Origin: an uncultured Gemmatimonadales bacterium
GTDB lineage: Bacteria > Gemmatimonadota > Gemmatimonadetes > Longimicrobiales > RSA9
Reading direction: 5' to 3'
Assembly (NCBI GenBank): GCA_963708135.1
Contig: OY970192.1
Span: forward strand, 2,784,001 to 2,848,000
Length of the DNA stretch: 64,000 bases
Part shown: in pieces, positions 1 through 64,000 of the stretch
How the letters are laid out: each line of letters starts with the position of its first letter
Position numbering within the stretch: the stretch's first letter is position 1
The notes under the pieces: model-generated
The model's input: only the letters and a program-made list of their open reading frames with translations
What the model was told of the DNA's origin: nothing
The model's database searches: none
Program-made: the position numbers and the translations under genes

Positions 1-1257
1 TACGATGCGGCCGGCAACCGCGTGAAGGAGTACCTGTGCGCCCGCGGCAGCCTGTGCGCCGACAGCGTGCTCTTCCAGCTCGACGGCCTCTCAAACGAGG
101 TGACCCGCCGGACCCGCTACTACAGCGGCGTCTCCGGTCCGGAGAGCGTCAACTTCAGCTACGACGCGAACGGCAACGAGACGCTCGAGCAGGGCACCTA
201 CGCCGGGACCGGCTACACCTGGCACCGCTACTACGACGCCGCCGGGCACCTGTCCGGCACGGCCGCCGGCACCGCCTTCTTCCGCTACGACGGCCTGGGC
301 CGAAGGATCCGCGGCGCCTACGCACATTCGGGCGCCGAGACCTTCTACGACACCCAGAACGTGATCGAGCACGCGACGGTCGAGTTCGTGGATGGGCCCG
401 GGCTGGACGATCCGCTCCTGATGTACGGCAACAGCGCCTGCCCGCTCGGCAGCCTGAGCGACGAGCGCGCGTATTTCGTCACCCACGGCGGCCGGCTCTT
501 CAGCTTCCAGGGCCCGGGGGGCGAGAACTGCATCCAGGACACGAACGGCAACGAGCTCCAGGCCTGGAGCGTGTGGGGCTCGCAGTCGGGCGCGATCCGC
601 GAGAGCTACAGCTTCGCCCCCGCCCGCAACGGCGACTCGAACGAGGAGACCGGCGCGTTCTTCCGCAACCGGTACTACGATGCCAGATTGGGGCGGTTCA
701 CACAGGAAGACCCGATCGGGTACGCCGGCGGGCTCAACCTCTACAGCTACAACGGGGACAACCCGGCGAGCTATACGGATCCGTTTGGGCTCTGCCAGCC
801 AATGCCGCAATGCTTGCAGGCCCAGTCCCTACTCGGGGTCAGTCGGTCGCCCGGCGTCTTGCTGCCCGGCTTGGCGCGATTCGGGGCGGCGCTCCGTCAA
901 TTCGGCCGTGCCCACGGAGCCGAGCTGGCTCAAGCCGCTGCCGTGGTCCTGAGTGAGGGAATGTCCGCGGAGGGCGAGGAACTGCTATCCTCGGATAACC
1001 TGCTCGGGCGCAATCCTGTTCGCGCCGGCAACCGAATCAACACTGACCTGCCGGGCGGGCGGGCAGTGGCGAAGAGCATCTTCAGGAACCTCACAGAGGG
1101 GCAGTCGCTCATTCAGGAACCCCTGGGGAATGGTGGAGTGCGCCGCTTCTCTCCGAATGGCACCCAGATTCGTATGAACCCGGACGGCACGACTCGGCTT
1201 GACCTGCCCCGAGGGCCGCTCGGTCGAGAAACCATCCACTTCAATGACTTGTGGTGA
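1..1257 (+). CDS. Rhs/YD-repeat protein, C-terminal part, with variable toxin tip (module 1); open at window edge
   Basis: YD repeats (YDAAGNR, YDANGN, YDGLGRR); Rhs core end RNRYYDARLGRFTQEDPIGYAGGLNLYSYNGDNPASYTDPFG; ~150-aa more AT-rich tip; frame open from base 1. Confidence 0.9.
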   Translation, partial: YDAAGNRVKEYLCARGSLCADSVLFQLDGLSNEVTRRTRYYSGVSGPESVNFSYDANGNETLEQGTYAGTGYTWHRYYDAAGHLSGTAAGTAFFRYDGLGRRIRGAYAHSGAETFYDTQNVIEHATVEFVDGPGLDDPLLMYGNSACPLGSLSDERAYFVTHGGRLFSFQGPGGENCIQDTNGNELQAWSVWGSQSGAIRESYSFAPARNGDSNEETGAFFRNRYYDARLGRFTQEDPIGYAGGLNLYSYNGDNPASYTDPFGLCQPMPQCLQAQSLLGVSRSPGVLLPGLARFGAALRQFGRAHGAELAQAAAVVLSEGMSAEGEELLSSDNLLGRNPVRAGNRINTDLPGGRAVAKSIFRNLTEGQSLIQEPLGNGGVRRFSPNGTQIRMNPDGTTRLDLPRGPLGRETIHFNDLW

Positions 1258-1787
1258 TGCTGACTCACTATCTCTGCGCCGTCACCGCGTCAACGTTGGC
1301 CAACCTCGAACTGATGGCACTTGACTCGTGGAGTGCTGTTGACATGCTGAGGCCGGTTCAGCGGCCTTCTCTGGCTTCCGCGCGCACTGGCCGCGTTCGA
1401 GTTCGGGGCGGCGCAGAGTTCGTCATTACATCCGAGCCGGTTGAGTTGACGAAGAAGCTGGAAGTGTTTCGGCTCGGCGTGCGAGCACCGGACTTCTCAG
1501 CCGACAAGAGGTTTCGACCTCCGTCGTATGAGGAATCAAACGAAATGTGGAGTGCATTTCTCGGGCGACACCACCATCTTTACTTGCTGCGCCGCAGGGT
1601 CGCCGTTGATGCGCCCGCGGGGATTGGGTCTGTCGAGGTGGATGATGTTGCAATGTTTCGCGACCCGTCAGGTCAGCGCCTCTACATCGCGGCAGACACC
1701 GGGCAGCCGGGAGCAATTGTCGTATGTCGACAACCGGAGGACCTTCCGAATCCGGGTTCTGAGGTTGTGCGGATTCGCGCGCTTTAG
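1257..1787 (+). CDS. Putative immunity protein for Rhs module 1
   Basis: TGATG stop/start overlap with the toxin at 1255-1259; lower-GC codon usage like the toxin tip; no recognised family. Confidence 0.6.
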   Translation: MLTHYLCAVTASTLANLELMALDSWSAVDMLRPVQRPSLASARTGRVRVRGGAEFVITSEPVELTKKLEVFRLGVRAPDFSADKRFRPPSYEESNEMWSAFLGRHHHLYLLRRRVAVDAPAGIGSVEVDDVAMFRDPSGQRLYIAADTGQPGAIVVCRQPEDLPNPGSEVVRIRAL

Positions 1788-1802
1788 CGAGAAGAGGGCG
1801 TA

Positions 1803-1868
1803 GCCGCGAACGCTCGCGGCGATATCGCAAAACGAAGCGGCCTCGCCCAGCCGGAGCTGAGCGAGGCC
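1803..1868. terminator. Two GC-rich hairpins between Rhs modules 1 and 2
   Basis: GCCGCGA-acgc-TCGCGGC and GGCCTCGC...GCGAGGCC; no U-tract. Confidence 0.35.
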
Positions 1869-1880
1869 CTGACGGCCCGG

Positions 1881-3196
1881 GCGTATGACGTCCGGGCTCG
1901 GATCCGCTACAGGGATCTCCAGAAGAACGGCACCGTCGCCTTGTTGGACAGCCTGGTCTACGACGAGGCGGGCAACCGCGTGAAGGAGTACCTCTGCCCG
2001 CGCGGAACGATCTGCGGCGAAAGCGTGCTCTACCGGATGGATGAGTTGTCGAACGAGACGATCCGGCGGGTCCGCTACTACAGCGGCATCTCCGGCCCGC
2101 ACACCCTCGCCTTCACCTACGACGCGAACGGCAACGAGACGCTCGAGCAGGGGAACTACGCCGGGACCTCCTACGCCTGGCACCGCTACTACAGCGCAGC
2201 CGGCCAGCTCTCCGGCACTCACCCCGATACCGCCTTCTTCCGCTACGACGGTCTGGGCGCCGGATCCGCGGCGCGTACGCCCACTCGGGCGTGGAAACGT
2301 TCTACGACGGTCAGAACGTGATCGAGCACGGCACGGTCGAGTTCGTGGACGGACCCGGGCTCGACGACCCCCTCATGATGTACGGCACCGCCGCCTGCCC
2401 GCTCGGCGGGACGGACGACCGGGCGTACTTCGTGACCTTCGGCGGCCGGCTCTTCAGCTTCCAGGGTCCGGGCGGCGAGAACTGCATCGAGAACTCGTCC
2501 GGCCAGGAATACATGGCGTGGAGCACGTGGGGCTCGCAGTCGGGCGCCATCCGCGAGAGCTACAGCTTCGCCCCGGCGCGCAACGGCGACTCGAACGACG
2601 AGACCGGCGCCTTCTTCCGCAACCGCTACTACGATGCGAGATTGGGACGGTTCACGCAGGAGGACCCGATCGGCTACGCCGGCGGGCTCAACCTGTACAG
2701 CTACAACGGGGACGACCCGGCCAGCTATACCGACCCGTTTGGGCTGTGCCCCTTCACCGGCTCAGACGCATCCTGCTACCAACTGTTGGCGAACTGGGGT
2801 GCAAGCACCGGGCGAGACTGGGCGGTGAACCTGGGCGCCGGGCTCGAGGCCTTCGCCGCCATTGGGAACGCCATTGAGGGTGTGGAATGTCACAACGGAG
2901 TCTGCAGTGCCTCAGGTCCTCCTGTGGTGCCCGCGCTTGGCGCTGGCGGCGGCGCCGTTGCTGGCAAAATTACCGGGTTCACCAAGCATGGATTAGAGCA
3001 AGCAATGGGGAGAGAAGGAGTTGGTGTTTCGAACGAATCTATTATTGATGCGGTGAGAAATCCACAACGGACGATTCAGCAAGCCAAGGGCGCCGTGACA
3101 TACGTCGGTGAGAATGCTACGGTTATTCTCAACAAAGCAGGTGAGGTCATAACCGCCTGGGCGCGCAATAGCGCTGCATGGAGGATTCAGCCGTGA
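1881..3196 (+). pseudogene. Orphan Rhs module 2 (5'-truncated, frameshift ~2258) with probable RNase toxin tip
   Basis: Close paralog of the module 1 core; ORFs 1941-2321 and 2291-3196 join if 1 nt is restored (ctgggc-gc-cggatc vs ctgggc-cga-aggatc); tip ITGFTKHGLEQAMGR..GVS..IIDAVRNP..ATVILNKAGEVITAW resembles BECR-fold (colicin E5/DUF4258-like) RNases. Confidence 0.85.
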
Positions 3197-3444
3197 CACG
3201 TCGGTATGCGATGACCGATAAGTTCCTTTCCGACCTGATCGAGCAGGTGCTACGGTCGCGCCTCCAGGACCCCGTTGTACTGCTGAGCGCGTTGCGCCGG
3301 CAGCCACTCGGAGAGGACGACAGAGAGGAGATGCGAGGGGTTCTCGCCGACGAGCTGGTTGAAAACGGACTGGGCCCGGACGGTGAACCGAACGAGCGGG
3401 GAAATTTCATTGAAGCAGCTATTGACTGGCTCGGTCACCGCTAA
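3193..3444 (+). CDS. Putative immunity protein for module 2
   Basis: GTGA overlap with toxin stop (alternative ATG 3211); small acidic helical protein with LADELVENGL..DGEPNERG..IE pattern. Confidence 0.7.
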   Translation: MTRRYAMTDKFLSDLIEQVLRSRLQDPVVLLSALRRQPLGEDDREEMRGVLADELVENGLGPDGEPNERGNFIEAAIDWLGHR

Positions 3445-3493
3445 CGCGGGCCAATCACCCGCATTCGTGCACGCCCTGCGGGGAGCCCGGCCG

Positions 3494-4928
3494 GAGCTAT
3501 TGTCAAATGTTGTGGATTGGGGTGATCAGGCGGCGCTCCTCCGCCCTTCTTGATCCTCCCTCTCTTGCATGATGCCGTCGGTGAACTGGACCTCCGCCCG
3601 AACGAGGGGGAGGAGGTGGGCGCCGTCGAGGCGCCGCCACCGCTGGCTGGCCATGTCCAGGAGCTTGTAGGCGAACACCAGCCCGCGCGTTCTCGAGCCC
3701 GCTCCCTTCGTCACCCGCTGCCGGAGCCGCACGGTCGCGAAGGTGCTCTCCACCGGATTGGTGGTGCGCAGATGCTTCCAGTGTTCGGCCGGGAAGTCGA
3801 AGAAGGCCAGGAGCTGGTCCTGGTCGCGCACGAGGGACGCCACCGCCTTGGGGTACTTGGCGCCGTACTCTTCGCGGAAGCGCTCAATCTCCTCCTGGGC
3901 CGCCGCGCGGCTCTCCGCGTTCATGATCTCGCGCAGATGCGCTTTCGCTTTCGGCTGGAGCCGCTTGGGCAGCTTGTCCAGCACGTTGGCCAGCCGGTGC
4001 ACCCAGCAGCGCTGCTCCCGCGTGTCGGGCCAGACGTCGCGCGCGGCCGCCCAGAAGCCGAGCGCGCCATCCCCTACGGCCAGGACGGGAGGGCGCATGC
4101 CGCGCCTCGTCAGATCGCGCAGGAGCGCCGCCCAGCTCTCCGTCGATTCGCGGTAGCCGTCCTCGATGGCCACGAGCTCCTTGGTCCCGTCCGGGCGCAC
4201 TCCGATCACGACGAGCGCACACAGGCGGTCCTCTTCCAGCCGGATCCGGAAATGCACCCCGTCCACCCAGACGTAGACGTAGTCTCGGTCCGAGAGATCG
4301 CGCCGCCGCCAGGCCCGGTACTCCTCCTCCCAAGCTCCAGTCAGGCGGCTGATGACGCTCGGCGACAGCCCCGCTGTGGCCTCCGCTCCGAGCAGCGCCC
4401 GCAGCGCCTCCTGAAAGTCCCCGGTCGAGAGCCCGCGCAAATAGAGCACCGGCAGCACCTCCGCCACCTTGGGACTGCGCCGCATGTACGGCGGCAGGAT
4501 CTCGCTCGTGAAGCGCTGGCGCGTCCCCTCCACCACCCGTCGGTCATTCACCCGCGGCGCGGCGACCTCCACCGTCCCGGCCCCGAGCGTCACGCGTCGC
4601 GGCCGCGCCTTCCCGTTGCGCACCACGAGCGCGTGTCCCGCCTCGTCCCGCTCGCCCCGGTAGCGCTCCACGTAGGCGGCCACCTCCGCCTCCAGCGCCA
4701 CCGCCAGCATCCGCCGCGCGCCCTCACGCGCGAGCTCGTCCAGCGTGAACTCCAGCCCCCCCGCTTGCTCCGCAGGGGCGTCCATGAATAGCTTCAGCAT
4801 GGGTGGCGTCTCCTTCCCCCCGCCGGCCAGCGGGGCTTCGCGTTTCGGTGAACGAACCAACGCGGAAGGATACGCCGCCTTTTTTCACCCCATCAAGTCA
4901 CGCGATCCACAACTTCTGAAAATACCTC
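3494..4928 (-). mobile_element. Complete IS256-family insertion sequence
   Basis: Terminal IRs GAGCTATTGTCAAATGTTGTGGAT / revcomp GAGGTATTTTCAGAAGTTGTGGAT (20/24); 9-bp TSD GCCCGGCCG at 3485-3493 and 4929-4937. Confidence 0.93.
3526..4800 (-). CDS. IS256-family transposase
   Basis: Motifs YVWVDG, VGDGALGFW, QRCWVH, TTNPVES; AAGGAG RBS before ATG 4800. Confidence 0.95.
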   Translation of the reverse strand: MLKLFMDAPAEQAGGLEFTLDELAREGARRMLAVALEAEVAAYVERYRGERDEAGHALVVRNGKARPRRVTLGAGTVEVAAPRVNDRRVVEGTRQRFTSEILPPYMRRSPKVAEVLPVLYLRGLSTGDFQEALRALLGAEATAGLSPSVISRLTGAWEEEYRAWRRRDLSDRDYVYVWVDGVHFRIRLEEDRLCALVVIGVRPDGTKELVAIEDGYRESTESWAALLRDLTRRGMRPPVLAVGDGALGFWAAARDVWPDTREQRCWVHRLANVLDKLPKRLQPKAKAHLREIMNAESRAAAQEEIERFREEYGAKYPKAVASLVRDQDQLLAFFDFPAEHWKHLRTTNPVESTFATVRLRQRVTKGAGSRTRGLVFAYKLLDMASQRWRRLDGAHLLPLVRAEVQFTDGIMQEREDQEGRRSAA

Positions 4929-4956
4929 GCCCGGCCGGTTGGCCGGGCTCTTCGTA

Positions 4957-5253
4957 TCAGGAGGCGTTCATGAGGCCGCGCTTGTCGAGGAGGGCCTCGA
5001 CGAAGGTGATGATGGCGCGCTGCTCGGCGGGGGGCAGATCGGCAGCAGCGCGCAGGCGCTCGAGGAGCCGACCGGCGCGGGGACTGGCCACCTCATCGCG
5101 CACAGGCTTCAGGCCGAGGAGCTCGTCGGCGCTGACGCCGAGGGCGCGGCAGAGGTCGGGGAGCATGGGTCCCGGGGGCTGGGCGTTGTCGGCCTCGTAG
5201 TAGGCGATGACGCGCTGAGAGACGCCCACGGCCTCGCCCAGCTTTTCCTGGGA
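4957..5253 (-). pseudogene. XRE-family HTH regulator, 5'-truncated by IS21
   Basis: SQEKLGEAVGVSQRVIAYYE..PP..MLPDLCRALGVSADELLG; homology stops exactly at the IS21 end (5254). Confidence 0.85.
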
Positions 5254-6438
5254 TGTAGGAGACACCGCCAGATTGCTTCTCTGGAGACATCCAGTTTTAC
5301 GCACCTGAGTTGACGGGACCCGCCGGAGCGGGTCCACTCCGGGTCGACACCGACCCGGAGCGAACGCGTGAAACTGAGCGAGGAGCAGATCACCGTGGCG
5401 AAAGGGATGAAGGAGCGAGGGACGTCGGTCCGCCAGCTCGCGAAACAGCTCGGGGTGACGGAAGGAGCGCTTCGATACCGGCTGGCGAAGGCGAGGGAGC
5501 GGACAGCGGACGGGCGCGCGCACCAGCCCACCGCAATGGACGGCTATGAGGAAGCCGTTGTGGCGATCCAGGAGCGTCTGAACGACGGGCGGCTGAGAGA
5601 GGACTGGGGCCGGCCGTGCCAGGTGCGGGAGATCTATGACGCGCTGGTGCGAGAGCACGGTTACCGAGGCAGCTATCAGGCAGTCGTGCGCCATCTCCGG
5701 CGGCGCCATGGGAGGCCGAAGGTGCGGGCGCTGCGGCGAGTCGAGACGCCCCCGGGGGTGCAGGCGCAACACGACTGGTTCGAGGTGCGAGTGCCGATCG
5801 GCGGCAAGCGCCGGAAGGTCCAGGCGTTCGTGGGCACGCTCTCCCATAGCCGGGCGCGCCTCTGCTGGGCGAGCTGGGATCAGGGTCAGTTGGCGTGGCA
5901 TACCGGGCATCTCGAGCTGTTCCGGCGCTATTGGGGCGTCCCGCTCTGGATCCGGATCGACAATCTGAAGACCGGCGTGGCCTCCGGGGCGGGAGGGAAT
6001 GCGGTGTTGAACCGGTCCTACGAGATTTTCGCCCGCACCTGCGGTTTCGAGGTTGACCCGTGCCGGTCTCGGAAGGGATCGGACAAGGGGAAGACGGAGC
6101 GGTCGGTGCGCACGTTCCGGGGCGCGTTCGGACGTACGCTTCGGAGCGGTGCCGGCTGCCTGGAGGAGCTTCAGCACCGGTTGGACGCCGACGCAGACGC
6201 GCTCCTGGATCGGCTCGAGTGCCCGGTGACCGGCACCTCCGTCCGGGAGGCCTGGCAGGTCGAGCGGGCGTTTCTCCAGCCCATGCCCCGCATGGCCGAT
6301 CCCTTCGACGTGGTAGTGAGCCGAAAGGTCCAGCGGGACTGCCTGGTCTCCCTCGAGGGTCGGCGCTACAGCGTGCCCTTCGCGTGGGTCGGCCGCTTGG
6401 TGGAGATCTGGGGCACCCTGAATCACGTGGTTATCCCG
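5254..6438 (+). mobile_element. Partial IS21-family element (left end plus truncated istA; no istB)
   Basis: End begins TGT with internal repeats GGAGACA.., followed by istA. Confidence 0.8.
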
Positions 6439-6456
6439 TGTCACGATCGGTTGTAA
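5368..6456 (+). pseudogene. istA: IS21 transposase IstA, C-terminally truncated
   Basis: RVETPPGVQAQHDW, DNLKTGV, KGKTER, VSLEGRRYSVP motifs; ends within a second IS end. Confidence 0.88.
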
Positions 6457-6492
6457 GCTGGACAGGTGCAGCGGTGTAGAAATGGACACTCC
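6439..6492 (+). mobile_element. Solitary terminal repeat of a second IS21-type element
   Basis: TGTCACGATCGGTTGTAAGCTGGACAGG..GCGGTGTAGAAATGGACACT: TGT start plus tandem imperfect repeat, located at the istA truncation point. Confidence 0.55.
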
Positions 6493-6498
6493 CGCCTA

Positions 6499-9400
6499 CG
6501 GGTGAAGTCGAGGGCGCCGGTCCGCGTTCTCGTCGTGAACGAGAGCGCGAGCGTCCTCGGGGCCGGCTGGTCACTCGCCGGAGTTCAGCGCATCTACGCA
6601 CAGGCGGACGGCTCCGCGCTCATCGTGGATGGCGACGGCGCCGCCGAGTACTTCGCGCGCGGGTCCTGCTCCGCCACGTGTACCTACACACCGCCGCCGG
6701 GGGATTTCACAACACTGACGGGGGGGAACGGCAGCTCCTACACACGGACCGCCCCCGACGGCACCACCGCCAGCTATGATTCCAACGGCCGCCTGACGTC
6801 GGTGGCCGACCGGTTCGGAAACCAGACCATGCTCACATGGAACGGTACGACCGGAACGCTCACCTCGACGACCGATCCCGCCGGCAAGAGCATCACCTTT
6901 GCGTACACCGGCAGCGGCTCGAGCTTGCGCCTTGCCTCGATCTCGGACGCCGGCAGTCCGGCGCGCACCGCCACGGTCGCGATCGATCCGACCGCCTGGA
7001 ACATGACGGCAATTCAGGATGCCGACGGCGTGAACGCGCTTCAGGCGACGTATGATTCCACCCACCGCATGCTGCACCGGACCGACCGCCGCGGCGGTGG
7101 CTGGGGGTTCGCCTACGATGGTAGCGGTAAGATGGCCGCGGACACGGCTCCAGCGGTCGCCGTCAACGGTACGAACGTGCGGCCGGTCACGACCTTCGTC
7201 TCCGCGCTCAGTGCAGCCCTTCCCCCGGCCGGGACCGGCACGAGCTCGAGTCCCGCGCCACGCCGGGTCCCCGCGAATCTACGCGCGACCATCACGAACC
7301 CGCGCGGCTACGCCACGAGTTACGCGCTCGACCGCTTCGGAGCTCCAACACGGATCGAGGAGCCGCTCGGGCGCACGACGCAGCTCGCGCGCAATGCCGC
7401 GTCCCAGGTGACCCGGACGGTTGCGCCGTCTGGACACACGGTGAATTACACCTGGTCGGGCGCCGACCTTACTCAGGTCGCGGATGCGACGACCGGGCGC
7501 ACGATCCACGTCAGCTACACGTCGAGCTATCATGACGTCCAGCACGTCTACGGCAATACCCTGGAGGTCACGAGCTTCTTCGCCGCCTCGGGCAAGACGG
7601 TGGACAGCACGCGCGTGGGTCCCACGGGCACCAAGGCCTCGGTCGACAGCGCCTACGACAGCCGCGGGCGACCTCGTGGTCATCGATCCCGCCGGCCACC
7701 GCAGCGCGTTCACCTACGCCGCGACGGGGTTCCAGAACATGCAGCAGGGGACGATCGGTGCTCGGGTGACCAGCTACACGCCGGACGCCTATGGCCGGAT
7801 CTCGCAGCTCACCGCGCCCGACGGCGCTGTCACGACCCTCGCCTACGACGCGCTGAACCGCGTCAGCCGCAGGGTCGGCCTGACGTTCAACGACACCACG
7901 ACCTACAGCTACGACAACCTCTACCTCACCAAGGTGCGCGATGCCGCTGCGGATAGCGTGCTCTACGGCGCGAACGCCCTCGGCTGGGTGACCAGCCGGA
8001 CCGATCCGACCGGCCATGTCTCGAGCTATGGCTACGACAAGAACGGCAACCGCACCACGGCCGTGAACCGGCGGGGCCAGAGCGTGAGCTTCACCTACGA
8101 CGCGCTGGACGACCTCACGACCCGCGTGGCGGACGGGAGGACGAGCACCTTCGCGACGGACCCGCTCGGCGGCTTCGTCGCCGCGTCCAACGCGGAAAGC
8201 ACGGACACGATCTACTTCGACCCTGCCGGCCGGCCCGCGACGGCGGCCACCTGGCGCGGGGGGACACGCTACGTGCTGGCGTCGCTCTACAACAATCTCG
8301 AGGGGGTGCGGTACACGCTGAAGATGACCGCCCCGTTCACCCGGCAGATCGTCTACGGCTACGATGTGAACGAACAGCTCGACAGCCTCGTGGACCTGGC
8401 GGGAGGGCTGACCACGGTGGGCTACAACGCGGAGCTGCTGGCGGACACGTACACGCTGCCGAACGGGCTCGTAGTGACGAGGAGCTTCCCCTCCACGCAC
8501 GAGACGGCGCAGGTCACCTACAGCAACACCACCGTGAACGGCGCGCTGGGCCTCGAGCTGGGCTACAACACGGCGGGGCAGGTGGACCGGCACATGAACG
8601 TGGCGGAGGACAGCGTCCGCGCGTTCCTCCACGACAGGCTGGGCCGCCTGGCCCAGCTCAGCGACAGCGCCTACACCAGCATGACGTGCAACTTCAGCAA
8701 CGACACCGGGTTCAACAACTGCACCGGCGGCGGCGTGACGTGGAAGGGGACGACCTCGTACGCCTACGACAAGGTCGGCAACCGCACGGATTCCGGCGCG
8801 AGCGTGCAGGTGGGCGACCGCCTCACCGCCTTCGATGGCTACACGCTCGGCTACGACGCCGACGGGAACCTGACGTCGAAGAGCGGCAACGGCGTAAGCC
8901 AGACCCTCTACTGGAACAGCCTGGGCCAGCTCGACAGCGTGAACGCGAACGGCACCATGGTGAGGTTCGGCTACGACGGCCTCGGGCGGCGGGTGCGCAA
9001 GACGGTGGGCAGCACCACGACCACCGCGGTCTACGATGGGGTGAACCTGTTCATGGAGCTGGACGGCTCGGGGCAGCCGCTGCGCGAGTACACGTACTAT
9101 CCGGGCGTGGACCGGCCGCACAGCATGGTCTCCGGCGGTGCGGTGTACTACTATGCGACGGACTTCCCGGGCAACGTGCTCGGGCTGGTCAGCTCGACGA
9201 ACTCGGTGGTGAACCAGTACCGCTACAAGCCCTTCGGCAAATCGGAGCTCGCGAGCGAGGGCGTCACCAATCCGCTGCACTACGCCGCGCGCTATCTGGA
9301 CACGGAGACCGGGCTCTACTACGACCGGGCGAGGTACTACGACCCGAGTCTGGCGCGGTTCGTGAGCCAGGATCCGATCGGGCTGGCGGGCGGGATCAAC

Positions 9401-10008
9401 CCGTATGCGTACGTGGGGAACGATCCGGTGGATGCGCGCGATCCGTTCGGCGCCTGCAAGAATGGGGTTCCGACCTTCAAGTTTTCTGACGGAGGCGTCG
9501 AGATTGACGACTGCCGGCATGCACCGCCCGAGTCCTCCGCTGGACCGCCTGGTATTGGCGCACCGCGGCGTCCGGGCGGCGGAAGTACGCAGAGTCCTTG
9601 TCCGAACTGTGGGGGCGGAGACAACAAAGGGTCCCAAGCACCGACAGCGGGCCGAGCCCGACCAACCAGTGCATTGCTGACGTCGCACAACTCGGCATCA
9701 ACTTCGCCTTCACAGCGGGCGGCCTGACCATACTGACTTTTGAACGGAGTTTGTGGGCGTATCTTGGTGCAGAGACGGCATCTGAAGCGTTGCCGTTCGG
9801 TGCGCGAGCGACTGGTCTTGCCCCGGCTGTGTTCGCACGTACATACGTTCGCTCGGTGCTGCTCGGCGGGAGCAGCTTGGCAGCCGATTACGGTTGGTCG
9901 CGGGGCATGACGATCGCATACAGCGTTGCCAAGGCTACGCCGATAGTCAATCTCGCAGTCGATGCCGCCGAGACGACTACATCGTGCCTTATGAATAGCG
10001 GACACTAA
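6499..10008 (+). pseudogene. Large Rhs protein (module 3), 5'-truncated, frameshifts ~7667 and ~9630, hydrophobic C-terminal tip
   Basis: ORFs 6466-7956, 7484-9727 and 9598-10008 are contiguous Rhs-coding pieces; core end ARYYDPSLARFVSQDPIGLAGGINPYAYVGNDPVDARDPFG. Confidence 0.85.
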
Positions 10009-10027
10009 GGTAACAAAGGATGCGCTC

Positions 10028-10402
10028 GTGACTGAACGGCGTAGCCGGCTGTCGCTTCTTCTCGTCTTCCTGACGGTCGGTGGCATTGTGGGCGTTATCT
10101 ATTGGATTGCTCTGAAAGCGCAACCTGAGCACGCAGTCAGCAACTGGAGTGAGTTCCTCGAGCTTGTCCTAATGGGTTTAGCTGGAGGAGGTACTCTTTA
10201 CTTCGTCCTACCAATTCGGCGGAAGCGTGGCCCGATTTGGCCTTGTGTGGCCTGGACTGCGGTTTTCATTGTTGCTTTTGCCGTGCTTGGAATTCCTGAC
10301 ATTGCCGCCTCGCCACGGCTCGACACTGCGGCCCCGTATTTGATTTTTGCGTTAATGGCCGGGTTATCGATCGGGCTTACGGACTTCTACCTGCACCAGT
10401 AG
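10028..10402 (+). CDS. Four-TM membrane protein, putative immunity for module 3
   Basis: AAAGGA RBS; four hydrophobic stretches; directly follows the toxin tip; lower GC. Confidence 0.7.
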   Translation: MTERRSRLSLLLVFLTVGGIVGVIYWIALKAQPEHAVSNWSEFLELVLMGLAGGGTLYFVLPIRRKRGPIWPCVAWTAVFIVAFAVLGIPDIAASPRLDTAAPYLIFALMAGLSIGLTDFYLHQ

Positions 10403-10489
10403 CACGCGCCCACATGGTTCAGTGTGGCGTGCAGCGCAAGCACGACCGCAAGCATCAGAAACATCGATATGGATTCAGCTTCTTGACCG

Positions 10490-10529
10490 GGAGGGGCTGG
10501 CTCAGCAGAGAGCCAGCCCCTCCTTTTCT
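10490..10529 (+). terminator. Intrinsic terminator
   Basis: Perfect 14-bp stem GGAGGGGCTGGCTC/GAGCCAGCCCCTCC followed by TTTTCT. Confidence 0.8.
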
Positions 10530-10545
10530 CTGTTGTCCGCGTGAG

Positions 10546-10749
10546 CTACGCTCCAGTCCCCGGCCAGTCGTTCTCCGGTGCCAGGCCGCACCGGAACGGC
10601 ATTTCGGAGAGGGTGCCGATCACGTGGTGCAGAGCGGCGACCCACTCGTCGGCGACGCTGGTCGGCCACACGTTGGCGCGCAGGTACGCGTGGGTCTCGA
10701 CGATGTTCGCCCTCGCCTCGTTCTCGATGACGACCTCGTAGTTCTGCAA
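10546..10749 (-). pseudogene. RelE/ParE-family toxin, C-terminally truncated
   Basis: YEVVIENEARANI..YL..ADEWVAAL..IGTLSEMPFRCGLAPE; only 67 aa, lacks the C-terminal strands. Confidence 0.75.
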
Positions 10750-11044
10750 CTACTCGACCGGCTCGCCGACTCCGAGCTGCGCGAAGCGAAGCGAACGCCT
10801 CGTCCAGCGGCTGGCCACGCCCTTGGCGCATGGAGTCGAGGCCGCGGTGGATGCCGAGAAGCGCCTCCGCGCGGTCAAGGCGGTCGAGGAGGCCCTGGTA
10901 CGCCTTGGCGTCCTGAACGGCCAGCTCCGGGACGCCATGGACCGTCAACACCTCGGGAAGGCCGGTCTCCTTCAGCCGCTCCGCGAAGACCTTGGCGTTG
11001 CGCTGGAAGTCGGTGAGCGAGTGGATCTCGTGGGTCTTCATCAT
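10750..11044 (-). pseudogene. Phd/YefM antitoxin with a frameshift near the 3' end
   Basis: IHSLTDFQRNAK..PEVLTVHG..LAVQDAKAYQ; restoring 2 nt in CGCGC at ~10780 gives ..ASLRAQLGVGEPVE* abutting the toxin start. Confidence 0.8.
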
Positions 11045-11091
11045 GCTCCAAGGGGTTCGGCCCCGGCACGAAGCACCGGCTCCACGAAGAC

Positions 11092-11571
11092 CTCCATCAC
11101 CCCGTGTAGGAGGGCCGGCGCGCACCGCGCCAGCCGGCCCTCCCCTGGTGTTGATTCCCCCAACCTACCGCGGCGGTTCCATCGTGTACAGCCGCCGCTC
11201 CTTCGCGAGCGCGAACATGAGGCGCGTCGCCTTCCGCGCGATCGCGACCAGCACCTTCTTCTTCGGCGTGTTCGGGTTCCTCTGGAGCGCCCGCTCGTAG
11301 TCCGCCCGCGTGCTTCCTCTTGCCTGCGTCGACTCCGGCGACGGCGACGCCGCGCTGGGCCCGGCGGCGCTTCTCGAAACGGCTCATGGTCTCGCTCCTG
11401 TTGAAGGCCCAGAGCCGTACCGAGGGCCGCACCGATGGCGGAATCGCGCTCTATGGGGCCCTGAGCGGCTCCTGCCGGGACTGAGGCCGAACCCGGAAGC
11501 GTATCACCGCCGGGATCGAGCGCGGAATCCGGCTGGATAGAAGGCGGTCGAGCGCACCTGAGGCGATGGAG
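11092..11571 (-). mobile_element. Internally deleted (non-autonomous) IS110-family element
   Basis: ATG 11387 with AGGAG RBS encodes an IS110-like N-terminus (VAGVDAGKRKH), joined out of frame at ~11308 to an IS110-like C-terminus (YERALQRNPNTPKKKVLVAIARKATRLMFALAKERRLY, stop 11165); inverted repeats CTCCATCACC (11092) / GGCGATGGAG (11562). Confidence 0.75.
11400..11560 (-). ncRNA. Candidate IS110 bridge-RNA-like structured RNA
   Basis: Non-coding left end upstream of the transposase remnant; nested stems with internal loops by eye (GGCCC/GGGCC, AGAGC/GCTCT, CCGC/GCGG; GCCGGAT/ATCCCGGC); the assignment is positional inference. Confidence 0.35.
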
Positions 11572-11769
11572 CTGCGGGGGGTATGCTGAAGGGTTTGGGT
11601 GTTCGGGACGGGGTCAGGACGGGTGACTGAGACGCTCGCGGCGTGCGCGGGTCCGACCGGTAACCTCGGGCGCGCGGGCCGAGCGTGTCCCGGCGCGGCG
11701 GATCTCGGTTCGCGCCGGGATCGTCGCCGCGCACGGGGACGGGAGGGACGCGGCGAGGCCGGCCGCGGT

Positions 11770-11797
11770 CCCCCACTCCCCCACTCCCCCACTCTCG
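11770..11797. repeat. 8-mer tandem repeat (CCCCCACT)x3; related copies at 19293-19322, 23116-23133, 23272-23299
   Basis: Directly visible; all copies intergenic. Confidence 0.7.
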
Positions 11798-11860
11798 TCA
11801 TCCCGCCGCCGCGCTGCGGAGGCGGCCCGCGCCGGCCGCGAACCGCGACGCTGACGCTAC

Positions 11861-13714
11861 CTACAGATCGCCCGCGGACACCTGGACGCTCGACGCGGGG
11901 CTCTCCGCCCCGGCGTCCGGGTCCTCGCCCGGGTTGATGAAGCGGTTGCGCTCGAGGCGGTACTGCTTGTCGTAGAGGCGGCGGTAGAGGCCGCCGCGCT
12001 CGAGCAGCTCGTCGTGGCTGCCGCTCTCCACGATGCGGCCGTCGTCCATGACCAGGATCTGGTCGGCGCTCATGATGGTGGAGAGGCGGTGCGCGATGAC
12101 GAAGGTCGTGCGCCCCTGGCGCAGCCGGCGCAGCCCGTCCTGGATGAGCGACTCGCTCTCGCTGTCGAGCGAGGAGGTGGCCTCGTCGAGGATCAGGAGG
12201 CGGGGATTGGCGAGCACCGCCCGCGCGATGGCCACGCGCTGCCGCTGGCCGCCGGAAAGCCGCACGCCTCGCTCGCCGACCACGGTGTCGTAGCCCTTCT
12301 CGAAGCGCTCGATGAACTCGTCGCAGTGGGCGAGGCGGCTGGCGGCGCGGATCTCCGCGTGGCTGGCGCCGGGGCTCGCGAAGGCGATGTTCTCGCCCAC
12401 GGTCCCGTCGAAGAGGAAGTTGTCCTGCATGACCACGCCGAGGTGCCGGCGGAAGTCGGCCATGCGCAGCTCGGCCAGGTCGCCGCCATCGACCAGGACC
12501 CGCCCGCGCAGCGGGTGGTTGAACGCCATGACCAGGCTGATGAGCGTGCTCTTGCCGGAGCCGCTCGGGCCCACGAGCGCGGTGGTCGTGCCGGCGGGCG
12601 CGTGGAAGGAGACGTCGCGGAGCACGGGCACGCCCGGGTCGTACTCGAAGGTGACGCGGTCGAAGGCGACGTCGCCCTGCAGGTCCTCGAGCGCGAGCCG
12701 GCCGCGGTCCTCGTCGCCTTCCGTCTTCATGTCCCGGAGCTCGCGGATGCGGTCGAGGCCCGCGAACGCGTCCGTGATCTGGGTGCCGATCGAGGAGATC
12801 TGCACCAGCGGCGCGACCATGAGCCCCTCGAAGAAGACGTAGCGCACGAGGTCGCCGAGGGTCATGGTCCCGCCCAGCACGGCGCGGCCGCCCACGATGA
12901 TGAGCACCACGCCGTTGATCCCCACGATCACGGTCGAGATCGCGGACACCGCGGAGGTGCCGGTGATCGTGCGCGCGACGTTGCGGAAGAGGCGGTGCAC
13001 GCCGTGCGCGAAGACGCGGTCCTCGCGCCGCTCCGCCACGTACGCCTTGAGCACGCGGATCCCGCCCAGCGCCTGCGAGAGCCGCCCCGTCACCTCGGCG
13101 TTGATCTGCCCGCGCTCGCGGAACATCGGCCGCAGCCGCTTGAACGTGTAGGAGGTGATCACCGCGAAGATGCCGAGCAGCACCAGCGTGAAAGCGGTCA
13201 GCTTCCAGTTGAGCCAGAAGAGCACGCCCATGGCGATGACGGCCGTGACCACGCCGCCGGTCAGCTGCACGAGGCCGGTGCCCACCAGGTTCCGGATCCC
13301 CTCCGCGTCCGTCATGATCCGGGAGATCAGGATGCCGGTCTGCGTCTTGTCGAAGTAGCGGATGGGCAGCCGCAGCACGTGCGCCTCCACGCGCTTGCGC
13401 ATGTTGGCGATCGCCCGCTGCCCCGCCACGCTCACCACCTGCGAGAGCACGAAGCCCGTGAGCCCCTGCACGACCGTGGCGCCGCCCACGATGAGCGCGA
13501 CCGGCACCAGCATGTCCGCGCGGCTCTTGCCGATGATCGTGTCGATCACGTAGCCCGAGCTGTAGGGCAGCACCAGCCCCGACAGCCGGTTCACCACCAT
13601 GACGAGGAGCCCCAGCACCATCGAGCGCCGGTGCTCGTAGATCAGCTCGCGCGCCTCCGGCCAGGCCCGCCTGTAGTCGACCTTCTTCTTCCCGTTCCGC
13701 TTCTCGTCCGCCAT
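11861..13714 (-). CDS. ABC exporter, fused permease/ATPase (MsbA/MdlB-like)
   Basis: N-terminal TM domain; Walker A GPSGSGKS, LSGGQRQ, ILDEATSSLD. Confidence 0.95.
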   Translation of the reverse strand: MADEKRNGKKKVDYRRAWPEARELIYEHRRSMVLGLLVMVVNRLSGLVLPYSSGYVIDTIIGKSRADMLVPVALIVGGATVVQGLTGFVLSQVVSVAGQRAIANMRKRVEAHVLRLPIRYFDKTQTGILISRIMTDAEGIRNLVGTGLVQLTGGVVTAVIAMGVLFWLNWKLTAFTLVLLGIFAVITSYTFKRLRPMFRERGQINAEVTGRLSQALGGIRVLKAYVAERREDRVFAHGVHRLFRNVARTITGTSAVSAISTVIVGINGVVLIIVGGRAVLGGTMTLGDLVRYVFFEGLMVAPLVQISSIGTQITDAFAGLDRIRELRDMKTEGDEDRGRLALEDLQGDVAFDRVTFEYDPGVPVLRDVSFHAPAGTTTALVGPSGSGKSTLISLVMAFNHPLRGRVLVDGGDLAELRMADFRRHLGVVMQDNFLFDGTVGENIAFASPGASHAEIRAASRLAHCDEFIERFEKGYDTVVGERGVRLSGGQRQRVAIARAVLANPRLLILDEATSSLDSESESLIQDGLRRLRQGRTTFVIAHRLSTIMSADQILVMDDGRIVESGSHDELLERGGLYRRLYDKQYRLERNRFINPGEDPDAGAESPASSVQVSAGDL

Positions 13715-13788
13715 GCGCCCGGCCGGTTGCTGGTTGGGGGGGTGGAACCCGCCTGTCTACCCCCGCCGGCGCGCGCGGGTCCTGGGAA

Positions 13789-14562
13789 TCAGCTCTCCCG
13801 GTGCACGACGAACACGTTCCGCTGCGCCGTTGGCAGGACGACGACGTCCGCGATGTTGACGTGCGGCGGCCGGGCCGCCACGAAGACCACGATGTCGGCG
13901 ATGTCGTCGCCGGTGAGCGTCTCCAGGCCCTTGTAGACGGACCGGGCGCGCTCCTCGTCGCCGTGGAAGCGCACGACGCTGAAGTCCGTTTCCACCAGCC
14001 CCGGGGACACGCTGCTGACGCGCACGGGGGTGCCCGCCAGGTCGAGGCTCATTCCCTCCGTCAGGGCGCGCACGGCGTACTTGGTGGCGGCGTAGACGTT
14101 GCCGCGGGGGTAGGTCATGTGCCCCGCCGTGCTGCCGATATTGATCACGTGGCCGCGGCCCGCTTCGACCATGTGCGGCAGCACGGCGCGCGTGACGTTG
14201 AGGAGCCCCTTCACGTTCGTGTCGATCATGCGGTCCCAGTCCTCGGGGTCGCCCTCGTGGAGCAGGTCGAAGCCGGCGGCGAGCCCGGCGTTGTTCAGGA
14301 GCACGTCGGGCACGCCGGCCTCCGCGACGAGGCGCTCCACGGCGCCGGCGACCTGCTCGCGGTCGCGGACATCGACGCGGGCGAGGAACACGCTGGCGCG
14401 ATCGTCGCCTACCACATCCGCGGCCAGCGCCTCGAGGCGGTCCAGCCGGCGGGCCCAGAGCGCGAGTCGCGCGCCCTCCGCGGCGAAGTGCCGCGCGCAC
14501 GCCATGCCGATGCCCGAGCTGGCGCCCGTGATCAGGATGAGCTTCCCTTCGATCCTGTTCAT
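13789..14562 (-). CDS. SDR oxidoreductase (YdfG-like)
   Basis: TGASSGIG, NNAG, YAATK motifs. Confidence 0.93.
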   Translation of the reverse strand: MNRIEGKLILITGASSGIGMACARHFAAEGARLALWARRLDRLEALAADVVGDDRASVFLARVDVRDREQVAGAVERLVAEAGVPDVLLNNAGLAAGFDLLHEGDPEDWDRMIDTNVKGLLNVTRAVLPHMVEAGRGHVINIGSTAGHMTYPRGNVYAATKYAVRALTEGMSLDLAGTPVRVSSVSPGLVETDFSVVRFHGDEERARSVYKGLETLTGDDIADIVVFVAARPPHVNIADVVVLPTAQRNVFVVHRES

Positions 14563-14627
14563 GTCGAGATTCCCCGGGCGGACGTCCGCCCGTTCCGGTG
14601 GATGCGTGGGGGTCGAACGGAGACAGC

Positions 14628-15677
14628 ATGAGCGCCAGAACCCGACATCGCAAGCTCCCGCGGCCGCGCCTGCGAGTCGTGGTCCTCCTCGCCGTCGTGG
14701 CCGTCGGCATCATCCTGCTCGGCGGCGCGCTCGACACGCTGCTCCAGGCGCGGATCGGGGAGGCGGAGTTCCCGCCCGGCGGGCTGTTCCTGCGCCTGGA
14801 CGGCACGAGCATCCACTACATCGACCGCGGCGCCGGCCGGCCCGTGGTCATGCTGCACGGCAACCCCGGCTTCCTCACGGACTTCTCCGCGCTCGTCCCG
14901 CGCCTGGAGGAGGATGCGCGCGTGGTGGCCCTCGACCGGCCCGGCCACGGCTACAGCGCGCGGCCGCACGCCTACATGAGCCTCGCCGCGCAGGCCGCGC
15001 TGCTGCACGACTTCCTCCGCCGCATCCACGCGCGCCGCCCCGTCCTCGTCGGCCACTCCTGGGGCGCCATCCTCGCCCTGGTCTACGCGCTCCGCTATCC
15101 AGGCGACGTTTCCGCCCTCGTGCTGCTCGCGCCCGCGGCCTACCCCTACCCGGAGACCCCCTGGTTCCGGCTGCTGCGCAGGCCCGTGGTCGGCACGGTG
15201 CTCCGCGACGCCGTCTTCCTGCCGCTCACCCGCCACCTGGCCGGCGCCGCCGCCGCACGCGCCTACGCGCCGAACCCGGTGCCGGGGCGCGCCGAGCGCC
15301 TGGCCTCCACGCTCGCGCTCCGCCCCAGCGATGTGCTCGCAACCGCCGAGGACGACGCCGCGGCCTCGCGGGAGCTCGGCCGCTACGTCCCGCGCTACGC
15401 CAGCATTCGCGTCCCCGTCGTGATCGCCCAGGGTGACGGCGACCTGGTGGTGGACGACGCGGAGCGGCTGCACGACGCCATCCCCGGCTCCGTGCTCATG
15501 CGGCTCCCCGAGACCGGGCACGAGATCCCGGAGGCGCGGCCGGACGTGGCGGCCACGGCCGTCGAAAAGGCGTGGCGGATGCGCTCAGCTCCGCCGGCGA
15601 TTGCGGGCGGCCAGGACCCACGGCGCCCCCGGGCCAGGCGGGCTTGTGCTGTTTGCGCGATTGTGTATTATACGTGC
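14628..15677 (+). CDS. Alpha/beta hydrolase with N-terminal TM; no own stop, reads in frame into the antitoxin (stop 15938)
   Basis: LHGNPG, DRPGHG, GHSWG nucleophile elbow, GHE. Confidence 0.85.
15644..15671 (+). promoter_or_regulatory. Putative sigma70 promoter for a leaderless antitoxin mRNA
   Basis: TTGTGC-16nt-TATTAT, ATG 6 nt downstream; AT-rich patch. Confidence 0.5.
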
Positions 15678-15938
15678 ATGGAGCACCGCCTGTCGGCTAC
15701 CGACCTCGCCCGCAACGCCGGCGACATCCTCGGCCGCATCCGCTACCGCGGGGAGTCCTTCGTGATCGAGCGCAACGGAGAGCCCGTCGCGCGCATCGGG
15801 CCGCTGGGGACGCGGCCCGCCGCGCTCGCCTCCCTGGCGCGGGCGTGGGCGGAGGCGACGGCGGATTCCTTGTTCGCGGCGGACCTGGAGCGCGTCGCGG
15901 CGGAGGACCGGGCGGCCGAGCGCGCGTGGGACTCCTGA
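15678..15938 (+). CDS. Phd/YefM-family antitoxin (VapB)
   Basis: [33 protein letters not shown]. Confidence 0.85.
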
Positions 15939-16339
15939 TCGACACGAGCGCCCTGGTGGCGCTCGAGCGCGCCGGGGGCCGGTGGGAGGAGGCGCTCGGG
16001 GACCTGGCGGACGAGCCCGTCGCGATTCCGGCGGTCGTCCACGCCGAGCTGCTGGCCGGCGTCGAGCTGGCCGACACGCCCGTGCGGGCGGCGGCGCGGC
16101 GGGCAAAGGTGGAGGCGATCGCCAACCTGGCGCCCGTCGTTGAATTCGGCGCCGAGGCGGCGCAGCGGTGGGCCGCGGCGTTCGCGCACCTGCACCGCGC
16201 GGGCGGAATGATCCGCGCCAACGATCTGGCGGTGGCGGCCACCGCGCTGCACCTCGGCTTCGGCGTGCTGGTCGGCCCGGCGGACGAGCACCACTTCCGG
16301 CGGATCCCCGATCTGCGGGTCGAGGTTCTGCGCGCCTGA
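15926..16339 (+). CDS. vapC: PIN-domain toxin VapC
   Basis: [29 protein letters not shown]; overlaps the antitoxin end. Confidence 0.88.
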
Positions 16340-16384
16340 GTCCTCGGCCGCCTTGCTGCCGTCCCCCACGCCGCACCCGGCGAG

Positions 16385-16784
16385 CTACAGGGCCACCCGG
16401 CTCACGCCGGCCACGGCATCGAAGCCGGTATCGAAGGTGAGGATCCGGCCCACCTCGCGGCGGCGCATGATGGCCACGTGGAGGGCGTCGCGGGCGGAGA
16501 GGTCGGGGAGCCCATCAAGGATCTTCTTGGCCTGCTCGACGTCCTCCCGCTCGACCGGGAACACCTCGTCGGCAACGCCGAGCAGCGCGTCCATGGCGGG
16601 CTGGATCGCGTCGCGCCTCCGGATGGCGGTGTAGCGGTGCAGGATCTCTTGCAGGACCTCGGCGCTCGTCACGAGCCGCTCGCCCGCGCCGATCGCACGC
16701 TCGAGCGAGATGACGCGCCGCCGCCTTGTGCGGGTGCGGCGCGCCCACCAGGTATATCGGGATGTTGGAGTCAACGAAGACCAT
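16385..16784 (-). pseudogene. vapC: PIN-domain toxin VapC, +1 frameshift ~16707
   Basis: MVFVDSNIPIYLVG..HKAAARHL|LERAI..TSAEVLQEILHRY..RDALHVAIM..LTFDTGFD. Confidence 0.85.
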
Positions 16785-16789
16785 CGCCC

Positions 16790-17044
16790 TCAGGACCCGC
16801 CGTCCATGTAGCCCCGCTCGACCTCCTTCAGCATCTGATCAATGTCCGCCGTCGGAAACCGATGCGCCTCCGCCGCACGCACGGCCGCCAGCTTCCGCCC
16901 CGCCTCCACCGACGGCTCCTCCCGCCGCGCGCGCCGGAGCGACTGCCGCACCCACTCCGATACGGTGAGGCGATGCCGCCGCGCCACCCGCTCGATCTCG
17001 CGGTACTCCTTGTCGTCCAGAACCACCTGCAGCCGCTTACTCAT
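16790..17044 (-). CDS. Ribbon-helix-helix antitoxin
   Basis: [30 protein letters not shown]; directly upstream of vapC. Confidence 0.85.
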
Positions 17045-17050
17045 GTCAGT

Positions 17051-17079
17051 AGTATGATCGATGTAGCACCCGCAGTCAA
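17051..17079 (-). promoter_or_regulatory. Sigma70 promoter, leaderless TA transcript
   Basis: TTGACT-17nt-CATACT, ATG 6 nt downstream, no SD. Confidence 0.7.
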
Positions 17080-17093
17080 TCCCGCATCCCGCG

Positions 17094-17765
17094 CTACGCG
17101 ATCTTCTCCACCCGCCTCGCCCATCTGAGCCAGGGATAGCCGCGGATGCGCTCGAGCAGCGCGTCGGAGACCGGGGCATCGGCCTCGATGGTCATGAGGG
17201 CATCCTGGTGGCGGCCGGTCCGATCCACGCGCATGGTGGCGAGGTTGATGCCGGCGTCGGAGAAGGCGCCGGTGATGGCGGCGATGGTGCCGGGCTGGTC
17301 GTGGGCGAGGAGGACGAGGGTGTTGTAGTCGCCGCCGAGGGCGACGGGGAAGCCGTCGACCTCGGTGACCTGGATGCGGCCACCGCCGACGGAGGCGCCA
17401 CGCAGGGCGGCTGACTCGCCGCCGCGCTCGAGCTCGAAGAGCGCTGTGTTGGGGTGGGCCTCGGCGCCGAGGTCGATGCTCTCGAAGCGCCAGTCGAGGC
17501 CGGCGTCCTTCGCCTCGTCGTAGGCGTTGCGGAGCCGGAGGTCGTCGGGCGGGAGGCCGATGAGGCCGCCCACGATCGCGCGGTGCGTGCCGTGCCCCTC
17601 GCCGGTGGCGGCGAAGGAGCCGTGCAGGCGGATGATGGCGCGCTCGGGCGTGCCGCCGAGGATGGCGCGGGCCATGAGCCCGAGCCGGCAGGCGCCGGCG
17701 GTGTGGGAGGAGGACGGCCCGACCATGACGGGCCCGAGGATGTCGAAGAGGTTGACCATGCTCAT
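17094..17765 (-). CDS. sdaAB: L-serine dehydratase beta subunit (with ACT domain)
   Basis: [34 protein letters not shown]. Confidence 0.93.
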
Positions 17766-18646
17766 CCGCTGATCCCGGTCGGCTGCCGGGCGGGCTGGAT
17801 CTGGACCAGCTTTCGGGCGGCGGGTGTGGCGGCGAGGCCGCCCTGTGCGGTCTCGCGGTAGGCGACGGGCATCTTGCGGCCGACCTCGCCCATGACGTCG
17901 ATGACCTGGTCGGCGGGGACGGGGAAGTCGAGGCCGGCGAGGGCCATCTCGGCGGCGGCGATCGCCTGCATCGCGGCGGAGGCGTTGCGGTAGATGCAGG
18001 GGATCTCGACGAGGCCGCCGATCGGGTCGCAGATGAGGCCGAGCATGCCCTGGAGCGAGAGGGCGACGGCGGTCGAGACCTGGGCGTCGTCGCCTCCGGC
18101 GAGCCAGCAGACGGCGGCGGCGCCCATGGCGGCGGCGGACCCGGTCTCCGCCTGGCAGCCGCCCTGCGCGCCGGCCAGGGAGGCGCGGTGGGCGATGACG
18201 CCGCCCACGCCTCCGGCGACGAGCATGGCGTCCACGAGGCGCTCATCGTCCTCGCCCAGCACCTCGCCGACGGTGGCGAGGATGGCGGGGAGCACCCCCG
18301 CGGCGCCGGCGGTGGGCGCGGCCACGATGAGGCCCATGGCCGCGTTCACCTCGAGGGTTGCAATGGCGCGGGCGAGGGTGATGGTGACGCGCTCGCCGAG
18401 GAGGCGGGGGCCGTTCTCGAAGAGCCGCTTCGCGCGCCCGCCGGTGAGGCCGGAGGGGGAGCGGACATCGCCGACGAGGCCCTCATCGATGGCGGCGCGC
18501 ATGACCTGGAGGGTGCGGCGCACGCGCTCGCGGATGGCGTCGGCGTCCTGGCCGCTCTCGCGCACCTCCTCCGCCAGGACGACCTCGGGGAGAGAGCGGC
18601 CGCTCGCCCTGGCCTCGCCCAGCAGTGCCTCCATCGACGTATGCAT
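17762..18646 (-). CDS. sdaAA: L-serine dehydratase alpha subunit (Fe-S)
   Basis: AAPTAGAAG, GGCQAE, GLICDPIGGLVEIPC, RETAQGGLA. Confidence 0.93.
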   Translation of the reverse strand: MHTSMEALLGEARASGRSLPEVVLAEEVRESGQDADAIRERVRRTLQVMRAAIDEGLVGDVRSPSGLTGGRAKRLFENGPRLLGERVTITLARAIATLEVNAAMGLIVAAPTAGAAGVLPAILATVGEVLGEDDERLVDAMLVAGGVGGVIAHRASLAGAQGGCQAETGSAAAMGAAAVCWLAGGDDAQVSTAVALSLQGMLGLICDPIGGLVEIPCIYRNASAAMQAIAAAEMALAGLDFPVPADQVIDVMGEVGRKMPVAYRETAQGGLAATPAARKLVQIQPARQPTGISG

Positions 18647-18665
18647 TCCGGACCTTCCGCGCCCC

Positions 18666-19136
18666 TCAGGCGCCTTCGATCGTGACCGTTTCCATGACCA
18701 CCGGCTCGATGGGACGGTCGTTGGGGCCCGTGGCCACCTGGCCGATCGCCCGCACGACCTGCATGCCGTCCGCCACCTTGCCGAAAACCGCGTGCCGTCC
18801 GTCCAGCCACGGCGTCGCCGCGAGGGTGATGAAGAACTGTGAGCCGCCGGTGTCGGGCCCCGCGTTCGCCATCGACAGCACGCCCTCGGAGTCGTGGCGC
18901 AGCTCGGGGTGGAACTCGTCGGGGATGTTGTAGCCCGGCCCGCCGGTGCCGGTCCCCTTCGGGTCGCCGCCCTGGATCATGAAGCCGGAGATCACACGGT
19001 GGAAGGTGAGCCCGTCGTAGAATCCCTTGCCCGCGAGCTCGACGAAGTTTCCCGTCGTGCGGGGCGCGCGGGCCTCGAAGAGCTCGACCGAGAAGTCGCC
19101 CGCGCTGGTGTGGAATTTCGCCGTCCGGTTGGCCAT
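18666..19136 (-). CDS. Cyclophilin-type peptidyl-prolyl isomerase
   Basis: [42 protein letters not shown]. Confidence 0.95.
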
Positions 19137-19389
19137 GTCGCTCCTCTCGTGCGCGACGGCCGCCCCGCCCGATCCGGCTCGGAAGGGGGTTGCGGCGCCG
19201 CGGTCACAAAGCGCGCCCGCGGCTGCCGCACGGACGCTTGTGGTCGGATGACGAGAATGCTAGGGGGCCGCGTGGCGGACGTCAAACGGCAGGAGTGGGA
19301 GAGGGGGAGAGTGGGAGACGGGCAACTTTCCGGGCGCCGCGGAGCGCCGGGCGGGGAGCGCCGCGCGGGGTGCGCGGCGGCGGGGCGCC

Positions 19390-19770
19390 TCAGCCGGTCG
19401 TCCCGGCCTCCGGCTCCGCCGGCTCCTGGGCAACGGCGTGGATCCGCGGCCGCGACGCGCCGGCGCAGAGGGAGGTGGCCGGCGAGACCACCGCCCTGTC
19501 GAGCACCCGGTTGCGCGGGCACGGCGGCGCCGGGATCTTCGCCGCGGCGGGCGGCTCGGCCGGCGCCGGCGCGGCCGGGGCGGGCGTCCAGCGCATGGCG
19601 GCGGGCGCGGTCTGGAGGGTGGCGGGCACAGCCCGCGCGGCGGCGCGGGCCGGGCCGTGCGCGCGCAGCCCATCGACCGCCAGGCCGACGACGAGCGCCG
19701 TGAGCATCGCGAGCCGGGTGAGCGCCTGCGCGTTGTGCAGGACCATCGAGGAAACCTCATCTCTCGTCAT
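19390..19770 (-). CDS. Hypothetical single-TM Pro/Ala-rich protein
   Basis: AAGGAGG RBS; hydrophobic TRLAMLTALVVGLAV; paralog at 20143-20400. Confidence 0.55.
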   Translation of the reverse strand: MTRDEVSSMVLHNAQALTRLAMLTALVVGLAVDGLRAHGPARAAARAVPATLQTAPAAMRWTPAPAAPAPAEPPAAAKIPAPPCPRNRVLDRAVVSPATSLCAGASRPRIHAVAQEPAEPEAGTTG

Positions 19771-20142
19771 CTCGCCGCCTCCTTCACATGCCGTCGGCGC
19801 CGACACAGGGCGCCGCCGTCCATCCGTCCATTCCAGTTCCATGCCCGGGAGCGCGTTTTCCACAACGTCAATATTCCCTTGTGGTTACGGCACTCGCTCC
19901 CGATCGGTCGCCCCATCCGGTCCTGCCCGATCCCGGACGCCCGATTCCGGAACCGAACGCCCGCCGCTCCACCCCCGTCACTGCCTTGGATGAGCGCGGG
20001 CGACGGAACGTTGCATCGGGCGCCGCCCGCCGCCGCCCGGCCCCCGCGGCATCGACCTTCGCAGCGGGCCCGAAAAGCGGAGCCGGCGCGGAGCCCGGGG
20101 GCCCCACGCCGGCTCGTCCTGGCGCTTCCGTTCCGGGGCGGC

Positions 20143-20400
20143 TCAGCGCCCCGACGGCTCCGGCGCGGGGTGCGGATCGGCGCGCAGCACGGCGTGCTGC
20201 GACGTCGTGCGCGGGCGCGTGCTCGAAACCGTCTCGACGCTGGTGTCCGCCCCGGCGTGCGCCTGCGCCCCCGCCGCGGGGCGGTGGGACAGCGCCGCGC
20301 TGACGCCGAGCCCGACCACGAGCGCGGCGAGCAGCCCGAGTCGGGTCGCGGTCGCGGCCCTGCTGGCCACCGGGTGTGCCATCGTGCTCGTCCGAGTCAT
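20143..20400 (-). CDS. Hypothetical single-TM small protein
   Basis: TRLGLLAALVVGLGV matches the neighbour; GAGGGG RBS. Confidence 0.5.
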   Translation of the reverse strand: MTRTSTMAHPVASRAATATRLGLLAALVVGLGVSAALSHRPAAGAQAHAGADTSVETVSSTRPRTTSQHAVLRADPHPAPEPSGR

Positions 20401-20687
20401 ATGAGAACCCCTCTGCACTGGGGATCGTGGTCCCTTTTCCGGGCGGCCCCCATCGGACCGCCCCGCTGGACAACCATACGGGGATGGTGCCACAGGAGTT
20501 TCAGGGCGCGGCCGTCCGCGCCGGCGCGGACGCCCCCTTGTTCCGCGTTCGGGCGGGCGGCATCTTCGAGTCGCTCCCAACGGGAATCCCAGATGAATCC
20601 ATCCAGGCACCGCCCGGAGCTGAAGCGGCGTCGCGCCGGCGCGGTCGCCGCGCCGCTGGCCGCATCGTGCGGGAAGGCGACGTCGCA

Positions 20688-22445
20688 ATGAGTGGTTCCG
20701 GCTCCGTGCTCGACCGCCTGTTCCATGAGATCCACCGCCGCCGGCTGCTGCAGGCGGCGGGCGCGTACGCCATCGTGTGCTGGTTCCTGGTGCAGACGGC
20801 GGCCGCGGCGCTGCCGATCCTGGGCGCGCCGGACTGGGCCGCGCGGGCGATGCTGGCGCTGGTGCTCCTCGGGCTGCCGGTGGTGCTGGGCGTGGCATGG
20901 CTGGTGGCGGGCGGGGAGCCGGATGAGGGGCCGGAGCGGAGGCGGCCGGGATGGAGCATCGCGGTCACGGGATCGCTCCTCGTGCTGCTCGTGCTCGGCG
21001 CCGGAGCGCGGATCTTCCGCGCGCGAGCGGATCTCGCGACGCGCGAGCGGGAGGCGCTCACCCGCGGCGCGGCGGCGCCTCCGTCGCCACGCACGATCGC
21101 CGTGCTGCCGCTCGAGACGCTGAGCCCCGACCGGCGAGATGCCTACTTCAGCGACGGCATCACGGTCGAGATCATGAACGCGGTGGCGCAGGTGCCGGGG
21201 CTGACGCTCGTGGCGCGCAGCTCGGCGTTCGCGTTCCGCGGGCGCACGGACGACCTGCGCGACGTGCGCACCAAGCTCGGCGCCGGCAGCGTGCTCGAGG
21301 GGAGCGTGCGGCGCGCCGGGCAGCGCGTACGGATCGACCTGGCGCTGGTCGACACCGGCACCGGCAGGGAGATCTGGCGGCAGAGCTACGATCAGGGGCT
21401 GGGCGACATCTTCGCGCTGGAGGATGAGATCGCGCACGACGTGGCGACGGCGCTGGAGGTCAAGCTCACGGGCGCGCCGCCCCGCGCCGCCACCGCGAAC
21501 GTGCCCGCGCACGACCTCTACCTGCTCGGGCTCTACCACTGGAACCGGCGCACGGGGCCGGAGATCCGGCAGGCGATCGACTACTTCAAGCGCGCGGCGC
21601 AAGCCGACCCGTCCTTCGCGCGCGCTTACGCTGGCCTCGCCTCGGCGTACGTGCTGCTCCCGCTCTACGCCGATGTGCCGGGCGAGGAGGCGTACCCCCG
21701 CGCCCGCGCCGCGGCCGAACAGGCGCTCGCCCTCGACAGCACGCTGGCCGAGGCGCATACCGCGCTGGCCAGCGTTCGCATGATCTACGGCTGGGATTGG
21801 AAGGGCGCCGACGAGGAGTTCCGCCGCGCGATCGCGCTCGATCCCTCCTACGCCACCGCGCACGAGTGGCGCGCGCAGCTGCTGGATGAGCTTGGGCGTC
21901 CCGATTCCGCCGCAGCGGAATACGAGCGCGCGCGAACGGCGGACCCGATGTCCGCGATCATCATGGTGGCCGCCGCGCTGCACGAAGCGCTCGTCGGCCG
22001 GCCGCGGGCCGCGGCCGCGGGCTACCGCCAGGCACTCGAGCGCGAGCCGGGGCTGCCGCTCGCCCTGGGGTTCCTGGCCCAGGCGGAAGCGCTCGCGGGC
22101 CGGCCCGACAGCGCGCGGGCGGCGCAGCGGCGTTGGGCCGCCGCGGTGCAGGTCGACCCCGCCCAGGCGGAGTCGCTCGTGCGCGGACTGTCCGACCCCA
22201 GCGCGCGAGCCGCCGGGCTCGCGGCGCTCTCCGACACCGCCCTGCAGCGGACGCTCAAGCCGTATCAGCTGGCCACCTGGGCCGCGATGCTCGGGGACTC
22301 GGCGGTGGCACTCGACTGGCTCGAGCGTGCGGCGGCCAACCACGATTACCTTCTCTTCGCGGTGAGGGAGGATCCTCTCCTGCGCCCGCTCCACGGCACG
22401 CCGCGCTTCGACGCCCTGCTCGCGCGCCTCGACCTCCCAAGATGA
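20688..22445 (+). CDS. Membrane protein with TolB-N-like domain and TPR repeats
   Basis: Three TMs; IAVLPLE..YFSDGITVEI..SSAFAF..VLEGSVRR; TPR repeats. Confidence 0.88.
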   Translation: MSGSGSVLDRLFHEIHRRRLLQAAGAYAIVCWFLVQTAAAALPILGAPDWAARAMLALVLLGLPVVLGVAWLVAGGEPDEGPERRRPGWSIAVTGSLLVLLVLGAGARIFRARADLATREREALTRGAAAPPSPRTIAVLPLETLSPDRRDAYFSDGITVEIMNAVAQVPGLTLVARSSAFAFRGRTDDLRDVRTKLGAGSVLEGSVRRAGQRVRIDLALVDTGTGREIWRQSYDQGLGDIFALEDEIAHDVATALEVKLTGAPPRAATANVPAHDLYLLGLYHWNRRTGPEIRQAIDYFKRAAQADPSFARAYAGLASAYVLLPLYADVPGEEAYPRARAAAEQALALDSTLAEAHTALASVRMIYGWDWKGADEEFRRAIALDPSYATAHEWRAQLLDELGRPDSAAAEYERARTADPMSAIIMVAAALHEALVGRPRAAAAGYRQALEREPGLPLALGFLAQAEALAGRPDSARAAQRRWAAAVQVDPAQAESLVRGLSDPSARAAGLAALSDTALQRTLKPYQLATWAAMLGDSAVALDWLERAAANHDYLLFAVREDPLLRPLHGTPRFDALLARLDLPR

Positions 22446-22540
22446 GGCCGCGGCCGCGAGGCACCTCCGCGCCCGAGGCGGCGGCGCGGACCGGGCGGCG
22501 CACGCCGCCCGCACCCACTCTCGAACCCGGAGGACCGAAC

Positions 22541-23053
22541 ATGCGACGCCCACCCCTGATCCTCGCCACCGCCGTCCTCCTCGCCGCGGGCTGCGGGCCG
22601 CAAGCCGGGCAGCAGGCCGGGAGCCCGGCCGACAGCGCCTCCGCGGCGAACCCCGGGGCGATCGCGGACTCGATCCGCTCGCTCGACCAGCAGTGGTCGG
22701 ACGCCGCTGGCCGGCACGATGCGCAGGCGTTCGCGGCGTTCTACGCCTCGGACGGGATGATCATGCCGCCCAACATGGAGGCCGCCTCCGGCAGCGACGC
22801 CATCCAGAAGCTGATGGGAGGGATGCTCGCGGACACTTCGATGACGCTGTCGTTCCAGCCGGCCGACGTGAACGTCGCGAAGGCCGGCGACATGGCGTGG
22901 GAGCACGGCACGTGGGCCTTCAAGGGCGGGTCCGGCCAGCAGCTGGACCACGGCAAGTACGTCGTGGTCTGGAAGCGCGGCGCCGACGGGTCGTGGAAGG
23001 CGGCCGCGGACATCTTCAACTCCAACGTGCAGGCGCGGGCGGCGAAGAAGTAG
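22541..23053 (+). CDS. DUF4440/SnoaL-like (NTF2-fold) lipoprotein
   Basis: GGAGGA RBS; lipobox LAAGC; GDMAWEHG, GKYVVVWKR..DGSWK. Confidence 0.85.
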   Translation: MRRPPLILATAVLLAAGCGPQAGQQAGSPADSASAANPGAIADSIRSLDQQWSDAAGRHDAQAFAAFYASDGMIMPPNMEAASGSDAIQKLMGGMLADTSMTLSFQPADVNVAKAGDMAWEHGTWAFKGGSGQQLDHGKYVVVWKRGADGSWKAAADIFNSNVQARAAKK

Positions 23054-23325
23054 TCCTTCGGCGTCACGACGCGCGGGAGGGCGCCGGCGGCCTGCGCTCG
23101 CCGGCGCCCTCTGCGCGAGAGTGGGAGAGTGGGCGCCGGGCGCGGTGCCGGAACTCACCGCGCCAGGAAGGCATGCGCGGCGCCTCAGGCGCTACGAGCC
23201 GGGCGAGCATGCGCGGCGCCGGAATGGTCTCCGCGCCTGGCCAGGTCACGGGCCGCCGGCGCTAGCCGCATCCCCCACTCTCCCACTCCCCCACTCTCGA
23301 ACACCGGCGGGAAGAGCCGCCGGAA

Positions 23326-26300
23326 CTACCGGATCCCCGCCGCCGTGTTCGGCTCCGGTTCGTGCCACAGCAGCGCGGGCAGCTTCCGCTGCCGCGGCCA
23401 GACCTCGTCCAGCGTGTCGCCGTCGTAGAGGCGGCCGTTCTTCATGACGTAGTGGATCGAGTCGGTGTTGTGGATGTCGTCGAGCGGGTTCTTGTCGAGC
23501 ACGAGCAGGTCGGCCAGCTTGCCGGGCTCGAGGGAGCCGACGTCGCGGTCGAGGCCGATCGCCCACGCGCCCGACATGGTCGCGCTGCGGAGCACCTGCA
23601 TCGGCGTCATCCCGCCCGTCGCCATCATCCACATCTCCCAGTGCATGCCGAGCCCCTGGAGCTGGCCGTGGCTGCCGGTGCCGACCCTGCCGCCGGCGTC
23701 CACCACGTCCTTCGCGAACTTCGCGTGCATCGGGAAGACGTACTCGTCCTTCATGAACCAGCCGCCGGGCCCGGGCGAGCCGCCGCTGCCGGAGCCGCGC
23801 CGCCGGGTCTTGGCATCAATGTCCTCGTGCGGCGTGAAGTGGCGCAGCTTGGCGTTGTCGTGCACGTCCGTGTTGGTGTAGAAGTAGTTCTCGCCGAAGG
23901 GCCCGCCGTAGGAGACGATGAGCGTGGGCGAGTTGACCGTGCCCGACTGCGCGAGCAGCTGCACCGCGTCCTTGTACTTCGGCTCGATCGGCAACGCGTG
24001 CTCGACGCCGGCGTAGCCGTCCATGATGTGGGTCATGTCGAGCTTGTAGTCGAGGCCGCCCTCGGTGGTCGGGGACAGGCCCAGCTCCCTGGCGGCCATG
24101 ATCACCCACTGGCGCTGCTCGCGGTTGCCGGTCATGTACATCTTGAGCGTCTTCGTATCGTAGTACTTCGCATAGCGCTCGAGCACGTGCTTCGCGTCGT
24201 CGAGACTCGAGATCATCTCGGACTGGAACACGCCGGGGCCGGTCGAGTAGATGCGCGGGCCGATCATCTCGCCGTCCGCCACCTTGTCCTCGTAGGTGAG
24301 CACGTCCGTCGTGGCCGTCTGCGGGTCGCGCGTCGTCGTGGTGCCGTAGGCCAGCTCGGCCAGGTACTGCCACGCCTGCGAGCTGTGGATCTCCGGGATC
24401 AGCCACTGCGGGTGGTAGTGCGTGTCGACGAAGCCGGGGATGATCGTCTTGCCGGCGACGTCGATGACCTTCGCGCTGGCCGGGACGGTGACCGAGCCGC
24501 GCGCTCCGATGGCCTCGATCCGGTTGTCACGGATCACGATGTCGGCGTCGTCGATCACCTCATCACCCTTCATTGTGATCACGCGCGCCCCGCGCAGCAC
24601 CGCCACGCCGCTCGGGATGTCGCGCTGCACCGTGACCCTGATCTCGTGCGACGCCGGCTCGTAGCGCGGCGGCTTCTTCTTCGCGCCCGCGCTGTCCTGG
24701 CTCGGGCCCGCCGGCGCGGCCGCGGCGGCGGCCTTCACGCTGTCATCGAACGCCTTGGCGCGGTCCAGGTCATAGACGAAGTGGGTGTTGCCGATCGACC
24801 AGTGCGCGGTCCGCCCATCCGTGCCCCAGGCCGGGAACTCGCCGCCCACCACGGAGAGCTGCCTGGCGGGGAAGGCGGCCTTCGAGGCGTCGGCGAGCGA
24901 GATCGTCGGCGTCTCGCCGCCGATCATCGGCACCGTGATCGAGTACAGCTCGTGGTCGAGCAGCACCAGCGCCTGGTCGCCCTTCGGCGCCAGGATCACC
25001 TCGTCCGCCAGCATCGGCTGCTTCGAGCCCGGCACCGTCTTCCCCGTCACCTTCACTATCCCGCGCTCGTCCGTGCCGTCCCAGCGGAAGGAGACCAGCC
25101 CGTCGCGGGGAGAGTAGGCGTAGATGCGGTCCGGGTCGCTCGTGAAGTGAGGGTCCCCGCGCCCCGCCGCGGGCGCGATCACGCTCACCTCGCCCCCCGC
25201 GGCCGGCACCCAGATGAAGCTGGCGCCGAGTCCGCCGCGGAAGGAGCCGATCGCGTCGTGCAACTCGCGCGCGGCGACGCGCACGCCCACGATCCGCCGG
25301 CCGTCCGGCGACCAGGCGATCTCGCGGTACAGCGCGCCCTCGGGGGTCAGCTTCTGCGGCGTGCCGCCGCCCGCCGCCACCTTCCAGATGTAGCCCGCAT
25401 CGCGGTCGGACCACGAGACGTAGGCGATCTGCCTGCCGTCGGGCGACCACGCCGGCTGCGCCTCGACCACGCCGGTCCCCGTGCTCGTGAGGCGGCGGGG
25501 CGTGCCGTCCGGGTAGTCCATGACGTAGAGCTTGTCCATGGACGCGAACGCCAGCCGCTTGCCGTCGGGCGAGGGGACGGCGTCGCGGATCTGATGGGCG
25601 GTGAACGTGGGCGCCGTGTCGACCCGGTACTCGAAGTGGGAAAGCGGGCCCATCGCCACGGCCACGTCCGCCGTGAACGGGATCTTCACGGGCGCGTTGC
25701 CGTCCACCGGGATCTTCCACAGCTCGCCGCCGTAGGACGCCACCACGAACTTGCCGTCGGGCGTGAAGCTCATGCCGGGCAGCACGTCGAGCGGCGCCAC
25801 GGACTCCTGGTCATCGCGCTGGACGGGGTAGGCGAGCCAGCTCTCCTTCCCCGTCTCCTGGTCGCGCAGGATGAGACCGGTCTTCGCGTCCAGCCGCGTG
25901 CCGTAGACCATCCACCGGCCGTCCGGCGAGAGGGTGGGCCGGAGCGCCGAGCCGACCCGGTCCGTCATCACCGTCCGCTTCCCCGTGCGCCGGTCGTAGA
26001 CCGCGATCTCGTATTGCGGGTAGATCGCGTTGTACGCCCAGTCCCCCTCCCGCTCCGCGAACCAGATGTAGCGCGGGTCGCTGCCGAACGCCGCGCCCAG
26101 CGTCTTCAGGTTGTCCGGCTCCTTGATCAGCTGCGCGCCCGCGCCGCCATCCCTGTGGAACATCCAGAGCTGCGCGATGCGTGTGCCCTTCGAGGCGACG
26201 ATGTACTCACCGTCCGGCGTCCACTCCGGCGACACGTAGTCGAAATCCTTCCCGTGCGTCACCTGGACCGTGTCCTTCCCGTCCAGCGACATCGTCCAGA

Positions 26301-26682
26301 TGTTGTTGCCGCCGTCCCGGTCGGAGACGAACACGAGCGTCCTGCCATCGGGGCTGAAGCGCGGCTGCGCGTCGTAGGGCAGACCGCTCGTCAGCCGCGT
26401 CGCCTTGCCGCCCGCGATCGGCACCGTATAGAGGTCGCCAAGCAGGTCGAACACCACCGTCTGCCCGTCCGGCGAGACGTCCACCGACATCCACGTGCCC
26501 TGGTCCGTCGTGAAGGAGATGGTGCGCGCCGCCTCGAGCGGCAGCCCCTTCTTCTCCTTTTTCGCCGTGTCCTGCGCAGCCTTCTCCGCGCCGCCCTGCT
26601 GCCACGCCGCGACCGGCACGGGCGCCGCCAGGGCGAGGAGCAGGGCGAGCACCGGCAGGGCCGGGCGTTGAATCACGCGCAT
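23326..26682 (-). CDS. Secreted amidohydrolase with PD40/TolB beta-propellers
   Basis: Signal peptide; SPDG repeats; PGFVDTHYH; GSLEPGKLADL. Confidence 0.9.
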   Translation of the reverse strand: MRVIQRPALPVLALLLALAAPVPVAAWQQGGAEKAAQDTAKKEKKGLPLEAARTISFTTDQGTWMSVDVSPDGQTVVFDLLGDLYTVPIAGGKATRLTSGLPYDAQPRFSPDGRTLVFVSDRDGGNNIWTMSLDGKDTVQVTHGKDFDYVSPEWTPDGEYIVASKGTRIAQLWMFHRDGGAGAQLIKEPDNLKTLGAAFGSDPRYIWFAEREGDWAYNAIYPQYEIAVYDRRTGKRTVMTDRVGSALRPTLSPDGRWMVYGTRLDAKTGLILRDQETGKESWLAYPVQRDDQESVAPLDVLPGMSFTPDGKFVVASYGGELWKIPVDGNAPVKIPFTADVAVAMGPLSHFEYRVDTAPTFTAHQIRDAVPSPDGKRLAFASMDKLYVMDYPDGTPRRLTSTGTGVVEAQPAWSPDGRQIAYVSWSDRDAGYIWKVAAGGGTPQKLTPEGALYREIAWSPDGRRIVGVRVAARELHDAIGSFRGGLGASFIWVPAAGGEVSVIAPAAGRGDPHFTSDPDRIYAYSPRDGLVSFRWDGTDERGIVKVTGKTVPGSKQPMLADEVILAPKGDQALVLLDHELYSITVPMIGGETPTISLADASKAAFPARQLSVVGGEFPAWGTDGRTAHWSIGNTHFVYDLDRAKAFDDSVKAAAAAAPAGPSQDSAGAKKKPPRYEPASHEIRVTVQRDIPSGVAVLRGARVITMKGDEVIDDADIVIRDNRIEAIGARGSVTVPASAKVIDVAGKTIIPGFVDTHYHPQWLIPEIHSSQAWQYLAELAYGTTTTRDPQTATTDVLTYEDKVADGEMIGPRIYSTGPGVFQSEMISSLDDAKHVLERYAKYYDTKTLKMYMTGNREQRQWVIMAARELGLSPTTEGGLDYKLDMTHIMDGYAGVEHALPIEPKYKDAVQLLAQSGTVNSPTLIVSYGGPFGENYFYTNTDVHDNAKLRHFTPHEDIDAKTRRRGSGSGGSPGPGGWFMKDEYVFPMHAKFAKDVVDAGGRVGTGSHGQLQGLGMHWEMWMMATGGMTPMQVLRSATMSGAWAIGLDRDVGSLEPGKLADLLVLDKNPLDDIHNTDSIHYVMKNGRLYDGDTLDEVWPRQRKLPALLWHEPEPNTAAGIR

Positions 26683-26827
26683 GGGTCTCTCCGGGTTGGG
26701 GAAGCGCCGGACCGCGGCGGCGCGGCGCGGCGACGGGGCGCCGCGCACAGGGGATCGTGTTCGGAATGTCGGGTCGGGAAGCCCCAAATTGAGCGGAGCC
26801 GTCCGGCTTGGCAACCATGTCGACGGC

Positions 26828-28618
26828 TCAGTAGCCGGCCACGCTGCTGTCCGGGTCGCGCGGGTCGGCGGCGCCGATGCGCGCGCCGGTGGCGGGGTCG
26901 ATCGCGATGCAGTCGGCCACGCCCTGCCGTCCGCCGACCTCGACGGCGTGCCCCATCCGCCGCAGCTCGGCCACGGTCGCGGCGGGGACGGCGCCGTCCT
27001 CGAGATGGATGACGTCCGGCAGCCACTGGTGGTGCATGCGCCCGGCGTCCACCGCCTGCTGGATCGGCATGCCGAAGTCTATGAGGTTCAGCATCACCTC
27101 GAGCACGGTGTTGATGATGGTGCGGCCGCCGGGGCTGCCGACCACGGCCACGAGCCTGCCGTCGCGGGCGATGATCGAGGGCGACATGCTGGACAGCATC
27201 CGCTGCTCGGGCCGGGCGAGGTTCGGATCGGTGCCGATGAGCCCGTCGGCCGTGGTCAGGCCCGGCTTGCCGTTGAAGTCGCCCATCTCGTTGTTCAAGA
27301 GGAAGCCCGCGCCGTCCACGGTGATCTTCGAGCCGTAACCCTGCTCGAGCGTGTAGGTCACGGACACCGCCATGCCCTCGGCGTCGACCACCGAGTAGTG
27401 CGTCGTCTCCAGGCTCTCGTGGTCCGCGGCGACGTCGGCCGGCTGCGACCGCGTCGCGTGCTCCGCGTCGATCGTCTTCCGCAGCTCCGCCGCGTACGCC
27501 TTGCTCGTCAGCCGCTCGATCGGGACCGTCGCGAAGTCCACGTCGCCGACGAGCGCCGCGCGGTCCCGGAACGCGCGCCGCATCGCCTCCGTCAGCAGGT
27601 GCAGGTAGCCCGCCGAATTCGCCCCGAGGGATTTCAGATCGTAGCCCTCGAGGATGTTCAGCATCTCCACGATTGCGATCCCGCCGCTCGACGGCGGCGG
27701 CATCGAGATGATGTCGTAGCCGCGGTAGGTGCCCCGGATCGGCGCGCGCTCCACGGCCTGGTAGCGGGCCAGGTCCTCCTCCGTGATCAGCCCTCCGTCG
27801 CGCCGCATCTCCGCCGTCACGAGCCGCGCCGTCTCGCCGCGATAGAAGCCGTCCCGCCCGCCGTGCTCGATCCGCTCCAGCGTGGCCGCGAGCGCAGGCT
27901 GCCGGAAGCGCTCCCCCGCGCCGTACGGCGCGCCGTCCCGCGAGAACGTGCGTACGCTGGCCGGATGGTCCTTCATGGCCCGGACCCCATACTCGAGCGA
28001 GCGCGCGAGCGACGACGTGAGCGGGAACCCATCGCGCGCCAGCTTCACCGCAGGCCGCACGAGCGCCGCCCACTTCGAGCGGCCGTACCTGCCGCTCGCC
28101 AGCGCGAACCCCGCCACCGTCCCGGGCACGCCCACCGACAGCGCGCTCCCGTGGTGGAGCCGGTACGAGTACTCGCCCGCCGAGTCCGTGAACATCGTCG
28201 GCCGCGCCGCCAGCGGCGCCTTCTCCCGGAAGTCGATCGTCGTCGCGCGCCCATCCGGTAAGCGGATCACCATGAACCCGCCGCCCCCGATGTTGCCCGC
28301 GCTCGGGTGCGTCACGGCCAGCGCGAACCCCGTCGCGACGGCCGCGTCCACCGCGTTGCCCCCGGCCCGCAGCACGTCCACGCCCACACGGCTGGCCAGC
28401 GGGTAAGCCGACACGACCATCCCGTGCGCCGCGCGCGTGCCTCCCGCTGCCGGACCTCCCACTGCCGGGCCCTGTCCCAACGCCGGCGCGCCGCCGGCGG
28501 CCAGGAGCGCACCCGTCAGGAGCAGCGTGCGCAGCGGGGCGGGGCGGACGGGGGCGGCACGGCCCACTGCACCATCGGCGGCGGAGCGCCGGCGGGACAC
28601 GGCGAGGATCTCCGGCAT
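26828..28618 (-). CDS. ggt: Gamma-glutamyltransferase (start uncertain)
   Basis: GGNAVDAAVA, IDFREKAP, ETTHYSVVD nucleophile, LNNEMGDF, LSSMSP, GSPGG. Confidence 0.93.
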   Translation of the reverse strand: MPEILAVSRRRSAADGAVGRAAPVRPAPLRTLLLTGALLAAGGAPALGQGPAVGGPAAGGTRAAHGMVVSAYPLASRVGVDVLRAGGNAVDAAVATGFALAVTHPSAGNIGGGGFMVIRLPDGRATTIDFREKAPLAARPTMFTDSAGEYSYRLHHGSALSVGVPGTVAGFALASGRYGRSKWAALVRPAVKLARDGFPLTSSLARSLEYGVRAMKDHPASVRTFSRDGAPYGAGERFRQPALAATLERIEHGGRDGFYRGETARLVTAEMRRDGGLITEEDLARYQAVERAPIRGTYRGYDIISMPPPSSGGIAIVEMLNILEGYDLKSLGANSAGYLHLLTEAMRRAFRDRAALVGDVDFATVPIERLTSKAYAAELRKTIDAEHATRSQPADVAADHESLETTHYSVVDAEGMAVSVTYTLEQGYGSKITVDGAGFLLNNEMGDFNGKPGLTTADGLIGTDPNLARPEQRMLSSMSPSIIARDGRLVAVVGSPGGRTIINTVLEVMLNLIDFGMPIQQAVDAGRMHHQWLPDVIHLEDGAVPAATVAELRRMGHAVEVGGRQGVADCIAIDPATGARIGAADPRDPDSSVAGY

Positions 28619-28850
28619 CGGAACCTGTCTCGAGGAGGGAAAGCGGCCGCCCGGCCGGCGGCTCGTTCCCCTAGTGTGCGCCGTCCGGCTCCTGCCGGCA
28701 ACCCCGTCGCCCTCGATCCTCCCGAGCCCCACATGCGTTCTGTACACGGCCTTGCATCCCCCGCCGCGAAGCGCGAGAGTAGGGCGATCCAGCCAAGCCG
28801 GCCTCCATCACGACGCGAAGCGGGGGGCCGCCGATCCGGAACAGGATGAG

Positions 28851-31136
28851 ATGACCGAGACTCCCGAGCGGAGCGCGGGGCGAGCGCGGCTGCTCGCGGC
28901 CGGCGCGCTGGCGCTGCTGGCGTGGGCGGCGGCGCCGCTCCGGGCGCAGGAGAACACGGCGGTGGATGGGGCGAAGTCCGCGCCGCCCGCGCACCTGGGG
29001 CGCTCGGCGCCGGTGGACCCGGAGCGAGCGCCGCGGCCGGAGGTGGTGGCGTCGCCCGCGGGTGCGGAGATGGTGGTCGACGGCCGGCTGGACGAGCCGG
29101 CGTGGGCGGCGGCCGCGCCGGTGGGCGGGTTCGTGCAGCAGTCGCCGCACACGGGCGATCCGGCCAGCGAGCCGACGGTGGTGCGGGTGCTGTACGGCCC
29201 GCACGCGCTCTACATCGGCGCCATCTGCTACCAGTCGTCGCGGCACGACATCATGATCGCGGGACTGGAGCACGATTTCGAGACGGGCGCGGGCGACCTC
29301 TTCGGGGTGACGCTCGACACGTTCCTTGACCGACGCAACTCGTTCCTGTTCCTCGTGAATCCGGGCGGGGCGGTGCACGACGAGCGCACCTTCGACGACA
29401 GCCGGAACGTGATCGGGGCGTGGGACGGGGTGGTGCGCACGAAGGTGACGGTGAGCGACAGCGCGTGGGTGGTGGAGATGGCGATCCCGCTGACGACGCT
29501 GCGTTTCGATCCGGGGCGGGCGAACCAGCGGTGGGGCATCCAGTTCCTGCGGCGGATCCGTCGGGCGAACGAGACGACGTACTGGGCGCCGCTGGACCGG
29601 CAGGACGTGATCCACCGGATGTCGAAGGCGGGCACGCTCGTGGGGCTGCAGGGACTCGTGCAGGGGCGGAACCTGAGGGTGAAGCCGTACGTGCTGGCGC
29701 GGACGTCGAGCGGCGGGGAGGTCCCGGCTGGCGCGGCGGGGCGGAGCGCCGCCGCGGGCGGCGACGTGAAGTACGGCCTGACGCCGGGAATGACGCTGGA
29801 TCTGAGCTACAACACGGACTTCTCGCAGGTCGAGCTGGACCAGGCGCAGGTGAACCTGACGCAGTACTCGCTCTTCTTCCCCGAGCGACGCGAGTTCTTC
29901 ATCGAGAACGCCGGTGACTTCGCCTTCGGCGACGTCTCCGAGCGCAGCTACCGGTTGGGCGCCTCGCCCCACGACTTCACCCTCTTCCACTCGCGGCGCA
30001 TCGGGCTGAACGACGACGGGCGGCCGCTGCCGATCCTCGGCGGCGGGCGCGTGAGCGGGCGGGCGGGGAGGTTCGGCCTCGGGTTCCTCGACATGCGGAC
30101 GCGCGCCAGCGCGGACGGGCCGGCGGAGAACTTCGCCGTGGCGCGCGTGCGGCGGGAGATCCTGGGCGGCTCGGACGTGGGGCTCATGCTGATCGACCGC
30201 GAGGCCACCGGCGAGGCGGCGGGCGGCTACAACCGGAGCTGGGGCGCGGACGCGAACCTGCGGCTGCTCGGCCACATGGTGGTGAACGGCTACGTGGCGG
30301 GGAGCGCGGCCCCCGGCACGCTCTCCGACGGAAGCGCGGAGAAGCTGGGCGTGGCGTGGCGGGACCGGCTGTGGGACGTCTCGAGCCTGGTGAAGCGGGT
30401 CGGCGAGCACTTCGATCCCGGCGTCGGCTTCATCCGCCGCACCGCGATGCGGCAGGTGTACGGCACCGTGGGCGCGCACCCTCGCCCGGCGGCTTCCTGG
30501 GTCCAGGAGCTGAACCCCTACGTCGAGATGGACTACATCACCGGCCTCGACGGCGGCCTCGAGACGCGCAGAGCGACGGCATCGCTCGGCGCCACCTTCA
30601 TGGATGCGTCCTACGCCAGCGTCTCGGTCCGCGACGAGCTCGAGCGCATCGACGAGCCCTTCGAGATCTTCCCCGGCGATACCGTGCCCGTCGGCGAGTT
30701 CACCTTCCGCACCGCGAGCGTCTCCTATTCCTCGAGCAGCGCACGCGCCCTCTCCGCCAGCATCGGCCTGCACGCCGGCGGACTCTACGGCGGCCGGCGC
30801 CGCTCCGCCTCCCTGTCCGCCACCTGGCGGCCGCGCTACAACGTCTATCTCCGCCTCTCAGGCGAGCGGAACGACGTGCACCTGCCGGGCTCCGCGTTCC
30901 GCGCCGACATCGCCGGGGCGACGCTCCGCTACGAGTGGTCCACCCGGCTGCTCGGCAGCGCCTTCGTGCAGTACGACGCCGCCTCCGCCCAGCTCGTCGA
31001 GAGCGCCCGCCTCGACTTCCGCCACGCTCCGCTGAGCGACATCTACCTCGTCTACACCGACCGCCGGGACACGCGCGCCAGCGCCCTGCTCGAGCGCTCC
31101 GTGGCCCTGAAGGTGACGAGGATGGTGGGGTTCTGA
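28851..31136 (+). CDS. DUF5916 / CBM9-like outer-membrane-associated protein
   Basis: Signal peptide; VDGRLDEPAW, NTDFSQVELD, LFFPERREFF, FHSRRIG; terminal Phe. Confidence 0.85.
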   Translation: MTETPERSAGRARLLAAGALALLAWAAAPLRAQENTAVDGAKSAPPAHLGRSAPVDPERAPRPEVVASPAGAEMVVDGRLDEPAWAAAAPVGGFVQQSPHTGDPASEPTVVRVLYGPHALYIGAICYQSSRHDIMIAGLEHDFETGAGDLFGVTLDTFLDRRNSFLFLVNPGGAVHDERTFDDSRNVIGAWDGVVRTKVTVSDSAWVVEMAIPLTTLRFDPGRANQRWGIQFLRRIRRANETTYWAPLDRQDVIHRMSKAGTLVGLQGLVQGRNLRVKPYVLARTSSGGEVPAGAAGRSAAAGGDVKYGLTPGMTLDLSYNTDFSQVELDQAQVNLTQYSLFFPERREFFIENAGDFAFGDVSERSYRLGASPHDFTLFHSRRIGLNDDGRPLPILGGGRVSGRAGRFGLGFLDMRTRASADGPAENFAVARVRREILGGSDVGLMLIDREATGEAAGGYNRSWGADANLRLLGHMVVNGYVAGSAAPGTLSDGSAEKLGVAWRDRLWDVSSLVKRVGEHFDPGVGFIRRTAMRQVYGTVGAHPRPAASWVQELNPYVEMDYITGLDGGLETRRATASLGATFMDASYASVSVRDELERIDEPFEIFPGDTVPVGEFTFRTASVSYSSSSARALSASIGLHAGGLYGGRRRSASLSATWRPRYNVYLRLSGERNDVHLPGSAFRADIAGATLRYEWSTRLLGSAFVQYDAASAQLVESARLDFRHAPLSDIYLVYTDRRDTRASALLERSVALKVTRMVGF

Positions 31137-31140
31137 GAGC

Positions 31141-33948
31141 CTACTTCATCCTTCCCGGCTCCAGCACCGTCACGGCCTCTGTCACCGCCTCCACGGCGGA
31201 GCGCGAGTACGCCACGGGGAAATAGCCGCCCGTCGCCCACATGCGAAACAGGTCGCTGTAGTGCGGACTGGCGGGATCGCCCGACTGTCCGGGCGCGTTG
31301 GTGCCGACGCTGCGGTCCCAGTCGGCGACGTCCGCGATGATGCGGAACGAGGCGCCCGACGTCTGGTTCTCGCCGTTGCTGGTGGCGTTGACCGTGTAGC
31401 CGTAGCCGGGGCGCGGCAGCGGTCCGACGTCGAGGCGCGCGCGCGTGGCGCTGTCCACGGCGTGCGTCATCGGGTGGTGCAGCAGGGCGTGGTGATAGCG
31501 GCCGTAACGCCACGCGTCGAGGTCGCCGCCGTACCGCCTGGTCACCGCCGCGACGGCCTCGGAGAGCGCGTTCACGAGCAGGGTGTCGCGCGCCGCGGCC
31601 GGCGCGGCGCCGAGCTCCGGTCCGGGATTTCGCAGGTGCTCGATGACGCGCGTCATCGACACGTAGGGGACGAGCGCGCGGGCGGCGGGGGGAACGAGGG
31701 CGTCGCGCACGTGCGCGGCGAGGCGTCGCTCCCACAGGGCGTAGATGGTGGCGGCGACGGACGTGGTGTCCATCCGGTCGTCCCAGGCCAGGAGACGGCG
31801 GGCGGCCGCGGCCACGCGCGGGTCGGCGGGACGCACGCCGGCGAGCAGCGGGACGAGCCGGCGGGCGGGCACGGAGACCACGTCCTGCTGCAGCCGCTCC
31901 ATGTCCTCCAGGGTGAAGCGGCGGCCGGCGCCGAGCACCTCATCGATGCGGTCCACGCGGAACGGATCGGCCCAGGAGTGGCCCACCGCGTCCATGTGGG
32001 CGTAGCCGGCGGGCACGTCGTTCTGGTTGGCCGTGGCCCAGAACCCCTTGTCGGGGTTGGAGACGTGCGGCAGCTGGAGGATCGGGAGGTAGCCGGCCCA
32101 CTCGTAGCGCCCGTCGCCCGGGACGGGGACGAGCCCGCTCCAGTTCGGGCGAACAGGCGCCACGCCCACGGGCTGCCAGCCGATGGTGCCATCCACCCCC
32201 GCCCAGACCATGTTCTCGCCGGGGATGCGGCTGTAGCTGCACGCCGCGCGGAACTCCTCCCAGCTCTTCGCCTGGTCCATGCGCAGCGAAGCCAGGTACG
32301 GCGCCGCGCCAATGTCGCGCCACGCCGCGCGCAGGGCGTACGCCCTGTGGTGCGACGTGTCCTCGTAGAGCACGGGGCCGTGGCGCGTGTACATCAGCGC
32401 CACCACCACCGGCGCCCGGCCCTTCACCGGGATGGTGTCCCGGATCACCTTCATCCGCTCCCAGGCGCCGCGGTAGCGGTACTGCTCGGGGTCGGCCGGG
32501 TTGGTCTCGTAGACGTAGAGGTCCTCACCATCGAGGTCGAAGACCGTGAGCCCCCAGGCGCCGTAGCGGTTGTGGCCGATCGAGACGCCCGGCAGCACGG
32601 GCTCGCCGCCGCCGATGACGTCCCAGCCGGGCGCGACCAGGTGCACCCAGTAGCGCAGCGAGGGCGCCTGCTGCACGCGGTGCGGATCATTGGCCATGAA
32701 GGGCCTGCCCGTGGCCGTGAGCCTGCCGGCGACCACCCAGTTGTTGCTGCCGATCGCCTCGCCCGCGGCGACGAGCGCGGGCTCCGAGGGGGCCGCCCCG
32801 GGGTCCTCCAGGCCCCCGTCGGGCAGGACGCGGGAGGCGCCCGGCGCGGCGTGGGCGCCGGCCGGCGGGATCCGCCCCGTCGCCTGCGGCGCGCCAATGG
32901 GCGCGGGGGCGGTGGCGAGGGCCCGGGCATCGGTGTTCAGGCGCTCGAGCCCGCCGGCCCGGGCGGCGGCGCGGTAGGCCGGCGCGACATCCTCGGGGCG
33001 GAAGTCGACCGGGCGGCGGAAGGCCTCGTAGAGGCGGAGGATGTCGGCGGAAAGGAGCGAGCCATCGATGGCGGAGTCGAGCGCGAGCTTCGGGTGGCCG
33101 TTCTGGAACCAGTTGATCTCGCGTGTCTTCTCCGGCCCGAGCGCGGCCACCTCGCGGCCGATGCGGAGCTCCTCGCCGATGTTGCCGAGCAGGCCCTGGT
33201 GCCGGGAGATCACGACGGCCGGCGTCCAGTGGCGGGGCCGGATGCCGAGCATGCGGAACTCCAGCGGCAGAGTCTCGGGGTGGGCATTCGCCTCATCGAT
33301 GTAGGCGTTCACGCCCCGCACGTACGCGTCCACGATCTTCTGGCCGCGCGGGTGGTACCAGGCGAGCTCCCGGTGCAGGTCGCCGCGGAACTCGTGCAGG
33401 CGCGCGCCGATGTCGCGCTCCAGCGCGCGGGGGCCGAGGACCTCGGCGAGCGTTCCCGTGGCCTGGCGGCGCCAGAGCTCGAACTGGAAGAGCCGGTCGC
33501 GCGCCGCGCTCCAGCCCTGCGCGAAGAAGAGGTCGGGCTCCGAGCGCGCGTAGATGTGGGAGATGCCCCAGCGGTCCTTCCGGATCTCGACCGGCTGCGC
33601 GAGGCCGGGGACGCGCAGCGTGTCGGCGCCCGGCGCGACCGCCGGCTCGCCGGAGTCGGGCGGGAAGCTCCCGTCCGGGCCGGCCCCGGGGTCGATCACG
33701 ATGCCGGCGTCCGGCCCACCCGCCGGCAACACCAAGCGCCGCACGCTCTCCGGCCCCGTGTCTCCGCCTCCGGCGACGATCGGCGCGCCGTGCGCCGGCC
33801 CCGCGCGAGGCACCCGCGCGGCCCCGGTCCGCCGCTGCCCTCCACCACTCGCGCAGGCGGCGAACGAGAGCGAGACGAGCAGCCGGAACGCGGCGCCGCG
33901 CGGCCGCGCCGCCGGCGCGAAGGCAATGCCCGTGCTGCGATGGATCAC
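31141..33948 (-). CDS. Penicillin acylase family Ntn-hydrolase
   Basis: DRWGISHIYA, RDRLFQ, GSNNWVV nucleophile, ANDPH, PGQSG. Confidence 0.92.
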   Translation of the reverse strand: MIHRSTGIAFAPAARPRGAAFRLLVSLSFAACASGGGQRRTGAARVPRAGPAHGAPIVAGGGDTGPESVRRLVLPAGGPDAGIVIDPGAGPDGSFPPDSGEPAVAPGADTLRVPGLAQPVEIRKDRWGISHIYARSEPDLFFAQGWSAARDRLFQFELWRRQATGTLAEVLGPRALERDIGARLHEFRGDLHRELAWYHPRGQKIVDAYVRGVNAYIDEANAHPETLPLEFRMLGIRPRHWTPAVVISRHQGLLGNIGEELRIGREVAALGPEKTREINWFQNGHPKLALDSAIDGSLLSADILRLYEAFRRPVDFRPEDVAPAYRAAARAGGLERLNTDARALATAPAPIGAPQATGRIPPAGAHAAPGASRVLPDGGLEDPGAAPSEPALVAAGEAIGSNNWVVAGRLTATGRPFMANDPHRVQQAPSLRYWVHLVAPGWDVIGGGEPVLPGVSIGHNRYGAWGLTVFDLDGEDLYVYETNPADPEQYRYRGAWERMKVIRDTIPVKGRAPVVVALMYTRHGPVLYEDTSHHRAYALRAAWRDIGAAPYLASLRMDQAKSWEEFRAACSYSRIPGENMVWAGVDGTIGWQPVGVAPVRPNWSGLVPVPGDGRYEWAGYLPILQLPHVSNPDKGFWATANQNDVPAGYAHMDAVGHSWADPFRVDRIDEVLGAGRRFTLEDMERLQQDVVSVPARRLVPLLAGVRPADPRVAAAARRLLAWDDRMDTTSVAATIYALWERRLAAHVRDALVPPAARALVPYVSMTRVIEHLRNPGPELGAAPAAARDTLLVNALSEAVAAVTRRYGGDLDAWRYGRYHHALLHHPMTHAVDSATRARLDVGPLPRPGYGYTVNATSNGENQTSGASFRIIADVADWDRSVGTNAPGQSGDPASPHYSDLFRMWATGGYFPVAYSRSAVEAVTEAVTVLEPGRMK

Positions 33949-33970
33949 CGGGATCCTCTGCCCGGATCGT

Positions 33971-35401
33971 TCAGGCCGGCACGGCCGGCCGGATGTTCTG
34001 GTTGGAGCGGAAGACGTTGGCGGGGTCGAAGCGCGTCTTCAGCTCGGCCAGGCGATCGTAGTTCACGCCGTACGCGGCGCGCACGCGCTCGGCCTCCTCC
34101 TGCGTCATGAAGTTGACATATGCGCCGCCGGTCGAGAACGGCGCGACGGCCTGGAAGAGCTCGCGCGCCCAACCGATGCAGGCCTCGTCCCGGGCCGGGT
34201 CGGCCCAGCGCCCGTGCACGTTCATGACGAGCTCCGCGTCGCGGTGCGCGTACGCCGTGGCCTGCGCCTCCACCCGGCCGACCGCCCCGCCGAGCACCGC
34301 CATCGCGATCTCGGTCTGCGGATCCGGGATGTGGCGGGCTGCCTCCACGAGCGTCTCGATCAGGCCGTCGCTCAGCTCGCGGAAGTCCTGGCTCTTCCAG
34401 TAGTTGCGCTGGCCGGGCGTGAGCAGCGGGTCGAGAATCTGCTGCCAGGCGGCGTAGGGGTGCGGCGCCACCACGTCCGCGATCGGCGAGCCGTAGGTCC
34501 GCAGCGGCTCCAGCGCCAGCTCTCCATCCTCGATCGGACCCGCGTAGCACATGGCCAGCGCGAGGATCTCCCGGCCGTGCCACTCCGGCGCCAGGAAGGG
34601 GAGCGGCGGCGCCTGCCGCATGACGAACCAGCAGGACGCTTCCTCCGGCGCACGCGCCATGAAATCGCGGTGGTAGCGGAGCACGTCCGCCGCCGCATCG
34701 AGCGGGTGGACCACCAGCCCCGAGAGGATCATCGGGCCGACTGGATGCAGGCGCAGCTCGAAGCGCGTCACGATCCCGAAGTTGCCGCCGCCGCCCCGGA
34801 TCGCCCAGAACAGGTCGGCATTTTCCGTCCCGCTGGCCCGCACCAGCTCGCCGTCCGCCGTGACCACGTCCGCCGACAGCAGGTTGTCCACGGTCAGGCC
34901 GTACGCCCGGCTCAGCCAGCCGAAGCCACCGCCCAGCGTCAGGCCACCCAGACCCGTCGTCGAGTTGATCCCGAGCGGCGTCGCCAGCCCGAACACCTGC
35001 GTGTCGTGGTCCACGTCCCCGAGCGTGGCGCCGCCCTCGACGGCCGCCGTCCGCGCCGCGGGATCGACCCGCACGCCGCGCATCCCCGCCAGGCTGATCA
35101 TCAGCCCGCCTTCGCTGACCGCGCTGCCCGCGATGTTGTGACCGCCGCCCCGCACCGACACGAGCAGATCGTGCGCACGCGCGAACCGCACCGCCTGCAC
35201 CACGTCCGCCGCGCCCGCGCAGCGCGCGATCAGCGCCGGCCGGCGGTCGATCATCGCGTTCCACACCGCGCGCGCCTCGTCGTAGCCGGGCGAGTCCGGC
35301 GCGAGCAGGCTCCCGCGCAGGCTCCCGCGCAGCTCTTCCACCACTGCATCCTCCAAAGCTCGCTCACCACCGCCATTCGTGCGGATCCTGATCTCGGCCA
35401 T
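33971..35401 (-). CDS. FAD-binding oxidoreductase (BBE-like)
   Basis: VRGGGHN, LFWAIRGGGGNFG, GAYVNF, FDPANVF; AGGAGG RBS. Confidence 0.92.
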   Translation of the reverse strand: MAEIRIRTNGGGERALEDAVVEELRGSLRGSLLAPDSPGYDEARAVWNAMIDRRPALIARCAGAADVVQAVRFARAHDLLVSVRGGGHNIAGSAVSEGGLMISLAGMRGVRVDPAARTAAVEGGATLGDVDHDTQVFGLATPLGINSTTGLGGLTLGGGFGWLSRAYGLTVDNLLSADVVTADGELVRASGTENADLFWAIRGGGGNFGIVTRFELRLHPVGPMILSGLVVHPLDAAADVLRYHRDFMARAPEEASCWFVMRQAPPLPFLAPEWHGREILALAMCYAGPIEDGELALEPLRTYGSPIADVVAPHPYAAWQQILDPLLTPGQRNYWKSQDFRELSDGLIETLVEAARHIPDPQTEIAMAVLGGAVGRVEAQATAYAHRDAELVMNVHGRWADPARDEACIGWARELFQAVAPFSTGGAYVNFMTQEEAERVRAAYGVNYDRLAELKTRFDPANVFRSNQNIRPAVPA

Positions 35402-35860
35402 CTGGCTCCTCCTTTCGTTGATCGACGGGACGTGGCCGGGCACCGCGCGGACGGGTGCCTCCGGCCATGAGGGGATCCGATCGGAGCTGCCGTGAGGAGC
35501 CGGGTCGCCCGGCAGCGGAGGACCCGCGCTGCGGACGTGGGAACCAGCGAGGTCGGAAAGGCGGTGGACCGACGCCGGCCCGACCCGGCCGCCGGCGGCG
35601 CTCGCGCCTGCAATACTGCAGTCCACGAAGGTCCATCGCAAGCGCGCCGGCGCTGCCGGCGCCTTCTCCGCCTCAGCCGGGGTCCAACTCGCGGCCGCGC
35701 GCCACTGTGCGAGCCGCCGTCCGTTCGCGCCCCGTGTCGAGCCGGAACAGGTGGAGCCGCGCCCGCGCCACTGACCCCCACGCCGCCGGGTGCAGGATGG
35801 GGCGAGGCCCCCCGGCGCGGGCGCGCCGGGGGGCCTCGGCCCAGCTGGCCCGCGGACGGG

Positions 35861-36523
35861 CTAGTTGGTGACCGACACCATGGCGCCGCTGTTGCCGCGG
35901 TAGTCGATGACGAGCGTCACGCGGCGGTTGATGAGCCCCTCGTCGCCGGGACCGGCGGCCTTGGGATCGACGAGCCGGTTGTGGGTCTCGCCGTAGCTCA
36001 CGATGCGCACGTGGGTGGCGTCGAGACCGCCGTTGCTGGTGAGGTAGTCCTTGACCGCATCCGCGCGGTTGTGGCCGAGGCGCATGTTGTAGGCGCGGCT
36101 GCCGGCCGGGTCCGTGAAGCCCTCGACGGTGACGACCGCGTCCGGATAGTAGGCCTTGACCACGCCGGCGAAGCGGTCGAGGACCGCCGTGTCCTCGGGG
36201 CGCAGCGCGTACTTGGCGAAGTCGAAGTGGACGGGGACGTCGAAGGCGATGAGGCCCTCGAGCTTGGTCATCTTCGTGTTGAAGGTGTCCCGAAGCGCGT
36301 CCAGGTCCTGGCGCAGCGCGGCGTCGCGCGCGGCGTCCTGCTGCTCGTTCTGGTCGATGCGGCTGCCAAGGCCGTTGTCGGCCTCCTGCATCTCCGAGCG
36401 CAACTGGGCGATCTGGTTGTTGACGTCCTTGCGCTTGGCGTACCCGCAGGCGGACAGCAGCGCAACGAGCGAGAGCGCGCCCAGCCGCAGCGTCGCCCGC
36501 CGGAATTGAGTGGACTTCATCAT
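35861..36523 (-). CDS. OmpA-family lipoprotein with coiled coil
   Basis: Lipobox LLSAC; VHFDF, VEGFTD, YN.RLG..RA, NRRV. Confidence 0.9.
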   Translation of the reverse strand: MMKSTQFRRATLRLGALSLVALLSACGYAKRKDVNNQIAQLRSEMQEADNGLGSRIDQNEQQDAARDAALRQDLDALRDTFNTKMTKLEGLIAFDVPVHFDFAKYALRPEDTAVLDRFAGVVKAYYPDAVVTVEGFTDPAGSRAYNMRLGHNRADAVKDYLTSNGGLDATHVRIVSYGETHNRLVDPKAAGPGDEGLINRRVTLVIDYRGNSGAMVSVTN

Positions 36524-36618
36524 GCTCCCACCTCCCATTGTGGTCACAGCGTTGCGTGGTCTATCAGCGCCGAGACGAGCACGCAAGCAACGTCGCGTCG
36601 CGTCCCGTTTGGGCGAAG

Positions 36619-36635
36619 CGCAAAAACCCGGCCAA
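36619..36635 (-). promoter_or_regulatory. Putative sigma54 (-24/-12) promoter
   Basis: TTGGCCGGGTTTTTGCG: GG-N10-GC spacing, upstream of the ompA-like gene. Confidence 0.4.
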
Positions 36636-36716
36636 TGCCGCATCGGCGGCGCGGAGGCCGAGGCGGGCGGCGACATCCGCGCCCCCGGCGAGAGGGAGCC
36701 GCGCCCGTAATCCAGC

Positions 36717-37961
36717 CTAGTCGGCCGCCATGCGCGCCCCCGCCTCGCCCGCCCCCTCTTCCGGGTCGTGCACCCAGATCCAGACGACGGCGGTGCCGAT
36801 CAGGGACAGCACACCCCCGACGAGGAACGGCAGCTCGAAGAAGACGACGGCGAGAAATCCGGCCAGGAGCGGCCCGAGCGCGATGCCGAGGCCGAATCCC
36901 ATGGTGACGAGCCCGAGCTGGCGCCCCTGCCCCCGCTTGCTGGCCAGATCGGCGGCGAGCGCGAACGCTGGCGCCGCCACGCCCGCGGAGGCGGCACCCT
37001 GGAAGACGCGGATGAGCGCGAGCTGGACGGTATTGGCGGCGAGGCCGAGCAGCGCCGTCGTCGGGGCCATGAGCAGCAGGCCGACGAGCAGCAGCGGGCG
37101 GCGCCCGATGCGGTCGGAGAGGCGGCCGAGCGGGATCTGCAGGAAGAGCCGGCTCACCATGAGCGCGCTGAACGCGATCCCGAAGCCGAGGGCGCTCTCC
37201 TGGAGCCGCCGGTTGAACTCCTTCTCGAGCGGCACCATGAGCGTGAAGGACGCGGCCATGACGAAGGTGGCGAAGGCCAGGCCCAGCATGGCGGGCGTCA
37301 GCAGCTCCCGGCTGAAGAAGCGCTTCCCGCCGGCCGCCTCGGCCTCCTCCTCCTCGAACGGCGGCTCGCGCACCAGCAGCTGCACGAGCGCGAACCCGCC
37401 CGCAATGAGCACCGCCCCCACGATGAAGGCGGTGTCGAACCCGAAGCGGTCGTGCAGCCAGCCACCGAGCATCGGTCCGATCGCGAAGCCGACCAGCCGC
37501 ATCGTCGTGAACACGCCCATCGCGCCGCCGCGCGTCCTCCGCTCCGTGCCGGCCGCCATCAACGCCAGCGACGCCGGCACGGTCAGCGCCACCCCCACCC
37601 CCTGGATCGTGCGGATCACCAGCAGATCCACGTAGCGAACGGCGAGGATGAAGGAGAACGTCGCCGCCGCCATCACGACGAGCCCCACCTGGATGATCAG
37701 CTTCGGCCGCTTCACCGTGTCGATCAGCCGCCCCACCAGCGGCTGCGAGAACGCCACGATCAGCCCGTAGACCGAGATCAGGATCCCGACCAGCACCGGC
37801 TCCGGCAGATGCAGCCACGGGGAGGGCAGCCGCCCCACGTAGAGCGGGATGAGGATGAAGAGGATGCTGTTCCCCATCGAGTCCACCATCCGCGCCGTCG
37901 ACAGCGCGAGCACCACCCGATTGGCGCCGATGCCGCGCAGGAACCGCTTCAGCCAATCCAC
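36717..37961 (-). CDS. MFS transporter
   Basis: About 12 TMs; GRLIDTVKR and GRLSDRIGRR motif A. Confidence 0.9.
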   Translation of the reverse strand: MDWLKRFLRGIGANRVVLALSTARMVDSMGNSILFILIPLYVGRLPSPWLHLPEPVLVGILISVYGLIVAFSQPLVGRLIDTVKRPKLIIQVGLVVMAAATFSFILAVRYVDLLVIRTIQGVGVALTVPASLALMAAGTERRTRGGAMGVFTTMRLVGFAIGPMLGGWLHDRFGFDTAFIVGAVLIAGGFALVQLLVREPPFEEEEAEAAGGKRFFSRELLTPAMLGLAFATFVMAASFTLMVPLEKEFNRRLQESALGFGIAFSALMVSRLFLQIPLGRLSDRIGRRPLLLVGLLLMAPTTALLGLAANTVQLALIRVFQGAASAGVAAPAFALAADLASKRGQGRQLGLVTMGFGLGIALGPLLAGFLAVVFFELPFLVGGVLSLIGTAVVWIWVHDPEEGAGEAGARMAAD

Positions 37962-38199
37962 CGAACGCTCCCGACCACTGTCCCTCCATCGACCGCAGGC
38001 GACGTCTCCGCGGCCGAGCGTCGCCGGCCGGATGACGGGTTCCCGGATCCCGCAGCATCCCTGCCAGAGAGGCAATCGAAGTTCGGGACTGGGGTTCGGG
38101 CCTCGCGGTCGTGCTTGCGCCGGGCGGGTGAGGGCGGGCATTGTATACAGACCGCGCGCGATCGGCGCGGGACACCCGACCGAACACGAAGGAGCCAGC

Positions 38200-40377
38200 A
38201 TGCCGGACGCTTCCGACTCCCGGCCCGCGCGGCGCGCCGGGCGCTTCCCCGGCCTGCCTCCGGCGGGCCACGCCGGTGCGGTCCTGCTCGCGGCGGCCGT
38301 CCTGCTCGGGCCGCGGGCCGCCGCGGCACAGCAGCGCTTCACGCTGGTGCAGATCCTTTCGGACCCGATGCCGACGGAGCTCGTCGCCTCGCCGGACGGC
38401 CGGGCGGTGGCGTGGGTGCAGGACGCGGAGGGGCGGCGGAACGTGTGGGTGGCTGCGGCGCCGGACTTCCAGGGGCGGCAGGTCACGCGCTACGACCGGG
38501 ACGACGGCCAGGAGATCGATGGGCTGGGCTTCACGCCGGACGGCGCCCGGCTCGTCTACGTTCGGGGCGGTGCGCCGAACGGGGCGGGCGAGATCCCGAA
38601 CCCGACGAGCGACGTGGACGGCGCCGGGCGCGCGATCTGGGTCGTCGCCGTGGCGGGCGGGGAGCCGAGGAAGCTCGACGACGGTGCGGCGCCGGCGGTG
38701 AGCCCGAAGGGGGACCTGGTCGCCTACGTGAAGCACGGCCAGCTCTGGAGCGCCTCGCTGGGGGAGAAGCCGGAGCCGAAGCAGCTGGCGCACACGCGCG
38801 GCGGCGCGAGCTCGCTCGTCTGGTCGCCGGACGGCAGCCGGCTGGCGTTCACGAGCCACCGGAAGGCGCACTCCTTCATCGGCATCCGGGCGAGCGGGGC
38901 TGGCACGATCACCTACATGGCGCCGACGGTGGACGCGAGCATGCAGCCGGCGTGGTCGCCGGACGGGAGCCGGATCGCGTGGCTGTCGATCCCGAGCACG
39001 CACCGCGAGATCCCCTTTATCCCGTACCGCGTGGACCTGCCGTGGTCGATCCGCGTCGGCGATCCGGCCACGGGCGAGGCGCGCACGATCTGGACGGCGG
39101 ATGCGGGGATGGGCAGTGTGTTCCACGGCTACGCGGGCGAGGCGCAGCTCATGTGGGGCGCGGGCGAGAGGCTGGTCTTCCCGTGGGAGAAGGACGGCTG
39201 GCTGCACCTGTGGTCGGTGCCGGCGGCGGGCGGTGACGCGACGCTGCTCACGCCCGGCGAGTTCGAGGTGCAGTACGTCGCCATGGGCGCGGGCGGCCGC
39301 GAGGTGCTCTTCGACTCGAACCAGGGCGACGTGGACCGCCGCCACCTCTGGCGCGTCTCCGTCTCCGGCGGCCCGCCGCGGGAGATCACGCCCGGCACCG
39401 GCATCGAGTGGGCGCCGGTGGCGGTGCTGGATGGCAAGGGGCTGGCCTTCCTGGCGTCGGACGCCACGCACCCGGCGCACGCGGTGGTGAAGCTCGGGGC
39501 GGACGAGCCGCGCTGGATGGCCGCCGCATCGCTGCCGAAGGACTTCCCCGCCCCGTCCGCGCTCGTCACGCCGCAGCAGGTCATCTTCAGCGCGGCGGAC
39601 GGGATGCGCATCCACGGGCAGCTCTTCCTGCCCAAGGACGCGGCGCGGGGCGGGAAGCACGCGGCGGTGCTCTTCTTCCACGGCGGCTCGCGCCGGCAGA
39701 TGCTGCTCGGGTTCCACCACATGCGCTACTACCACAACGCCTACGCCATGAACCAGTACCTGGCGAGCCGCGGCTACGTGGTGCTGTCGGTGAACTACCG
39801 GACGGGCATCGGCTACGGCGAGCGGTTCCGCGAGGCGGAGAACTCGGGCGCCGACGGCGCGAGCGAGTTCAACGATGTCATGGGCGCCGGTGTCTACCTG
39901 CGCTCCCGGCCGGACGTGGATCCGGAGCGGATCGGCGTCTGGGGCGGCAGCTACGGCGGCTACCTCACGGCGATGGCCCTCGCGCGCGCGTCGGACCTCT
40001 TCAAGGCCGGCGTGGACCTGCACGGCGTGCACGACTGGAACCCCGTGATCAGGAACTTCATGCCGTCCTACGACTCGACCATCACGCCCGCGATCGCGAA
40101 CCGCGCCTACGCCTCCTCGCCCGCCGCCGACGTGGCGAGCTGGCGCTCACCGGTGCTGCTCATCCAGGGCGACGACGACCGCAACGTCCCGTTCACCGAG
40201 TCCATCGACATCGCCGAGCCGCTACGCCGCGAGGGCGTGCACGTCGAGCAGCTCATCTTCCCCGACGAGGTCCACGACTTCCTGCTGCACCGGAATTTCC
40301 TGGCCGCCTACCGCGCCGCGGCGGACTTCTTCGACCGGATGCTGAAACGAGGCGAGAGTCGAGCGGCGGGACGCTGA
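38200..40377 (+). CDS. S9-family (prolyl oligopeptidase/DPP) peptidase
   Basis: AAGGAG RBS; beta-propeller; GGSYGG, DDRNV, DEVH triad. Confidence 0.92.
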   Translation: MPDASDSRPARRAGRFPGLPPAGHAGAVLLAAAVLLGPRAAAAQQRFTLVQILSDPMPTELVASPDGRAVAWVQDAEGRRNVWVAAAPDFQGRQVTRYDRDDGQEIDGLGFTPDGARLVYVRGGAPNGAGEIPNPTSDVDGAGRAIWVVAVAGGEPRKLDDGAAPAVSPKGDLVAYVKHGQLWSASLGEKPEPKQLAHTRGGASSLVWSPDGSRLAFTSHRKAHSFIGIRASGAGTITYMAPTVDASMQPAWSPDGSRIAWLSIPSTHREIPFIPYRVDLPWSIRVGDPATGEARTIWTADAGMGSVFHGYAGEAQLMWGAGERLVFPWEKDGWLHLWSVPAAGGDATLLTPGEFEVQYVAMGAGGREVLFDSNQGDVDRRHLWRVSVSGGPPREITPGTGIEWAPVAVLDGKGLAFLASDATHPAHAVVKLGADEPRWMAAASLPKDFPAPSALVTPQQVIFSAADGMRIHGQLFLPKDAARGGKHAAVLFFHGGSRRQMLLGFHHMRYYHNAYAMNQYLASRGYVVLSVNYRTGIGYGERFREAENSGADGASEFNDVMGAGVYLRSRPDVDPERIGVWGGSYGGYLTAMALARASDLFKAGVDLHGVHDWNPVIRNFMPSYDSTITPAIANRAYASSPAADVASWRSPVLLIQGDDDRNVPFTESIDIAEPLRREGVHVEQLIFPDEVHDFLLHRNFLAAYRAAADFFDRMLKRGESRAAGR

Positions 40378-40627
40378 CGGCGAGACGGCGCGCCGGGTCT
40401 CCGGGCGCTTGTGCTGCGCTGCGCGTCCCATCTCCGGCGGCCGAGGCGCTCGATCCGGGCCGCCGCGCACGTAGCCGGGCGGCACACCGAGGACCGGGGA
40501 ATACATGGAGCGGAGTTTCGGCGCGAGCGGTCCTCCAGGCGAGAGGCCGCCGTGCCGGCCGATCGGCGGGGTGGATGCTGGCGCGCGCCGCCCCCATGCA
40601 GAGATCCGCGAGCCTAGAGGAGCCGCC

Positions 40628-43600
40628 ATGTCGATGCGACGCCCAGCCGTCCTCCTCCTCGCCGCCGCCATCGCGCCGGCGCTCTGCGTGCCCGCGCCGG
40701 GACGGGCGCAGCAGAGCGGCGCGAGACGTCTCGACTACGGGAGCCTCCAGGCGCCCGCGGCCCTCGACTCCGCGCTGCTGGCCGGCCTCTCGTGGCGCGG
40801 CATCGGGCCGAACCGGGGCGGCCGCTCGCTGGCGGTGGCGGGCAGCGCGCAACGCCCGGACGAGTACTACTTCGGCGCCACGGGTGGAGGCCTGTGGAAG
40901 ACGACCGACGGCGGGACCACGTGGAAGCCGATGACGGACGGGCAGGTCACGAGCAGCTCGGTCGGCGCGGTGGCGGTCGCGCCGTCCGATCCGGATGGGG
41001 TCTACATCGGCATGGGCGAGGCGGCCCTGCGGGGCAGCATCACGCAGGGCGACGGCATCTACCGGACCAGGGACGGCGGCAAGACCTGGGTGCACCTCGG
41101 GCTGGAGGGCACGCAGACGATCGCCCGCATCCGCGTGAGCCCCGCGGATCCCGACCTGGTCTACGTGGCCGCCCTGGGGCACCCGTACGGGCCGAACCCG
41201 GAGCGGGGGGTGTTCCGCTCGCGGGACGGAGGCGGGACGTGGCAGAAGGTGCTCTTCGTCTCCGACAGCGCGGGCGCGGTGGACCTGGCGATGGCGCCCG
41301 GCGACCCGAAGACGCTGTATGCGTCCATCTGGCAGGTGTACCGCACGCCCTGGAAGCTGTGGGACGGTGGCCCCCACTCGGGGCTGTGGAAGACTACCGA
41401 TGGAGGTGACCACTGGACGGAGCTAACCGGCCGCCCTGGCCTGCCCGCGGGGCCGATCGGCCGGATCGGGGTGACGGTCTCCGGCGGGGATCCGAGCCGG
41501 GTGTGGGCGATCGTGGAGGCGCCCGCGGGAGGCCTCTTCCGCTCCGACGACGCCGGGGCAACCTGGACGATGGTGAACGCCGAGCGGAAGATCCGGCAGC
41601 GCGCCTTCTACTTCAGCGACATCTACGGCGATCCTGTCGATCGGAACACCGTCTACGCGGGCAACGTCAGCTTCTTCCGCAGCCGCGACGGCGGCGTGAC
41701 CTTCAAGCGCGTCGACACTCCCCACGGCGACTACCATGCGCTGTGGATCGCGCCGAACGACCCGGAGCGCATGATCAACGGCAGCGACGGCGGAGGGGCG
41801 ATCACCGTGAACGGCGGCAAGTCGTGGACCGGCCTGGCTATCCCCACCGCGCAGTTCTACCACGTCTCGACCACGAGTGACTTCCCCTACCATGTGTGCG
41901 GCTCGCAGCAGGACAACTCCACGGCGTGCGTGCCCAGCGACGACTGGGAGAACCTGCATGAGCCGGGGACGGGAGCGGGCAGTTGGATGTACGCCGTGGC
42001 GGGAGGCGAGAGCGGGTATGTGACCCCCAGCCTGAAGCACCCGGGCGTCTTCTACGCGGGCACGCAGGGCGCGATCATGACGCGCTACGACCGCTCGAGC
42101 GGCCAGGTGCGCGACATCCAGCCCGACCCGCGCTTCTTCTCGGGCGAGCCGGCCAGCGCGCTGCGCGAGCGCTGGCAGTGGACCTTCCCGATCGTGATCG
42201 ATCCGATCGACTCGACCAGCCTCTACATCGCCTCGCAGCACGTCTGGCGCACGCGCGACGAGGGGCAGAGCTGGCAGAAGGTCAGCCCCGATCTCACCTA
42301 CGCCGAGCCGCAGACCCTGGGTCCGACCGGCGGGCCCATCACGATGGACATGAACGGCCCGGAGATCTACGCCACGGTGTTCGCGATCGCGCCCTCGTAC
42401 ATCGAGGAGGGGACGATCTGGGCGGGGTCCGACGACGGCCGCGTGCACATCACCCGCGACGGCGGCGCCCACTGGAGCGAGACCACGCCGCCGGACATGG
42501 AGAAGTTCACGCGCGTGAGCATCATCGATGCCTCGCGGCACGATGCCGGGACCGCATATTTGGCGGCCAACCGCTACCAGATGGACGACCGCGGCTCCTA
42601 CCTGTGGAAGACCCACGACTACGGGAAGAGCTGGACCCGCATCGGCCAGGGGATCCGCGGGCCGACCCGCGTCATCCGCGAGGATCCGGTCCGGCCCGGC
42701 CTGCTGTACGTGGGCACCGAGCACGGCGTCTGGATCTCGCCCGACGACGGCGCCCACTGGCAGCCGCTGCGGCCGGCCCGGGCGGACACTGCGGCGGGCG
42801 GGCTGCCGGACACGCCGGTCCGCGACCTCGTCGTGCAGGGGCGCGACCTCGTCCTCGGCACCCACGGGCGCGGCTTCTACGTCATGGACGACATCGGCCC
42901 GCTGCGCCAGACCGGCGCATCCGTCGCGGCGGAGGCCGTCCACCTCTACCGGCCCGCCGACGCCGTGCGTCGCACGCTGGGGAGCGGAAGCGGTGCGGGG
43001 TCGGCCGTCCTCCAGTACCGGCTCGCCGCGCCGGCCGACTCCGTTACGATCCAGATCCTGGACGGCGCCGGGAAGGTCGTCCGCACCTTCGCCGGCCCCA
43101 CGCCCGAGGCAAAGCCCGACTCGACCGCTGAAAGCGACGAGGCGCGCCGGCCGCCCGCGCCCACCGCGAAGGCCGGCCTCAACCGCTTCGCCTGGGACCT
43201 GCGCTACGCGCCGGCCACGAAATTCCCGGGAATGGTGATCTGGAACGGCACGACGCAGGGCCCGCTGGCGCCACCGGGCCCCTTCGAGGCGCGTCTGAGC
43301 GTTGACGGCCACAGCCAGACGCAGCCCTTCCGCGTGCTCGTGGATCCCCGCCTCGAGGGCGTGACGGCGGCCGACCTGCAGGCCGAGTTCGCGCTGGCCT
43401 CGCAGATCCGGGATGCCACGGACCTCGCGCACCGGGCCGTAATCCAGATCCGCTCGCTCCGCCGCCAGTTGCTCGAGCGCCTGGCGAAGGTGACCGGAAG
43501 TGACTCGCTGCTGGCCGCGGATACCACGGCGGGCCAGGGCGGAGCGGGCGAGTCCTGGGTCACGCGGGAGGAAGCGGACGCGGCCATCCAGGCCGCGCGC

Positions 43601-43930
43601 GCAAGGGCGCCCGCCCTGGCCGGCGCGGCCCGTGCCCTGGTCGAGAGCCAGGCAGTCATCGAGGAGGCGCTCTACCAGATCCGGAACCGGGCCGTGGAGG
43701 ATCCCCTCAACTTCCCGATCCGGCTCGACAACCGCCTGGCCGCCCTGCGGCGCAGCCTCGAGACGGGGAACGCCCGTCCGACCGACGCGCAGGTGCGGGT
43801 GTACAGCGAGCTCGAGCGCGAGCTCCAGGGCCATATCCGGGACCTCGACGCCACCCTGTCGAAGCAGCTCGCCACCGTGAACCGGGAGCTGCGGGGCCGG
43901 GGGCTCGGTGCTCTCCCGATCGAGCGCTAG
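40628..43930 (+). CDS. VPS10/BNR-repeat glycosyl-hydrolase-like secreted protein
   Basis: GAGGAG RBS; signal peptide; many S/TxDGGxTW Asp-box repeats. Confidence 0.88.
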   Translation: MSMRRPAVLLLAAAIAPALCVPAPGRAQQSGARRLDYGSLQAPAALDSALLAGLSWRGIGPNRGGRSLAVAGSAQRPDEYYFGATGGGLWKTTDGGTTWKPMTDGQVTSSSVGAVAVAPSDPDGVYIGMGEAALRGSITQGDGIYRTRDGGKTWVHLGLEGTQTIARIRVSPADPDLVYVAALGHPYGPNPERGVFRSRDGGGTWQKVLFVSDSAGAVDLAMAPGDPKTLYASIWQVYRTPWKLWDGGPHSGLWKTTDGGDHWTELTGRPGLPAGPIGRIGVTVSGGDPSRVWAIVEAPAGGLFRSDDAGATWTMVNAERKIRQRAFYFSDIYGDPVDRNTVYAGNVSFFRSRDGGVTFKRVDTPHGDYHALWIAPNDPERMINGSDGGGAITVNGGKSWTGLAIPTAQFYHVSTTSDFPYHVCGSQQDNSTACVPSDDWENLHEPGTGAGSWMYAVAGGESGYVTPSLKHPGVFYAGTQGAIMTRYDRSSGQVRDIQPDPRFFSGEPASALRERWQWTFPIVIDPIDSTSLYIASQHVWRTRDEGQSWQKVSPDLTYAEPQTLGPTGGPITMDMNGPEIYATVFAIAPSYIEEGTIWAGSDDGRVHITRDGGAHWSETTPPDMEKFTRVSIIDASRHDAGTAYLAANRYQMDDRGSYLWKTHDYGKSWTRIGQGIRGPTRVIREDPVRPGLLYVGTEHGVWISPDDGAHWQPLRPARADTAAGGLPDTPVRDLVVQGRDLVLGTHGRGFYVMDDIGPLRQTGASVAAEAVHLYRPADAVRRTLGSGSGAGSAVLQYRLAAPADSVTIQILDGAGKVVRTFAGPTPEAKPDSTAESDEARRPPAPTAKAGLNRFAWDLRYAPATKFPGMVIWNGTTQGPLAPPGPFEARLSVDGHSQTQPFRVLVDPRLEGVTAADLQAEFALASQIRDATDLAHRAVIQIRSLRRQLLERLAKVTGSDSLLAADTTAGQGGAGESWVTREEADAAIQAARARAPALAGAARALVESQAVIEEALYQIRNRAVEDPLNFPIRLDNRLAALRRSLETGNARPTDAQVRVYSELERELQGHIRDLDATLSKQLATVNRELRGRGLGALPIER

Positions 43931-43968
43931 AGCCGGGAGCGGGCTTCAACATCCTCCAGCGGACTTCT

Positions 43969-45120
43969 TCAACCGGATGCTCGGAAAGGGGGACGCTCGA
44001 GCGGCGGGAGGACGCTGAGCCGGCGCGCGTCGAGATCGGCCTCCGGCGCGGGGAAGTACTTCCGCTTCCACCACAGCGCCACGGTCACCAGCGCGATGAG
44101 CACCGGCACCTCCACCAGCGGGCCGATCACGGCGGCGAACGCCGCCCCGTGGGCGATGCCGAACGTCCCCACGGCCACCGCGATGGCCAGCTCGAAGTTG
44201 TTCGACGCGGCCGTGAAGGACAGCGTCGCCGTCCGGGGGTAGCTCGCCCCCAGCGCCCGGCTCGTGAAGAACGTGACGGCGAACATGACCAGGAAGTAGA
44301 TCAGCAGCGGGACCGCCACCAGCACCACCTGCGACGGCTGCTCCAGGATCGCCTGCCCCTGGATCGAAAACATCACCACGATGGTGAACAGCAGCGCCAC
44401 CAGGGTGACGGGGCTGATCTTGGGGATGAACCGCTCGTGATACCACGCCTTCCCCTTCGCCTTCACGAGGACGAAGCGGGTCAGCATTCCGGCGAGGAAC
44501 GGGATGCCGAGGTAGATGAGCACGCTCTCGGCGATCTGCCCCATGCTGATGTCCACCACCGTGCCCTCGAGGCCCAGCCACCGCGGCACGACGGTGATGA
44601 AGACCCACGCGTAGACCGAGTAGAACAGGACCTGGAAGATCGAGTTGAAGGCGACGAGCCCCGCCGCGTACTCGTTGTCGCCCTCCGCCAGCTCGTTCCA
44701 GACGATCACCATGGCAATGCAGCGGGCCAGCCCGATCAGGATGAGACCCACCATGAGCTGCGGGTGGTTGCGCAGGAACAGGACGGCCAGCCCGAACATG
44801 AGCAGCGGCCCCACGACCCAGTTCTGGACCAGCGACAGCCCGAGCACCTTCCAGTCCCGGAACACGTCGCCCAGCTCCTCGTAGCGCACCTTCGCCAGCG
44901 GCGGGTACATCATCAGGATCAGCCCGATGGCGATCGGGATGGACGTGGTCCCCACCTGCGTCGCATCGTTGATGGCCGTGACCGATTCGGGCCACAGGTA
45001 ACCCAGCCCCACGCCGGCCGCCATGGCCAGGCCGATCCACGCCGTCAGGTACCGATCGAGGAACGACATCCGCCGCCCCACGCTCCGCTGCTCCGTCGTG
45101 TGCCCCGCTCCCTGGTCCAT
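43969..45120 (-). CDS. acr3: ACR3-family arsenite efflux transporter
   Basis: [43 protein letters not shown]. Confidence 0.95.
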
Positions 45121-45142
45121 GACTCCCCGCCTTCGGCGCCCG

Positions 45143-45916
45143 TCAGCGGGCGTCCGGCGCGTGCGCCCGTGGCATGCCGCCCGTCTCCAGGTATCCCGCG
45201 AACTCGTCCGGAAGCTCGCTCACCCGGATCGCCTCGGTCGCCCGCCCCAGGTCGTATTCGACGCGGACGAGCTCGATGCCCGCGTCCTCCCCGTCCAGCT
45301 CCGCCAGCACGTAACCCGCGCGCCAGTCGCCATCCTTCGGCCGTCCCACCGACCCCGTGTTGACGAAGTGGATCCCCTCCACCGCCCGGTGCCACGGCTT
45401 GTGCGTGTGGCCGAACGCCACCGCGTCGCCCGCCTTCGCGCCGAGATGCTCCGCCATCTGCAGGCAGAACCTGTCGGAGCGATCCTCCGTCCAGTAGACC
45501 GTGTTCAGCACCGGGTTGCCATGCACGAGGAGGAGCCGCGGGCCGGCGGTGTGGCCGCCCAGCGGCCGGATGTCGATCCGGAACGGCAAGCTTCCCAACC
45601 AGCGCTTCGTCTCGGCCGTCACGTGCGCCCGGGTCCACTCGTAGCTGAGGTGGCTCAGCTCTTCCTGGCGCGGATCCTCGTACCTGCAGCCGCAGTGCTC
45701 GTAGTCGCCGGCCGTCGTCGAGTCGTAGTTCCCGGCGACGCCGGGGATCGCCCGCTCCCGCAGCGCCCCGACCACCTCGTTCGGCCACGGCGCGTACCCC
45801 ACGAGGTCCCCGAGGTGGTAGACGCCCGCCAGCTCCTCGCGGGCCTCGATGTCCGCCAGCACCGCTTCCAGCGCGGGAAGGTTGCCGTGGATGTCGCTGA
45901 TCAGCGCGTACTTCAC
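45143..45916 (-). CDS. Metallophosphoesterase (ars-associated)
   Basis: SDIHGN, GDLVG, GNYD, GHTH, NTGSVG. Confidence 0.92.
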
Positions 45917-45917
45917 T

Positions 45918-46745
45918 TCATGCCCCGACCGGTTTCTTCGCCCGCACGAACGCCGACATGAAACGACCCTCCACCGCCTCCGTGAAGCCGTCCAGCTCCA
46001 GCCCCGCCTCCTTCAGGAACGACCGGGCATCCTCGGGCTCGTAGATCCGCGTCGGCTCCATGCTCGGCGCCTCGAAGCCCGCCTCCAGCAGCAGCCGCTC
46101 GAACTCGCGCTCTTCCAGCGCGCCCGCCACGCAGCCCACCCAGAGCTCCATGCTGCGCCGGACCTCCGCCGGCACCTCCCCCCGCACCACTACGTCCGAC
46201 ACCGCGAACCGCCCGCCCGGCCTCAGCACCCGGTAGGCCTCCCGGAGCACCCGCCCCTTGTCCGCCGACAGGTTGATCACGCAGTTGCTGATGATCACGT
46301 CCACGCTCTCGTCGGGAAGCGGGATGTTCTCGATGTCGCCCTCCAGGAACTCCACGTTCTCGGCGCCCGCTTCCGCCGCGTTCCGGCGCGCAAGCTCCAG
46401 CATCTCTTACGTCATGTCGAGCCCGTACGCCTTCCCCGTCGGGCCCACGCGCTTCGCGCTCAGCAGCACGTCGATCCCACCGCCGCTCCCCAGGTCCAGC
46501 ACCACCTCACCCTCCGCGAGCTCCGCCAGGGCCGTCGGGTTCCCGCAACCCAGCGACGCCAGCACCGCCATCTCCGGCAACGACGAGGTCGTGACCGCAT
46601 CGTACAGGTCCCGCGTGATCGGATCCGCGGCGTCCGGACCGCAGCCACACGACGTCCCGCAGCACGTCCCCTTCGATCCCGCCGCCGCCCGGACCGCAGC
46701 CTCCCCGTACTTCTGCTTGACCACCGCCTTCACGTCCGCGCTCAT
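45918..46745 (-). pseudogene. arsM: Arsenite methyltransferase with an in-frame TAA at 46407-46409
   Basis: [41 protein letters not shown]; both halves in the same frame. Confidence 0.9.
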
Positions 46746-46758
46746 TCCCCGCCTCCGT

Positions 46759-46816
46759 ATCAATGGCGATTGATGGATCGAAGGGGAGTATACATCAACT
46801 GCCATTGATCCGTCAA
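46759..46816 (-). promoter_or_regulatory. ars promoter with two ArsR/SmtB operator boxes
   Basis: ATCAA-N6-TTGAT at 46759-46774 and 46794-46809; TTGACG-18nt-TATACT. Confidence 0.8.
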
Positions 46817-46881
46817 GGGGTGGGGGCGCCCCCTGGCCGGGGGGGCGTGCCGCCGGGGGGCGGAGGCGGGATCCCGCGCAA

Positions 46882-47349
46882 CTATCCCGCCGGTTCGTCC
46901 GGCGATTCCCCGAGGGCGTGCAGGTCGGCGCGGTCCTTCGGCCGTCCCGTGGCGCGCTTGGTCGCCACGATCTCGCGTCGGCCCAGGAAGGGGACCCTCC
47001 GGTCCCTGACCGACCTCTCAACCCGGCCGCGCCATGCCGTTTCGAAATCCGGAACCCCGGAGAGGCCCGTCAGAAGATCGATGCGTAGAGGTGGGAGACC
47101 GAGCTGAACCACTACGTCAGGGCGAGTCAGGTCCTCTGGCGTGAGCGCAAGACTCTCCAGCGGCGCCCCGAACTCGGCGAGGCTTCGCCAGACGTGCCTC
47201 ACGTTCGAGGGAACCGGATCGATCCAGACGTCCAGGTCCTGCGTCCCTCGCGGAATCCCGTGAACGGCGAGCGCGTGAGCACCTACCACGAGGAATCGCG
47301 CTCCGGAGTCGAGCAGCGCGGCGAGAAAGTCGAACCAGTCGTCGTTCAC
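46882..47349 (-). CDS. Nucleotidyltransferase-fold protein (DUF6036-like)
   Basis: [38 protein letters not shown] overlap with the upstream gene. Confidence 0.8.
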
Positions 47350-47564
47350 TGGCCGCGGAACACCCGGACGGGAATCTGCGATCGCTCGTAGGCGGGGAAC
47401 GGCCGCCCCGTCAGCTCCCACATGCGCTTCGACAGGGTCCAGACGAGTGCGAGCCGCTCCTCGGCGGTTGTCGAATCGGCGAGATCGTCCGGCTCCGGCT
47501 CGGCCAGCGGCCGGATCCGGACCGACCAGTCCCGGGCCCGGTTGCGTCGGTCCTCTTCAGCCAT
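47346..47564 (-). CDS. Small partner protein of the nucleotidyltransferase
   Basis: 72 aa, TAEERLALVWTLS; translationally coupled; TAGCTT 6 nt before the ATG. Confidence 0.7.
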   Translation of the reverse strand: MAEEDRRNRARDWSVRIRPLAEPEPDDLADSTTAEERLALVWTLSKRMWELTGRPFPAYERSQIPVRVFRGQ

Positions 47565-47573
47565 GCGCGAAAG

Positions 47574-47699
47574 CTAGGACGAACGGCCGCTGGCCACCAG
47601 CCACACGACCGCGGCTATGCCGCCGGCGCCGAGCTCGCGCTCGATCGCGTAGCGGCCCGCGAGGGCGGCGCCGAACCGGGGAGGGATGACGCTCGTCAC
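47574..47699 (-). pseudogene. Relic N-terminus of a third Ser/Thr kinase
   Basis: 47617-47666 is identical to 53817-53866; encodes AALAGRYAIERELGAGG. Confidence 0.75.
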
Positions 47700-47776
47700 T
47701 GCTGGCCGCCCATCCGTTACCGTGGAGCTTGGCGAGGTTCAGCGCGCGTTTCGCGTGGCGGGGCCAGCGCGGCGAA

Positions 47777-48166
47777 TCATGCAGGTAGCACCTCGACTTC
47801 GTACAGGTGGAAGGTGCGGTCGGCCGTCAGGATCGGGACGCCCTCCAGTTGCGCCTGCGCGATGAGGAGTCGATCGAACGGATCGCGGTGGAGGGCGGGG
47901 AGCGATGCCACGCGCAGGGCATGCCGGTGATACACCGGGAGCGGCGTGATGCCGGTCCGGGCTATCAGCGGTGGAATGTACACTTCAGGTGGTTGCGGGA
48001 GCTGCAGTTTGCCCAGCGCGTACTTGATCGCGATCTCCCAGCCGCTGGCGGCGGACAGCAGGAGCTCGTTATCGGCCGAGACGACCAGTGGACGGGCCTT
48101 CCTGGACAGCCGTTCGGGCGACGCCAGCATCCAGAGCCAGACCTGCGTGTCGAGCAACAATCTCAC
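47777..48166 (-). CDS. vapC: PIN-domain toxin VapC
   Basis: LLLDTQVWLW, WEIAIK, HRDPFDRLLIAQA. Confidence 0.92.
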   Translation of the reverse strand: MRLLLDTQVWLWMLASPERLSRKARPLVVSADNELLLSAASGWEIAIKYALGKLQLPQPPEVYIPPLIARTGITPLPVYHRHALRVASLPALHRDPFDRLLIAQAQLEGVPILTADRTFHLYEVEVLPA

Positions 48167-48411
48167 GACTCGAATGCCCCGAGCATGTCCGGCGGCAGTG
48201 GGGCATCGAAGTCGTCGGCCACGACCATGCGGCCCTTCTCCGTGCCCAGGGGCCGGGCCTCGTCCGGGCGCGTCAGCGGAATCAACCGGGCCACCGGGAC
48301 CCCCGCCCTCGCGATGACGACGTCCTCACCATCCGCAACGCGCTGGAGCAGCTCGGACAGGTGCGTCTTGGCCTGGTGCACGTTGTAGATGTTCGGTTTG
48401 TGAAGCTTCAT
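48163..48411 (-). CDS. Phd/YefM antitoxin
   Basis: NVHQAKTHLSELL..GEDVVIARAGVPVARL..DDFDAPLP. Confidence 0.92.
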   Translation of the reverse strand: MKLHKPNIYNVHQAKTHLSELLQRVADGEDVVIARAGVPVARLIPLTRPDEARPLGTEKGRMVVADDFDAPLPPDMLGAFES

Positions 48412-48418
48412 GGGATCG

Positions 48419-48447
48419 ATGTTAGCTAAGGCAATGGACTAAGTCAA
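48419..48447 (-). promoter_or_regulatory. Sigma70 promoter, leaderless TA transcript
   Basis: TTGACT-17nt-TAACAT, ATG 7 nt downstream. Confidence 0.65.
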
Positions 48448-48459
48448 TGCGAACGCCGC

Positions 48460-51168
48460 TCACCGGCCGTGCCGCAGCCGGGGCGCGACCTCGTCGAACC
48501 AGTGCAGCACCACATCCAGCGCGGGCTGCGCCGGCGGCTTGATGAAGAGGAAATGTCGGTCGTCGGCGGCGATATCGTATGGCGCGTGCAATCGGTCCGT
48601 CACGTAGGGAAGCGCACTGAACAGCGCGCGACGGTTTGCGACCGTGAGCCGTGTGCCGGCGCTCACGTCCACGGCCATGAAGCGCCCGTCCAGGGCGCGG
48701 TAGAAGAGCGCACGCCCGGCGTGTGACCAGAGGGGGCCGGTGCCGCCATCGGTCGAAACCTGCGTGCGGGCGCCGGGGCCGGGAAATGCGGCTACGTACA
48801 CCTCGTCGCGGCCGGTCTCGTTCGAGGTGTACGCCAGCCAGTGACCGTCGGGCGCGAGCGCCGGATTCAGCTCGTCGGCCTGGGTGGCGAGGAAGGTGTG
48901 CGTGGTGGTGTCGGACCCGGGGTGCGAGTACCGCAGGTCGCGGTTGGTACGCGCGTCATCGTACCCATCGCGGTAGACAACCCACGGCGTGCTGGCGACC
49001 CAGCTCACTTCCTGAGCGTGGCGCGGGGAGGAGATGAAGAGCCGGACCGTATCGCGACCGTCCACGGGCTTGAGCCACAATGATCTGACGCCTGTCGCGT
49101 TTCCGCGGTCGGACTGGAACACGATGCCCGAGCCGTCCGGCGACCAGGCGGGGCGATTGTTGACCTGACCCGCCTCGCGCGCGAACGGCGAGAGTGTCTC
49201 GTTCGCGATGTCGTACAGCCAGACGGCGCCCGCTTCATCGGTTTCGCTCAGCGCCACGCGGTCGCCGCGCGGCGACACGGCGATGGCATTGACTGGCCTG
49301 TCTATCGGCGCGCCGAGCGGCGATTCCACTCCGTCGCGCGTCACCCACACGAGCTGCGCGGTGGGCGGAAGCGCGCGCACGTAGGTGAGCGTGCCATCAC
49401 GACCGAGGGCCACCTCGGCCGTCCCCTCACCGGTGTAGACGTTCGTGAGGAGGGGTGCCGCCGCTCCACCTGTGGTGAGGTGTCGCTCGTCGAAAGGAAT
49501 CGCCTGGAGCGTACCGTCGCTGGTCACGAAAAGCAGGTGGCCGTCGCGGACCCCGACTACGTAGGATCCTTTCACGACCTGTCGCGTCTTGCGCGTGCGG
49601 AGATCGACCGCCTCGATGTCCCCCTCGCGTCCGTCGCCGCGATAGATGGAGAACGCGACCGCGGTCCCCCCGGGAAGGAGTCTCGGACTGCGCTGGGCTC
49701 GGAATCCCAGTGGCAGCCTCGACTGCTCGAGTGTAGCGATCCTCTCGGTCGCGCCGCCGGTGGCCCGCACCCGCGCGACGACGAGACTGTCGGTGTCGAT
49801 GAAGTAGACGTAGCCGTCGTCGCCCCAGTCGATCCCGTCGGCCCACGAAGCGGTGTGCGCGATGGGCACGGGGGTCCCGCCGGCGATCGGGATCGTGCGC
49901 ACCTCGTGCGCGCCTGTGGTGTAGGCCAGCGAGGCGCCGTCGGGCGAGAACGACAGTGCCTTCGCCCCGGCGGTGCCGGCGAGGAGCACCGGCTCGGCAC
50001 GGTCCAGGTGGCGAACGTAGATCCCCGCGCGGTCGGACGCGCTCCGGTCCGTGTAGGCGAGGGTCCGGCCGTCGGGCGCGATGGCGAGGATTACCGTCTC
50101 GTCGGCGTGATCCGGCGCCGCAACCGGGATGCTGAACCGCGTGACCTCGCCGTTGCGTGATGCGGCGGCGCGCCGCCAGGCCACCACCGCGGCAACGGCG
50201 AGGATCGCGCATGCGGCGGCAATGCCGGAGGCTATGAGCGCTGCTCGCCGTGCGCGGTGGACGCGTTGGTTCGCCAGAGCTCCGCCCGCGTGCGCGCGAC
50301 GCCCGCCACCGCGGAGCCGCCCGGGTGCGTCGCCCGCGAGTGCCGCCGAGAATTCGTGGGCCGTGCTCCAACGGTCGGCGGGGAGCTTCTGCAGCGCGAT
50401 CGTGACGGCGTCGTCGATCGCTTCCGAGATGCTCTTGCGGTGCGTGCTGGGGATGGGTGGCTCGGCTGTAAGGACCTGCGCCACGATGGCCTGCGCATTC
50501 GGTCCCGTGAACGGCGGCTGTCCGACGAGCATCTCATACGTCACCGCGCCCAGCGCGTAGATGTCGGCGCGCGGGCCCATGTCGCGCTCGCCCATTGCCT
50601 GCTCGGGGGCCATGTACTGCGGCGTGCCGAGCGACAGCCCGGTCTGCGTCATGCGCTGGCCGCCGGCCTGCTCGACCGCCAGGGCAATGCCGAAATCGGC
50701 GACGAGCGCGTGGCCGTTCTGGAGCAGGATGTTCTCGGGCTTGATGTCGCGGTGGACCACACCCCGCTCGTGGGCGTACGCGAGCGCGTCCGCCGCTTCG
50801 GTCGCGATCCGCACCGCATCGCCGACCGGCAGCTGGCGCTCCCGCTCCAGTCGCGTCCGCAGCGTCTCGCCCTCGACGAACGGCATCACGTAGTAGAGGA
50901 GGCCGTCCGCGCTTCCACTGTCGAACAGCGGGAGGATGTGCGGGTGCTGCAGGCTGGCGGTGAGCTCGATCTCCTTGAGGAAGCGCTCGGGGCCGAGGAT
51001 CGCCGAGAGCTCGGGGTGCAGCACCTTGATCGCGACCTGGCGGTGGTGCTTGACGTCCTGGGCGACATAGACCGTGGCCATGCCGCCCGCACCGAGCTCG
51101 CGCTCGAGGTTGTAGCGTCCCTCGAGCGCGGGGCGCAGGCGCGCGAGGCCGTCGGCGGCCACCGTCAT
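48460..51168 (-). CDS. Hanks-type Ser/Thr kinase, TM, PD40 beta-propeller sensor
   Basis: LGAGGMATV, VAIK, HRDIKPEN, DFG, YMAPE; TM; SPDG repeats. Confidence 0.93.
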   Translation of the reverse strand: MTVAADGLARLRPALEGRYNLERELGAGGMATVYVAQDVKHHRQVAIKVLHPELSAILGPERFLKEIELTASLQHPHILPLFDSGSADGLLYYVMPFVEGETLRTRLERERQLPVGDAVRIATEAADALAYAHERGVVHRDIKPENILLQNGHALVADFGIALAVEQAGGQRMTQTGLSLGTPQYMAPEQAMGERDMGPRADIYALGAVTYEMLVGQPPFTGPNAQAIVAQVLTAEPPIPSTHRKSISEAIDDAVTIALQKLPADRWSTAHEFSAALAGDAPGRLRGGGRRAHAGGALANQRVHRARRAALIASGIAAACAILAVAAVVAWRRAAASRNGEVTRFSIPVAAPDHADETVILAIAPDGRTLAYTDRSASDRAGIYVRHLDRAEPVLLAGTAGAKALSFSPDGASLAYTTGAHEVRTIPIAGGTPVPIAHTASWADGIDWGDDGYVYFIDTDSLVVARVRATGGATERIATLEQSRLPLGFRAQRSPRLLPGGTAVAFSIYRGDGREGDIEAVDLRTRKTRQVVKGSYVVGVRDGHLLFVTSDGTLQAIPFDERHLTTGGAAAPLLTNVYTGEGTAEVALGRDGTLTYVRALPPTAQLVWVTRDGVESPLGAPIDRPVNAIAVSPRGDRVALSETDEAGAVWLYDIANETLSPFAREAGQVNNRPAWSPDGSGIVFQSDRGNATGVRSLWLKPVDGRDTVRLFISSPRHAQEVSWVASTPWVVYRDGYDDARTNRDLRYSHPGSDTTTHTFLATQADELNPALAPDGHWLAYTSNETGRDEVYVAAFPGPGARTQVSTDGGTGPLWSHAGRALFYRALDGRFMAVDVSAGTRLTVANRRALFSALPYVTDRLHAPYDIAADDRHFLFIKPPAQPALDVVLHWFDEVAPRLRHGR

Positions 51169-51241
51169 GCGGGACCTCCGCCGTGCAGGGGAGAGTGCCG
51201 GCGCAGGCCAGCGGGGAGGCGAGCGGAGAGCGGTATGCTCG

Positions 51242-53893
51242 TCACCGCCGCCCTGCCTCCTCGACACGCGCCTGCCAGCCCTGAAGCAGCGTCAGCCTGC
51301 GCAACGACAGCTCCGGCGGGAGCTGCACGAGCAGGCGGGCGCCATCCGGCGCGACGGCGAAGCGCGTCGGCTGGAACGGGTCGGTGAGGAAGGGCGACGG
51401 CTGCACCACCGAATCGGCAAGGAGGCGCATCTCCCCGATCACCGGGCTGGGGCCGAGCTGCACGCTCACCGCGCGCATCCGGCCGTCGCCGCCGATGAAG
51501 AACAGCTCGCGCCCGTCGCCCCGCCACTGCGGGCTCCCGCCGCCGTCCTTCGAGACACGCACCGGCGCCATGCCGCCGGCGGCGGGGCCGAGGTACACCT
51601 CGCGGCGTCCACTCGGGTCGGATTCCCACGCGATCCACCGTCCGTCCGGCGAGACACGCGCGTCGAGGACGTTGCCTGGCCCGGTCTGCAGGCGCTCACG
51701 GCGCCCGGTCTGCAGCCAGACGCGCCAGAGCTCCCACTGCGGGCGCCCCACGTCCGGCTCCAGCACGTAGTAGATCGCGCCGTCGGCCGACCAGTCCACG
51801 GGGTCGGTCCACTTGTTCCCGCTGAGCGGGATCGAGCGTTCCGGCGCGCTGCCGTCCACCGTCACCACCAGCACGCCCGGCCCGTTCACGACAGCGACAC
51901 GGGTACCGTCGGGGGACCACACAGGCGCGGAGGGGAAAGGTGCTGCCGTGGGGACGCGCACCGCCACATCGCGCACTGGATCGTACACCCAGAGGCCGTC
52001 CCCGCCGAAGGCGACGCGCCGCCCGTCCGGCGCGATGCGGAACGTCCACGTCGGGCCGGCGCCGAGCACCGGCGTGCGCCGCCCGGTGGCGCGGTCGATC
52101 CAGAAGATGCGGGCGTGTCCGGCGGCGCCAGACAGCGGCTCCCGCGCGAGGAGCAGGTCGCCGGCCGCCGTCACGACGGCGGCCTGGTCCGGCCGCTCGA
52201 CGGTCGCGAGCGCCACCGGCGTGCCGAGCAGCGCGAGGCGCGAGGGGTCGAAGCGCTGCGCCATGAGTGGCGCGGGGGCGCCGAGCACCGCCTGCTCGCT
52301 TCCCTGGAAGAAGAGCAGGTAGCCGGGGGCGACGTAGCGCGGGCTGGTGACGTTCCGGGCGAGGGCGCGCGTGGCGCCGGTCCGAAGATCGCCGAGCCAT
52401 AGGGTCCCGGTGCCGTCGCCGGAGCGCCAGAAGAGGAAGTGATGGCCGTCGGGGAGGAAGGACGGCTCGCGATCGCCGAGACTCCCGGGGTCGCGGCTCG
52501 TCGCCGGGCGCGGCGTGCCGCCGGCGGCCGGCACGCGCATGAAGCGGCCAAAGACCGGCGAGTACAGGATCGTGCCGCCCGGGGCCCACGCGCCGCCCGC
52601 CGGGTTCGGCGCGGGCGCAAGCCGCTGCACGCCGCCGCCGGCCACCGGCGCAACCCGTAGCCACCCGGCGCTGAAGAACGCGACCGCCGAGCCGTCCGGC
52701 GCCCAGAAGGGCTGCACGGCACCCTCGGTCCCCTCGAGGGGGCGCGCCGTGCCGTCGCTCATGCGGCGCAGCCAGATCCGGCCCCCGTCCGCAGCGACGC
52801 TGCTCACGAAGGCGAGCTGCCGGCCGTCCGGCGACAGCGCGATGTAGTGCAGCTCCAATGGCGCTTCCGCCGGCGCGCCCAGAGTCGCCGAGAGCGGCGG
52901 CGCGGTCGCCGGGCGCCCGCGCCGCACGAGGAAGGAGCCGGCAAAAGTCAGGGCGAGGAGCGTCGCCACCCCACCGGCGGCAAGGGCACGGCGGCGCCAG
53001 ACCGCAGCGGCGGCCGCCCCGCGCGCCGCCGGCCTCGCCGCACGGCCCGGGACCCCGGCGCCGCTCGGGTCGCTCAGCGCGACCGCGAAGGCGCGCGCAT
53101 CCGCGAACCGGTCCGCCGGCAGCTTCTCGAGCGCCGTCGCCACCGCCGCCGCCACGTGCTCGGGCACGCTCCGGCGTCGCGCCACCAGCGACCTGGGCTC
53201 CGCCGTGAGCACCTGCGCCACGACCGCCTGCGCCGTCGGCCCCGTGAACGGCGGCTCGCCCGCCAGCATCTCGTACGTCACCGCACCGAGCGCGTAGATG
53301 TCCGCGCGCGCATCGACGTTCCGCTCGCCCATGGCCTGCTCCGGCGCCATGTACTGCGGCGTGCCGAGGGAGAGCCCGGTCTGCGTCATGCGCTGGCCGC
53401 CGGCCTGCTCGACGGCGAGGGCAATGCCGAAATCGGCGACGAGCGCGTGGCCATTCTGGAGGAGGATGTTCTCGGGCTTGACATCGCGGTGGATCACGCC
53501 GCGCTCGTGCGCGTACGCGAGCGCGTCCGCCGCCTCGGTCGCGATCCGCACCGCATCCCCGACCGGCAGCTGGCGCTCCCGCTCCAGCCGGGCGCGCAGC
53601 GTCTCGCCTTCGACGAACGGCATCACGTAGAAGAGCAGCCCGCCCGCCTCGCCCGAGTCGAACAGCGGGAGGATGTGCGGGTGCTGCAGGCTCGCGGTGA
53701 GCTCGATCTCCTTGAGGAAGCGCTCGGGGCCGAGGATCGCCGAGAGCTCGGGGTGCAGCACCTTGATCGCCACCTTCCGGTGGTGCCGCAGGTCCTCGGC
53801 CAGATACACCGTCGCCATGCCGCCGGCGCCGAGCTCGCGCTCGATCGCGTAGCGGCCCGCGAGGGCCGCGGTGAGGCTCGCGGAATCAGCCAT
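51242..53893 (-). CDS. Hanks-type Ser/Thr kinase, TM, PD40 beta-propeller sensor (paralog)
   Basis: Same catalytic motifs; kinase domain nearly identical to the neighbour. Confidence 0.93.
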   Translation of the reverse strand: MADSASLTAALAGRYAIERELGAGGMATVYLAEDLRHHRKVAIKVLHPELSAILGPERFLKEIELTASLQHPHILPLFDSGEAGGLLFYVMPFVEGETLRARLERERQLPVGDAVRIATEAADALAYAHERGVIHRDVKPENILLQNGHALVADFGIALAVEQAGGQRMTQTGLSLGTPQYMAPEQAMGERNVDARADIYALGAVTYEMLAGEPPFTGPTAQAVVAQVLTAEPRSLVARRRSVPEHVAAAVATALEKLPADRFADARAFAVALSDPSGAGVPGRAARPAARGAAAAAVWRRRALAAGGVATLLALTFAGSFLVRRGRPATAPPLSATLGAPAEAPLELHYIALSPDGRQLAFVSSVAADGGRIWLRRMSDGTARPLEGTEGAVQPFWAPDGSAVAFFSAGWLRVAPVAGGGVQRLAPAPNPAGGAWAPGGTILYSPVFGRFMRVPAAGGTPRPATSRDPGSLGDREPSFLPDGHHFLFWRSGDGTGTLWLGDLRTGATRALARNVTSPRYVAPGYLLFFQGSEQAVLGAPAPLMAQRFDPSRLALLGTPVALATVERPDQAAVVTAAGDLLLAREPLSGAAGHARIFWIDRATGRRTPVLGAGPTWTFRIAPDGRRVAFGGDGLWVYDPVRDVAVRVPTAAPFPSAPVWSPDGTRVAVVNGPGVLVVTVDGSAPERSIPLSGNKWTDPVDWSADGAIYYVLEPDVGRPQWELWRVWLQTGRRERLQTGPGNVLDARVSPDGRWIAWESDPSGRREVYLGPAAGGMAPVRVSKDGGGSPQWRGDGRELFFIGGDGRMRAVSVQLGPSPVIGEMRLLADSVVQPSPFLTDPFQPTRFAVAPDGARLLVQLPPELSLRRLTLLQGWQARVEEAGRR

Positions 53894-54234
53894 CCGCGTC
53901 CGTCAGGGCGCAGAGCCGCCTCGGCGGGCGAGCGAGTGGCAGGGCCATCGCTCCTCCATCAGGTAGCTGCAAGAAAGGGGTGCCGCGGGTTTCGGCCGGA
54001 GCAGGGAGTCGGGACAATCATAGAAGCCGCCCCCCCGGCGGGTCAACGTCCACCCGCCCCGCCGCTCCGGCCCCGGCGTCGCTACCTGCGCGGGCCGAGG
54101 CGCTCGAGCCGCACGGTCTGGAGCACCCGCGCCAGCCGGTCCGCGCTGGTGGAATCGGCGCGGATGGCGCGGACGACCACCCAGAGGCCGGGCGCGGCCT
54201 CGATCCGGAGCAGCGCCGCGCTGGCGTGGTCGTC

Positions 54235-54489
54235 TCACGTCCGGAGCACCCAGGCCAGCAGGCCGAAGCCAGCCGCCAGCGCGAGCGCCTCGAGGCCGAG
54301 ATACAGCACGGCGCTGACCGCCGGCTGGACCCGCGGCGGCAGGTAGCAGACGGCACCGCTGCCGATCTCCTGCGCCGCGGCAGCGGCCACCAGCAACGCG
54401 ATGGCCACGACGCCGAGGATCCAGCGCCTGAGCCGGCGTCGTTCCCGGGCGGGCGCGGAGGGGTCGATGGACGGGAGAACGTGTGTCAT
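54235..54489 (-). CDS. Hypothetical 2-TM membrane protein
   Basis: GGAG RBS; two hydrophobic segments. Confidence 0.5.
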   Translation of the reverse strand: MTHVLPSIDPSAPARERRRLRRWILGVVAIALLVAAAAAQEIGSGAVCYLPPRVQPAVSAVLYLGLEALALAAGFGLLAWVLRT

Positions 54490-54641
54490 GCTCCGCCCCC
54501 CAAAATCGCTGGCGCCGCGATCGGTGCCCGAACGGCCGCAGCGGCGGCGGGCCGGGCGGCCACGGCGGGCATCGTCGCCAGGAAGAACGCGGCCACCCTG
54601 CGCCCGGAGCCGGGCTCGATGGAAAGCTCGAGGGCCGGCAT

Positions 54642-54833
54642 TCAGCCCACCCGGCCGTCCTCGTCGAGGTCCACGCCCACGTGCTTCTCCAGCCGGCCCA
54701 CGATCTCGTGGAGCAGCGCGGTCAGGTGGTCCACCTGATTCTCGAGATGCTCGAGCCGCGCCTCGATCGTCGCCGAGCGCTCACCCTGCCGCGAGATCTG
54801 CGTCTGCTGGTAGAGATCCCAGAACAGTCCCAT
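54642..54833 (-). CDS. Small coiled-coil protein with C-terminal DxDxDG
   Basis: AGGAG RBS; MGLFWDLYQQ..IEARLEHLENQV..DLDEDG. Confidence 0.7.
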   Translation of the reverse strand: MGLFWDLYQQTQISRQGERSATIEARLEHLENQVDHLTALLHEIVGRLEKHVGVDLDEDGRVG

Positions 54834-54901
54834 GCGTGGGCTCCTGGTTGGGGGAGGTCCAGCGGTCCATGATTCGCCCTCCCGAGGGGCGGCGCGCCGG
54901 C

Positions 54902-55132
54902 TCACGCCTCTGCCGTGCGCTTCCCTTTCCGGCCGGGCTTCGGCGCGGGTTCCGCCTCCGCCTCGGCCTCCGCCTCCGGCTCCGCCCTGGTGCCTGCCGC
55001 GTCCGCCGCCGGCTCCGCGCCGGCAACCGCCGCTGCGGCTGCCGCCCGGTGGGCCCGCTCGGCCGCCCGCGCACGCTGCGCGGCCTTCCGTTTGGCCGCT
55101 GCCCGCTGGAACGTCTGCTTCCTCTTCGCCAT
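54902..55132 (-). CDS. Small low-complexity basic/acidic protein
   Basis: GGAG RBS; starts 12 nt after the serine hydrolase stop. Confidence 0.5.
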   Translation of the reverse strand: MAKRKQTFQRAAAKRKAAQRARAAERAHRAAAAAAVAGAEPAADAAGTRAEPEAEAEAEAEPAPKPGRKGKRTAEA

Positions 55133-55144
55133 GACGGTCTCCGA

Positions 55145-56656
55145 TCAATGAGAGTTGGAACCGCTCGTTGCGTCCTGCGCCTTCTTCGCCCGCACCCCGA
55201 AGGTCCGCGCCGCCACGACGTTCCCGGACGCATCGCGCTCGAACGTGATCTCCTGGCCCGAGTCGAGACCCACGAACCTGTCGGCGGCCGTGGGCGCGAG
55301 CGGCTGCTCCTGCCCCTGGAGCGAGAGCACGAGGTGGTCGCCGTCGCGACGGACCTCCGCCTTCGGGCCGCCGGCGTCGGGAATCTCGTACGTTCCGGCG
55401 AAGGCGTCGAGGGCGTCCGGCGCGATCGCGACGACGTGCACGACGCGCGGCCGGATGCCCGGCCAGCCGTAGACGCGCGCTGCGGCGCGCACGATCTCGC
55501 CCGCCAGCGCGCCGCCGGCGTCGCTGTTGGTGAAGACGACGACGCCCTCGCCCCGATGCACGTAGGCGACGAAGTGGCTGCGGAAGCCCTCGTTCGCGCC
55601 GCCGTGCTCGAAGACGAGCGAGTCGGCGGCGCCTTCGACCTGCGGCCCGAGCCCCCAGCCGCCCAGGCCGGGCGTGAGCATGGTGTCCACCATGGCACGC
55701 GAGAGCACCGGCGAGCGCTCGCCGCGCGCCGTCGCCTGGATGCCCATGACGTAGCGCGCGTAGTCGGAGGCGTTGGTCCACAGCCCGGCCGCGGCCATCT
55801 CGGGATACGTGTGGTACATCCCCTTCACCGGATTCCCGTTCGCGCGGTAGCCCGTGGCGGCGAGCGGCCGCTTCGCCGCGGGGAGCGGCTGCTCGTAGGT
55901 GCTCTCGCTCATTCCGAGCGGATCCAGCACCTCGCGCCGCATGATGTCGGGGAACGGTCGGCCGTAGCGCTCCGTCACGAGCAGCTGCATGACCGTGTAG
56001 CCGCCGCCGGAGTAGCGCCACTTGGTGCCCGGCTGGATGTCCGCCACGACGGGCGCCGAGTTGGCCGGCTTCGCGCCCTCGAGCACCTGCACGACCGTGG
56101 GCACCGGCTCGCCCGCGGCGTAGCCGGCAAAGCCGTGGACCGTGAGTCCGGCCGTGTGCGTGAGCAGCTCGCGCAGCGTGACGGGCTGCTTCCGGGTGAA
56201 GGAGTCGACCGGCACCTTCCACCCGGTGAGCACCCGGTTCACGTCCTCGTCCAGCGAGAGCTTGCCACGCTGCACGAGCTTCAGCGCCGCGAGCGCCGCC
56301 ACCGGCTTGCTCATGGACGCGGCCTGGAAGAGGGTGTGCACCGTCACCTTCCTCCCCGAGGCGACGTCGGCCAGCCCGTACCCGCCGGCCCAATCGATCT
56401 TCCCGTCGTGGATCACGGCTACGCTCACGCCGGGCACGCCGTAATGCTCCATTCGCTCGGCGAGGGTGTAGCCGGGCGCGCCCCCGCTCTCGATCTCGAC
56501 GGCGCGCAGGAGCGAGCGCTCGACGGCAGCCTTGCGCTCCAGCGGCGTGGCGGGGAGCTGGGCGCGGAGGGGCGCGAGCGGCCCAATCGCGCCGAGCAGG
56601 GCGGACACGCCGAGCAGGGCGGCGGCGCGCGAGGGGGTGCGGCGGAGGCGTCGCAT
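55145..56656 (-). CDS. Serine hydrolase (class C beta-lactamase-like) with DUF3471-like C-terminus
   Basis: Signal peptide; FQAASMSK (SxxK), LLTHTAG, YSGGG, HGG. Confidence 0.9.
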   Translation of the reverse strand: MRRLRRTPSRAAALLGVSALLGAIGPLAPLRAQLPATPLERKAAVERSLLRAVEIESGGAPGYTLAERMEHYGVPGVSVAVIHDGKIDWAGGYGLADVASGRKVTVHTLFQAASMSKPVAALAALKLVQRGKLSLDEDVNRVLTGWKVPVDSFTRKQPVTLRELLTHTAGLTVHGFAGYAAGEPVPTVVQVLEGAKPANSAPVVADIQPGTKWRYSGGGYTVMQLLVTERYGRPFPDIMRREVLDPLGMSESTYEQPLPAAKRPLAATGYRANGNPVKGMYHTYPEMAAAGLWTNASDYARYVMGIQATARGERSPVLSRAMVDTMLTPGLGGWGLGPQVEGAADSLVFEHGGANEGFRSHFVAYVHRGEGVVVFTNSDAGGALAGEIVRAAARVYGWPGIRPRVVHVVAIAPDALDAFAGTYEIPDAGGPKAEVRRDGDHLVLSLQGQEQPLAPTAADRFVGLDSGQEITFERDASGNVVAARTFGVRAKKAQDATSGSNSH

Positions 56657-56809
56657 GGAGGCTCCGGGCTGAGTCGTCAGGGAGTGGACGGATCGGCGCC
56701 CTCGCGCCGGTCCGCGTTGACTATCGTGAAGTGCGCCACCTCGCCGCGGTGGCGGGCACGGGGAAAGCGCCGGGGCCGGCGGCTGAGCCACACCCATCCT
56801 CCGCTTTGC

Positions 56810-56977
56810 TCATGGACGTTTCAGGAATCTGAAGTAGAAGGCCGCGAACACCAGGACGATTCCTGCGTTCACCGTCAGCCGTTCCCAGAACCGGTTCTTG
56901 AAGAACAACAAATCGACCGCGACGATCACGGCTGCCATCAAGACTATGTAGATCGCGGTAGCTTTCTGGCTTGCCAT
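56810..56977 (-). CDS. Small 2-TM membrane protein (55 aa)
   Basis: VDLLFFKNRFWERLTVNAGIVLVF; lower GC. Confidence 0.65.
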   Translation of the reverse strand: MASQKATAIYIVLMAAVIVAVDLLFFKNRFWERLTVNAGIVLVFAAFYFRFLKRP

Positions 56978-57080
56978 TCCAGTGCCTTTGACTGTTCGGC
57001 CCCTCGATCGGGGACTCCAGGAGTGTTCAGAGGGAGATCTGGCAGACGAACCCGGATACCCGCAGCGCATTATCACACGA

Positions 57081-57518
57081 CTAGTCTTGAGCGGGCATTG
57101 CCGGGTTGAAGATGATCTCCCACAGGTGCCCATCAGGATCCGAGAAGTAGCCTGAGTAGATCCCCCAAGCCCTCTCGCGCGGCGCTTCGGCGACACGAGC
57201 GTCCGCTGCGGTGGCCTGTCGGATGATTTCGTCCACTTCCTTTCGACTCTTCGTCAGGTAGCCCAGGCTGAATTCCACCTGGCTCGGCGGGGTGTCAGGG
57301 GCTCCCGCATCCTTGATGAAATCGCTGCGAGGATAGAGCGCGAGGATCAGACCGCCCTGCAGCTCGAAGAGCGCCAAGGCGCCCGAAGCTCCGCTAACGG
57401 GGTCCGTGTATTCTGTGCCGATGATCTTGCCAGGCAGGCCGAGCCCGTCTCGATAGAACGCCAGAGAGACGTCCAGGTCCCGGACCGCGAGCGTAACCAC
57501 GTTCAGGCGTGGGTCCAT
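57081..57518 (-). CDS. VOC/glyoxalase family protein
   Basis: VTLAVRDL..SLAFYRDGLG, WG.YSGYF.DPDGHLWEI. Confidence 0.9.
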   Translation of the reverse strand: MDPRLNVVTLAVRDLDVSLAFYRDGLGLPGKIIGTEYTDPVSGASGALALFELQGGLILALYPRSDFIKDAGAPDTPPSQVEFSLGYLTKSRKEVDEIIRQATAADARVAEAPRERAWGIYSGYFSDPDGHLWEIIFNPAMPAQD

Positions 57519-57519
57519 C

Positions 57520-58359
57520 TCAACTCCCTGCCGTGGTGGGGGTCGTGAGGGCTGCTTCCTTTGCCACGGTCGGATACCAGTGGTAGAGCAGGACGGCCTT
57601 CACGCCGGCGTTGGCCGCCATCCGACCCACGTCCCTGATGTCGAGGTGCTCCCTGGTCATGTGCGCCTCGAACTCGTTGCGGCGCGCCGGCGACCAGTGA
57701 TTCTTTCGCGCCATGCGATCGACGAACTCACCGATGGCCACGGAGTTCTCCACCTCCGACACGAGCACGTCGGCGCCCCCGGCGAGTCGGGCCACCGCAT
57801 CGCTCGGTCCGGCGTCGCCGGTGAACACGATCGTGCCATGCGGCGTCTCGAACCGGTAGGCGTACGATTTCATGATCGCGCGCGGCATCAGGGCGTAGTG
57901 CGTATTTCCTACCGCAACGACCCTGATCTTGTCGTCCTGGCAGACGACACCCTCGCCGATCTCGTGAACCGCGAACGGGCTCGTTGCCGGCACGCCGCCT
58001 TGTGGGCCACCGGCCTCGGCGGCAAAAACAGCATACGGGATACTCATGTACCGGTACGCCGCGTTAACCAGGGCCTTCGTCTGCGGCGGGCCGTAGATGT
58101 TGATGGTGTGAGCCGCGTCGGCTGCGTCCTTCTGCTGAAAGTCGTTCGCGAGGACATCCGCCAGGCCGAGCGTGTGATCGGCGTGCAGGTGCGTGAAGAA
58201 GATGGTGCCGATCGTCTCCGAGGCAATGCCGGCCTTCAAGAGTCGTCGCGCGGTGCCGATACCGCAGTCGATCAGGTAGCGGCGACCATCGACAATGAGC
58301 AGCGTTGCCGGCTCGGACCGGTCCGCGCGCAGCGGCGGCCCGGCGGCGGTACGTCCCAT
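57520..58359 (-). pseudogene. MBL-fold hydrolase (RNase Z/arylsulfatase-like), probably truncated at both ends
   Basis: LIDCG, THLHADH, FTGD, LLYH; begins at the GTAAGP motif and ends just after the last His. Confidence 0.75.
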
Positions 58360-58489
58360 TCGAACTCGTAGCTCACATCACCAATCTACCGGCTTGACCG
58401 AGATCGGACAAAGCGTGTGCCAGGGGTGCGTGGTGGAAGCGACCGGGGTGCGGCGGACCGAGGACGCTGAGCGGCGCGGCCAGCGCTAT

Positions 58490-58624
58490 GAGCATCATCG
58501 TGAGATCCAGCGAAAACAGCGGGTGTTGCGAAACCCTTTCAGGACGTTGCATCTCGCAAAGGAGGACGTGTTGACCCGCTTTCATGGCGGCGCGCACGTT
58601 TCGGATGATTTGTTCGGCGCGCAT
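58490..58624 (-). pseudogene. C-terminal fragment resembling an O-methyltransferase
   Basis: EQIIRNVRAAMKAGQHVLLCE...LDLTMML. Confidence 0.45.
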
Positions 58625-58734
58625 TATGTCTACGCTCCGTCAAAGCGCGCCGGTCTGCTTCGTGTTCGACTATCCGCGCTCCGGGCAGGCGCTCCGACGT
58701 GACATTCGCCTTCGCGGCCAACATCGGGCCGACA

Positions 58735-58894
58735 TGCCCCATTTCACGGAGCGCTGCAGGCCGGGAAGCGTCTTGGCCGCCGGAGCATCGACGCTTTCCG
58801 CGATGCCGCGCTGCGGCCCGGGCAGGCTGGCGATGTAGGCGAAGACCGGCTTGTCGCCGACCGCAGCCTCCGCGGGCCTTGGCCTGCCGGTCAT
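58735..58894 (-). pseudogene. DUF1801-like protein fragment
   Basis: DKPVFAYIASLP.PQRGIAE..LPGLQRSVKWGM, then homology is lost. Confidence 0.6.
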
Positions 58895-58976
58895 GGCTCC
58901 CGGCAGCGCGGTGGCAGCCCTGCCCTGTGCCGCCGTGCGCTTGGCCGGCTTCCGGCCTGCGGGCCTGGAAGTGTTG

Positions 58977-59537
58977 TTAGCCGCACGCGCGCCGGTAGTG
59001 CATAGCGACTGCGCCGTTGCGGAGCGGCGTCGACGAGATCAGCTCGAGCCATCGCGTGCTGGGTAGCCCGCCCTGGTAAAGGGTCGGGCCGTGCCCGGCA
59101 ATCCTGGGATGGACAAGGAACTGGTACTCGTCGATCAGATCCAGCCGGTCCAGCTCGGTCGCGAGCTTGCCGCTACCGAGGAGCACGCCGGCAGGGGTCG
59201 CATCCTTGAGATTCTGCAGGCTCGTGCGCAAGTCCCCGGCGATATGGTGGCTGTTGGTCCACGGGAAGTCCGTTCGCGTCGACGACACCACGTACTTCGG
59301 CTTGGCCTCCAACTTGACCGCCCACTCGCGCATCGCTGGCGGTGCCTCTTCGTCGCCGCGAGCGACCGCCGGCCAGTAGCCCTCCATCATCTCGTAGGTG
59401 ACGCGGCCCCACAGCATCGCCCCACTCTCATCCATGAGGCGGGTGAAGAAAGCGTGTGTCTCGTCGTCGGCGATTCCCTCCTGGTGGTCGACGCAGCCGT
59501 CCAGGGTTACGTTGAGGCTGAAGGTTAGAAGTCCCAT
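58977..59537 (-). CDS. Dihydrofolate-reductase/RibD C-terminal family protein
   Basis: NVTLDG, GRVTYEMM, KYVVSST, LIDEY..VHP.IAG.G. Confidence 0.88.
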   Translation of the reverse strand: MGLLTFSLNVTLDGCVDHQEGIADDETHAFFTRLMDESGAMLWGRVTYEMMEGYWPAVARGDEEAPPAMREWAVKLEAKPKYVVSSTRTDFPWTNSHHIAGDLRTSLQNLKDATPAGVLLGSGKLATELDRLDLIDEYQFLVHPRIAGHGPTLYQGGLPSTRWLELISSTPLRNGAVAMHYRRACG

Positions 59538-59599
59538 ACGATTTTGCTCCGAGTTCGGCATCCCGCTGGATGGTCGCTTGTCGCCGAGTACCTCGCAGC

Positions 59600-59689
59600 G
59601 GCTAACGGTTTGGCCGTAAGCTGCGCGGCCCGTGTTGTCGGGGTCAAGCCTGCCCACGGTACCGCGTCAGCTTCACGGCCTTCTTACGG
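59600..59689 (-). other. Integron attC site (R'' degenerate)
   Basis: Minus strand ccgtaag-aa-ggccgtGaagctgAcgcgg...ccgcgcagcttacggcc-aaacc-GTTAGCC: imperfect palindrome with two extrahelical bases and a GTT R' box. Confidence 0.75.
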
Positions 59690-59707
59690 CGCGTGATGCT
59701 CGCGCGC

Positions 59708-59867
59708 CGCGAAGCGGACCGGGCGCACGCGCAGCGAGTTCGTCCGCGACGCCCTCCGCCGTCAGCTGGCGATCGCGCAGGTCGAGGATCTTCGCCGCAG
59801 GATCATGCCCTTCGCGGAGGCCCAGGGCTACTTGACCGACGAGGACGTCTTCCGCGACGTTTCGTGA
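59708..59867 (+). pseudogene. CopG/RHH antitoxin, 5'-truncated
   Basis: AKRTGRTRSEFVRDALRRQL..PFAEAQGYLTDEDVFRDVS*. Confidence 0.7.
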
Positions 59868-60055
59868 GGGTCTTCCTCGACACCAACGTCCTGGCCTCCG
59901 CTGTCGCAACTAGGGGCATTTGCGAGGACGTCCTTCAAGTCGCTCTCGCCGAGCATGAGGTCGTCGTCAGCGAACACGTCCTCACCAAGCTGAGCCGTGC
60001 CCTCCAGGATCGCAGCTTCAGAGTCCGGAAGGTGTCGTCAGTATACTCGCGGTAG
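59864..60055 (+). pseudogene. PIN-family toxin, 3'-truncated
   Basis: GTGA overlap; MRVFLDTNVLASA..RG.CEDVL; about half the usual length. Confidence 0.72.
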
Positions 60056-60084
60056 ATCGTCTTCCGGTAGGCGGTCGAGTTCGG

Positions 60085-60447
60085 ATCGAGCGTGCCCCTC
60101 GAGGCGCCCGATTCAGGACGTGGGTGTAGATCATCGTGGTCTTGACGCTTCGGTGCCCGAGCAGCTCCTGCACGGTGCGAATGTCGTAGCCGTCTTCGAG
60201 GAGGTGGCTGGCAAAGGAGTGGCGGAAGGAGTGGCAGGATGCCCTCTTCGCGATGCCGCTACGCCGCACCGCCTGCGTCACTGGGGTTGCACGGCGCTCT
60301 CGTGCAGGTGGTGGCGGCGGCGCTGTCCGGCGCGGCGTCGGTGTAAAGGCGTGTGGCCGGAAAGATCCATTGCCACGCAAGCAGGCGGCCCGCCGCCGGG
60401 GACTTGCGGGCGAGCGCGGCGGGCAGCGCGACCCAGCCGGCGCTCCG
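60085..60447 (-). pseudogene. intI: Integron integrase C-terminal fragment, two frameshifts
   Basis: IntI-specific insert [29 protein letters not shown] plus [40 protein letters not shown]. Confidence 0.9.
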
Positions 60448-60659
60448 CCGGATACTGCCATTCTGCTCCGACGGTGCCAGTGGGCGCGGGGCAGAGACAT
60501 AGCGGCCGGGGGCGACGTGCCGGGGCACCAACCTTTACCGCCCCCCCGCCGCTCCCCGCGCGCACCCCGAACGCGGTCAGCGCCACCACCTTCCCGGCCG
60601 AGTCCAGCCCGGCGCGGCGGACGCCGACCGTCAATCCACCGGGAGGTCCTCGTTCGGGC

Positions 60660-63365
60660 CTACTCGTATCTCAGCGCGTCGGCCGGGTCCAGCCGCGCCG
60701 CGCGCCGTGCGGGCAGGTAGGCGGCGAGCAGGACCACCAGCGCGAGCAGCGCGGCCACCGCCGAGATGGCGGCCGGCCCGGGCCGCGCGGCGCCGACCAC
60801 CAGCCCGCTCACCACCCGGCCGAGCAGCAGCGCGGCCGGCAGGCCGAGGACGAGCCCGGCGATGCCCAGCACGGCGCCCTCCTCCACCACCAGCCGGGTC
60901 AGCTCGCGGCGTGTGGCGCCGAGCGCCATCCGGATGCTCAGCTCGCGCGTGCGCTCGGCCACCGACTGGGCGAGGACGCCGTACAGTCCGACGGCGCCGA
61001 GGGCGAGCGCCGCGATGCCGAAGAGGATCACCCAGGTGGCCGCCATGCGCTGCTGCCACAGCGATGCCGCCAGGTGCTGCGCCATCGTCGCCTCGGCGTA
61101 GGTGGGCAGGGCGGGATCCAGCGCCGCGACCGTGCGGCGGAGCGAGGCGAGCACCCGCGCCGGCGCGGGACCGCTCGCGACGAGGATCACGCGGCCGTCG
61201 TAGTTCTGGGCGAGCGGCACGTAGAGAACGGGGGGCGCCGGCTCGGTGAGGGAGCGCCAGCGGCTGTCGGCAGCCATGCCGACCACCTCGAGGGGCGGTC
61301 CGGCGGGGCCGTTCCAGGGTGGCACGACGATGCGCCGGCCGATCGGGTCGAGCCCCGGCCAGAGGCGGCGCGCCAGCGCCTCGTTCACGATCGCGACGCC
61401 GGGCGCGCCCGCGCGGTCGGCGGCGGCGAAGTCGCGCCCGCGGACGAGCGGAATGCCGAGGGTGGCGAAGAAGCCCGGCGCCACCACCGCGTATGCCGGC
61501 CGCAGCCCGAGCTCGAGCGCGCGTCCGTGGAAGACGTCGGGCGGCGGCACCTCGCCGGGGTGAAACACCGAGATGCCGCAGGTGCAGTCGGTCGGCGGCA
61601 CGCCGGTCGCCAGGCTGGCGGCGTGGACTCCCGGAAGCGCCGCCGCGCGCGCGAGCGCTTCGCCAAGGAAGGCCGCGCCGCGTTCCGGCGAGTAGCCCTG
61701 TGTGCCGAGATCCACCGAGACCATGGCGACAGCGCGTGTCTCGAACCCGGCGGGCGCGGTCACGATCCGGTAGAGCCCGAGCAGCAGCATGGCCGCGGTC
61801 ACGAGCATCACGAACGAGAGCGCGACCTGGCCGCCCACCAGCGCGCGCTGGAGCCGCGAGCGGCGCGGCGCGGCGCCGCGGCCGCCCTCCCGGAGCACGC
61901 TCATGGGGGTGAGCCGCGCGGCGCGCAGCGCCGGGAGCGCCGCCACGACCAGCCCGGTCGCGACCGCGGCCGCGAGGGCGAACGCGAGCACGCGCGGGTC
62001 GAGGGGCACGCGAAGCTCGTGGAGCACCGACGAGGGAGGCTGCGCCGCCGTCGCCAGTCGGGAGAGGAACCGGGCCAGAAGAAGCCCGAGCGCCGCGGCA
62101 GGAAGCGAGAGCACGAGGCCCTCGATCAGCGCCTGCCGGACGAGGCGACCCGGCCCGCCGCCCAGCGCCAGCCGCGCCGCCATCTCGCGACGCCGCGCGC
62201 CGAAGCGGACCAGCAGCAGCCCGGCCACGTTCGCGCACGCGATGACCAGCACCAGCGCCACCGCCCCGAGCAGCAGCCGCAGCATGCCGGCGACCTCCTC
62301 GCGCTGGTCGGGATAGAGGCCGAGGCCGGCCGTGAGCGCCGCGTGCCGGTTGACGTTCGTGAGCGGGTACGCGCGCGCCAGCCGGGCGGAGACCACCGCG
62401 AGCTGCGCCCGCGCGTCCGCCAGCGTGGCGCCCGGGCGCAGGCGGCCGAAAAGCTGCATCCAGCCGGCCGCCCGGTCGTCCTCGATCCCCGCCGACAACC
62501 GCGGCATGGCCACCGGCCGGGCGGACAGCGGCAGCCACAGGTCCATCGGGTAGCCCGTCGCCGTGCCGGTGAAGCCGCCGCCCGCGACGCCCACGATGCG
62601 GAACGCGGCGCCGTTCACGCGGATCGTGCGGCCCACGACGTCGGGCGCTCCCCCGAACGCGCTCCGCCACAGCCCCTCGCCCAGCACCGCCACGCGGTTC
62701 TCGCCCGGCGGCGCGTCGTCCCGCGCGTCCAGCAGGCGGCCCAGGCGCGGCTCGACGCCGAGCGCCGCGAAATAGCCGCCCGTCACGAGATCGGCGCGCA
62801 GGCGGACCGCCGCGCCGCCCCCGCCGGCCCCCCCGTTCACGCGAGCCCCCACATGCGCCGCCAGCGCCTCGAGGGCCGGCACGCCGGCCGCATAGTCGTG
62901 GAAGTCCGGCAGGCTGAAATTGTCGTAGACGCCCGACGGCTGGACGCGCGAGAACGTCACCAGCCGCTCCGGCGCCCGCACACCGGCCAGCGGCCGCAGC
63001 AGCACCGCATCCACCACGCTGAACACACCCGTGGCGCCACCGATCGCGACGGCGAGGGTGAGCAGCGCCGTCGCGGCGAGGGCCGGCTGCCGCCGGAGCC
63101 CCCGCGCCGCGTGGCGAACATCCCGCACGAGCCCGTCCAGCACGGCGCTCGCCCGCGCGTCCCGCACCGCCTCCTTCACCTGCTCCGCGCCGCGCAGCTC
63201 CAGCAGCGCCGCGCGCCGCGCCGCCGCAGGGGAGAGCCCGGCCGCCCGCTTCTCGTCGATGAGGAGATCGAGATAGGACCGGACCTCCTCGTCCAGCTCC
63301 CGCTCCGCCCGCGCACGACCCACCGTGACGCCGACGAAGCTCCGGATCCGCGATGCCAGCGACAT
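60660..63365 (-). CDS. Duplicated MacB/FtsX-type ABC permease (ADOP-type)
   Basis: ELDEEVRSYL, LVLVIACANVAGLL, RTRELSIRMALGA, LDPADALRYE. Confidence 0.92.
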   Translation of the reverse strand: MSLASRIRSFVGVTVGRARAERELDEEVRSYLDLLIDEKRAAGLSPAAARRAALLELRGAEQVKEAVRDARASAVLDGLVRDVRHAARGLRRQPALAATALLTLAVAIGGATGVFSVVDAVLLRPLAGVRAPERLVTFSRVQPSGVYDNFSLPDFHDYAAGVPALEALAAHVGARVNGGAGGGGAAVRLRADLVTGGYFAALGVEPRLGRLLDARDDAPPGENRVAVLGEGLWRSAFGGAPDVVGRTIRVNGAAFRIVGVAGGGFTGTATGYPMDLWLPLSARPVAMPRLSAGIEDDRAAGWMQLFGRLRPGATLADARAQLAVVSARLARAYPLTNVNRHAALTAGLGLYPDQREEVAGMLRLLLGAVALVLVIACANVAGLLLVRFGARRREMAARLALGGGPGRLVRQALIEGLVLSLPAAALGLLLARFLSRLATAAQPPSSVLHELRVPLDPRVLAFALAAAVATGLVVAALPALRAARLTPMSVLREGGRGAAPRRSRLQRALVGGQVALSFVMLVTAAMLLLGLYRIVTAPAGFETRAVAMVSVDLGTQGYSPERGAAFLGEALARAAALPGVHAASLATGVPPTDCTCGISVFHPGEVPPPDVFHGRALELGLRPAYAVVAPGFFATLGIPLVRGRDFAAADRAGAPGVAIVNEALARRLWPGLDPIGRRIVVPPWNGPAGPPLEVVGMAADSRWRSLTEPAPPVLYVPLAQNYDGRVILVASGPAPARVLASLRRTVAALDPALPTYAEATMAQHLAASLWQQRMAATWVILFGIAALALGAVGLYGVLAQSVAERTRELSIRMALGATRRELTRLVVEEGAVLGIAGLVLGLPAALLLGRVVSGLVVGAARPGPAAISAVAALLALVVLLAAYLPARRAARLDPADALRYE

Positions 63366-63487
63366 CCAGCCTCCTCAACCCGCCGTGTCCGACCCGCGGC
63401 GATCCGCCGCGATCCCACTCCCCAGCTCGCCGGGGCCGCGCGGCGACCCGAGCTGCCGGGCTCCACGGCGGCCCACCGCCCCCTTCC

Positions 63488-63823
63488 TCACCCCGCCTCG
63501 AGCGCCGCCGTCATCGCCGCGGCGATCCGCCGCCACTCCCCCGCCTCCCGCGCAAGCCGGCGCTCGCCCGCCGCCGTCAGCCGGTAGAACTTCGCCCGCC
63601 GGTTGTTCTCCGACGCGCCCCACGAAGCCTCGACCGCCCCCGCGCGCTCCAGCCGATGCAACGCCGGAAACAGCGAGCCCGCCCCTACCTGGAACGTGCC
63701 CCGCGAGATCTGCTCGATCCGCCGCGCCACCCCTAGCCCGTGCAGCGGCTGCAGCGAGAGCGCCTTCAGCACCAGCAGGTCGAGGGTCCCCTGCAGGATC
63801 GAGGGTGTGCTATCGCCGGGCAT
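63488..63823 (-). CDS. PadR-family transcriptional regulator
   Basis: LQGTLDLLVLK, GSLFPALHRLE, SENNRRAKFY.LT..G. Confidence 0.93.
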   Translation of the reverse strand: MPGDSTPSILQGTLDLLVLKALSLQPLHGLGVARRIEQISRGTFQVGAGSLFPALHRLERAGAVEASWGASENNRRAKFYRLTAAGERRLAREAGEWRRIAAAMTAALEAG

Positions 63824-63893
63824 CTCGTCTCTCCCCTGCCATGGTTCGTCCCCGCCGGATCGCCGGCGTCCACGGTCCGGCCTGCCGCGCCTC

Positions 63894-63950
63894 TTCGTAT
63901 CGCCATTCGATAGGAACGTAGCCGCGTCTCGTATCGGATGTCAATAGGAG
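63894..63950 (-). promoter_or_regulatory. Two palindromic operators overlapping the padR promoter
   Basis: TTCGTATCG-N5-CGATAGGAA and CTCGTATCG-N5-CAATAGGAG; minus-strand TTGACA inside the second box. Confidence 0.65.
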
Positions 63951-64000
63951 AGGGGGGCGGCCGCGAAGGCGAGCCCCGCACGGCGCTCACCGCCTTGCGT

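Follow-up and report, generated by a model that had tools for sequence, protein, structure and literature searches.

Near 11 kb of the window, i.e., the whole 64,000-nt stretch of DNA that was analysed, two short pieces of an IS110-like transposase gene lie next to each other, and the question is whether they belong to a miniature mobile element or to the remains of a larger one. The sequence-only reading had drawn the limits at 11092-11571 and had described a non-autonomous IS110 derivative with both ends and a candidate bridge-RNA locus that might be mobilised in trans. Our alignments place the IS110-family homology at 11105-11634 on the minus strand (530 nt). We conclude that the locus is very probably an old IS110-family insertion, or a piece of one, that was stripped of its recombinase, of both termini and of the RNA modules, and that it is inactive and no substrate in trans.

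A BLASTN search of the genome for full-length parents, as had been proposed, yielded two relatives, copy A at 813-817 kb and copy B at 838-840 kb. Genome blastn and alignment divide the fragment into two blocks: in the 5' block (11634-11307), identity is 88% to copy B (838191-838521) and 87% to copy A, and in the 3' block (11306-11105) it is 96% to copy B (839509-839712) as well as to copy A (816255-816458). The internal deletion between them amounts to about 987 nt relative to copy B and about 1011 nt relative to copy A. The ATG at 11387-11385, preceded by a GGAG Shine-Dalgarno motif, starts a run of 27 codons (MSRFEKRRRAQRGVAVAGVDAGKRKHA), which can be aligned to the N-terminal ends of both full-length IS110-family genes and in which GVDAGK supplies the first Asp of the DEDD motif; this residue, D21, is invariant in the protein alignment. 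GCG (11309-11307) is the last N-terminal codon before the junction, after which the sequence runs one base out of frame into the end of the gene, with the stop codon at 11167-11165 on the minus strand. The parts of the fragment are collected in Table 1. A 26-codon N-terminus joined out of frame to about 47 C-terminal codons had been read from the letters, and the alignment bears this out with 27 + 46 codons and about 1 kb missing.

Table 1. Parts of the IS110-family fragment (window coordinates) and landmarks of the full-length copy B (genome coordinates).
Feature	Position	Strand	Description
Leader piece	11388-11634	-	internal 247 nt of the 5' non-coding leader; matches copy B 838191-838440
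Transposase start	11307-11387	-	first 27 codons; GGAG ribosome-binding site ahead
Deletion junction	11306-11307		+/- 2 nt owing to CG microhomology; frame shifted by one base
Transposase end	11165-11305	-	last 46 codons and stop codon (ending ..KKKVLVAIARKATRLMFALAKERRLYTMEPPR, then stop); 96% identity to copies A and B
3' non-coding start	11105-11164	-	first 60 nt; hairpin 11109-11143 with 14-bp arms
Copy B landmarks	left end 838103; ATG 838441; stop ends 839652; box 839940-839947; last module ends 840291		

Three peptides of the fragment were searched against Pfam, and none gave an IS110 match at E <= 10. For the catalytic domain DEDD_Tnp_IS110 the fragment offers 27 codons with the first Asp only. 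For Transposase_20, which carries the catalytic Ser, it offers the last 46 residues only; these lie almost wholly downstream of that domain, which covers residues 285-369 of 412 in copy A. The HMM search that the sequence-only reading had suggested for both peptides thus drew a blank on the peptides themselves, but the full-length copies do match. The 412-aa ORF of copy A contains DEDD_Tnp_IS110 (2.1e-23) and Transposase_20 (2.3e-16), and it scores 178.5 bits against the NCBIfam model NF033542 'IS110 family RNA-guided transposase' (cutoff 140). Copy B scores similarly (DEDD_Tnp_IS110 8.9e-24). Because its own peptides are without a Pfam match, we identify the fragment by its alignment to the full-length copies, i.e., by nucleotide homology to full-length members that flanks the deletion on both sides. 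The IS110-family origin and the internal out-of-frame deletion, both taken from the letters in the sequence-only reading, are therefore well founded.

Copy B (838103-840291; locus L118) measures about 2.2 kb, with a leader of 338 nt and 639 nt of 3' non-coding DNA. It lacks eight codons just past the region of the catalytic Ser, a stretch that is conserved in relatives. In copy A, the 5' leader is split by an IS256-family element (Transposase_mut 1.2e-64) with an 8-bp duplication (CCGCCCGG). Copy A and a third copy, C (70% aa identity), have transposase ORFs free of stop codons. The surroundings of these copies (807-843 kb) are dense in repeats. Besides the IS256-family element in copy A, they contain at least three full-length IS110-family copies and two incomplete ones, and a segment of 8.1 kb is present twice at 98% identity (817914-826017 and 828096-836199), along with other repeats. 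Abutting the left end of copy B, two ORFs on the minus strand (160 and 133 aa; 837221-838101; L002:493-1373) looked, by eye, like a putative toxin and immunity pair of a polymorphic-toxin locus.

Whether the fragment has kept its ends depends on where the family ends. Copies A and B are alike beyond both breakpoints of the fragment and have flanks in common as well, and relatives from outside were therefore required to place the termini. We gathered 8 loci from genomes and 80 loci from metagenomes; in the phylum sample, 10 of 401 genomes, including the window's own, had a match at E <= 1e-60. Ends were placed with the closest metagenome relative, L028 (84% aa identity), together with 32 full-length relatives. 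The 88 nt upstream of the left breakpoint of the fragment are common to L028, A and B, back to ..CCGAA[CG]GGATCGGTATAGG, and upstream of this sequence L028 is unrelated to A and B. A left-end motif, CC[AG][AT]AN[AG]GAT[CTA], occurs in 51 of the 74 loci that extend 480 nt or more ahead of the N-terminal motif. On the other side, 52 of the 67 loci with at least 1750 nt past the N-terminal motif carry a [TC]TGACAAY box at 1200-1750 nt past it. The left flanks of the 32 elements with both signatures have only about 8 nt in common, G[GA]CACAAY. In a primary-sequence comparison of the 5' leaders from 82 loci, alignment beyond the last 70 nt or so is confined to close copies. The leader piece retained in the fragment is conserved among close relatives. 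Conserved DNA around copies A and B was also considered as a repeated target and rejected, as L028 and other relatives carry the same DNA in other contexts. A tRNA scan of four loci, which asked whether the conserved flanks hold an RNA gene, found no tRNA, and Rfam gave 0 matches at E <= 0.1 on three full-length loci.

Measured against these termini, the fragment is truncated at both sides. Its leader comprises 247 nt, corresponding to 250 of the 338 leader nt of copy B, and the outermost 88 nt are absent, i.e., the true left end lies 88 nt outside the fragment. At the other side, homology ends at ...CCTCCTACA, 4 nt past the hairpin 11109-11143, at a point that corresponds to 839712 in copy B. 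The fragment thus retains 60 of the 639 3' non-coding nt of copy B, which continues for another 579 nt. The box of copy B (TTGACAAC) stands 288 nt past the stop codon, the fragment stops 60 nt past it, and the true right end, at the TTGACAAY box, lies at least 235 nt outside. Neither the left-end motif nor the TTGACAAY box nor the downstream RNA modules are present in the fragment. On both strands of the 64 kb, 3 left-end and 6 box-like motif hits were found, none of them adjoining the fragment. A sensitive blastn search of window positions 1-25000 with the first 100 nt of copy B, its distal 598 nt on the 3' side and the deleted part of the ORF gave short matches only (E >= 0.002). The view of an element keeping both ends has to be given up, since left-end motif, box and modules are missing from the fragment and were not found in the first 25 kb of the window.

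That view had been built on a 10-bp inverted repeat with 9 of 10 matches. The repeat exists (11092-11101 and 11562-11571), yet it fails as a pair of element ends: its left arm, 11092-11101, is outside the homology in flanking DNA, and its occurrence is at chance level, a 701-nt region holding 38 inverted pairs of at least 10 nt, with the 9/10 pair outside the 25 longest. The strong 3' hairpin at 11109-11143, in turn, was correctly recognised. The hairpin stretch (71 nt) folds with -39.6 kcal/mol (z = -3.16), and 1 of 200 shuffles was as stable. The hairpin is conserved in A, B and L028, where it is located just past the stop codon, far from the right end of the family.

The retained leader was then the place for a guide RNA, as the sequence-only reading had seen a candidate bridge-RNA locus at 11400-11570 in DNA rich in stems and internal loops. 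The 253 nt of 11636-11384 fold with -87.4 kcal/mol compared with -89.9 +/- 5.0 kcal/mol for shuffles (z = +0.5; 137 of 200 shuffles as stable), i.e., no better than shuffled sequence. RNAalifold on the leader of the fragment and six relatives that share the long leader (7 sequences) returned a covariation term of +0.43 and short helices only, of which the clearest is a hairpin over the ribosome-binding site just ahead of the ATG. The leader is therefore not structureless, as it contains some short conserved hairpins. On 10500-12200, Rfam listed only four unrelated weak matches (E >= 2.6). Loop-bearing stem-loops with covariation, as expected of a bridge or seek RNA, were thus not found at 11 kb by folding, RNAalifold, Rfam or the covariance model R1 described below. 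With no stability signal and no net covariation here, and with the modules of the family 3' of the gene, the bridge-RNA locus at 11400-11570 cannot be upheld; this segment is best read as an internal part of the long 5' leader of the transposase.

A variable hairpin comes after the box in most relatives examined, and behind it stand two or three units of about 75 nt, within about 340 nt past the box. The base stem of each unit has 12 bp (CCGGCGC-G-GATC pairing with GATC-GCGCCGG); beyond it are two internal-loop strands, each of about 14 nt, and a distal hairpin (GAGGCG.. pairing with ..CGCCTC). In an alignment of 36 units from 18 elements, 88.4% of the module cells are paired compared with 34-44% when partner columns are slid. 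Changes on both sides occur in 15 of 21 module pairs, and the covariation score was reached by 0 of 500 shuffles. RNAalifold recovered the same two helices with no structure supplied. Three modules are found in copy B, in copy A (three R1 hits) and in L084, and two in most relatives examined. A first loose regular expression for the module had produced chance hits in coding DNA only.

We built the covariance model R1 from the unit of about 75 nt. At E <= 0.01 it finds 14 modules in the genome, all at 809.5-840.3 kb and beside IS110-family copies or remnants, and the idea of genome-wide REP-like repeats was rejected on this ground. Its best matches in the window reach at most 20.2 bits (E >= 0.045), all of them at 29-47 kb and none near 11 kb. 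An orphan module pair lies at 827103-827295 (73 bits each with R1), with no IS110-family ORF match adjoining it. The modules are shaped like the binding loops of bridge RNAs. A search for 7-mers shared between flank and element in full-length relatives, i.e., for complementarity of loops to DNA, gave no consistent pattern; we therefore infer their function from shape and position, by which they are putatively the bridge RNA of the family.

According to whole-genome searches, the deletion form occurs once in the 5.45-Mb genome, the two halves being joined only here. Several copies with the same deletion, as in a MITE-like family and as the sequence-only reading had proposed to search for, were not found, and a form present once lends no weight to its proposal of mobilisation in trans. 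An empty site was not recovered among 30 relatives from other genera, in which similarity is confined to the ABC-transporter gene next to the fragment; three of these genomes are unpublished and enter this tally only. In run X1, DNA contigs match the fragment and read through the deletion junction with no difference. The contigs of runs X3 and X4 come from relatives in which similarity ends at 11105, 11305/11307 and 11634; these break-offs are as expected for relatives that carry the parts absent from the fragment. Contigs from four DNA runs cover the fragment, and none contains a joint that removes it.

Around the fragment, the window holds further features. A 747-aa ORF with RHS repeats (7484-9727, plus strand; Pfam RHS_repeat 5e-22) is about 1.4 kb away. 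Directly downstream of the fragment are two small overlapping minus-strand ORFs (10505-11044 and 10549-10749), which have no Pfam match at E <= 0.001 and by eye resemble a putative antitoxin and toxin pair. Between the fragment and the end of the ABC-transporter gene (11861) there is a GC-rich imperfect hairpin at 11690-11735 (GCGCGGCGGATCTCGG..CCGGGATCGTCGCCGCGC); its GGATC/GATC is like that of the family module stems, and it has no distal hairpin and no R1 hit. A short tandem run of CCCCCACT x3 occupies intergenic DNA at 11764-11790, upstream of the fragment.

Three other explanations were weighed against that of an inert relic. A miniature IS110 derivative with both ends, carrying a bridge or seek RNA in the upstream 170-250 nt and mobilised in trans, would find stop-free transposase ORFs in the genome (copies A and C), and its retained leader is conserved among close relatives; moreover, function in trans has been reported for a bridge RNA and a short donor (PMC11208160). 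The explanation is already contradicted by the absent termini, since neither the left-end motif nor the TTGACAAY box nor the 3' modules are there; in addition, the inverted repeat is at chance level and partly in flanking DNA, the leader has neither a folding signal nor net covariation, Rfam holds nothing relevant and there is one copy only. We consider it scarcely credible. Co-option of the leader, start codon and hairpin by the downstream ORFs, as a 5' regulatory region, a small ORF or an insulator, is very improbable. It would account for the stable and intact hairpin 11109-11143 close to two small same-strand ORFs that start 60 nt downstream (from 11044), and for an open 111-aa frame (11097-11432) that spans the remnant. 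Against it, 10900-11900 contains 0 sigma-70-like promoters and 0 intrinsic terminators, the 111-aa frame reads through the remnant out of frame and matches no family, the downstream ORFs have no Pfam match at E <= 0.001, and the locus is shared by none of the 30 relatives searched.

The third alternative concerns how the fragment was cut: its outer breakpoints might have been made by the family's own recombinase at look-alike sites, as the product of an aberrant excision or insertion. Here the left breakpoint falls exactly at CGTCTCA[AG]T, which is conserved inside the leader of close relatives and bears a loose likeness to CACAAY, the motif found in the left flanks of the family, and off-target half-match events are described for IS110 recombinases in a bioRxiv preprint (10.64898/2026.08.31.748434). 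The likeness of CGTCTCA[AG]T to CACAAY extends over 4-5 nt only, by inspection, and the right breakpoint, CCTACA|CGGGG, has no convincing match, so that we regard this origin as unlikely. Its wider form, in which all three breakpoints are footprints of the RNA-guided recombinase at internal look-alikes and the locus records aberrant half-matched bridge recombination, appears more doubtful still. For none of the three alternatives, i.e., trans-mobilisation, co-option or recombinase-made breakpoints, did we obtain positive support.

The inert relic is hence the reading that we propose. One old IS110-family insertion of about 2.2 kb, RNA-guided and with a DEDD transposase, would have been reduced to 530 nt by three separate losses. 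An internal deletion of about 1 kb would have taken nearly all of the transposase gene and shifted the frame; another loss would have removed the outer 88 nt of the left end, and a third would have cost the right end its outer 579 nt, where intact relatives have the box and two or three RNA modules. These losses presumably took place in situ after insertion, i.e., the insertion was presumably once complete at this locus. As the fragment lacks a recombinase, terminal sequences and guide-RNA modules, it cannot move, supply a guide or be recognised in trans. A single copy without conserved RNA structure is also what the sequence-only reading itself had named as the mark of an inert relic, and by that standard the fragment is one.

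The full-length relatives resemble IS110 elements with bridge RNA (IS621; IS110 and IS1111 groups) as presented in PMC11208160. They likewise combine DEDD_Tnp_IS110 with Transposase_20, match NF033542 and have long non-coding ends with modules of stem, internal loop and stem-loop. Durrant et al. 2024 (PMC11208160) place the bridge RNA of the IS1111 group 3' of the gene, and the modules of the relatives are placed likewise. In contrast to known IS110 elements, the window fragment is without recombinase domain, termini and modules; the relatives for their part differ in having long non-coding DNA at either end (338 and 639 nt in copy B) and in that some copies have three modules, not two. A second comparison is with ISPpu9 of Pseudomonas putida KT2440 (PMC12288879), in which a transposase module is likewise followed by a separate RNA module (there the small-RNA module ssr9) and other places in the genome hold orphan RNA modules and partial remnants; in the present genome, the orphans are at 827.1-827.3 kb. 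Pares-Guillen et al. 2025 (PMC12288879) report ISPpu9 remnants left by deletion. The modules of ISPpu9 are bounded by A and B boxes and their circles were seen experimentally, whereas the window fragment has no terminal box and is known from its sequence. MITEs, finally, share with the fragment that they are short IS derivatives with an internal deletion and no functional transposase; unlike MITEs, which have both termini and many copies, the fragment has neither terminus and is present in one copy.

For the IS110-family relatives analysed here, recombination may occur at the TTGACAAY box, past the modules, or at both sites, and a use of both box and module end would resemble the modular ISPpu9 (PMC12288879). 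The verdict on the fragment holds wherever the family recombines, because box, left end and module-end sites are all absent from it. It should accordingly be annotated as an IS110-family pseudogene or remnant rather than as a miniature mobile element or a gene for a guide RNA. Its full-length relatives form a clade that was met here mainly in genomes of Gemmatimonadota and in soil or sediment metagenomes; the hallmarks are a left end that is sharply delimited, the invariant TTGACAAY box and two or three 3' modules with covariation. This clade could be studied as a natural variant of bridge-RNA systems, including its orphan modules as in ISPpu9.
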